A stretch of DNA of 32,000 bases, taken from positions 120,001 through 152,000 of the forward strand of contig NZ_CP043316.1 of NCBI RefSeq assembly GCF_008189405.1, in the 5' to 3' direction. The DNA comes from Candidatus Saccharimonadota bacterium (GTDB lineage Bacteria; Pseudomonadota; Alphaproteobacteria; CAJXXZ01; 1604HC). The translations under genes were made by a program, and so were the position numbers. Below the pieces are notes generated by a model, which made no database searches, was not told the origin of the DNA, and saw only the letters and a program-made list of their open reading frames with translations. Of the stretch, positions 1 to 32,000 are shown piece by piece. Within the stretch, counting starts at the first letter, position 1. Every line of letters starts with the position of its first letter.

Positions 1-363
1 ATAGTGCTTTTTATATACAGGTGCTTTTTTTTCTTTAGATAATCTATTTCGTAATTCATCTAATTCTTCTTTTGTTTCATATGCTGGGTATATAATCCCT
101 TTTTCTTTGCATATTTCTATCCATTTAGAATAAATTGCATTTCGTTCAGATTGAAATATTTCTTTGTCAAATTTAATACCCATCCAAGACAAATCATTTC
201 TGATTGCATCAATATATTTTGTGTCAACTCGATCTGTATCATCGAAACGTAATACTAGCTTGGCATTGTTATTTTGAGCCCATAAATAAGATAGTAGAGC
301 AGTCCTAATATTTCCTAAATGTAATAATCCAGTTGGACTAGGAGCAAATCGCGTGCATAACAT
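1..363 (-). CDS. gltX: Glutamyl-tRNA synthetase, N-terminal 121 codons (gene runs off the window start)
   Basis: My own reverse-strand translation from the ATG at 363-361 gives MLCTRFAPSPTGLLHLGNIRTALLSYLWAQNNNAKLVLRFDDTD... The class-I HIGH-region pattern PSPTGxLHLGNxRTAL followed by RFDDTD is typical of GluRS. It is absent from the ORF track because the window edge truncates it. Confidence 0.85.
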   Translation of the reverse strand, partial: MLCTRFAPSPTGLLHLGNIRTALLSYLWAQNNNAKLVLRFDDTDRVDTKYIDAIRNDLSWMGIKFDKEIFQSERNAIYSKWIEICKEKGIIYPAYETKEELDELRNRLSKEKKAPVYKKHY

Positions 364-497
364 GAGATTATCGTAGAATTCATTAGTAATAATTGCAATA
401 ATAAAATTAATAGTTATAGTAAATGCAAATTTATACAAATAACTGTTTATGCATAAAAATATGTAAACTTTATCATTTTTATGATAAAAGCATAGAA

Positions 498-1430
498 ATG
501 AATGACATAAACACGGAAATAACTAAAACAGATTATGATAATTTCTCTATATTGCATTTTCAAGAACTAAGTAGTACTCAGGCTTTTGCAAAGGAAATTA
601 TTCATGGTGATTTACTGCATTATTCTAATGACTTGTTATTTAAATTAATGAATGAAAATAAGTTTCTCACAATCATATCAGATACACAGAATTCTGGAGT
701 GGGACAATATGGTAGGTCATGGGTTTCACCACATGGGAATTTATATATGAGTTGTATAGTAAAGCTGGATAAATGTGATGTCATAAACTTAACACAGGTT
801 TTTGCATTATTAGTACATGATATCTTGCTTAATGATTATGGAATTCTTATACAAATCAAATGGATAAATGATATTTTATATAGTTCAAAACAAATTAATT
901 CAAAGAAAATGGGTGGAATAATATGTGAAGTATGTAAATTGAAAGATGGGAAAGATATGCTGCAAAGCAAGGATGTTTTGATAGTTGGTATTGGTATTAA
1001 TATTAATGTTGCAACTGCAGACAATTCTATTTGTATGCGAGATATTTTAAAAGACACAGATAACATGATTGGACAAACTAATATAATAGATAAAGTTAGT
1101 ATGGTTAGTAAGGATGGTATGCATGGCAAAGTAAATTCAGGTGATCAAATTAATATAGTTGGGTTGGCAGAAAAGATTTGTCATAAATTACCAAAATATC
1201 TGGATCAATATTATGTAGGTGGGATTGAAGTTTTTATAGATAAATTAAATAGTAACGCAGCTTATATTAATGAAAACGTAATTTTATATATTAGAGAAAG
1301 TGAAATTAAGGGAATCTTTAAAGGGTATGACAAAAATGGAATGATTATTTTAGAATATGGAAATGGGGTTAGAGAGTCGTTTCATGAAGGTAGAATGAGA
1401 TTGGCTGATAGTTCAGATTATATATTGTAA
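498..1430 (+). CDS. birA: Biotin--[acetyl-CoA-carboxylase] ligase, class I (no N-terminal HTH)
   Basis: The motif GVGQYGRSWVSPHGNLYMS matches the BirA signature GRGRxGRxWxSPxGxNLYxS, and KWINDI plus GGIICE lie downstream. The track ORF opens at 423, but its first 25 codons (MQIYTNNCLCIKICKLYHF...) look non-genic. The ATG at 498 (MNDINTEI...) is the more plausible start. Confidence 0.75.
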   Translation: MNDINTEITKTDYDNFSILHFQELSSTQAFAKEIIHGDLLHYSNDLLFKLMNENKFLTIISDTQNSGVGQYGRSWVSPHGNLYMSCIVKLDKCDVINLTQVFALLVHDILLNDYGILIQIKWINDILYSSKQINSKKMGGIICEVCKLKDGKDMLQSKDVLIVGIGININVATADNSICMRDILKDTDNMIGQTNIIDKVSMVSKDGMHGKVNSGDQINIVGLAEKICHKLPKYLDQYYVGGIEVFIDKLNSNAAYINENVILYIRESEIKGIFKGYDKNGMIILEYGNGVRESFHEGRMRLADSSDYIL

Positions 1431-1674
1431 AGTGCAGGCGCAGAAACTATGCAACTGCTAAATCATAAATGGCTAAACACAAGCATTCTCAAATATACAA
1501 ATATTAAATATCCAAACATCAAGCTATAAGCAACCAAATAAAATGATATTTTAATTTATGTTTATAATCTGTATTGACGGTTTAATACACTGATAGTGTG
1601 ATATTTTGATTCGTGATTATGCTATATATCCTGCCACCATTGCTTGATAGTTAGGAAGGATAGGGTTACTATAA

Positions 1675-3966
<2,292 letters not shown>

Positions 3967-4271
3967 TATACTTATTCTTTTTGCCCATAAAATGCATATT
4001 GGTATAGTTTGAGCTCCGTTGAATATATGAAATTCATTTTTAAATGAAACTTAAAATACAAGTTTATAATGATTTAAAATAAATGACCCAAAATAATTTG
4101 CAATGTTATAGAATTCTGCATAGGTGAGTTTATATTTGTTGTGCATAATTATTTCTATATTATAGCTATGAGATTGCTATAATGTATTGGAATTGCCTAT
4201 GAAATCAATATAGTGTTAATTAATTGCTATAAAACCTTTTTATTTATGAGAATGTAGCGTATGATTACCTT

Positions 4272-4790
4272 ATGCGTAGTTATAGATTAGTCTGTGTATT
4301 ACAACAGATTCTTTCAGCTGAAGAAGCACAATTGCAAGTTGATAAAATTACAAATCATCTTACAGAAAATAATGGTGAAATCATTGGTGTGAAGAATTTT
4401 GGTTTGATGAAGTTAGCTTATCAAATGAATAGAAATGCACGTGGTCATTATTTTATTATAGATTTTAAGCTTGATCCTTTGAAAGTTAAATCACTAAGAA
4501 GTTTAATGAGTTTGAATGATAAGTTTTTAAGAGATATTATTGTTATACTAGATAAAGAGAGTAAAACGTTAGATAAAATTAGTTTTGCTGCAGATAAAAA
4601 TAGAGAAAGAAAGCTAGATCTTATAATTGGGGAATCTGCTTTCTTGAATAATTTGGGTCAATTTATCAGTACATATGGTAAAATATTATCCAGACATATT
4701 ATAGGTATATCTTCAAAACAAATGAGATGTCTATCTCAAGCTATTAAGAGAGCCAGATATATTGGCTTGCTTCCTTTCAGAATTCAATAA
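4272..4790 (+). CDS. rpsF-rpsR: Single ORF fusing 30S ribosomal protein S6 (N-terminal ~100 aa) to 30S ribosomal protein S18 (C-terminal ~60 aa)
   Basis: The N-terminus MRSYRLVCVL...GLMKLAYQMNRNARGHYFIIDF...LNDKFLRDIIV aligns with S6 (E. coli MRHYEIVFMV...[22 protein letters not shown]...FNDAVIRSMV). The C-terminus LGQFISTYGKILSRHIIGISSKQMRCLSQAIKRARYIGLLPF aligns with S18 ([42 protein letters not shown]). No stop codon separates them. Confidence 0.85.
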   Translation: MRSYRLVCVLQQILSAEEAQLQVDKITNHLTENNGEIIGVKNFGLMKLAYQMNRNARGHYFIIDFKLDPLKVKSLRSLMSLNDKFLRDIIVILDKESKTLDKISFAADKNRERKLDLIIGESAFLNNLGQFISTYGKILSRHIIGISSKQMRCLSQAIKRARYIGLLPFRIQ

Positions 4791-4870
4791 TCATTAGTAT
4801 TATTCTATATATTATTAGTTTTATATAAGTAATGATTTGGTTGATTTATCTTTATATATTATGGTTGGTC

Positions 4871-6016
4871 ATGAAGTCAAATAAAATTATTTTAAGCATT
4901 ATTTTTTCTTATTCTGTAAATGCTGGTGATGATTATGAGTCATTGCATTATACTATGCCAGATGGGGATCAGGAAGAAATGATTTCTCATTTTATAGATA
5001 GGAATATAGAGAGTAGCCAAGATAATAAATCTAATAAATGTGATTTTGTTGCTGTATTAAATGTAATTGCCTTGCAAGAAAGTTATGAACTAAGTGATGG
5101 TGATTTATCTTTTATGCAGAGCTTTAGCAAGAGTGATAATAATCTGCTTGGAGATAAAATTCTGAGATTAGTGGATAGTTTTTGTGTGAGATATCATATT
5201 CCTTATGCATCTCAATTGCTGAATAGGCAAATTACTAGAGAATATTGCGATGGACATGAATATGAATTGCCAATTCAATATGATGAAGATTTGGTGCGTT
5301 CAACAATGTTACCTCAAGATTTAATGGATGAATTACATAGTAATATTGTTGATATTCCAGATTCTATATTTACAAATATATTAACAGGTTTGATTGGTTG
5401 TGGGCGATTTTATAATCAAGAATTTAGATCAACAGCAGCTTTAAATTATTTGAGTTATAATTCAAATTATATAATGCTAATGCAAATATTAAATTTAAAT
5501 TTCAATTGTGATTTGTATGATGGTAGTGAATTTAGCTTGCATTTAAAATATAAAAACAATTTGGCAATAAGTAAATTATTTGAGCTATATTCATATAATG
5601 CACATAAGGTATTTAGCATGAATAGTGATGTAATGCAGTTGTTGCAAATTGCTGAGATTGATTCACTTTCCCTACCTAGGAGTCAGGTACATGTTATTGA
5701 GTATTTATTGAGCAATAATATTATGAGATTTCCAAGAAGCTTAACATTTAACAATACTCATAATGAGTTTGAAAAATATACATTTAATATGATACCAAAT
5801 GGTGAGTCATTTAAATTATACGTTGATCTTCTTGAAGATATATCATGTATTGAATCAAGAGAGAAATCAGAGAAGATTTTAGAATTCTATGCTAAATACT
5901 ATACAATGGAAAAATCACCTAATATGATTGCTGGGCAGTATGTATATGATTTGACAATAAAATCTGGATTGTTCAATGCATATTGTGGTGAGATTGAAGA
6001 ATCAACTACAAGCTGA
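4871..6016 (+). CDS. Hypothetical secreted protein (lineage-specific ORFan)
   Basis: A long ORF in AT-rich DNA. The internal ATG at 4871 gives MKSNKIILSIIFSYSVNA|GDDY, a classic Sec signal peptide with a VNA-G cleavage site. I recognise no domain or motif. The track start at 4832 is probably too far upstream. Confidence 0.6.
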   Translation: MKSNKIILSIIFSYSVNAGDDYESLHYTMPDGDQEEMISHFIDRNIESSQDNKSNKCDFVAVLNVIALQESYELSDGDLSFMQSFSKSDNNLLGDKILRLVDSFCVRYHIPYASQLLNRQITREYCDGHEYELPIQYDEDLVRSTMLPQDLMDELHSNIVDIPDSIFTNILTGLIGCGRFYNQEFRSTAALNYLSYNSNYIMLMQILNLNFNCDLYDGSEFSLHLKYKNNLAISKLFELYSYNAHKVFSMNSDVMQLLQIAEIDSLSLPRSQVHVIEYLLSNNIMRFPRSLTFNNTHNEFEKYTFNMIPNGESFKLYVDLLEDISCIESREKSEKILEFYAKYYTMEKSPNMIAGQYVYDLTIKSGLFNAYCGEIEESTTS

Positions 6017-6568
6017 ATTACATCAATATGTTCTTCATATGAGTTATTGTTGAGTAAGTAATCGAAAATTGACTATGTACTTTACTGCTAAACATGAAAA
6101 TATATGTTAAACGCAAAAATGTATAATTTGGTATGCAAATACAATATATATGAACTTTAGTACTATATTAATTATTTAGACACTATTTCAATTATCTAGG
6201 GTGAGTGTAGAAGAAGTGATGTAAATTTTTCAGGAATTATCAGCTTGTTCTAGATAGTCATTGGATTGTTATGAGATTACCTGTACATTATTAGATAAGT
6301 TTTCAATTGTTATCTAAGAATTATTATGAGTAATTTGCTTGTAGCATTATCATTAATAATTTGTTGTAATCTTAAATACATTATTGGAACCTATATATTT
6401 CCTAGCATATTCTTGAAAGTTATATTTTAATTGAATATTGAATATATGATTTGATTTATATCTTAATGAAGGCTTTTAATGCTAATTATGGTTTATGCGC
6501 TTGAATTATAGATTTATTGATAGAGCTGATTGATTTATGTAAATTAACTGTGATTTCTTTGTATATAA

Positions 6569-7552
6569 TTAATTATTATTTTCTTGTATATATTTGATTG
6601 CATCTATTCCTGCCATACACCCTTGTCCTGCAGATGTGATAGCTTGTCTGTAGACTTTATCCACTACATCTCCAGCTACGAATAGCCCAGGAACTGATGT
6701 GTGTACGCCATTCGCAATAACATATCCTTCGCTATCTAACTCTAGTATATCTCTTACTAATTCTGTTTGAGGCAGATGGCCAATTGCAATAAATACTCCA
6801 TCAACTTTGAGTTTTGTAATAGATTGAGATAATTTATTAAAAATGGAAATTTCTGACACTAATTTTGGTTTTATAGTGCCATGTATCTCATGCAATGTTG
6901 AGTTAAGGTGTAACTTAATATTTGGAATACGTTTCATCTGATCTTGCATGATTTGTTCTGCACGAAAAGTATCTCTGCGATGAATTACATGTACGGTAGA
7001 TGCGATGTGTGATAAGTATAATGCTTCTTCAACAGCTGTATTCCCCCCTCCAACTACCGCAACCTCCATGTTCTTGAAAAATGCACCATCACAAGTGGCA
7101 CAAGTGGAAACTCCATATCCTAGATATTCTTGCTCACTATCCAAACCTAGATATTTTGCTTTTGCACCAGTTGCTAGGATTACAGATTTGAACTTATATT
7201 GATTTTTGTATGAATCTAAATATATAGACTGTTTTTGTGGTTTGATATTTGTAATAGTTTCTTTGATCATGGAACACCCAGCATTCTCTGCTTGTTGATG
7301 CATTTTTTTCATCAATAAATGTGCATTTTCTTCATCAAATCCTGGGTAATTCTCTATGGATGTTGTAGTCATTAATTGCCCTTTAGATTGTGGCCCTTCA
7401 AATACAGCAACTTTTAGATTTGCTCGTACACAATATAATGCAGCACTTAATCCTGCAGGTCCAGAACCAATTATTCCAACATCAAACTCAATTATATCGT
7501 TGTTTACATTATTTTCATTACTAGATTTATTATTATTAGATTGATTTTGCAT
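6569..7552 (-). CDS. trxB: Thioredoxin reductase (NADPH)
   Basis: Contains GIIGSGPAGLSAALY (FAD binding), the redox-active CATCDG, GGGNTAVEEALYL with HRRDTFRA (NADPH binding) and FVAGDV. It also has an Asn-rich ~20-aa N-terminal extension. Confidence 0.93.
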   Translation of the reverse strand: MQNQSNNNKSSNENNVNNDIIEFDVGIIGSGPAGLSAALYCVRANLKVAVFEGPQSKGQLMTTTSIENYPGFDEENAHLLMKKMHQQAENAGCSMIKETITNIKPQKQSIYLDSYKNQYKFKSVILATGAKAKYLGLDSEQEYLGYGVSTCATCDGAFFKNMEVAVVGGGNTAVEEALYLSHIASTVHVIHRRDTFRAEQIMQDQMKRIPNIKLHLNSTLHEIHGTIKPKLVSEISIFNKLSQSITKLKVDGVFIAIGHLPQTELVRDILELDSEGYVIANGVHTSVPGLFVAGDVVDKVYRQAITSAGQGCMAGIDAIKYIQENNN

Positions 7553-7611
7553 ATACTTATTTTAAGCGAAAAATTGAAAATAATACAATAAAGATATACC
7601 ATTAAAAAGAT

Positions 7612-8643
7612 ATGTTTAATGCTCCTATTTTTGAAATCAATCTTAGTAATCTTGTAAAGAATTATAATTTGATCAAATCAAAAGTAGGAAAATGTGGCGC
7701 AGTGATTAAGTGTAATGCATATGGATTTGGTATGATTGAAACAGTTAGTGCCTTATTAAATGCTTCAGATTGTGTGGATTTCTTTGTAAGTGATATGAAT
7801 GAAGCGATAAAAGTTCGAAATGTACATCGTGATATTAATATATATGTCATGAGTGGATTTGAAGCAGAATATATTGATACTCTATGGGAGCATGATTTGA
7901 TTCCAGTTTGTTTTAATGAGAAGCAAATTGAATTATGGAATAAGAAATGTAAGGAACATAACACAAAAAAGGAAATTGTAATTCAAATTGAAACTGGATT
8001 GAATAGGTTGGGGTTAGATTTAGTAAGTTTTCAGAAAATTGCCAAGAAACAGGATTGTTCAAACATAAAGTTTGTGATGCACCATTTAGCATGTGGATAT
8101 GAAAAAGATGAAACTGTGGATACTCAATTACGAATTATGGAGAAAATTAAAGATTTTGAGAAAAGCTTATCTTCTTCTTGTGGGGTGCTACTAGATAGTA
8201 GGCATAATGGAGATATAACCAGAATTGGGCGTTTTTTATATGGGTCTGATGAGCAGTCTGATGGAATAAATTTGAATATAGTTGGAAAGCTATATGCACA
8301 AATTATTTCAATGAAATCTGTAAGAAAAGGATACTTCATAGGATACTCCAAAGGGTATCGAGCAAATAAAGATATGAGGATTGCAATTGTGAATATTGGG
8401 TATGGAGATGGGTATTCTGTAAAAGGAGGATTTGTTTTTACAAATGGTCAATATGCACAAATTATATCTTGTTCGATGGATTACCTGATTTTAAATATTA
8501 CTGATATGAGTATAGTAGATAAAAAAGTTGAATTACTAGGAGAGAATATTACATTTGATAAGATTGCACATTGGAATCATAGAGTAAAAGGTATGGAGAT
8601 TACATGTGTTCTAGGCAATAGGATAAAGAGGGTATACATATAA
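7612..8643 (+). CDS. alr: Alanine racemase
   Basis: VIKCNAYGFG matches the PLP-lysine motif V(V/I)KANAYGHG. The IGYGDGY region and the 343-aa length are typical of Alr. Confidence 0.85.
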   Translation: MFNAPIFEINLSNLVKNYNLIKSKVGKCGAVIKCNAYGFGMIETVSALLNASDCVDFFVSDMNEAIKVRNVHRDINIYVMSGFEAEYIDTLWEHDLIPVCFNEKQIELWNKKCKEHNTKKEIVIQIETGLNRLGLDLVSFQKIAKKQDCSNIKFVMHHLACGYEKDETVDTQLRIMEKIKDFEKSLSSSCGVLLDSRHNGDITRIGRFLYGSDEQSDGINLNIVGKLYAQIISMKSVRKGYFIGYSKGYRANKDMRIAIVNIGYGDGYSVKGGFVFTNGQYAQIISCSMDYLILNITDMSIVDKKVELLGENITFDKIAHWNHRVKGMEITCVLGNRIKRVYI

Positions 8644-8720
8644 ATATTACGCATTATATTATTGATATAAAATTACATAGTTCCATTCTGTTTATATAAA
8701 ATATATTGTACTATTTGAGT

Positions 8721-11570
8721 ATGAAGTACCCTGTTGCGTTGCCTAAAACTACATTTGGAATTAAGTCAAAAGATAATCAAAAAACATTGGATTTTTGGAC
8801 AGAAATATCACTGTATAGTAAATTAAAAGACAGAAATTATAAGCTAGAAGGTAGAAAATTAGGTGAGTTCTTATTACATGATGGCCCTCCATTTGCTAAT
8901 GGCGCTCCGCATATGGGTCATGCTGTCAATAAGATTATGAAGGATATTTTTAACAGAGGGAAAGCAATGTTAGGGTATAGCATAAATTATGTTCCTGGAT
9001 GGGACTGTCATGGATTACCTATTGAGGCAGCTGTAGAATCTGAGTTGAAAAAGTCTGGCAAAAGAAGGTCTGAGTTAAATATTACTGAGTTTCGTAAGCT
9101 ATGTTTTGATTTTGCTAGTAAATGGGTTGAAGTGCAAAAAGATGGTTTTATAAAAATGGGTGTGATTGGAGATTTTGACAACCCGTATAAAACAATGAAT
9201 AGTCAGCTGGATATTCTCAAAGAGTTTCATAAATTTGTTGCTGATGGGTTGGTTTATCGTGGATCTAAACCTGTAATGTGGTCATGCTCTGAGCGTACAG
9301 CATTAGCTGAAGCTGAAGTTGAATATTATGACAAGAAGAGTAATTCTATAGATGTTAAATTTGAGATAATCAAAAGTAATAATAGTGAGCTTAATGGGTG
9401 TAAAATTGTGATTTGGACTACAACTCCTTGGACATTACCAGCAAATAGAGCAGTTGCATATGGTGCAGATTTCGAATATGTGATTTTTAGTACAAATGAG
9501 CAAAGTGATGAAAATACCTTGAAAAATGATAAGAATAACGAGAAATTGATCGTAGCAAAAGAACTATATTCAGATTTCTGTAAAAGAGCTAATTTGGATA
9601 ATACTAAAATTATTAGAACAATTGTTGGTTCAGATTTAGCTGGAGTGTTTTGTAAACATCCAATGTATGATTTTGGGTTTAAAATAGAAGTTCCTGTAAT
9701 TTCAGGACATCATGTGATATTAGATCAGGGTACGGGTTTAGTTCATACTGCCCCTAGTCATGGTGAAGAAGATTTTGTGATTGGAAAAAAATATAATTTA
9801 GATGTTCCTGAATTAGTCGATGAAAAAGGGAAGTATAAGCCTAATGTTCCATTTGTTGGTGGGGAAGATATTTTTGAAAGTGAAAATAAGATTATTGAAG
9901 AGCTTAAAAGTAGAAATATAATTGCTGCTCATCATAAAATCGTACATTCCTACCCACATTCATGGAGATCTAGAAAACCATTAATATACAGAGTTACACC
10001 TCAGTGGTTTATGAATATTGCACAAATGAAAAAAAATGCACTACATGCTGTAGAGAATGTTAACTGGATTCCAGAATTTGGTAAAAATAGATTTGTATCA
10101 ATGCTAGAAAATAGGGGGGATTGGTGTGTCTCTAGACAAAGAGTGTGGGGAGTCCCATTAGCGATTTTATATCATAATGAAACTGGAGAAGTATTAAAGG
10201 ATCAGTCAGTTTTAGATGCAATCCAAAACGAATTAGGGGAAAAAGGTGTTGATGCATGGTGGTCTGTTGCTGAGAAATATGCTAAAAAATACCCAGATTA
10301 TGTCCCTGTATATGATATTTTAGATGTATGGTTTGAATCTGGTGCAAGCCAAGCGTATGTTCTAAACCATAAGCAGGCAGATGTGTATTTCGAAGGATCT
10401 GACCAACATAGAGGGTGGTTTCAATCATCAGGATTACAAGCTTCTCGTAATGAAGTAAGATTGCCATATAAAAACTTAATTACCCATGGATTTGTAGTTG
10501 ATAAACAAGGTAGGAAAATGTCGAAATCCTTGGGCAATGGAGTAAGCCCGATAGATCTAATTGATGAATATGGTGCAGATTTGATACGTTTGTGGATTGC
10601 AAGTCAAAATTATACCGAAGATTTACGTTGGAGCTTAGAGCATCTGAATCGTGTGAAAGATATGGAAAAAAGGTTTAGAAATACTTTGAAATACATGATT
10701 GGGAGTATTCAATTTGGGTATGAATATGATTATGACAGTATGCCACTTCTTGAAAAATGGATTCTTCATAAACTTTATGTGTTGAATGAAGAGTTTAAGG
10801 AATCTATTAATGAATTCACAACCTATAAATTTATGAGAAAGCTTTTTCTATTTTGTACTGTGGATTTATCTGCATTTTACTTAGATATTAGAAAAGAGAT
10901 ATTATATTGTGATGATATAAACGAGAGTTTGCCTAAAGCAGTAAGAATGGTACTGAAATATACTCTTGATTGTTTGTTGAGGTGGTTAGCTCCTATTATG
11001 AGTTTTGCAGCAGAAGAGGCTTGGCATGCAATGAGTAATACTGATTCTATACATGAGCAGGTTATTTTGGATTTAGATTCACAATGGAATAATGAAGAAT
11101 TGGATAGTCAAGTTGCAGAGTTACGTAATATTAGAAGAGTAGTTACATCAGCTCTAGAAAATATGAGAGAGTCAAAAGAAATTAATTCGAGCTTGGATGC
11201 AGAAATAGTGATAATTGCTCCAGAATCTGGTCAATTATTTGAAAATATAGTAAGTAAGGTTACAAATAGAAATACTATGAATGGAAAAAGTTCAGAGCAA
11301 ATGTCATATGAACGCGTAATGCAAGAGATTTGTATAGTTTCTGGGCTGAAAACATTTACAAACATTGAGGGTTTTGAGAGCTATAACTTAAGTTTAAATG
11401 GCAGTGGACAATTTGATATTAGTCAAATACATGAAATTGATGATGTGAAAAATGTAAAGGTGATTGCTAAAAAAGCTGATGGGAATAAGTGTCCTAGGTG
11501 TAAGAAAGTATACAAAAACATAGAAGAGTTATGTGTTCGTTGTGAACGTGTTGTAAAATTGCATGTATAA
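8721..11570 (+). CDS. ileS: Isoleucyl-tRNA synthetase (bacterial type, C-terminal Zn-finger)
   Basis: Has HMGHAVNKI (HIGH) and KMSKSLGN (KMSKS). The CP1 editing motifs WTTTPWTLPAN and GTGLVHTAPSHGEEDF are intact. The C-terminus carries CPRC...CVRC. ATG at 8721 (MKYPVALPKT) is preferred over the TTG at 8706 used by the track. Confidence 0.95.
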   Translation: MKYPVALPKTTFGIKSKDNQKTLDFWTEISLYSKLKDRNYKLEGRKLGEFLLHDGPPFANGAPHMGHAVNKIMKDIFNRGKAMLGYSINYVPGWDCHGLPIEAAVESELKKSGKRRSELNITEFRKLCFDFASKWVEVQKDGFIKMGVIGDFDNPYKTMNSQLDILKEFHKFVADGLVYRGSKPVMWSCSERTALAEAEVEYYDKKSNSIDVKFEIIKSNNSELNGCKIVIWTTTPWTLPANRAVAYGADFEYVIFSTNEQSDENTLKNDKNNEKLIVAKELYSDFCKRANLDNTKIIRTIVGSDLAGVFCKHPMYDFGFKIEVPVISGHHVILDQGTGLVHTAPSHGEEDFVIGKKYNLDVPELVDEKGKYKPNVPFVGGEDIFESENKIIEELKSRNIIAAHHKIVHSYPHSWRSRKPLIYRVTPQWFMNIAQMKKNALHAVENVNWIPEFGKNRFVSMLENRGDWCVSRQRVWGVPLAILYHNETGEVLKDQSVLDAIQNELGEKGVDAWWSVAEKYAKKYPDYVPVYDILDVWFESGASQAYVLNHKQADVYFEGSDQHRGWFQSSGLQASRNEVRLPYKNLITHGFVVDKQGRKMSKSLGNGVSPIDLIDEYGADLIRLWIASQNYTEDLRWSLEHLNRVKDMEKRFRNTLKYMIGSIQFGYEYDYDSMPLLEKWILHKLYVLNEEFKESINEFTTYKFMRKLFLFCTVDLSAFYLDIRKEILYCDDINESLPKAVRMVLKYTLDCLLRWLAPIMSFAAEEAWHAMSNTDSIHEQVILDLDSQWNNEELDSQVAELRNIRRVVTSALENMRESKEINSSLDAEIVIIAPESGQLFENIVSKVTNRNTMNGKSSEQMSYERVMQEICIVSGLKTFTNIEGFESYNLSLNGSGQFDISQIHEIDDVKNVKVIAKKADGNKCPRCKKVYKNIEELCVRCERVVKLHV

Positions 11571-11790
11571 AAAGCATTTAACAATGTTTTTATAATTTAT
11601 AATGCAAATAGTATGAAGTTATTTTGTAAGATATTAATAAAGCTTACTCTTATAAAATATGCAACTATATTTGCAACCTTATGATAAACTTTACTTTTTA
11701 CTTGCGTTTAAATGATTTATTGTTTTAGGCAAATTTGATTAATTAATATAGAAATTGTGTTGTGCAAGTCTCACGTTGTTCGCTTGCAGG

Positions 11791-11961
11791 AGCTTCGCTT
11801 TAATTAAGATTCGTTTCACTCTCTTATAGAAGCTTCGCTTTAATTAAGATTCGTTTCACTCTCTTATAGAAGCTTCGCTTTAATTAAGATTCGTTTCACT
11901 CTCTTATAGAAGCTTCGCTTTAATTAAGATTCGTTTCACTCTCTTATAGAAGCTTCGCTTT
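11791..11961. repeat. Perfect 40-bp tandem repeat, 4 full copies plus an 11-bp partial fifth
   Basis: The unit agcttcgctttaattaagattcgtttcactctcttataga occurs at 11791-11830, 11831-11870, 11871-11910 and 11911-11950 with no mismatch, then agcttcgcttt follows. It lies between the convergent 3' ends of ileS (11570) and the minus-strand ORF ending at 11971. Confidence 0.95.
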
Positions 11962-11970
11962 TACAAGTTT

Positions 11971-13479
11971 CTATGCTTTTTTATATATACTATCTAAATA
12001 TGATGTCTGTGCTTTTGGTTTTAGGTTATTAAGGTACTGTGTTTGCGATTCTGTTTTGTAATACAATGTGTTTAAGTATGCTTCTGTAGGTGATGGGCGA
12101 CTAGCAGCACTTGCAGCTCTATAATCACTTCTTTGAGATGTAGAGAATTGATTTTTATATGGATCTGATTCTTCAGCATATTCAGGATCTATTTCATTCA
12201 TCATATATATTGAAGGTGAATATGTCCTTTCATTAGGATTATTTAATGAAGTTATATTTTCATTATTTTGTTGTGCTACACCTTGCATTTCTCTATGTGA
12301 TACTGCTAGAGCATTGGGTTCTTTATATCGAGAATCTTTTGCTATCAATTCAAGTGCGTACATTGGTTGCATTGGTAATGGGGCAGGTAGTAATGCTGAA
12401 TTATTTTTCATAGTATCATTACTAGTTTTAGGTTGTTGAGATTCAATTGAGGCAGATTCTGGTGTTATATTCTGCGTGCTACTTGATTGACCTGTTGTTG
12501 TGGTATATGAACTTTGATCTGGTGAGTGAGGTGGATATGGTGGAAGTGGCAAAGTGGCATTAATATTTGGTAGGTTCATTGTATTGATCATTTGATTAAG
12601 AATTAGTACATATAAAGCTTCGTACCTATTAGGTTGATATATATTATTTTCAGGTTTGTTCTGGAGAAACTCAATACTTGGAAAATGCATTTGATCTTTA
12701 TATTGTTTCAAGCAATTTTCATGAGCATTGTTAATGCCTGCCAATATTTGATTATTTAATTTATTGTTCAATATTTTTAATTCTGTTAGTGTTTGTACAC
12801 AACAAAATTGGGAAACTGTATTAATATGTTGTACAGCGCGGTGTATGTTATGTGCAGCTGGATATTGTTTTAGTATGCTCGATAATGCACCATGATTAAA
12901 CCCACTATTTGTAAGATATCTGCCCATATTGTTCTCTTTTGTTTCATATTCAACATTTTCTATATTGTTTGAGATATTACGAATGCATGATAAAATTTCT
13001 TCATCTAATACTTGTTTGAAAGAATCCAATAATGATAATTTAATTTGATTGTTCATTTGTTTGTGAGCTAATTCTGTAATATATGCTGAAATTAGCTTGG
13101 GAACTGTATGTGATTTTGTCTCACAATGTTCAGTGCTATTTTTTATTGAATGCAATGTATCAGCACTAATTTCTTTAGAATTTTTGATTTTATTATCTTT
13201 AAATAACTCTAATTGATTAGAGTTTAATTTGTAATACTTACATTCATTTCTATTGACATATACATCAAACTTTTCATTCTTGATTTTAATATTTTGAATT
13301 ATAAACCCCATAATTTCATCGCTATTCAATTGAGAAATATCGGATCGTATAATTGCACTAAATGCCTGAGATTCAACATGATGTTTATCATCATCTGATA
13401 GATCTGTTAGTGTTATAGAATTAACATGAAGTGCTGTTAAGAAAATAGAAAATAATATTTTATTGTTCATGTTTTCCAT
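11971..13479 (-). CDS. Hypothetical secreted protein with a structured N-terminal half and a Pro/Ser/Thr/Gln/Tyr-rich low-complexity C-terminal half
   Basis: A 502-aa ORF. The N-terminus MENMNNKILFSIFLTALHVNS|ITL looks like a Sec signal peptide. From about residue 300 the sequence is low complexity (LPLPPYPPHSPDQSSYTTTTGQSSSTQ...). I recognise no domain. Confidence 0.65.
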   Translation of the reverse strand: MENMNNKILFSIFLTALHVNSITLTDLSDDDKHHVESQAFSAIIRSDISQLNSDEIMGFIIQNIKIKNEKFDVYVNRNECKYYKLNSNQLELFKDNKIKNSKEISADTLHSIKNSTEHCETKSHTVPKLISAYITELAHKQMNNQIKLSLLDSFKQVLDEEILSCIRNISNNIENVEYETKENNMGRYLTNSGFNHGALSSILKQYPAAHNIHRAVQHINTVSQFCCVQTLTELKILNNKLNNQILAGINNAHENCLKQYKDQMHFPSIEFLQNKPENNIYQPNRYEALYVLILNQMINTMNLPNINATLPLPPYPPHSPDQSSYTTTTGQSSSTQNITPESASIESQQPKTSNDTMKNNSALLPAPLPMQPMYALELIAKDSRYKEPNALAVSHREMQGVAQQNNENITSLNNPNERTYSPSIYMMNEIDPEYAEESDPYKNQFSTSQRSDYRAASAASRPSPTEAYLNTLYYKTESQTQYLNNLKPKAQTSYLDSIYKKA

Positions 13480-13783
13480 TATATATAAAATTAACCAAAA
13501 GTCAATTTTTTGCTAATATTTACTTAATTTAACTTATCTGATCAAATTTACTCTTAATTTAATATAAATTTCATATAGCTTTAACATAAATTTAATGTGA
13601 TTCCCACGTTTTTTTAATTATTTTTTTTGATATTTTAACTATTTTTATATTTTATTCTGCTATTTTTTTAATTTTTGCATATTTTTTATACTATTTTTAC
13701 GTTTTTATGCCTTATATTTCACTTTGGTCGTGTTTTGGGATTGAGAATAATATACTATAATGATGCTTAAGAAGGTTTGATAT

Positions 13784-14230
13784 ATGATTAGCAAGGGTTT
13801 TATGACTTTATTTATAGTGTTTATAGACCAAATGACCAAAAGATTGGCATTACACCACAGTTTCCAGCATGGAGTATACTCATTTTGCTCATTTCTGAAA
13901 GTGCAGATTAGATGGAATTATGGGTTGAGTTTTAGTATTTGTAGCAGTTTTTATACGTGGGTACTGAAATTTATTATTATATCAGCTTGTTTGATATTGC
14001 TAAATTTGTGGTATAAAGTAAAAAATAAATTTGAAACAGTTTCGTATAGTTTGATTCTAGGTGGTGGGATTAGTAATTTAATAGATAGGTTTTTATATAA
14101 TGCTGTTTTAGATTTTATTTCGGTAAATATTGCTGGTATATCATTTCCTGTTTTTAATATTGCAGATATTGCTATCACAATTGGGGTTGCCATGTTGGTT
14201 TGGAAAAATGTATCCTCTAGAAAAGCATGA
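13784..14230 (+). CDS. lspA: Lipoprotein signal peptidase (signal peptidase II)
   Basis: 148 aa with four hydrophobic segments. Motifs NYGLSFS (NxGAAF-like), NLIDRFLYNAVLDFIS and FNIADIAITIG (FNxAD) are present. Its TGA stop overlaps the mutL ATG (atga at 14227-14230). Confidence 0.85.
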   Translation: MISKGFMTLFIVFIDQMTKRLALHHSFQHGVYSFCSFLKVQIRWNYGLSFSICSSFYTWVLKFIIISACLILLNLWYKVKNKFETVSYSLILGGGISNLIDRFLYNAVLDFISVNIAGISFPVFNIADIAITIGVAMLVWKNVSSRKA

Positions 14231-16017
14231 ATATTATTAGAAAATTATCAGATGATTTAGTGCGTCAGATTTCTGCTGGTGAAGTGGTTGTGAGGCCAAT
14301 ATCTGTTGTGAAGGAATTAGTAGAAAATGCGATAGATTCTGGAGCAGAGCATATTAAAATATGCATAGAAAATGGTGGAAAAACATCTATTATGGTTGAA
14401 GATGATGGATGTGGGATGTGTTTGTCTGATTTAGAAATGTGTCTCGAACAGCATGCAACTTCAAAATTAACTAACCTTTTCCAAGTGCATACATTAGGAT
14501 TTAGGGGAGAAGCTCTATATGCAATTAGTTCAGTAGCTGATATAGAAATTGTTACTTGTAAAGATGATGAAAGCTATGCATTAACTTGCGAGAATCAGCA
14601 AGTGGAAATTACTGAGTGTAAACCTAGAGAAGGTACAAAAATTACAGTAACTAACCTTTTCCAAAGTTTGCCTGCTAGATTGAAATTCTTACGTTCAGAT
14701 TATGTAGAGTGGAATTTGATTTTTGATTATTTGCAGAAAATTATGCTTGCATATCCGAACATAACATGGAAAATATCAAATGGAAAACAAATTGATAAAA
14801 AATATTTAGCTGTTGATATTCAATCTAGATTGGCAGATGTATTTCAAGATAATGGTGAATTTTTTAAAATAAGCCACGCTCATGATGGCTGTTCGATTGA
14901 AGGAATGTTTAGTAAAAGGCACCACTCATCCAATAATTGTGTGATTTTTGTTAATAATCGATATGTAAAAGATAAAGGGATTTTAGCGTGTATTAGGTCA
15001 ACTATGAGTGATTATATTCCAGATAAAAGATGGCCCATGGGTATAGTACAATTTACGATTCCATCCCATGAGGTTGATGTTAATGTTCATCCTAGCAAAG
15101 AAGAAGTTAGGTTCATGAAATGGCATATTATTAGGAATATTTTATCCACAGCATTATATAAATCATTAAATGTAGTGAAATCAATGTCAAATCATGTCTC
15201 TTTAAGTGCTATGACTCAAACTGCGAAAATATTACAAAAGAAGCATGAATTTATAGATAAAGAAGAAGATAATGACTATAGTATCGAGGATGCACATATT
15301 TTTGATCAGAAGAATATGCAAAAAGTAGGTGTAGGTGGTAGGAAAGTAAATATATACAAAAAAGAGCAGGAAGTTGAAATTGATTATAGTAAGTTTAATC
15401 AAAGTACAAAAAGAAATGAATTAAGTGATTCAATTGATATTAGGCCAATTCCTGAAAAAGAAGAGAAGCATTATAGAGTTTTAGGTCAATTCAAAAAAAG
15501 TTATATAATAGTTGCGGTAGATGACGGGATTTTATTAGTGGATCAGCATGCTATTCATGAGAGACATGTATATGAGAAGATGAAAAAAGAAATTAAAGAA
15601 TCTACTGTTGGTAATAAATTGTTAATTCCGATGCAAATACCGCTTTCAACAAAGCAGAAAATTGTATTAGAAGAATTGAAAGATAAACTAGCTAGATGGG
15701 GATTGTCTTTTTATAATGAAAAATTGACATCTATTCCAAGCTTTTGGAATTTAAATAAAATTCACATACTATTAGATATATTTTTTGATTCAATAGAAAA
15801 TTTTGGATCAGAATCAGAAGATCGCATGTTATGGGGTAAGTTTTTGGCAGATGTTGCATGTAAGAATAGTATTAAAGCTGGAATGGAATTAAATATGCAG
15901 CAAATGATTGATTTTGTTGATACTGCGCTGAATAGTGTAGGGGTCTGTAATCATGGGAGAAAATCTACATACTTACTAAAATTAAAAGATGTAGAGAAAA
16001 TGTTTGATAGAGTTTAA
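14227..16017 (+). CDS. mutL: DNA mismatch repair protein MutL (endonuclease-type)
   Basis: The N-terminal GHKL ATPase shows QISAGEVVVRPISVVKELVENAIDSGA, DDGCGM and LGFRGEAL. The C-terminal DQHAIHERHVYE fits DQHAxxExxxxE, and CNHGRK is CPHGRP-like. Both are typical of MutH-independent MutL. Confidence 0.93.
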   Translation: MNIIRKLSDDLVRQISAGEVVVRPISVVKELVENAIDSGAEHIKICIENGGKTSIMVEDDGCGMCLSDLEMCLEQHATSKLTNLFQVHTLGFRGEALYAISSVADIEIVTCKDDESYALTCENQQVEITECKPREGTKITVTNLFQSLPARLKFLRSDYVEWNLIFDYLQKIMLAYPNITWKISNGKQIDKKYLAVDIQSRLADVFQDNGEFFKISHAHDGCSIEGMFSKRHHSSNNCVIFVNNRYVKDKGILACIRSTMSDYIPDKRWPMGIVQFTIPSHEVDVNVHPSKEEVRFMKWHIIRNILSTALYKSLNVVKSMSNHVSLSAMTQTAKILQKKHEFIDKEEDNDYSIEDAHIFDQKNMQKVGVGGRKVNIYKKEQEVEIDYSKFNQSTKRNELSDSIDIRPIPEKEEKHYRVLGQFKKSYIIVAVDDGILLVDQHAIHERHVYEKMKKEIKESTVGNKLLIPMQIPLSTKQKIVLEELKDKLARWGLSFYNEKLTSIPSFWNLNKIHILLDIFFDSIENFGSESEDRMLWGKFLADVACKNSIKAGMELNMQQMIDFVDTALNSVGVCNHGRKSTYLLKLKDVEKMFDRV

Positions 16018-16300
16018 ATGTTTTAATTAGTATGTATGCTTAACTAGTTTTAGCTTCTAATATTTCAATGTAGTTTATGAGATATGATTTTTAGAAGAAT
16101 CCTTTAATGGAATTTGATGCATATTAACCATAATTGTTTGAATGCACTAATTGCTTTGTATAAATATCATTGATTGTGCCATTCACTTTCTTTTAAAAGT
16201 TTATATTATTAAATTTGATTGTTTATAGATTATCTCATTCATCAATTGTATTATTCTGTTTGTGAATTATATTGTTTGGCTTATAAATTACATATATTCT

Positions 16301-17170
16301 TTATGAATCAATAATATTTAAGTTCATTTCAAGAAGTTTATGCTTTAACGTTAATATATCATGCCACATTTCTTTTTTCTTGCTTGGTGAGCGGAGTAAG
16401 TAAGAAGGGTGAAATACAGGCATAAATAACATATTATCTTTTTCAGTAAATTGACCACGTATTGTAGTAATAGCTTTGATCTGATTCATTACAGCTCTAT
16501 GAGATGTGCTCCCAATCAGAACTACAATTTTCGGTTTTATTATATCTATATGATTCATAATATAAGGGCGCATAATATTTATTTCCTCAAGTGTTGGAGT
16601 TCTATTGCTAGGAGGACGCCATGGTACAATATTTGTTATATAGTAGTTTTTTCTATATATTCCAGCTGCATTAAGCATTGTTTCAAGTAGTTTCCCACTT
16701 TCCCCTACAAATGGCTTTCCTTGCTTATCTTCTTCTTGACCTGGCGCTTCTCCAATAAACATCAAAGGTGATTCAGAATCTCCATCAGAAAAAACCATTG
16801 TTGTTGCATGTTGCTTGAATGGTAGATTTACTTTGGCCAATTGCATGCGAAGTTCTGTTAAGGTATTAGATTTAATAAATTCAATTATTTGTTTGTTTTC
16901 TTTAAGTGTTTGTTTTTCTTTTTTATGAATATTTATACTATTTGTTTTATTAGTAAAATTACTGATCTGATTAGTATGATTATACTGGGTACTTGTTTGT
17001 TTTTCACCCACATGCATAGATTGATTTGTGTTTTTATTAATAGATTCACTGTTTATAGAAGGTGGTTTTTTTACAGAAGGTAGTTTCTTCTTTAATTGAG
17101 AGTAATTAGGGATTCGTGATTTGGATTGCATGCTATTTAGCCAAACACTAAATTCATTATTGCTTGCCAA
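16301..17170 (-). CDS. Uracil-DNA glycosylase, family 4, with ~110-aa low-complexity N-terminal extension
   Basis: GEAPGQEEDKQGKPFVGESGKLL matches the family-4 motif GE(A/G)PGxxED...PFxGxxGxLL. The C-terminal FHPSYLLR matches the HPSxLLR motif. Confidence 0.85.
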   Translation of the reverse strand: MASNNEFSVWLNSMQSKSRIPNYSQLKKKLPSVKKPPSINSESINKNTNQSMHVGEKQTSTQYNHTNQISNFTNKTNSINIHKKEKQTLKENKQIIEFIKSNTLTELRMQLAKVNLPFKQHATTMVFSDGDSESPLMFIGEAPGQEEDKQGKPFVGESGKLLETMLNAAGIYRKNYYITNIVPWRPPSNRTPTLEEINIMRPYIMNHIDIIKPKIVVLIGSTSHRAVMNQIKAITTIRGQFTEKDNMLFMPVFHPSYLLRSPSKKKEMWHDILTLKHKLLEMNLNIIDS

Positions 17171-17297
17171 CTTTATTTCTACCTTTCATTTTTTAAATTC
17201 TTACCTTTCATTACGAATTTTGAATTTATAATTGTGCCATTACATTTCAATTTATTAGTAATTTTATATTGATTATTTATTTTCTTTTGCAAATTAA

Positions 17298-17603
17298 TCA
17301 TGCTTTAAATGATGTTCCACAATGACAAGTTTTTTTGAAGTGCTGACTTGTGATTTGAAATTTTTCTTCCATTAAATTTTCAATGAAATCTATAGTAGCA
17401 TTTTCAATTTTAGATAATGTAAATTTATCCACTAATACTGTTTTGTTTTGATGTTGAAATGCTACATCTTCCTCCATAGAAGATTCAGGGAATGAAAACT
17501 CATATTTAAACCCATTACATCCTCCGAAGAAAACTTTAATTTTTACAAAAGATTTCTTCATTTGATCTAACCTATTAATTGCATTTTCAGAAAGATAAAC
17601 CAT
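17298..17603 (-). CDS. erpA: Iron-sulfur cluster insertion/carrier protein, HesB/IscA/ErpA family
   Basis: GGCNGFKYEFSF together with the C-terminal CHCGTSF gives the three-Cys A-type carrier signature Cx(n)CGCGxSF. The likely start is MVYLSENAINRL at 17603; the track start is 17624. Confidence 0.85.
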   Translation of the reverse strand: MVYLSENAINRLDQMKKSFVKIKVFFGGCNGFKYEFSFPESSMEEDVAFQHQNKTVLVDKFTLSKIENATIDFIENLMEEKFQITSQHFKKTCHCGTSFKA

Positions 17604-17805
17604 AACTATAATTTTAACATACAATATTAAATTCTAATATACGGGAACTGTTAGAATGCAAATCATTAAATATTGGGATTAGAGCAGAAATCATAAAATG
17701 TACAAAAAAATGTAGAAAATGTAGAAATAAAAGAAGTATATAAAAAAAGCATTTGAAAGTTATGGTGATTAAATATATAATGCATATAAATTTATTGGAG
17801 GTTTT

Positions 17806-18486
17806 TTGAACAGGAAAAATATTATAGAACAAGCAATCAAAGGGATAGATTTGATCAGTAAACTTGGTTTAGATGCTGATATAATTGGATTTAAATCAGC
17901 TGATAAAGTTTATGACTTACATGCAGAGATCCCTGTAAATACAGAGGTTATTTCTTTATATAAGAGTGATGATGAATATATACATTTTCTTAGGCATGAT
18001 GCAGCGCATGTTTTAGCTCAAGGGTTGACGCATATATTCCCAAACATAGAGTTTGGTAAACAATTTTTTAAAGATACAAACGTATTTGGATTTGATGTGT
18101 TCTTTCCAGAGCATAAGTTCACCAAGGATGATTTCCCAAAAATTGAAAAAGCCATGAAGGATGTTGTTGCAAAAAGTGATGATATTATTAGGCATGTTTG
18201 GTCAAAAGAGAAAGCATTGCAATATTTTCCGAATGATCAATTTAAGCAAGATATTATTTCTAATGCACCTAAAAATACAATCATGTTATATGAGCATGGC
18301 GATTACATAGATATTTGTGGTGGTCCGCGTGGAATGAATAATAGTCATGTTGGTAATCATTTTGTGCTATTAGATGTACAGGACTCAGAATGGATGTTTA
18401 ATTCTTCTAAGAAAATGCAAAGAATTATATGCGCATGTTTTAGGAATGAGTCTGAGATGAAAGATTTCTTAATGGAATATAAATAA
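17806..18486 (+). CDS. Free-standing ThrRS N-terminal paralog (TGS-like N1 plus N2 editing domain), with no catalytic or anticodon-binding domain
   Basis: 226 aa that align with E. coli ThrRS residues ~1-240: LRHDAAHVLAQGL vs IRHSCAHLLGHAI, YIDICGGPRG vs YVDMCRGPHV, and KKMQRIICACF vs KMLQRIYGTAW. The TTG start at 17806 is preceded by GGAGG at 17797-17801. It ends 26 nt before thrS. Confidence 0.75.
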   Translation: MNRKNIIEQAIKGIDLISKLGLDADIIGFKSADKVYDLHAEIPVNTEVISLYKSDDEYIHFLRHDAAHVLAQGLTHIFPNIEFGKQFFKDTNVFGFDVFFPEHKFTKDDFPKIEKAMKDVVAKSDDIIRHVWSKEKALQYFPNDQFKQDIISNAPKNTIMLYEHGDYIDICGGPRGMNNSHVGNHFVLLDVQDSEWMFNSSKKMQRIICACFRNESEMKDFLMEYK

Positions 18487-18512
18487 ATTATGTATTATAA
18501 TTTGAGATCAGT

Positions 18513-20489
18513 ATGATAGAAATCAATTTAGGTAATTCGGTAGAACAATTTGGGTCTGGTGTTTCTACTTTTTCTATAATAGAAGAGCTAGGGAATAAAG
18601 CAAAAGATGTTATAGGGTTTAAGTGTACAAAAACAGGCCAAGTATATGATTTGCATAGCTATTTACGTGGGCCTATTTCAGTTGCTCCAATCAAAACTAA
18701 TACCGCAGAGCATTTAGAGATGATTAGAAATGATGCAGGGCATATTTTATCTCATGTATTATCAGATTTATATAATGCAGCCACAGTAGATATTAAAATT
18801 ACAGAACATGGATTTTATGTTGATTTTTATTGTGATAAATCTATTTCTGAACATGATTTTGGCAAAATAGAGAAAAAAATGAATCAATTAATTATGAAAA
18901 ATGATAGATTTATTATTAACTCTTTGAATAAAGAAGAAGCATTAGGTTTGTTTGAGCAGTTAGGTAATAAATTTGCATCTACAATAGTTCAAAATAGTAA
19001 CGATGAGTGTTTTTCTGTGCATACACATGGGAATCATAAAGTTTTGGCAGAAGGATCTCGTAGTCTAAGTACTAAAAGTATAGGGAAGCATTTTAAAATT
19101 TTATCTATATCTGGCTCTGAATGGGAACATGGATCTGAGAAATTACAAAGGATTCATGGCACTTGCTGGTATGATAAAGAATCACTGGAAAGTCATTTGA
19201 AGAATATAGAAGAAAATTTAAAGTGGGATCATAGAATAATTGGAAAACAAATGTCTATGTTTAATATTGATCCTGAGATTGCTAGTGGAATGGTGTTTTG
19301 GCTTCCAAATGGTGTGAAAGCGCTTAATAAAATTAGAGAGTATTTAAGAAGTACCTGGGTCGAATATGGATATCAAGAAGTTTCAACCCCAATCGTAATG
19401 AACTCTAATTTATGGGATAAGTCTGGCCATACTGAAATGTTTAGAGAAAATATGATGTTTATGAGTTTGCAGGATAATGATTATGCGTTAAAGCCAATGA
19501 GTTGTCCTGCTCATATTAATATTTTCAAATTAGGAAATAAGAGTTATAGAGATTTACCTTATAAGTTATCTGAATTTGGATTATGCCATAGATATGAGCC
19601 TTCAGGGTCTTTACAAGGGTTGATGAGAGCAAGAAGTTTTACACAAGATGATGCTCATGTATTTGTTTCTGAAGAGCAAATTGAAGGTGTGATTCTAGAT
19701 TTCTGTGAGATGGTAAAAGTTGTTTATAAGAAGTTTGGATTTGATAAGATATTGGTATGCTTGGCAACTAGACCTGAGAAGTATATTGGAGAAATATCTG
19801 CATGGGATCAAGCTGAAAGAGCTTTGCTAGATGCAGCAAATAAATCTGATCTTAATTGTACAATTAATGAAGGTGAAGGAGCATTTTATGGACCTAAGCT
19901 AGAATTTTCAATTAAAGATAGAAAAGGGCATGTATGGCAATGTGGAACAGTACAAGTCGATTTCTCTCTTGCAAAAAGGTTGGAGGCTTTTTATACAGAT
20001 GAAAATGCTGATAGAAAAGCTCCTGTAGTTATTCATCATGCTGTTCTAGGATCTTTAGAAAGATTTTTTGGAATACTATTAGAGAATACAAAAGGGTTAT
20101 TACCATCATGGGTGCATCCATACCCTATAGCTATTTTGCCTATTAAAAATTCACAAGAAGAGTATGCAAATTCTATTAAAAATGCAATGAAGCTCTATAG
20201 TATTGATTGTGAAATTGATAATTCTAATCAAACATTGGGTTATAAAATAAAGCATTGGATAGACAAAAGGACTCCTTATATATTAATTATTGGAGCAAAA
20301 GAAGAACAGTCTAATAAAGTTACATTACGATTATTAGATGGAAAGGAAGAAAGTTTGACTTTAGAAGAGCTTATATCAAAAATTGGAGCTATGAAAGAAA
20401 CTGTTGATTCTATAGAGATAAATAGAAATGTAAATGATACAAATAGCAATGGGGCAAGTAGAACTGCAGATGGAGTTATAAATGAATAA
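18513..20489 (+). CDS. thrS: Threonyl-tRNA synthetase (full length)
   Basis: 658 aa. It has DHRIIGKQ, KPMSCPAHINIF, HRYEPSGSLQGLMRARSFTQDDAHVF, GEGAFYGPKLEF, WQCGTVQVDF and VVIHHAVLGSLERF. The Zn ligands equivalent to E. coli C334, H385 and H511 are present, followed by an anticodon-binding domain. Confidence 0.95.
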   Translation: MIEINLGNSVEQFGSGVSTFSIIEELGNKAKDVIGFKCTKTGQVYDLHSYLRGPISVAPIKTNTAEHLEMIRNDAGHILSHVLSDLYNAATVDIKITEHGFYVDFYCDKSISEHDFGKIEKKMNQLIMKNDRFIINSLNKEEALGLFEQLGNKFASTIVQNSNDECFSVHTHGNHKVLAEGSRSLSTKSIGKHFKILSISGSEWEHGSEKLQRIHGTCWYDKESLESHLKNIEENLKWDHRIIGKQMSMFNIDPEIASGMVFWLPNGVKALNKIREYLRSTWVEYGYQEVSTPIVMNSNLWDKSGHTEMFRENMMFMSLQDNDYALKPMSCPAHINIFKLGNKSYRDLPYKLSEFGLCHRYEPSGSLQGLMRARSFTQDDAHVFVSEEQIEGVILDFCEMVKVVYKKFGFDKILVCLATRPEKYIGEISAWDQAERALLDAANKSDLNCTINEGEGAFYGPKLEFSIKDRKGHVWQCGTVQVDFSLAKRLEAFYTDENADRKAPVVIHHAVLGSLERFFGILLENTKGLLPSWVHPYPIAILPIKNSQEEYANSIKNAMKLYSIDCEIDNSNQTLGYKIKHWIDKRTPYILIIGAKEEQSNKVTLRLLDGKEESLTLEELISKIGAMKETVDSIEINRNVNDTNSNGASRTADGVINE

Positions 20490-21027
20490 ACATAAAAAGA
20501 AGAAAGTCATAATGAATGAGTATATCCGTGCTGATCAAGTATCTGTTATACAAGACAAAGAAAAGATGGGAGCTATGTCATTGAATGCTGCATTGAATAT
20601 GGCAGAGGATCAGGGATTAGATTTAGTACAGGTTTCTGATGATGATATTCCTACTTGTAGATTGATGGATTACAAACAATTTTTGTATAAACAAAACAAA
20701 AAAAATGCTGAAATCAAGAGAAAGTCCAAGTCATTTGAAATCAAAGAGATTCAAATTAGACCTAGAATAGGACAACATGACTTAGATACAAAAGCAAGGC
20801 ATGCTCGTAGATTTCTTGAAGATGGGAATAAAGTGAAAGTTGTATTGAAATTAAGAGGTAGAGAAATGGCTCATGTTGATCTAAACATTGAGAATGTTCT
20901 GAAGCAGTTTGCATTACAATTAGATGATATTTCTAGTATAGAAAAAGAGCCAAAACAAGAAATGAAAAATAGGATTTTTATGACTATTAAGCCTGACCCT
21001 TCTAAGTCAGAAAAAGAGCAGGCTTAA
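20482..21027 (+). CDS. infC: Translation initiation factor IF-3
   Basis: INEYIRADQVSVIQ...LDLVQVSDDDIPTCRLMDYKQFLYK...IKEIQIRPRIGQHDLDTK...LRGREMAH aligns along its length with E. coli IF3. ATG at 20482 overlaps the thrS stop by 8 nt. The exact start is uncertain because IF3 often uses atypical starts; ATG at 20512 is also possible. Confidence 0.9.
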   Translation: MNKHKKKKVIMNEYIRADQVSVIQDKEKMGAMSLNAALNMAEDQGLDLVQVSDDDIPTCRLMDYKQFLYKQNKKNAEIKRKSKSFEIKEIQIRPRIGQHDLDTKARHARRFLEDGNKVKVVLKLRGREMAHVDLNIENVLKQFALQLDDISSIEKEPKQEMKNRIFMTIKPDPSKSEKEQA

Positions 21028-21037
21028 TCATAATTGT

Positions 21038-22804
21038 ATGCAACTTATTCTTAGGTTTTTCCAATTAATATCAAATTTACTGATTTTTAGCCTATTAAGT
21101 CTATTACTATTATTGTTTGGACTCATCAATCGAAAAAACATTTCACTATTAGATCATAAAATTCAATTTGACTCTATTCATATGACTAGTAATGGATTTT
21201 CAGTTAATGACATAAAATATCGTAATGTGCATATAAAATCTTTAAATATTGGAATTATCAAGCCATTCATAAATATAAAGAAATTTAATATTTTTAAAAT
21301 AGATTTTGATATGAATATGTACTATAAGAATGGATTGCATATTGATAGCGCTATATTAAATAATAAGCTACGATTCAAATCACTAATACATAAGAATGTA
21401 ATAAATATTACTACATCTGGGTTAGATCAATCAGAGTTTAAAGGCGTATATTATGGTAGCAATATTATTATGAGATTGCCCAAAGGATTATTTGTTTTGT
21501 CTGATGGAAGGTTAAATATAAACTCAGAAAATAAAAAATATTTCTTGATGTTTAAGGCTGATTTATATAAAAAAGAAGTGCAGAAGATGAACTTTTATTC
21601 TAAAACAAAAAAGCTAAATATATCTTTTGATGAAATGTGGAATTTTGAATCTAAAAATGAAAATATGCACTTAAAAATGCAATTGGATAAATATTTAATT
21701 GGTGATGGAAAGATTATAATTAATAAAAAATTTGGAATATTAGATTCTCATTTAAACTTTAAAATCAATGCATCAAATATGAAAGTACATGCCTATAACT
21801 ATGGAAAGCAATTTATTAAAATTAATGATTTTGGCTTGCATGAACAGAAAATTAAGTGGGACCTACATTTTAATGTGAATGAGCAATTCTTTACTTTGAA
21901 ATCAGATAACTTGAAGGTTGATGCAAAGTTTCTGACAAATAATATTAAATTTAACTTGTTTTTGAATTCAGATAAAATTGATCTTGCGGCATTTGGTAAG
22001 ATGGATTACTACAATAACATTCAAATAGAAGGGTATGGAGATTATATTTCATTATTAGATATGCAATCTCTATTTAAAAAAGGTAGTGATAATTCTATAG
22101 AATGTGATTTTAAGTGGAAAAAAGCCAAATGGATTGCAGATTTGTTTTTAGAGGATATGACAGTGAATTGTTATAAAAATAAAGACGGATTTAAATCATG
22201 TTTGATTAATTCTCATTTTGAAGGTAATCCTGTGAAATTATGGAAAAGTACAGTTCCATCTCCATTGCATTTTAAAATATGGAATTTTGCTCGTGCATTT
22301 GAATTGATGTATGGAGAAAAACTATTCAAATCAACAGGCATATTAGATGGATCAATTCATGTAAGCAAGAAAGGAATGCCATGGAATTTTACACTGTACG
22401 ATTTTGAGAGTATGCAGAATCTAAATGCTATTTACTTGCAAATATTATCTTTAAAATTCTGGGCATCTATATTTAAAAACAATCAAAAGAAATGGGATCA
22501 CCTTACTGGTAATGGGCATATTTCACACAATAAATATGAAATTGATCATTTTGAGATGGACAATGATTATTTTAATGTTAATGGGTCAGGATTTATACAT
22601 AGGCATGATGATTTAATGGATATAAATGGGCTTTTGCTATCTAAATCTCTTACTAATGATTTGCAAGATCTAATGAATCGAAAAGATAGAAATAAAATAC
22701 CTTTTCATATGTATGGTGGGTTGAAAGATATAAAAGTGGACAATCAGGTTGGATTTAAGAAATTGGCTGTTCCTATACTTCCTTTGGCATTTTTTCTTAT
22801 ATAA
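21038..22804 (+). CDS. Hypothetical membrane-anchored protein, possibly AsmA/TamB-like (weak)
   Basis: 588 aa. The N-terminal hydrophobic anchor is LISNLLIFSLLSLLLLLFGLI, and the C-terminus is hydrophobic (LAVPILPLAFFLI). The body is Asn/Lys-rich with beta-strand-like alternation. The AsmA-like call rests only on architecture and size, not on a recognised motif. Confidence 0.5.
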   Translation: MQLILRFFQLISNLLIFSLLSLLLLLFGLINRKNISLLDHKIQFDSIHMTSNGFSVNDIKYRNVHIKSLNIGIIKPFINIKKFNIFKIDFDMNMYYKNGLHIDSAILNNKLRFKSLIHKNVINITTSGLDQSEFKGVYYGSNIIMRLPKGLFVLSDGRLNINSENKKYFLMFKADLYKKEVQKMNFYSKTKKLNISFDEMWNFESKNENMHLKMQLDKYLIGDGKIIINKKFGILDSHLNFKINASNMKVHAYNYGKQFIKINDFGLHEQKIKWDLHFNVNEQFFTLKSDNLKVDAKFLTNNIKFNLFLNSDKIDLAAFGKMDYYNNIQIEGYGDYISLLDMQSLFKKGSDNSIECDFKWKKAKWIADLFLEDMTVNCYKNKDGFKSCLINSHFEGNPVKLWKSTVPSPLHFKIWNFARAFELMYGEKLFKSTGILDGSIHVSKKGMPWNFTLYDFESMQNLNAIYLQILSLKFWASIFKNNQKKWDHLTGNGHISHNKYEIDHFEMDNDYFNVNGSGFIHRHDDLMDINGLLLSKSLTNDLQDLMNRKDRNKIPFHMYGGLKDIKVDNQVGFKKLAVPILPLAFFLI

Positions 22805-23127
22805 TATTCTGTGAAATCTATATGAATTTATTTTTATTTACGTTTTGCAAGTTTGCTTGATATATGCCAAATTGATGGCAAGATAAATTGATATTAAATA
22901 TCATAAATAGAGTTATATTATGCTAAGCTTCCATAGTGGGTTGTATTTCATTCAGGTGTATCATACGGTGAATAGGTAGTTTATCATAGATATATACATA
23001 AGAATTATAATTTTTTATTGGAGTTACAATATGAAATATTTGCTGTGAAATAACTTATATAATTTACGTCACAATATTTTATATATAGAATTTTGTATAG
23101 AAAATTTATTATAATGCATAAAATCAC

Positions 23128-23156
23128 TTGACAAAAATCGTAAAATCATACAAATT
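23128..23156 (+). promoter_or_regulatory. Candidate sigma-70 promoter for the tRNA-Tyr/tRNA-Gly/tuf cluster
   Basis: A consensus -35 TTGACA lies at 23128-23133. After a 17-nt spacer comes a weak -10 CAAATT at 23151-23156 (alternatively TACAAA at 23149-23154). This is ~25 nt upstream of the tRNA-Tyr 5' end. Confidence 0.3.
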
Positions 23157-23179
23157 ACTATTGTTACTCTTAGCTTTGC

Positions 23180-23264
23180 GGAGGGATGGTCGAGTGGTTA
23201 AAGGCAGCAGACTGTAAATCTGCCGACGGTTTCGTCTACGTAGGTTCGAATCCTACTCCCTCCA
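23180..23264 (+). tRNA. tRNA-Tyr (anticodon GTA), class II with long variable arm, no encoded CCA
   Basis: Folded by hand. Acceptor GGAGGGA/TCCCTCC with discriminator A. Anticodon stem GCAGA/TCTGC with loop CTGTAAA. Variable arm GACGG-TTT-CGTC. T arm GTAGG-TTCGAAT-CCTAC. Confidence 0.9.
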
Positions 23265-23271
23265 AATTTAT

Positions 23272-23343
23272 GCGGGCGTGGTTCAATGGCTAGAATGTCA
23301 GCCTTCCAAGCTGAAGACGTGGGTTCGACTCCCATCGCCCGCT
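23272..23343 (+). tRNA. tRNA-Gly (anticodon TCC), no encoded CCA
   Basis: Folded by hand. Acceptor GCGGGCG/CGCCCGC with discriminator T. D stem GTTC/GAAT. Anticodon stem TCAGC/GCTGA with loop CTTCCAA. T arm GTGGG-TTCGACT-CCCAT. Confidence 0.9.
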
Positions 23344-23388
23344 CATTTTTCGCTTAGAGTACTTTTTGTACACATATAGGGGGTATTA

Positions 23389-24591
23389 ATGGCTAAAGCA
23401 CAATTTGAAAGAACAAAACCGCATGTTAATGTTGGAACTATTGGTCACGTTGATCATGGAAAAACAACTTTAACAGCAGCAATTACAACAGTACTTGCAA
23501 AGAAGGGTTTAGCTGAATCTAAAAATTATGCTAACATCGATTCTGCAAAAGAGGAGAAGGAAAGAGGAATTACTATTTCCACTGCTCATGTTGAATATGA
23601 AACTGAGAACAGACATTATGCTCATGTTGACTGTCCTGGTCACGCTGACTATGTGAAGAACATGATTACTGGTGCTGCTCAAATGGATGGTGGTATATTA
23701 GTTGTTTCTGCTACTGATGGACCTATGCCTCAAACCAAAGAACATATTTTGTTAGCTAAACAGGTTAACGTGCCTTATTTGGTTGTGTTTATTAATAAAG
23801 TTGATGCATTAGATGATCCTGAAATGATTGAACTTGTTGAAGAAGAAGTTAAAGAATTGTTAGAGCATCATGGTTTCCATTCAGATGAGAAACCAGTTCC
23901 AATAATCAAGGGATCAGCTTTGTGCGCTCTTGAAGGAAGAGAAAATGATACAATTGGAGAAAAGGCTATCTTGGATCTGATGGATGCATTAGATTCTCAT
24001 ATCCCAGAGCCAACAAGAGAAATTGATAAAGATTTACTTATGTCAATTGAAGATGTTTTCTCAATTGAAGGTAGAGGAACAGTAGCAACTGGTCGTATTG
24101 AAACTGGTCAAGTTAAAATTGGTGATGAAGTTGAAATCGTTGGATTGCGTGATACACAAACTACTACAGTTACAGGTGTAGAAATGTTTAGAAAAGAAAT
24201 GAAAAGCGCTATTGCTGGTGATAATGTTGGAGTTCTTTTAAGAGGTGTTAAGAGAACTGACATTGAAAGAGGTCAAGTTCTTGCTAAGCCAAAAACTATT
24301 ACTCCACATAAGAAGTTTAAATGTGCTATTTATGTTTTGAAAGCTGAAGAGGGTGGTAGAAAAACTCCTTTCCACAGTAAGTATAGACCACAGTTCTATT
24401 TTAGAACTACAGATGTTACAGGAGAAATCACACTTCCTGATACAATTGAAATGGTGATGCCTGGTGATAATGTTAGTGATTTAGTTGTTGAACTAAACTC
24501 ACCAATTGCCATGGATAAAGAACTGAATTTTGCTATCAGAGAAGGTGGTAGAACAATTGGTGCTGGTGTTGTAACCGAAATTATTGAATAA
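23389..24591 (+). CDS. tuf: Elongation factor Tu
   Basis: 400 aa with [18 protein letters not shown] and NKVD, and near-complete conservation throughout. An AGGGGG Shine-Dalgarno lies ~10 nt upstream. Confidence 0.97.
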
Positions 24592-24610
24592 TAATTTTTA
24601 CCAAACAAGT

Positions 24611-24644
24611 ATTATATTATAGAAGATATAATATAATATTTTTG
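24611..24644 (+). terminator. Candidate intrinsic terminator after tuf (all-A/T stem, weak)
   Basis: attatattat (24611-24620) pairs with ataatataat (24628-24637) around a 7-nt loop, followed by atttttg. The stem has no G:C pairs, so its strength is doubtful. Confidence 0.3.
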
Positions 24645-24861
24645 AATATAATTTGATATTAATTCCCTATACTTTTGTTTTTAGTTATAAGTAAATAAAT
24701 TTACTTTGTTTTTATTTTATAAATTTTCTAGGTATTGCTTAATTAATAATTGAATTAAAATGTATTATTTTCAAATTATGTGTTATTATATCACGTAAGA
24801 TTTGATTTTAATTTGATTGATTTTAATTTCTAATAAATTTAGAAAAAAGATAGGAATAAAT

Positions 24862-26097
24862 ATGAACGATAATGTGAACACAAAAGTTTCAGAAGCAAAA
24901 GAAAGTAATTCTGCAGGAAGCAATAGAGATAATTCTAATTCTGGTGGATTTGAAAGAAGAGAACGTTCTGGTGGAAACCGTGATGGTGGTGGATCCAGAG
25001 ATGGAAGATCTGGCGATCGCGGCGGATTTGAAAGAAGAGAACGTTCTGGTGGATTCGGTGGCAGAGGCCGTGATGGTGGATTCAGAGGCGGATTCGGTGG
25101 TGGAAGATCATTTGGCGGCGGAAGTCGTGATGGTGGATCCAGAGGTGGATTCGGTGGCGGAAGATCTGATGATCGAGGTGGATTTGGCGGAAGAGATTCT
25201 GGCAATTCAGAAAGAGGAAGCGAAGGCGGATTTGAAAGAAGAGAACGTTCTGGTAGATTCGGTGGCGGAAGCCGTGATGGCGGATCCAGAGGTGGATTCG
25301 GTGGTGGAAGATCATTTGGCGGCGGAAGCCGTGATGGCGGATCCAGAGGTGGATTCGGTGGTGGAAGATCATTTGGTGGCGGAAGCCGTGATGGTGGATC
25401 TAGAGGCGGATTTGGCGGAAGAGATTCTGGCAATTCAGAAAGAAGAAGCGAAGGCGGATTTGAAAGAAGAGAACGTTCTGGCGGATTCGGTGGCGGAAGC
25501 CGTGATGGCGGATCCAGAGGTGGATTCGGTGGCGGAAGATCATTTGGTGGTGGAAGCCGTGATGGTGGATCCAGAGGCGGATTTGGCGGAAGAAGATCTG
25601 ATGATCGCGGTGGATTTGGTGGAAGAGATTCTGGCAATTCAGAAAGAGGAAGCGAAGGCGGATTTGAAAGAAGAGAACGTTCTGGCGGACGTGATGGCGG
25701 ATCCAGAGGTGGATTCGGTGGCGGAAGATCATTCGGCGGCGGAAGTCGTGATGGTGGATCCAGAGGCGGATTTGGCGGAAGAGACTCTAACAGAAATGGT
25801 TCAAGTTTCGGCAATAACAACAGATATAATGACAGAGATGAATCCAGATCAAATGATTTTAAGAAACATGATGATTTGAGCATTGATAACAACAATGAAA
25901 ATAGCGAAATTAAATTCGATAGTTTCGAAATTGAAGGTAATTCAAAAGTAACAGTTGATTCAGAAGATACAAGCTCAGTAGTAACAATTGATTCAGAAGA
26001 TACAAGTTCAGTAGCAACAGTTGATTCAGAAGTAGCAGTTGGTTCAGAAGAAGATTCAAGCGAATCTAACGATACAGAAAATTCTGATAACTCATAA
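24862..26097 (+). CDS. Gly-Arg-rich (RGG/GAR-like) repeat protein with acidic Ser/Asp/Glu C-terminal tail; no recognisable folded domain
   Basis: The ATG at 24862 gives MNDNVNTKVSEAKESN... A ~280-aa array of GGFERRERSG and GGSRDGGSRGGFGGGRSF units follows. The same frame then stays open for ~100 further codons of AT-rich non-repeat sequence (NNRYNDRDES...DSEDTSSV...SNDTENSDNS). Codon choice (AGA/CGT Arg, GAA, GAT) matches neighbouring genes. The strand call is not fully certain; see findings. Confidence 0.7.
   Translation: MNDNVNTKVSEAKESNSAGSNRDNSNSGGFERRERSGGNRDGGGSRDGRSGDRGGFERRERSGGFGGRGRDGGFRGGFGGGRSFGGGSRDGGSRGGFGGGRSDDRGGFGGRDSGNSERGSEGGFERRERSGRFGGGSRDGGSRGGFGGGRSFGGGSRDGGSRGGFGGGRSFGGGSRDGGSRGGFGGRDSGNSERRSEGGFERRERSGGFGGGSRDGGSRGGFGGGRSFGGGSRDGGSRGGFGGRRSDDRGGFGGRDSGNSERGSEGGFERRERSGGRDGGSRGGFGGGRSFGGGSRDGGSRGGFGGRDSNRNGSSFGNNNRYNDRDESRSNDFKKHDDLSIDNNNENSEIKFDSFEIEGNSKVTVDSEDTSSVVTIDSEDTSSVATVDSEVAVGSEEDSSESNDTENSDNS
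24943..25790 (+). repeat. Nested coding tandem repeat: 54-nt subunit inside ~204-228-nt higher-order units
   Basis: The marker ggatttgaaagaagagaacgttctgg starts at 24946, 25024, 25228, 25456 and 25660, giving spacings of 78, 204, 228 and 204 nt. Between markers there are 1-3 copies of the 54-nt unit encoding GGSRDGGSRGGFGGGRSF. Copies differ mainly at third codon positions. Confidence 0.85.
25954..26040 (+). repeat. 33-nt coding tandem repeat (x2.6) encoding (V/I)DSEDTSSV(V/A)T
   Basis: gttgattcagaagatacaagctcagtagtaaca (25954-25986) is followed by attgattcagaagatacaagttcagtagcaaca (25987-26019), then a partial gttgattcagaagtagcagtt. Confidence 0.8.
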
Positions 26098-26121
26098 GAA
26101 GAAAGTTAGTTAGATCTAAAG

Positions 26122-26145
26122 AGCTTTGATACACTCAAAGCTTTT
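26122..26145 (+). terminator. Candidate intrinsic terminator after the RGG-repeat gene
   Basis: agctttga (26122-26129) pairs with tcaaagct (26135-26142) around a 5-nt loop, followed by ttt. It starts 25 nt after the TAA stop. The T-tract is short. Confidence 0.4.
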
Positions 26146-26682
26146 AGAAGCTAAGTAAGTAAATTCTCAAAATCCATTTAATAGTTTCATGTTATATAAG
26201 CTGTTAAGCTCATTTGGTATATTAAAAAAAAGTTGATTAATTATACATATCACTTTAAATGTTTACAATTATTTTAATGCTATTACAATTTAAAAATTAC
26301 TTAAATATATAAAACCCTCTATATTATTTTGATTAATGCATAAAGTTTCTATATGAATCATTAATAGTAGGTTTTTTATAATTAGTTAGATTGCTATGAT
26401 TATAGATTATTTTGTATTAAAGTTTTCTATGTGGATTACTAGTAATAATAAATTATATTATATTTCACATGGCAGGATTGTTCTGTTATAATCTCTTAGA
26501 TCTTATAGCATCAAAGATCTATATATATTCAACTGAATGTATTAAGTTTATAAATAATCAGCTTTTTTTATGTTTGTAGTGAATCTTAGATTATTTATGC
26601 AAAAACTATATTATATATATAGAAATTAAGCTTTAATTTATTATGCTTATAAATTAATAGTTTAGTATTTATAATTAATAAA

Positions 26683-28131
26683 TTATTTCAAATTTGCTAA
26701 ATATTTTAATACTTCTTCTTGTGTTATTTTTGGATTTGCTTTTCCTTTTGTTGCTTTAATAACTTGTCCAACAAAAAATTGCTTTAAATTTTCATTCCCA
26801 TTTTTATAGGATTCAACTTCTTTTTGGCAATTTTGTATTACATCATGTACAATCTGCTTGATCGCATCTGCAGAATTAATTTGTGCTAATCCTTTTTTCT
26901 TAATAATTTCAAGCGGGCTTATATCTTGTTCAATAAAATCAATCAACACTTCTTTTGCAGCTTTACCAGAAATATTGCCCTTGCTGACCTCTACTATTAA
27001 ATCTCTCAAGTAATTTGGGTTAATTTCTATATTTGGATTTTTCTTTATATAAGAAATAACATCCCCAATAACCCATTTAAATAAAATCACTTTATCATTT
27101 TTTTCTAATGATTTTGCAGAACTTTCAAATAATTTTGTAAGGTATGGATCTTCAGCAATAATCCAAGCATCTTGAAACGACACGCCTAATTTAGCAATGT
27201 TTTGGCAAACTTCATATGGTAAATTTGAATCTTTTATTTGATTTATTTGGGTATCATTTAAAATTACAGGGGGAAGATCTGGGTCTGGCATATAGCGATA
27301 ATCTGCAGCATCTTCTTTATTTCTCATATGAATTGTTTCACCAGTAGCCTCATTAAACAATCTTGTTTCTTGTACTATTTCTCCTCCAGATTCTAAGATT
27401 TCGGATTGTCTCTTGTACTCAAATAAAATAGCTTTTTTCATGAAGTTTACAGAATTTAAATTCTTGATCTCTACTCTTGTTCCGAATTCTTCTCCAGATT
27501 TTCTCAGAGAAATATTTACATCAGCTCGCATCTGACCTTTTTCCATATTACCATCACACGTACCAATTCTTCTTAAAGTGGATTGTAAAATTCTAAAAAA
27601 TGTAGCAACTTCATCTTCATTTCTCAAATCTGGTTCGGTTACTATCTCCATTAATGGAATTCCACACCTATTTAAATCAATATATGTTTTATTTCTTTTA
27701 TGAATACTTTTCCCAGCATCTGTCTCAAGATGAATTCTATTAATTCTTATATTTTTGAGGTCTTGATCAATCCAAATTGGAATATGCCCATTTTCTGTTA
27801 TTGGGTGGTAGAATTGAGTGATTTGGTATCCTAATGGCAAATCAGGGTAGAAGTAGTGTTTTCTGTCAAATTCTGATCTTTTATTGATTGTCATATTAAG
27901 AGCTAATCCAGATTTTATTGCTTTGTTTATACATTCTTCATTAAGTATTGGTAAGGCTCCTGGGAGCCCTAAATCTATATAATCTACACATGTATTTGGT
28001 GCATTATATTCAGTAGATGCTTTGGAAAACAGCTTGGATTTTGTTGATACTTGAGCGTGAATCTCTAATCCAATTACCATTTCCCATTTGTTGTTTATTG
28101 CTTTACCATGATCTTTATTAATTTGATTCAT
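26683..28131 (-). CDS. gatB: Asp/Glu-tRNA(Asn/Gln) amidotransferase subunit B
   Basis: 482 aa. WEMVIGLEIHAQV, the YFYPDLP...YQITQ region and the C-terminal YqeY-like tail are present. Its start overlaps the gatA stop. Confidence 0.95.
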   Translation of the reverse strand: MNQINKDHGKAINNKWEMVIGLEIHAQVSTKSKLFSKASTEYNAPNTCVDYIDLGLPGALPILNEECINKAIKSGLALNMTINKRSEFDRKHYFYPDLPLGYQITQFYHPITENGHIPIWIDQDLKNIRINRIHLETDAGKSIHKRNKTYIDLNRCGIPLMEIVTEPDLRNEDEVATFFRILQSTLRRIGTCDGNMEKGQMRADVNISLRKSGEEFGTRVEIKNLNSVNFMKKAILFEYKRQSEILESGGEIVQETRLFNEATGETIHMRNKEDAADYRYMPDPDLPPVILNDTQINQIKDSNLPYEVCQNIAKLGVSFQDAWIIAEDPYLTKLFESSAKSLEKNDKVILFKWVIGDVISYIKKNPNIEINPNYLRDLIVEVSKGNISGKAAKEVLIDFIEQDISPLEIIKKKGLAQINSADAIKQIVHDVIQNCQKEVESYKNGNENLKQFFVGQVIKATKGKANPKITQEEVLKYLANLK

Positions 28132-29597
28132 TTGCTAACTCCATTTGATTCATTTTCTAACCATCCTTTAAAATTTGCATATTTCTCTATCTCTTTTGCA
28201 GATGATATTAATAACTCTTCCTCGAATGGTTTAGTCATTAGGTGGATTCCTAATGGCAAGTTTTGTTTTCCATATCCAATTGGGACAGAAATGGCTGGAG
28301 ATCCAATTAAATTAGCAATAACAGTAAATACATCTTCATGGTAAGCATCAGATGGGTTCTGGAAAACATTATCAATCTCAAATGCTTCTCTAGGTGAGCA
28401 TGGATATACTATTAAATTTATCTCATTAAATAAGTCCATAAATTGTTGTTTAATGTATTTTCGAGTTTTTAAACCTAAATCATAGCCTTTTTCATAATTA
28501 GCACTTGATAAATTATGGATTCCCATAAAAATACGCCTTCTAACTTCTTCGCCAAATAATGCAAAAGTTTTATTATATTCACTACCTATATCTTCTTCTG
28601 TCTTATTTCCGTAGCATGTTCCAGAATATCTTGCTAAATTTGAAGATGCTTCTGAAGATGTTAATAAGTAATATGTGGATAAGTACGAATCAAAATTTAA
28701 TAAGGAAATTGGTTTGATAATTGCACCTAAATCTTCGAAAATCTGTAATGCTTTCTTCCAATTTTTTATTACATATTCATCTAGTCCATCCATCCAATTC
28801 TCAGGATATCCAATTACTTTGCCTTTAAGAGAAATATTTGCATTTTCCAGATCTGGCACAGCTTCTGTGCTAGACATTACATCACCATGATCATGCCCTA
28901 TCATATTATCCATTACAATTGCAGCGTCTTCCACAGATCGTGCAAAAATTCCTGCTTGATCAAATGATGAAGCATATCCTACTATTCCTCTTCGTGAGCA
29001 TCGCCCATAAGATGGCTTAAACCCAACAATTCCACAAAACGAAGCTGGTTGTCTTACTGATCCTCCAGTATCACTTCCAAGAGATGCAAAACAAGTTCCT
29101 GCAGCAACTGAAGATGCGCTTCCACCTGAAGATCCGCCTGGAACTAAATTCTTTCCATTTGTCCATGGGTTGATAGATGGGCCAAAGCAACTTGTACGGT
29201 TTGAAGATCCCATTGCAAATTCATCCATATTTAACTTGCCTAAGCAAATTGCCCCTTCATTCCATAATTTATTTGTAACATGTGACTCAAATGGAGCGAT
29301 AAAATTCTCTAGCACTTTAGAGCATGCAGTCATTTTTTCATTCTTAACACAGTACAAATCCTTTACTCCAATTGGAATCCCTTCCAATTTTCTAGCAGTT
29401 CCATTTTTTATCTTTTCCCAGCTTTTTTCTGCTTGCTTAAATGCAAGATCTTTTGTTAACGTGATAAAATTATTTAAATGTGATTTTGACTCAATTTCAT
29501 CATACATTTCACTAACTAATGTTAGTGGTGAAATCTGACCTTGTACAAGCAATTCTCTAATTTGCTTCAAACTTAACATATTGGGATTATTTTTCAT
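28128..29597 (-). CDS. gatA: Glutamyl-tRNA(Gln) amidotransferase subunit A
   Basis: 489 aa with the amidase signature GGSSGGSASSVAAG...GSDTGGSVRQPASFCG. Confidence 0.95.
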   Translation of the reverse strand: MKNNPNMLSLKQIRELLVQGQISPLTLVSEMYDEIESKSHLNNFITLTKDLAFKQAEKSWEKIKNGTARKLEGIPIGVKDLYCVKNEKMTACSKVLENFIAPFESHVTNKLWNEGAICLGKLNMDEFAMGSSNRTSCFGPSINPWTNGKNLVPGGSSGGSASSVAAGTCFASLGSDTGGSVRQPASFCGIVGFKPSYGRCSRRGIVGYASSFDQAGIFARSVEDAAIVMDNMIGHDHGDVMSSTEAVPDLENANISLKGKVIGYPENWMDGLDEYVIKNWKKALQIFEDLGAIIKPISLLNFDSYLSTYYLLTSSEASSNLARYSGTCYGNKTEEDIGSEYNKTFALFGEEVRRRIFMGIHNLSSANYEKGYDLGLKTRKYIKQQFMDLFNEINLIVYPCSPREAFEIDNVFQNPSDAYHEDVFTVIANLIGSPAISVPIGYGKQNLPLGIHLMTKPFEEELLISSAKEIEKYANFKGWLENESNGVSK

Positions 29598-29868
29598 CCA
29601 TAACTCCCTCTACAACAAACATATTATTCTCATTTTCATTAGAATTGACCATTGGATCAAAATTTTCAGACTCTATTAAGTTTATCACGATATCTTTTCT
29701 GGTAGGATTGATATTATAATTATATAAATCTTGATCGCTTTGTCCAACTTCTTGCATTTTGCCTATAAGGCTCATTATATTTTCTAAATCTTCTTCTAAT
29801 TGTATAAATTGTTGCTGCGTGATTCTAATTTTAGAAACTTTAGAAAGGTGCTTAATTTTACAAGACAT
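29587..29868 (-). CDS. gatC: Asp/Glu-tRNA(Asn/Gln) amidotransferase subunit C
   Basis: A small ORF immediately upstream of gatA, overlapping it by 11 nt. Starting at the internal Met gives MSCKIKHLSKVSKIRITQQQ... and the usual ~94-aa GatC size, ending ...MFVVEGVMDEK. The track start at 29913 is probably too long. Confidence 0.8.
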   Translation of the reverse strand: MSCKIKHLSKVSKIRITQQQFIQLEEDLENIMSLIGKMQEVGQSDQDLYNYNINPTRKDIVINLIESENFDPMVNSNENENNMFVVEGVMDEK

Positions 29869-30206
29869 AAATATAAAATACAGTTTTTCGCAACTTTGCA
29901 CAATATTTGGCATATAGATCAGGATTTTAATTTTAATAATAATTTAATAATCAGGAAATAGAACTAAGCATTAGATTGTAATATATCAGTACAGAAATAA
30001 TAAGTAATTTTTCTTAATATCAAATCAAATGCGCTAGCAAATAAGTTGAACTAAGTAATGATTAAGTAGTTTTGAGAGAGATGTTATGTTGGTGCAAGTA
30101 GTTAAGTTAATAAAATAAAGTTAATAAATTTGCATTTAGGTTGTTTTTTTTATAATATATACTTATTCGCTGTTAAGCGTAAAAATTAAAGAGAGGATGT
30201 ATTTAA

Positions 30207-31082
30207 ATGTACAGAAAAATCTTATTGACTGTGAGCGCTTTGATGATCACTGAATCTGCTCAGGGTAAAGTTAATAGCTGTTATAGCAAAAGAAGAGTCA
30301 ATGCTGCTTTGTATGCTGGAGGAGGAGCAAGATTCCAAGGTTCTAAGGCTAAAGAAATAGAGACAAAATATACAGGTAAATTAGCTAATATTACATTGCC
30401 TGTTAATAGCACTCAAGAATTTGATTTCGAGCAGAATGGAAAAGCTGGATATTTCTTTGGGCGATTGGGAGCTTTTGCTGTAATGCCTATTTCTTCATCA
30501 TTCAAGGCTGGAATAGATGTGTTTGGTGATATTGGAAAAAGAAAATCTTACTTTAATAATGTGCATGAGTTAGTTAAGGGTAAATCTCCAGAAGTAGTGC
30601 CTGCACCTGATCCTGATCCTAATCCTAATAACACTCCTCAAGCTATCCCTGTTACACAAGCAACAGGTGATATTGGATCTGATAAAGGAGAATCACTATT
30701 AAGAATGACCCATATGTTCAGTGTTTACACAGGATTAAGAATGCATTACAGCTTCTCAGATTCTATGGACGCTCACATTGGGCTTGGTGGTATGATTTCT
30801 GATGCTAAGTATAGAATCGAATCATTTGGATCTACTAAATATACAGAAACAAGTAGAAAATATGAATTTGGTGGTTACTTGAAAGCTGGAATTTTATGGA
30901 CATTCGCTAATAAATTCTTTGTTGCTGGAGATATTATTGGTCAAATGAGAGCAAATAAAAAAATTGACATTAATGCATTCACTATAGCGGATAAGACAGA
31001 GGCTCATAATTTGAAATTCAAGAGAGCAGGTATGTTTGGAGTTAATGGTTCAATTACTGCTGGTATTCACTTGATCAAATAA
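30207..31082 (+). CDS. Putative outer-membrane beta-barrel protein / surface antigen
   Basis: It has the signal peptide MYRKILLTVSALMITESAQG|K. Amphipathic beta-strand-like segments rich in Gly and aromatics are present (GYFFGRLGAFAV, FSVYTGLRMHYSF, GGYLKAGILWTF, FGVNGSITAGIHL). There is a Pro/Asp/Asn loop, PAPDPDPNPNNTP. No terminal Phe and no specific family motif was recognised. Confidence 0.55.
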   Translation: MYRKILLTVSALMITESAQGKVNSCYSKRRVNAALYAGGGARFQGSKAKEIETKYTGKLANITLPVNSTQEFDFEQNGKAGYFFGRLGAFAVMPISSSFKAGIDVFGDIGKRKSYFNNVHELVKGKSPEVVPAPDPDPNPNNTPQAIPVTQATGDIGSDKGESLLRMTHMFSVYTGLRMHYSFSDSMDAHIGLGGMISDAKYRIESFGSTKYTETSRKYEFGGYLKAGILWTFANKFFVAGDIIGQMRANKKIDINAFTIADKTEAHNLKFKRAGMFGVNGSITAGIHLIK

Positions 31083-31657
31083 TCTATAATTACTAACTAT
31101 AATTTTAGATTGTTCTGTTTTGTTATTCTATTCATCTGAAATTATATTGTATATTATTCCTAATAAATTATTCAATTTTCTATGAGTAATTAGAAATGAT
31201 TAATAATTGCTATTAAATCATATTAGTTCAAATGTTATAACAATTTTAAATTGTATATCGAAATTATAACTAAACAAATAGCATAAATCATAACAACTTT
31301 ATATATTATATAAGATTATGTTGAGCAATATAGCAAATAATCTTATCCTCTATATGAGGCATGTTCATAGATTGGTGATATTGAGTGCTACAACATCTTT
31401 ATTGTTTGTATACCATTAAAGTGACATGCGTATCTTAGGTTAGGGGGAGATGTATATTTGCCTTATATGTGAGAGATCATTATTTTGAATATAGTTATAT
31501 TAAACAAAAAATCTATATACGCAAATAAACAATTGTTTGAGTGTTTAATAGTTTATATTGATTCAGTGATTTATGCTGTGCCTTAATTATTTGTTATTAT
31601 ATTATTATTCAATTAAATGTTTTGTCATTAGATATATTGTTCATACAGAGCTTATAT

Positions 31658-32000
31658 CTATACTGTTTTTTTGTAATTTATATTTTCTGGGTTGATATAT
31701 TCCCTGCCATTCCATATTCTAATAAAAATGCTTCCAGAAGATTGCCCTATAGGCTCTCCTTGCTTTACAGTATCTCCTTTTTCTACAAATATAGAAGATA
31801 AATTACTGCATGTTATTAGCCAACTCAGATTTCCAACATCATGTTTTATATAAATTGAGTTGTTAGCTTTATCTACAAAAGCAATAGTTCCATCATATGG
31901 CGCTAGTACTTTCCCATGACTTAATATAAATACCCCATCTCGCCTTTTGCCATGTTTTTGAGAGAATGGTAATGATGTATCGATTGACCCATTCATAACA
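31658..32000 (-). CDS. LytM/M23-domain protein, C-terminal part (ORF open to the window end); catalytic His residues apparently missing
   Basis: GKVLAPYDGTIAFVDKANNSIYIKHDVGN...VEKGDTVKQGEPIGQSSGSIFIRIWNGREYINP follows the M23 fold pattern G.V.A..dG.V.f......g..v.I.H..g....Y.Hl....V..Gd.V..Gq.IG..G....HLHFEi..nG..vnP. However, Y.HL is replaced by TCSNL and HLHFE by SIFIRI. Confidence 0.7.
   Translation of the reverse strand, partial: VMNGSIDTSLPFSQKHGKRRDGVFILSHGKVLAPYDGTIAFVDKANNSIYIKHDVGNLSWLITCSNLSSIFVEKGDTVKQGEPIGQSSGSIFIRIWNGREYINPENINYKKTV

Follow-up and report, generated by a model that had tools for sequence, protein, structure and literature searches.

The window analysed in this study, a stretch of 32,000 nucleotides, carries a short open reading frame (ORF) directly upstream of thrS, the gene for full-length threonyl-tRNA synthetase (ThrRS), and infC follows thrS on the same strand. 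In the features below, the residues after the equals signs follow E. coli ThrRS numbering, which was verified on the MG1655 thrS translation; the editing-site set given in the initial annotation (H73, H77, K156, D180, C182, H186) proved correct there.

17753..17781, forward strand: promoter-like TTGAAA-17-TATAAT, lying ~25 nt 5' of the short ORF (pattern match only)
17797..17801, forward strand: Shine-Dalgarno GGAGG of the short ORF, read from the sequence
17806–18486, forward strand: short ORF, 226 aa, TTG start, comprising N1 (TGS-like, about aa 1–55) and the N2 editing domain (about aa 56–226)
17992..18009, forward strand: RHDAAH, the HxxxH editing motif (H64 = H73, H68 = H77), in the invariant block HFLRHDAAHVLA
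18052..18069, forward strand: FGKQFF, lineage-specific, in place of canonical (T)IGPxIE, just upstream of F95 (= Y104)
18241..18258, forward strand: FKQDII with K147 (= K156), invariant in all short orthologs
18286..18330, forward strand: LYEHGDYIDICGGPR, with Y162 = Y173, D169 = D180, C171 = C182, G173 = G184 and R175 = H186 changed to Arg
18513–20489, forward strand: thrS, 658 aa, ATG start
18513..19220, forward strand: 5' part of thrS, N1-N2 region (aa 1–236), fold kept, editing site degenerate
18726–18743 and 19017–19061, forward strand: degenerate editing motifs of thrS, RNDAGH and VHTHGNHKVLAEGSR, respectively
19221..20489, forward strand: 3' part of thrS with the linker, class II catalytic core and anticodon-binding domain, intact
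20482..21027, forward strand: infC, sharing 8 nt with the end of thrS, 3' member of the short ORF-thrS-infC string

The arrangement first described, a 226-aa ORF with a TTG start and a GGAGG that ends 26 nt before thrS, was reproduced in its coordinates and its Shine-Dalgarno sequence. The promoter-like site agrees at 11 of 12 positions and is the best match within 17200–21200, a region in which no terminator-like site was found. A TATAAT box lies at a similar distance upstream of the short-ORF orthologs in L001, L003, L004 and L007, and GGAGG or AGGAGG is also conserved 5' of the short ORF in L001, L003 and L007. When related genomes were checked for the same pair, it was found in the same gene order in at least eight genomes or contigs (Ca. 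Cytomitobacter, Ca. Nesciobacter and related MAGs), which form a clade of endosymbionts with tiny genomes that live in marine protists. The order short ORF-thrS-infC was observed in L001–L004, L007, L017 and L018, and the spacing from the short ORF to thrS is 26, 25, 39, 26, 22, −4 and −1 nt, the two overlaps being those of L004 and L007. Such an operon-like layout makes co-transcription of the short ORF with thrS and infC probable.

By BLASTP, the short protein aligns with ThrRS residues 4–229 (29% identity, E=8e-28), and phmmer against the PDB matched it only to residues ~43–233 of the S. aureus and E. coli ThrRS (1nyq, E=1.9e-22; 1tje, E=1.6e-14). These ranges agree with the initial annotation, which had assigned the ORF to only the TGS plus N2 domains of bacterial ThrRS. 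The AF2 model (pLDDT 95.6) was matched by Foldseek to the ThrRS N1-N2 structures 1tje, 1qf6, 1nyq and 6vu9 with TM 0.81–0.87 and E ~1e-16, so that the N1 (TGS) plus N2 fold of the ThrRS editing branch is present. Pfam gave no match to PF07973 (tRNA_SAD) or PF02824 (TGS) at E<=0.01, because the sequence is too diverged for these models. TIGR00418 matched partially, over profile positions 1–163 (E=5e-18); as a full threonine–tRNA ligase the ORF was rejected, as it scored 65.3 bits (cutoff 383.65) and has no class II core. The ORF is a separately encoded editing-domain homolog with catalytic residues; wherever a genome or contig contains it in full, it has its own start, Shine-Dalgarno sequence and stop, and public records label it a hypothetical protein.

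The alignment to E. coli ThrRS demonstrated that H73, H77, K156, Y173, D180, C182 and G184 are kept in the short protein, with H186 changed to Arg and Y104 to Phe, in accordance with the earlier count of five of six editing residues and a final His replaced by Arg. All seven sites are retained in 7/7 short orthologs and are conserved in 135–137 of 137 other ThrRS. In the DxCxGxH motif, D, C and G are present while the last His is Arg in every one of the seven short proteins; R186 occurs in none of the 137 outgroup ThrRS, 136 of which carry His. The HxxxH motif RHDAAH is likewise invariant in 7/7 orthologs, as is YEHGDYIDIC.GPRG among the short orthologs, and FGKQFF, absent from the ThrRS consensus, is invariant across the six short proteins aligned. 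The retained Y173 is a ThrRS-type marker, since AlaRS-Ed has V/I/L/T at this position (PMC12003907). As H186A drops the editing kcat of the E. coli enzyme 70-fold (PMC4041444), H186R may weaken catalysis, leaving an activity that is reduced or altered, and FGKQFF together with a 2-residue insertion that the alignment places near the pocket could signal a changed substrate. R186 offers a structure-function test, as it occurs naturally at a position that has been linked to catalysis and to the redox sensing of C182.

Inversely, the full-length ThrRS of the window has N73, H77, V180, A182 and R186 at the editing sites. Its K156 column depends on the alignment, as HMMER pairs it with the K of GNKF and MAFFT with the orthologs gives Ala, and Lys is found at position 156 in none of the full-length orthologs. 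The initial annotation had the full-length enzyme keeping two of six residues; the loss of most of them holds, whereas the count is better given as 1–2 of 6. The check for retained editing residues revealed their loss in 8/8 clade ThrRS, which are degenerate and variable at these sites, against near-invariance in the 137 other ThrRS. The region still folds in the AF2 model (pLDDT 92.9, with the same order of secondary structure), and it is the fastest-evolving part of the locus. Among the matches listed, neither the window's ThrRS nor the other clade ThrRS had a Pfam TGS or tRNA_SAD match, and tRNA_SAD is present in nearly all other ThrRS among those listed.

The synthetic site of the full-length enzyme is intact, as had been proposed earlier. 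The 658-aa ThrRS matched tRNA-synt_2b (1.2e-43) and HGTP_anticodon (3.2e-17) in Pfam and scored 540.6 bits with TIGR00418, above the cutoff of 383.65. The Zn ligands C334, H385 and H511 are the same as in E. coli in all six clade ThrRS examined, as are R363, E365, Q381, D383, Y462, K465, Q479, Q484 and R520; V376, which is Ala or Thr in clade ThrRS, is the sole checked position that differs. Ser cannot be excluded at the ThrRS synthetic site (PMC4787780). The IleRS encoded in the window retains the CP1 motifs WTTTPWT and GTGLVHTAP, which argues against a general decay of editing in this genome.

Concerning the origin of the two copies, 12 derived positions, R186 included, are common to the short proteins and the clade ThrRS. 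In the NJ tree, the short and full-length clade copies were monophyletic in 173/200 replicates with a mirrored topology in the two paralog clades, although this grouping is possibly inflated by long-branch attraction. The idiosyncratic motifs once cited for a common origin are borne out in part: G37 and F38 of IGFK and Y45 and H48 of VYDLH are common to both copies and rare elsewhere, whereas KIEK.M belongs to the general ThrRS consensus. These sequence data support an old in-lineage duplication, and the within-lineage tandem duplication suggested in the initial annotation therefore stands on the 12 shared derived positions and the tree.

The short gene is conserved at the sequence level on a par with erpA and infC, the mean identity being 55% for the short protein and 56% for both ErpA and IF3. 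Within the short orthologs, 77 columns are invariant and are concentrated on the HxxxH, K156 and DxCxGP motifs. In 10/10 pairs, the short gene had a smaller dN (0.24–0.41) than the N-terminal region of ThrRS (0.30–0.58); synonymous sites are saturated (pS 0.63–0.82), and dN/dS is therefore not reliable here. A check for decay of the short ORF found it intact wherever complete, in seven genomes or contigs, with an identity like that of ErpA and IF3.

Based on a conserved gene pair with asymmetrically retained editing residues, preserved folds and an origin by duplication, we consider it likely, at roughly 60%, that the locus encodes an editing-dead synthetase and a putative deacylase of bacterial N2 type, which would act in trans on Ser-tRNA(Thr) and arose after tandem duplication. 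The in-silico tests bearing on this reading, as put forward in the initial annotation (editing-residue retention and short-ORF decay), left it standing. In the ancestor of Cytomitobacter and Nesciobacter, the 5' part of thrS (N1-N2) would have been duplicated in tandem and the copies would then have divided the work: the full-length ThrRS would have kept aminoacylation while the catalytic residues disappeared from its N2 pocket and the domain survived only as a folded scaffold, and the upstream 226-aa copy would have retained the N2 hydrolytic site. ThrRS would occasionally form and release Ser-tRNA(Thr), whose aminoacylated CCA end the free N1-N2 protein would then bind. The ester would be hydrolysed by the canonical N2 machinery, in which H64 (= H73) and K147 (= K156) would activate water and C171 (= C182) would work with the A76 2'-OH, and Thr would be kept out sterically as in cis editing. 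The short protein is probably a deacylase, with Ser-tRNA(Thr) as its probable substrate and trans action as its probable mode. The isolated N-extension, N1 and N2 of yeast ThrRS hydrolyse Ser-tRNA(Thr), less efficiently than the native enzyme (PMC3592468).

The tRNA specificity of cis editing comes from the anticodon-binding domain (PMC11295145), and the lack of this domain in the free N1-N2 protein counts against the trans reading as regards the sparing of Ser-tRNA(Ser). This problem would be solved if the short protein were a bound subunit of a heteromeric ThrRS, in which editing would be channelled (quasi-cis) instead of targeting Ser-tRNA(Thr) after its release, and in which the ThrRS anticodon-binding domain supplies the specificity. 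The tight coupling or overlap of the coding regions (−4 and −1 nt in L004 and L007), the supply of editing by T1–T2 heterodimers in Anabaena (PMC4787780) and some constraint on the full-length N1-N2 scaffold (NG86 ratio ~0.16–0.38, with dS saturated) are all compatible with such a complex. We nevertheless regard it as unlikely: the folded N1-N2 of ThrRS itself occupies the cis position, with no obviously vacant docking site, and ThrRS dimerises via its core, which the short protein lacks. Somewhat less likely again is a deacylase with a shifted substrate, such as Ser-/Gly-tRNA(Ala) in the manner of AlaX, Ala-tRNA(Thr) or some other mischarged tRNA, that does not replace ThrRS editing. Kinship within the AlaX superfamily, including a weak NCBIfam AlaXM match (E=3.4e-4), the Foldseek matches to AlaX and AlaRS, and the invariant derived changes close to the pocket (FGKQFF, Y104F, H186R) point in that direction; yet the protein is a descendant of ThrRS rather than of AlaRS or AlaX, has the ThrRS-specific Y173 at the position of V/I/L/T in AlaRS-Ed, lacks one of the four Zn ligands always present in AlaRS-Ed, and scores 20 bits with AlaXM against a cutoff of 300. 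Moreover, functional replacement is the best explanation for why the co-resident ThrRS has lost its editing residues.

A non-catalytic role, whether RNA-binding, ribosome-associated or regulatory, is suggested by the mitoribosomal protein mL39, whose chains are the next-best structural matches after ThrRS (Foldseek TM 0.72–0.77). We give it little credence, since a purely structural role does not predict strict invariance exactly on HxxxH, K156 and DxCxGP in all orthologs, and phmmer against mL39 gave only E 0.68–0.77. Finally, the TTG start, the lack of a Pfam match and the label of hypothetical protein might be taken for signs of a functionless decaying partial duplicate or an annotation artefact, a view that the comparison between genomes has in effect refuted: seven genomes or contigs of two genera carry the ORF undisrupted and in synteny, an eighth contig has a C-terminal fragment of it, its identity equals that of IF3 and ErpA despite saturated synonymous sites, and its model reaches the high pLDDT given above.

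In line with the initial annotation, which held the arrangement to be undescribed, our literature search found no description of an editing-dead ThrRS paired with a free N2-type editor. The trans-editing factors listed in PMC11295145, PMC7373986 and PMC4787780 are AlaX, YbaK/ProXp, DTD, ATD and the archaeal DTD-like ThrRS-ed; a natural free-standing bacterial or eukaryotic N2-type editor is absent from these lists, and such a protein would fill a gap among the known factors. A broader and tentative reading, which we hold to be doubtful at present, is an N2-type 'ThrX' class with at least two origins, one through loss of the thrS core in uncultured gut/rumen Clostridia and one through tandem partial duplication in the endosymbionts, after which the cis site would have died. 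In the endosymbiont form, H186R takes away a Zn ligand and the His that activates the thiolate, and the free editor might for this reason escape both inhibition by Zn and oxidative inactivation at C182. Preserved across two genera, the editing-dead enzyme and the putative domain-only editor constitute a natural subfunctionalisation experiment, with which it can be asked how N2 recognises tRNA without an anticodon-binding domain, how a free N2 spares Ser-tRNA(Ser) and why ThrRS retains a dead N2 domain.

Compared with the cis N2 domain (E. coli ThrRS residues 1–224; PDB 1TJE/1TKY), the short protein has the same fold and N1+N2 architecture and has H73, H77, K156, D180, C182 and Y173 in common with it by direct descent. 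It differs in being a separate gene without catalytic or anticodon-binding domains, in H186→Arg, Y104→Phe and FGKQFF, and in standing next to a full-length enzyme with an inactive copy of the domain. Stand-alone N1-N2 genes are also found in uncultured Clostridia, and the architecture is not unique to endosymbionts. A natural stand-alone TGS plus ThrRS-N2-like protein is also known in mL39, which resembles the short protein in structure (TM 0.72–0.77) while the sequence similarity is not significant (phmmer E ~0.7); as an mL39-like ribosomal protein the short protein was rejected, the likeness being structural only. mL39 is a structural mitoribosomal protein and, to our knowledge, not an editing enzyme.

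The proposed division of labour is the same as in archaeal ThrRS-ed and ThrRS-cat of Sulfolobus and other crenarchaea, where an editing-less ThrRS is accompanied by a separate Ser-tRNA(Thr) clearer (Korencic et al. 2004, as reviewed in PMC7373986 and PMC11295145). ThrRS-ed has a DTD-like fold and an anticodon-binding domain, whereas the short protein has the unrelated bacterial N2 fold and no HGTP_anticodon domain, grounds on which it was rejected as an archaeal ThrRS-ed; ThrRS-cat lacks the N-terminal domain altogether, whereas the clade ThrRS keeps a dead N2. The ProXp-ST1/ST2 proteins of the INS superfamily are bacterial free-standing deacylases that act on Ser-tRNA(Thr) in trans (PMC11295145), with an unrelated YbaK/INS fold and with hydrolysis of Thr-tRNA(Thr) as well in vitro. 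AlaX (AlaXp-S/M/L) is free-standing, belongs to the same ThrRS/AlaRS editing superfamily and has HxxxH and CxGxH-type motifs like the short protein, to which Foldseek matched it at E 1e-5 to 1e-7. AlaX, however, comes from AlaRS, uses all four ligands to bind Zn, is aliphatic at the site of Y173 and has tRNA(Ala) as its target, whereas the short protein has Y173 and a TGS-like N1 and lacks the fourth ligand. The assignment to AlaX was rejected on the Arg at the fourth ligand, the Tyr at position 173 and 20.4 bits with NF040865 (AlaXM). AlaX is also redundant and not a replacement, because AlaRS normally retains its own editing site.

As in Anabaena T1/T2 (PMC4787780), thrS was duplicated and editing was lost asymmetrically, with the other copy as the probable editor in trans; in Anabaena, apo-T1 trans-edits for the editing-defective T2 (PMC4787780). 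Both Anabaena proteins are full-length synthetases under a zinc-conditional switch, with T2 editing impaired by an insertion and not by loss of catalytic residues, whereas the editor here would be permanent and domain-only. Mycoplasma and other host-restricted bacteria combine a reduced genome with a degenerate ThrRS editing site, as is the case here (Li et al. 2011; Melnikov et al. 2018b, as reviewed in PMC7373986). A genome survey of host-restricted bacteria that reads lost translational quality control from mutations in synthetase editing sites alone would call this ~620-kb endosymbiont ThrRS-editing-deficient, which may be wrong. The Mycoplasma-type cases are read as a true loss of quality control in which mistranslation is tolerated, whereas the retention of the site in a conserved paralog suggests that fidelity is maintained here.

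A 226-aa ORF with a TTG start and a GGAGG, which the initial annotation had placed 26 nt ahead of thrS, was found with all of these elements at 17797-18513. The features of the locus are as follows.

Features of the short ORF-thrS locus
17753-17781 (+): TTGAAA-17-TATAAT just 5' of the short ORF, the best sigma-70-like match in the region (pattern match only)
17797-17801 (+): GGAGG of the short ORF, read from the sequence
17806-18486 (+): short ORF, 226 aa, TTG start, an ORF in the window
18513-20489 (+): thrS, 658 aa, 26 nt 3' of the short ORF
20391-20489 (+): extra C-terminal tail of the window ThrRS, at the thrS 3' end, where thrS and the start of infC share 8 nt
20482-21027 (+): infC, its start overlapping the thrS stop by 8 nt
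21038-22804 (+): large post-infC ORF; also at L001 9245-10936, L002 9119-10879, L004 9103-10881 and L007 11200-13383 in the compared loci

A pattern search of the region, yielding pattern matches only, found no terminator-like site up to 21200.

The full-length protein exceeded the cutoff of TIGR00418 (540.6 bits; cutoff 383.65) and matched tRNA-synt_2b and HGTP_anticodon in Pfam, and by these profile matches the 658-aa protein is a bona fide ThrRS. Its N-terminus was recognized by Pfam neither as TGS nor as tRNA_SAD. The window enzyme is longer than its six orthologs (658 aa vs. 623-633 aa) and ends in an additional tail, about 30 aa long and rich in Asn and Ser. The short protein, which had no Pfam match, fits the thrS model over positions 1-163 (E=5e-18) and, with 29% identity and E=8e-28, aligns with the neighbouring ThrRS from residue 4 to residue 229; in the PDB its matches were confined to N1-N2 of bacterial ThrRS (1nyq, 1.9e-22; 1tje, 1.6e-14; 1qf6, 3.9e-14), confirming that it corresponds to the TGS and N2 part only.

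The AlphaFold2 model of the short protein (pLDDT 95.6, pTM 0.91) retrieved ThrRS N1-N2 structures as the top Foldseek matches (6vu9, 1nyq, 1qf6 and 1tje; TM 0.81-0.87), followed by mitoribosomal mL39 (TM 0.72-0.77) and then by AlaRS and AlaX. Residues 1-245 of the full-length ThrRS were also modelled confidently (pLDDT 92.9), with secondary-structure elements in the same order as in the short protein; the cis N2 is therefore predicted to have kept its fold, and it is its chemistry that appears lost.

The editing site was compared residue by residue with E. coli thrS from MG1655 as reference, on which the numbering used in the initial annotation (H73, H77, K156, D180, C182, H186) proved correct.

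Editing-site residues in 7 short orthologs, 8 clade ThrRS and 137 other ThrRS
H73: short H 7/7; clade ThrRS N/Y/H/Q; other ThrRS H 135/137
H77: short H 7/7; clade ThrRS H/Y/N; other ThrRS H 136/137
Y104: short F 7/7; clade ThrRS V/I/L; other ThrRS Y 134/137
K156: short K 7/7; clade ThrRS A/I; other ThrRS K 137/137
Y173: short Y 7/7; clade ThrRS H/C; other ThrRS Y 137/137
D180: short D 7/7; clade ThrRS V/I/L; other ThrRS D 135/137
C182: short C 7/7; clade ThrRS S/A/L/C; other ThrRS C 137/137
G184: short G 7/7; clade ThrRS G 6/8 (also D, K); other ThrRS G 137/137
H186: short R 7/7; clade ThrRS R 5/8 (also A, C, I); other ThrRS H 136/137

As had been proposed, the short protein keeps five of the six editing residues (H73, H77, K156, D180 and C182), with H186 replaced by R in all seven orthologs. 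In E. coli, kcat losses were 7000-fold for H73A, >500-fold for C182A/S and 70-fold for H186A (PMC4041444), so that the residues retained include the two costliest when mutated, H73 and C182. Y173 is known to tell ThrRS-Ed from AlaRS-Ed (PMC12003907). For the full-length ThrRS, the earlier count of two retained residues out of six stood in part: N73, H77, V180, A182 and R186 were confirmed, but K156 is alignment-dependent and not firm, no ortholog having Lys there. The synthetic site proved intact, since the Zn ligands C334, H385 and H511 and nine other residues (R363, E365, Q381, D383, Y462, K465, Q479, Q484 and R520) are identical to E. coli in six of six clade enzymes. The IleRS in the window retains the CP1 editing motifs WTTTPWT and GTGLVHTAP, indicating that editing has not generally decayed in this genome.

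FGKQFF (18052-18069; aa 83-88 of the short ORF), invariant in the short-ORF family and with a two-residue insertion downstream, takes the place of the canonical (T)IGPxIE stretch just ahead of the E. coli Y104 position; it is derived and confined to the free-standing copy.

The phyletic distribution rests on protein searches, which found short-ORF orthologs at 53-67% identity in Ca. Cytomitobacter indipagum (CP043315), a 558-kb alphaproteobacterial MAG (CP060235) and three ENA/NCBI assemblies. When 1.84 billion representatives were searched with a profile, a further, more distant ortholog came from Ca. Nesciobacter abundans (CP043314; 264 bits); no other match exceeded 133 bits, which is in the range of ordinary ThrRS N-termini. 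This search also returned many 229-240-aa matches, most of them indistinguishable from contig-end fragments without context, and those cited here have a verified stop and context. Scanning GTDB genomes with the alignment of the short ORF gave, among the matches listed, two genomes, both found before. The gene pair sought in related genomes was thus present in the same order from Cytomitobacter to Nesciobacter, placing the window with the ~560-630-kb endosymbionts of diplonemid protists. A 385-aa fragment in a eukaryote transcriptome assembly (P0017; EukProt TRINITY_DN12677), 58% identical to clade ThrRS, indicates that symbiont thrS transcripts are present in a host RNA dataset, which can be mined for the short ORF.

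Every clade locus has the order UDG(family 4) - erpA-like <> short ORF - thrS - infC - large unknown ORF. The spacing between the stop of the short ORF and the start of thrS is 26, 25, 39, 26, 22, -4 and -1 nt, and GGAGG and a TATAAT box recur upstream of the short ORF. A 5.7-kb Logan contig begins within the short ORF, of which it encodes the last 44 residues, and thrS lies immediately downstream. The large ORF that always follows infC (506-727 aa) has an N-terminal hydrophobic segment and no Pfam or NCBIfam match. On one clade contig of 2x coverage from ENA (L018, 7679-9614), thrS was called in two pieces (449 and 128 aa) behind an intact short ORF, probably owing to a low-coverage sequencing error rather than a pseudogene.

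Elsewhere in the window, rpsF and rpsR appear fused: the domains Ribosomal_S6 (aa 4-91) and Ribosomal_S18 (aa 128-167) both lie in a single 172-aa ORF (4272-4790, +), and the same fused product, of 174-175 aa, was called in L001 and L003. The ORFs at 4832-6016 (+), 11971-13479 (-) and 30207-31082 (+), of 394, 502 and 291 aa, had no NCBIfam match, and the first two also no Pfam match; apart from them the genome is highly reduced and housekeeping-dense. At 24786-26097, long ORFs overlap on opposite strands (369 aa on -; 426 and 311 aa on +).

One reading put to the test was that the short ORF is a decaying duplicate. The dN/dS ratio planned for it was dropped because synonymous sites are saturated (Nei-Gojobori pS 0.63-0.82, several dS values undefined) and the ratio is thus unreliable; instead, the short ORF was compared with neighbouring genes by relative dN and by amino-acid conservation. 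In all 10 pairs, dN of the short ORF (0.24-0.41) was lower than that of the ThrRS N-terminal region (0.30-0.58), and it was above that of the ThrRS core (0.18-0.28). The short protein has a mean pairwise identity of 55%, close to ErpA and IF3 (56% each), above ThrRS-N (47%) and below the ThrRS core (66%). The longest invariant blocks in the short orthologs, HFLRHDAAHVLA, FKQDII and YEHGDYIDIC.GPRG, are the catalytic motifs, and the lineage-specific FGKQFF block is likewise invariant. The relative dN, the identity like that of ErpA and IF3 and the invariant catalytic motifs exclude decay.

Raw similarity was set aside as evidence of duplication, since the short-ORF profile ranks generic ThrRS N-termini (<=133 bits) over the co-clade ThrRS P0013 (99 bits), scored low because of its fast divergence; shared derived characters and a tree were used. 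At 12 alignment positions, the short and full-length clade proteins share a residue present in <10% of outgroups (among them R186 0%, C222 1%, E235 1%, K214 2%, F38 and Y45 4%). In an NJ tree of N1-N2 regions, with Nesciobacter basal in both, each paralog clade was recovered in 200/200 bootstraps and their union in 173/200, a support that may partly reflect long-branch attraction because both paralog clades are long branches. With that caveat, these data support the old within-lineage tandem duplication suggested earlier, and the sequences fit one partial event before the Cytomitobacter/Nesciobacter split in an ancestor already with R186. Such an ancestral R186 suggests that this residue is compatible with a working single-copy enzyme.

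Stand-alone N1-N2 genes were also observed in uncultured Clostridia MAGs.

Clostridia N1-N2 genes and a relative
L008 5001-5714 and L013 888-1637 (also L014, L015): stand-alone N1-N2 genes
L016 8001-9911: relative with the same upstream synteny

These genes, P0152 (237 aa) and P0276 (249 aa, annotated hypothetical), are 74% identical and retain H73, H77, K156, Y173, C182, G184 and H186 with D180E. Their immediate downstream neighbours are infC-rpmI-rplT, and the expected place of the ThrRS core is taken by only ~250-300 bp of non-coding DNA. Free-standing N1-N2 may therefore have arisen independently in Clostridia by a different route, loss of the core. L016 was not counted as a cleanly split thrS (215 and 411 aa), since a single in-frame TAA, replacing the Tyr of the conserved RIYG motif, breaks its full-length thrS, and this stop could stem from a misassembly or from a nonsense mutation of recent date. 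P0232 (244 aa) was likewise rejected as a free-standing N1-N2, because its contig L010 has a frameshift in a poly-A homopolymer, beyond which the protein goes on in the next frame as DHRKIG...LF...VFW; the gene is thus an ordinary full-length thrS. Neither the sequence upstream of the Clostridia N1-N2 gene nor the window showed a T-box or another leader RNA; at the Rfam gathering threshold, the window's only matches were two tRNAs.

ThrRS is unable to reject Ser at its synthetic site and depends on N2 post-transfer editing (PMC4787780; PMC11295145). With a dead cis site and an intact synthetic site, the clade ThrRS would be expected to make and release Ser-tRNA(Thr), and the free N1-N2 protein with its kept editing residues would clear it in trans. 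An engineered yeast fragment of N-extension, N1 and N2 alone hydrolyses Ser-tRNA(Thr), with efficiency below that of the native enzyme (PMC3592468). Trans-editing factors on record are AlaX, YbaK/ProXp, DTD, ATD and the archaeal DTD-like ThrRS-ed (PMC11295145, PMC4787780, PMC7373986), among which ProXp-ST1/2 (YbaK/ProXp) act on Ser-tRNA(Thr) (PMC11295145); a free-standing protein of bacterial N2 type is absent from these published lists. The Cytomitobacter genome preprint makes no mention of tRNA synthetases, editing or duplication, and a full-text literature search, which cannot prove absence, found no description of the arrangement. The crenarchaeal ThrRS-cat/ThrRS-ed pair is alike in proposed function but differs in its unrelated fold and in origin. 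In Anabaena, apo-T1 trans-edits for the editing-impaired T2 (PMC4787780). The T1/T2 pair is alike in evolution, whereas the proposed editor of the clade pair is domain-only. The short protein would have to avoid Ser-tRNA(Ser) without an anticodon-binding domain, and the clade ThrRS retains its dead N1-N2.

Follow-up and report, generated by a model that had tools for sequence, protein, structure and literature searches.

Analysis of a 32,000-nt window of the genome of Candidatus Cytomitobacter primus revealed an intact plus-strand ORF of 411 codons plus stop (24862..26097) that is very probably a real, constrained gene for a disordered orphan protein, referred to below as the Gly-Arg protein. 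The gene arose when a super-repeat of ~200-230 nt was amplified in tandem, and purifying selection has maintained its amino-acid sequence ever since. An earlier, sequence-only reading of this DNA had placed a ~412-aa ORF here, a length that our count resolves into 411 codons and the stop, and the 411-residue product was also obtained from an independent gene call. Ca. Cytomitobacter primus, of the Holosporaceae, is an endosymbiont of Diplonema japonicum with a genome assembled from PacBio HiFi reads (PMC13598402), and it is found pressed against the single mitochondrion of its host and at times enclosed (PMC13462478; PMC13598402). The genome is gene-dense, with 622 kb at ~30% GC, and Cytomitobacter-type genomes are described by George et al. 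(10.1101/719211) as having very few pseudogenes. The gene has tuf and gatB as neighbours, and 270 nt of non-coding DNA lie upstream of its ORF. The features of the locus are collected in Table 1.

Table 1. Coordinates of the Gly-Arg gene, its parts and the flanking signals within the window.
Feature	Position	Strand	Remarks
All-A/U hairpin (15 bp) then UUUUU	24607..24646	+	right after tuf stop
Shadow open frame, 440 codons stop to stop	24786..26105	-	mirrors entire gene, common wobble positions
Shine-Dalgarno-like AGGA	24852..24855	+	6 nt 5' of ATG
Gly/Arg repeat protein CDS	24862..26097	+	OX638200.1 complement(592772..594007)
Polar N-terminus, residues 1-27 (MNDNVNTKVSEAKESNSAGSNRDNSNS)	24862..24942	+	no hydrophobic core
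Gly-Arg repeat block, residues 28-310	24943..25791	+	net charge +21, pI 11.7
26-nt core copies	24946..24971, 25024-25049, 25228-25253, 25456-25481, 25660-25685	+	encode G-FERRERS-G
Asn/Asp-rich non-repeat linker, residues 311-345	25792..25896	+	
Acidic Ser/Asp/Glu/Thr/Val tail, residues 346-411	25897..26094	+	net charge -18, pI 4.05
Stable hairpin, 14 pairs and one bulge	26115..26148	+	begins 18 nt past stop codon

Most of the repeat block, residues 44-311, consists of four super-repeats of ~68-76 residues each, laid out as DSGNSERxSE, GGFERRERSG, two to three copies of FGGGSRDGGSRGGFGGGRS and DDRGGFGGR; the 228-nt super-repeat shows 93% identity. GGFERRERSG occurs at residues 28, 54, 122, 198 and 266, the copy at residue 28 lying upstream of the super-repeats, and the five copies are spaced 78/204/228/204 nt apart, exactly as first read. 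The period of the Gly-Arg unit, originally given as 54 nt, is instead 57 nt (19 residues). The 26-nt core GGATTTGAAAGAAGAGAACGTTCTGG is nucleotide-identical in 5/5 copies and absent elsewhere in the window, with 0 occurrences expected by chance, and every core contains the 10-bp palindrome AGAACGTTCT. The 33-nt repeat reported for the tail was recovered in 2.6 copies (25947-26032) at 92% identity, and the C-terminal sequence SEEDSSESNDTENSDNS was borne out, the protein ending in TENSDNS.

Base composition and the differences among repeat copies both carry the mark of a coding sequence. GC content reaches 0.54 at 25001-25500 compared with 0.24-0.37 in the flanks, and within the repeat it is 0.62, 0.77 and 0.24 at codon positions 1, 2 and 3, respectively. 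GC is thus high at positions 1 and 2 and at genome level at position 3 (genome GC3 is 0.22), and the GC island is therefore driven by amino-acid content, as had been suspected. Copies differ mostly at third positions, again in line with the first reading: pairwise differences number 29/7/108 by codon position, and the unit cores have a pN/pS of 0.018/0.327. The differences among copies being mainly synonymous, the repeat DNA is coding. For super-repeats B, C and D, dN/dS is 0.09-0.32 (0.09-0.57 among all super-repeats), with dS among copies of 0.19-0.46. The non-repeat 3' part (25786-26094) is stop-free in 1/20000 shuffles.

These data bear directly on the idea that the region is GC-rich minisatellite DNA without a coding role, or else an artefact of assembly. 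Since three of the six reading frames lack stops throughout the repeat, the length of an ORF is no proof by itself, and public protein sets yield only a 73-residue fragment of the region, both of which would fit that idea. It conflicts, on the other hand, with the three-base periodicity in composition and the genome-level GC3, with the concentration of variation at synonymous sites and with AT-rich flanks that are open in frame. An artefact, which the sequence-only reading had named as a way in which it might fail, is further opposed by the HiFi-read assembly, whose reads are expected to span the 0.85-kb block (PMC13598402). We find this explanation scarcely credible.

The fragment just mentioned comprises the last 73 codons (25876-26094), acidic tail included, and corresponds to QEK38425.1 / WP_148971541.1; this tail piece (99% identical) is the sole part of the Gly-Arg protein found in public protein sets, and proteome-based analyses of C. 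primus are therefore likely to miss the gene. The accession number QEK38424.1 places a further record between tuf and the 73-residue tail entry. Exact public-protein look-ups of the antisense and alternative-frame ORFs, as candidates for QEK38424.1, returned no match, although the variants starting with TTG or GTG may have carried translation errors.

Because the selection ratios are the same in the antisense register, only statistics and sequence signals bear on the choice of strand. That synonymous variation cannot settle the strand had been pointed out before, and dN/dS is indeed equal in both registers. The caveat was even understated, in that the antisense frame had been given as 24786-25895, whereas its open extent is 24786..26105. 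Read from its first starts (TTG 25895, ATG 25883), this frame would specify a Pro/Leu/Ser-rich product of 365-369 residues with PPNPPLDPPSR repeats and a hydrophobic C-terminus, running in the gatCAB direction. Besides its 440 open codons across the entire locus and a dN/dS matching that of the sense frame, such a product could claim co-orientation with gatB, just downstream of which two relatives carry a 291-301-residue ORF on the same strand, and a relative synonymous codon usage (RSCU) score in the non-repeat tail of 0.32 vs 0.39 for the sense frame. No similarity links it, however, to the relatives' 291-301-residue ORF, and a homologue search with the antisense and alternative-frame products found no such protein in public collections. 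With 1 Tyr, 1 His and 0 Gln in the sense protein, an open antisense frame is a mechanical outcome, and the hydrophobic C-terminus simply results from reading the A-rich 5' leader of the sense gene on the opposite strand. The open frame runs for 210 nt before its first start, and neither start has a Shine-Dalgarno motif.

Codon usage points the same way. The RSCU score is 0.29 for the sense frame (0.24 in the repeat), compared with 0.27-0.47 for 21 reference genes, -0.08 for the antisense frame (-0.19 in the repeat) and -0.40/-0.48 for the other plus-strand frame. The antisense codons are alien to the genome: CGG occurs 7 times vs 0/292 Arg codons in the reference genes, CCG accounts for 34% vs 5%, CTT for 51% vs 11%, and AGA for 0/18 vs 59%. 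The plus-strand assignment first proposed is thus favoured by codon usage, by the AGGA before the ATG and by the hairpin after the stop, and we judge that the antisense Pro-rich frame is not a real product, an antisense gene being quite improbable.

A motif comparable to the AGGA is present in about 8/21 reference genes of the window. The fold of the region after tuf (24586-24700) is not significant (z = -0.85); the hairpin downstream of the Gly-Arg gene has z = -2.95, with an equally good fold in 1/200 shuffles, and a terminator search called neither of the two hairpins a canonical terminator. Because the element after tuf is only weakly terminator-like, transcription could plausibly continue from tuf into the repeat gene. 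The downstream hairpin, which has no canonical stem-plus-U-tract, could act as a terminator or as an mRNA 3' stabiliser. In this AT-rich DNA a promoter scan had no discriminating value, its 13 matches not exceeding the level in shuffles (9.7). Both the RSCU scores and a codon comparison agree with the earlier claim that codon choice is native and tuf-like. GGG, AGG and GAG are avoided altogether (0/126, 0/62 and 0/30), and TTC and AAC are used at 0.48 and 0.38, close to tuf (0.40 and 0.42) and unlike other genes (0.20 and 0.15), a pattern present in the non-repeat part too; GGC, by contrast, is over-used (0.29), and tuf has none. Tuf-like codons are suggestive of high expression of the gene, and this codon evidence is weakened because the repeat copies are not independent; GGG avoidance may alternatively reflect avoidance of G-runs.

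Comparison with relatives at syntenic loci and by protein search suggests that the gene is confined to Ca. Cytomitobacter primus. An exhaustive HMMER search of 1.84 billion representative proteins found only the protein's own 73-residue tail; in a local test of sensitivity, the Gly-Arg protein matched itself with E = 2e-215. An orthologue was absent from the syntenic site in 5/5 relatives, and tblastn without composition correction gave no match elsewhere in the window or across 105 kb of the relatives' loci. A conserved housekeeping role is therefore unlikely. Two weaker candidates were rejected: P0005 (HMMER E = 5.5e-5), a Gly/Tyr-rich protein with compositional similarity only, and weak tblastx matches to L002 (7450-7635), which fall in a Gly-rich stretch of an unrelated 315-residue signal-peptide protein, likely an outer-membrane protein. 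The suggestion that the gene occupies a position after tuf normally taken by secE-nusG did not hold, tuf followed by secE-nusG being found in 0/5 relatives. What sets this locus apart is that tuf and gatB are convergent in C. primus; they are co-oriented in 5/5 relatives and adjacent in 4/5.

The location of the gene exactly at this change in gene order, the fact that none of the five relatives has it at the syntenic site and the lack of a homologue anywhere searched raise the possibility of a young, expendable repeat-expansion ORF at a rearrangement junction, translated or tolerated without a specific function, with a regularity stemming from recent amplification and gene conversion rather than from selection. 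The identical 26-nt cores, which suggest ongoing homogenisation, would agree with such an origin. Nevertheless, copies that have diverged to a dS of 0.19-0.46 with a dN/dS of 0.09-0.32 are not expected under neutrality, the third positions of the repeat have relaxed to genome composition, and the AT-rich non-repeat tail has also been kept open. Moreover, a 54%-GC tract persists in a gene-dense 30%-GC genome of a type with very few pseudogenes (10.1101/719211). An expendable ORF is, on balance, rather improbable, and purifying selection on the encoded protein remains our preferred explanation.

A scan of metagenomes for GGFE[RS][RS]E[RS]xG gave 39 matches in DNA with a GC content of 0.40-0.76, none of it as AT-rich as the C. 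primus genome; these were mostly in wrong frames or unrelated ORFs and included 0 orthologues, and viral contigs scanned for this pattern yielded 0. One match, GGFERRERTGG, belongs to a metagenomic helicase-like ORF (L019) and lies in its C-terminal tail, which is rich in Arg and Gly; DEAD-box motifs were read by eye in this ORF, without a Pfam run. The Gly-Arg protein might accordingly be viewed as a disordered tail that was separated from a helicase, RNase E or Rho-type gene, itself lost or relocated, and that persists as an ORF of its own, since GGFERRER(S/T)GG is found in the Arg/Gly/Glu-rich tail of L019 and the motif also occurs on a high-GC RG-rich protein with an acidic tail (L016/L045). 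However, the metagenomic matches come from unrelated high-GC organisms and extend over a short motif only, the exhaustive HMMER search found no tail-bearing relative, and tblastn was negative across the rest of the window and the 105 kb of relatives' loci. The gene has its own ATG, a Shine-Dalgarno-like motif, a polar N-terminus and the 270 nt of non-coding DNA upstream, and its flanks hold no helicase or RNase remnant. The Gly-Arg gene is neither fused nor adjacent to a helicase or RNase gene, so this weak point anticipated by the sequence-only reading did not materialise, and a detached tail is very improbable.

The Gly-Arg protein has a mass of 41.8 kDa, a pI of 8.1 and a GRAVY of -1.43, and is composed of 30.7% G, 16.1% S, 15.1% R, 9.0% D, 7.3% E and 7.1% F. 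Residues 28-296 contain 115 G, 55 R and 24 F of 269, and 13/29 Phe have Gly on both sides; 12 RGG triplets occur in the protein, spaced 11-38 residues, and 36 acidic residues lie inside the Gly-Arg block. Domain searches returned 0 Pfam matches at E<=10, 0 in NCBIfam and 0 among PDB sequences, and AlphaFold2 gave a mean pLDDT of 37 with no secondary structure, upholding the initial impression of a stand-alone, domain-less Gly/Arg low-complexity gene with no folded segment. Disorder is predicted from one end of the protein to the other. In terms of its calculated charges it is a block polyampholyte, with a ~280-residue block of net +21 and a 66-residue tail of net -18. A hydropathy scan of the whole protein revealed no Sec/Tat signal peptide, a hydrophobic N-terminal core being absent; mean Kyte-Doolittle hydropathy is -1.36 over the first 30 residues, and the best 19-residue window (+0.24) lies in the tail. 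An intracellular location is backed by the absence of both a signal peptide and a hydrophobic segment.

We propose that the Gly-Arg protein would stay inside the bacterium and be made in large amounts, given tuf-like codons and a place directly after tuf behind a weak hairpin. By analogy with the Arg/Gly-rich extensions of DEAD-box proteins, it might bind RNA, or nucleic acid in general, via multivalent Arg/Phe-Gly contacts and serve as a free-standing RNA chaperone or condensate scaffold. The acidic tail would compete with nucleic acid for the basic block, either tuning binding or driving self-coacervation. With 36 acidic residues diluting the Arg of the block, and with RGG triplets that do not cluster, affinity for nucleic acid may be modest. 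The whole statement, a real gene together with an intracellular nucleic-acid-binding mechanism, is tentative, and we put its chances a little below even.

The main competing view is that of an exported, eukaryote-like effector that leaves the cell unconventionally, through a modified T6SS, in outer-membrane vesicles or by lysis. Once in the host, be it in the mitochondrion, the cytosol or the nucleolus, it would mimic GAR/RGG RNA-binding proteins, and host arginine methyltransferases or CK2-type kinases might modify it. In composition the protein does resemble disordered regions of the eukaryotic GAR and LAF-1/DDX4 types, S/T-x-x-D/E sites are numerous in the tail, and the gene is lineage-specific, as host-interaction genes often are. 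C. primus, moreover, sits against or within the host mitochondrion (PMC13462478; PMC13598402), and George et al. (10.1101/719211) report much coding capacity for secretion and many unexplained hypothetical proteins in these genomes. The accessible part of that source describes a reduced Sec, a reduced T2SS/T4P and a modified T6SS in Cytomitobacter, names a T1SS only for Sneabacter and describes no T4SS for Cytomitobacter (10.1101/719211). A T2SS/T4P route would need a Sec signal, yet signal peptide and hydrophobic segment are absent, and no VgrG, PAAR or other T6SS gene adjoins the locus, the neighbours being tuf and gatB. A bulk cytoplasmic protein would account for tuf-like codons and a place behind tuf at least equally well. 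The idea of export to the host, already put forward in the sequence-only reading, thus found no positive evidence and no N-terminal hydrophobic segment, and we consider it unlikely.

In bacteria, disordered segments rich in Arg and Gly are familiar as extensions attached to helicases, RNase E or Rho. A 411-residue form that stands alone and is kept by selection would separate scaffold activity from any enzyme, and would show that scaffolds can arise by repeat expansion despite extreme genome reduction. With its bacterium embedded in the diplonemid mitochondrion, the Gly-Arg protein is also a concrete candidate for symbiont-organelle interaction. In the boldest version, a free-standing eukaryote-like GAR-type scaffold would have evolved from scratch by repeat amplification, a doubtful proposition that we rate as an outside chance. 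If delivered to the host, it would engage the diplonemid's unusually elaborate mitochondrial RNA processing or the nucleolus and would become a substrate of host arginine methyltransferases; if internal, it would form a nucleolus-like RNA condensate in a bacterium, without a helicase core. If either is true, a condensate scaffold would have newly arisen in a genome of 622 kb.

Eukaryotic GAR/RGG regions include those of fibrillarin, nucleolin and GAR1 and the N-terminal disordered regions of LAF-1 and DDX4. An RGG/RG motif reportedly consists, in the definition of Thandapani et al. 2013, of at least two RGG or RG units 0-4 residues apart. The name "RGG box" used in the sequence-only reading is therefore apt for the composition and not for the formal motif: the Gly-Arg protein matches 0/4 of the Tri-RGG, Di-RGG, Tri-RG and Di-RG patterns, its RGG triplets being 11-38 residues apart in a block with 36 acidic residues. 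It does have the Gly- and Arg-dominated low-complexity tract with regularly interspersed Phe of GAR regions, together with 12 RGG triplets and predicted full disorder; like LAF-1 and DDX4 it intersperses its Arg with Asp, Asn and Ser, and like nucleolin it combines the tract with acidic Ser-rich sequence. Unlike GAR proteins, however, it carries no folded domain for RNA binding or catalysis, such as an RRM, a methyltransferase or a helicase core, and it is bacterial, with native codon usage and no detectable homology.

Among bacterial proteins, the Arg/Gly-rich tails of DEAD-box proteins bind RNA non-specifically and drive condensate formation, and the C-terminal module of CsdA drives RNA-dependent condensates in E. 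coli (10.64898/2026.09.17.752289). The C. primus protein shares the amino-acid vocabulary of these extensions (CsdA/DeaD, RhlE-type), as illustrated by the L019 tail peptide GGFERRERTGG. In contrast to them, it has no helicase core in or beside its ORF, its ~280-residue block is far longer than typical tails and highly regular, and it carries an acidic tail of its own.

The acidic tips of SSB and the Hfq C-terminus and the acidic tail of HMGB1 regulate nucleic-acid binding. The order of a basic region and then a short, strongly acidic C-terminus, which could fold back and compete with nucleic acid, is common to these proteins and the Gly-Arg protein, whereas the latter has no OB fold, Sm fold or HMG box. 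Its tail is Ser/Thr/Val-rich and itself repetitive, and it ends in ...ENSDNS rather than in the D-D-D-I-P-F tip of SSB, with no SSB/OB domain match.

The TRPs of Ehrlichia/Anaplasmataceae are acidic, Ser-rich tandem-repeat effectors that are type I exported. Short acidic Ser/Asp/Glu/Thr tandem repeats (here in the tail), an intracellular alphaproteobacterium and a lineage-specific gene are features common to both, although the bulk of the C. primus protein is a basic Gly-Arg repeat without sequence similarity to TRPs, and a T1SS is named only for Sneabacter in the accessible part of 10.1101/719211. Finally, the metagenomic L016/L045 proteins have an RG-rich block with ERSGGFERRERSGG repeats, and L016 ends in a long tail of Asp and Glu, a pairing of basic RG-rich block and acidic tail like that of the Gly-Arg protein. 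They differ from the C. primus protein in a folded helical repeat-like region between the parts, read by eye, and in their source DNA, which at 68-70% GC belongs to an unrelated, possibly actinobacterial organism. At the sequence level, their short common motif points to convergence rather than homology.

Analysis of the repeat gene, a Gly-Arg repeat ORF with an acidic tail located 3' of tuf, revealed all of the features listed in the sequence-only reading: the 411-codon ORF, the Gly-Arg unit, the 33-nt tail repeat, the acidic C-terminus and five GGFERRERSG copies at spacings of 78/204/228/204 nt, with the period of the Gly-Arg unit measured as 57 rather than 54 nt. Four super-repeats of 68-76 residues each make up the repeat block from residue 44 onward, and an extra GGFERRERSG copy lies upstream of them at residue 28. 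The protein (G 30.7%, S 16.1%, R 15.1%, D 9.0%, E 7.3%, F 7.1%) carries a net charge of +21 in the Gly-Arg block (residues 28-310) and -18 in the tail (346-411), leaving the whole nearly neutral, and its hydropathy peak in a 19-residue window was just +0.24. Consistent with the claim that the protein is domain-less, Pfam, NCBIfam and PDB sequence searches gave no matches, and AlphaFold2 returned a pLDDT of 37 without secondary structure. The product combines a long, mildly basic Gly/Arg/Ser/Phe block with a short, strongly acidic tail and lacks both a hydrophobic segment and any predicted folded domain.

Several measures establish the repeat gene as real and constrained. GC content by codon position in the repeat was 0.62/0.77/0.24 and GC3 genome-wide was 0.22, placing the GC island in positions 1 and 2, with third positions relaxed to the AT-rich equilibrium. 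This pattern is a signature of long-term coding constraint, and third positions at the genome level argue against a recent foreign origin, in line with the sequence-only reading. Nei-Gojobori estimates of dN/dS among the paralogous super-repeats were 0.09 (B-C), 0.16 (B-D) and 0.32 (C-D), with dS of 0.19-0.46, and pN/pS for the 15-codon unit cores was 0.018/0.327, indicating that the copies are not brand-new and that amino acids were preserved while synonymous sites drifted; a functionless young ORF is contradicted by these dN/dS values. The AT-rich non-repeat 3' part was stop-free in 1 of 20,000 shuffles, and together these numbers do not fit a non-coding minisatellite or neutral ORF. Long-read support also exists, since the assembly was built from PacBio HiFi reads (PMC13598402), which are expected to cover the 0.85-kb repeat block and make a collapsed or chimeric repeat unlikely. 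Neither the HiFi data nor the three-base periodicity fits an artefact or a repeat without coding function.

The 26-nt core encoding G-FERRERS-G was nucleotide-identical in all five copies, including the two N-terminal ones, despite their well-diverged flanks (dN 0.16-0.18, dS 0.28-0.44). The adjacent Gly, Ser and Phe codons vary and surrounding synonymous sites have diverged. The core contains a 10-bp palindrome, AGAACGTTCT, and GAACGTTC occurs nowhere else in the 32-kb window. Local gene conversion or nucleotide-level constraint could account for this identity.

The earlier caveat about a wobble-sharing antisense frame was sound in substance but understated, since the frame runs without a stop through 440 codons, mirroring the gene over its full length. 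As the caveat held, synonymous variation cannot settle the strand, because dN/dS is the same in the antisense register. An antisense stop in this register needs a sense codon for Tyr, His or Gln, and the scarcity of these residues in the sense protein (Tyr 1, His 1, Gln 0) accounts for the open frame. Codon usage and start signals contradict an antisense product. On a synonymous codon score for which 21 genes in the window ranged from 0.27 to 0.47, the sense frame scored 0.29 (repeat 0.24), the antisense frame -0.08/-0.19 and the other plus-strand frame -0.40/-0.48. The antisense product needs CGG seven times (0 of 292 reference Arg codons), and its usage of CCG (34% vs 5%), CTT (51% vs 11%) and AGA (none vs 59%) also departs from the reference. 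AGGA precedes the sense ATG, whereas no AGGA-like motif precedes the first antisense start, 210 nt into the open frame; beyond the sense stop lies a stable hairpin (z = -2.95), and an independent gene call gave the identical 411-residue product. The features able to discriminate all favour the plus strand, an assignment we hold with high confidence.

Hints of expression come from codon choice. GGG (0/126 vs 19% in other genes), AGG (0/62 vs 16%) and GAG (0/30 vs 27%) are unused, and TTC (0.48) and AAC (0.38) resemble tuf (0.40 and 0.42) more than other genes (0.20 and 0.15), a bias also present in the non-repeat part. The hairpin 3' of tuf is weak and all A/U, so that co-transcription with tuf is possible. 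These signals are only suggestive, because the copies are not independent, GGG avoidance may reflect G-run avoidance, and the GGC excess is un-tuf-like.

Coordinates of the repeat gene, other window features and loci compared
Feature	Record	Position	Strand	Remark
Repeat gene	window	24862-26097	+	
Repeat gene	OX638200.1 (GCA_951805245.1)	complement(592772..594007)		622,378-bp chromosome, Candidatus Cytomitobacter primus
26-nt core copies	window	24946-24971; starts 25024, 25228, 25456, 25660		GGFERRERSG unit
Tail in public protein sets	window	25876-26097	+	last 73 codons
Antisense open frame	window	24786..26105	-	wobble positions shared with repeat gene
Region compared with relatives, including the tRNA-Tyr/tRNA-Gly/tuf block	window	23180-26682		
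S6/S18 ORF	window	4272-4790	+	172 residues
ThrRS-like ORF	window	17806-18486	+	226 residues
thrS	window	18513-20489		
L002, L005 (C. indipagum), L006	other Cytomitobacter-like genomes			GatB 73-74% identical
L007	558-kb MAG			GatB 63% identical
L008	Nesciobacter abundans			GatB 57% identical
ORF-poor stretch	L008	13202-14546		3' of tuf
Protein with Arg/Gly-rich repeats	L016	1-1203	-	GC 68-70%
Protein with Arg/Gly-rich repeats	L045	532-3045	+	GC 68-70%

Comparison of the gatB/tuf neighbourhood in five relatives showed gatCAB and tuf co-oriented in all five and adjacent in four, with or without an intervening 291-301-residue ORF; in C. indipagum, other genes spanning about 6 kb lie between the two. 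The tuf and gatB genes are convergent in C. primus, with the repeat gene exactly between them at a rearrangement junction specific to that lineage. No relative's locus has a Gly-Arg gene 3' of tuf, making a housekeeping role unlikely, and none has secE-nusG there, which voids the argument that the gene occupies their usual position. Likewise, tblastn without composition correction found nothing related in 105 kb of these loci or the rest of the window; an orthologue omitted from protein sets would escape protein searches, and the DNA-level comparison covers these 105 kb.

Only in C. primus does the tRNA-Tyr/tRNA-Gly/tuf block point the opposite way from gatCAB. The ORF following gatB in L002 and L006 has no counterpart in the window, and its L002 version has a signal-peptide-like N-terminus. 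The N. abundans genome (616 kb) is otherwise gene-dense, but 1.35 kb of 16-23% GC after its tuf lacks any ORF of at least 40 codons and may be what is left of a decayed gene, or else a large spacer with a regulatory or structural role. Elsewhere in the window, a single ORF aligns with ribosomal protein S6 over residues 1-93 and with S18 over 126-169, and resembles an rpsF-rpsR fusion in which nothing separates the two parts. For a free-standing ORF just 5' of thrS, the match to the ThrRS model is confined to the model's N-terminal 163 positions, and that to AlaX-type editing proteins is weak; the ORF could encode a trans-editing domain on its own, and ORFs equal in size and position occur in L005, L006 and L007.

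An exhaustive HMMER search of 1.84 billion representative proteins, which would have caught a long sense-frame version, gave two matches. One is a 73-residue C. primus 'hypothetical protein' (QEK38425.1 / WP_148971541.1), 99% identical to residues 339-411; the other, a Gly/Tyr-rich protein, was rejected as similar in composition only. The full-length ORF was absent from the collection when looked up, and exact look-ups and a word-indexed search for antisense or alternative-frame versions were all negative. Public protein sets thus appear to hold only the tail. By accession number, QEK38424.1 sits between tuf and the tail entry. As judged from sequence, the locus encodes a lineage-specific, disordered Gly-Arg repeat protein missing from the searched public protein sets.

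The observations of the sequence-only reading stand, and its interpretation does so only in part. C. primus belongs to the Holosporaceae and lives as an endosymbiont in the diplonemid Diplonema japonicum, closely apposed to, and at times enclosed by, the single host mitochondrion (PMC13462478; PMC13598402). Given this life style, export to the host or mitochondrion would make biological sense, but the protein has no signal peptide, no secretion gene adjoins, and no suitable secretion system was among those reported (10.1101/719211). We infer instead that the protein is cytoplasmic, probably abundant, and binds nucleic acid in a multivalent manner. Its pair of opposite charge blocks suggests a tail that may compete with nucleic acid in binding to the basic block, or may drive self-coacervation. 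Weak points of the nucleic-acid-binder reading are the dilution of Arg by 36 acidic residues in the block and the RGG triplets, which showed no clustering when their spacing was checked.

In eukaryotic GAR regions, Arg and Phe within Gly give RNA binding and condensation. Arg and Phe embedded in Gly confer the same properties on helicase tails (10.64898/2026.09.17.752289). As for a detached helicase tail, neither a remnant in the flanks nor a related tail in the proteins and loci searched was found. When metagenomes were scanned at the DNA level with a degenerate pattern for the GGFERRERSG peptide, 39 matches were obtained (GC 0.40-0.76), none as AT-rich as C. primus, and viral contigs gave nothing. 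In three unrelated metagenome contigs (L021, L025, L046) the translated string CGGFERRERTGSSYSVKTR was identical; rather than a protein, the degenerate pattern probably caught a conserved RNA or non-coding element there. Only L019 and L016/L045 were meaningful. L019 encodes a helicase-like ORF with DEAD-box motifs whose Arg/Gly-rich C-terminal tail carries a GGFERRERSG-type peptide. The high-GC L016/L045 protein contains Arg/Gly/Asp/Glu/Ser repeats (ERSGGFERRERSGG) that extend over hundreds of residues, then a putative helical repeat-like region and, in L016, a poly-acidic Asp/Glu tail of about 100 residues, so that a basic RG-rich block and an acidic tail are paired there independently of C. 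primus. These proteins share motif and architectural logic with the repeat protein, not ancestry, and by its sequence the latter resembles a free-standing version of a bacterial RNA-binding low-complexity region.
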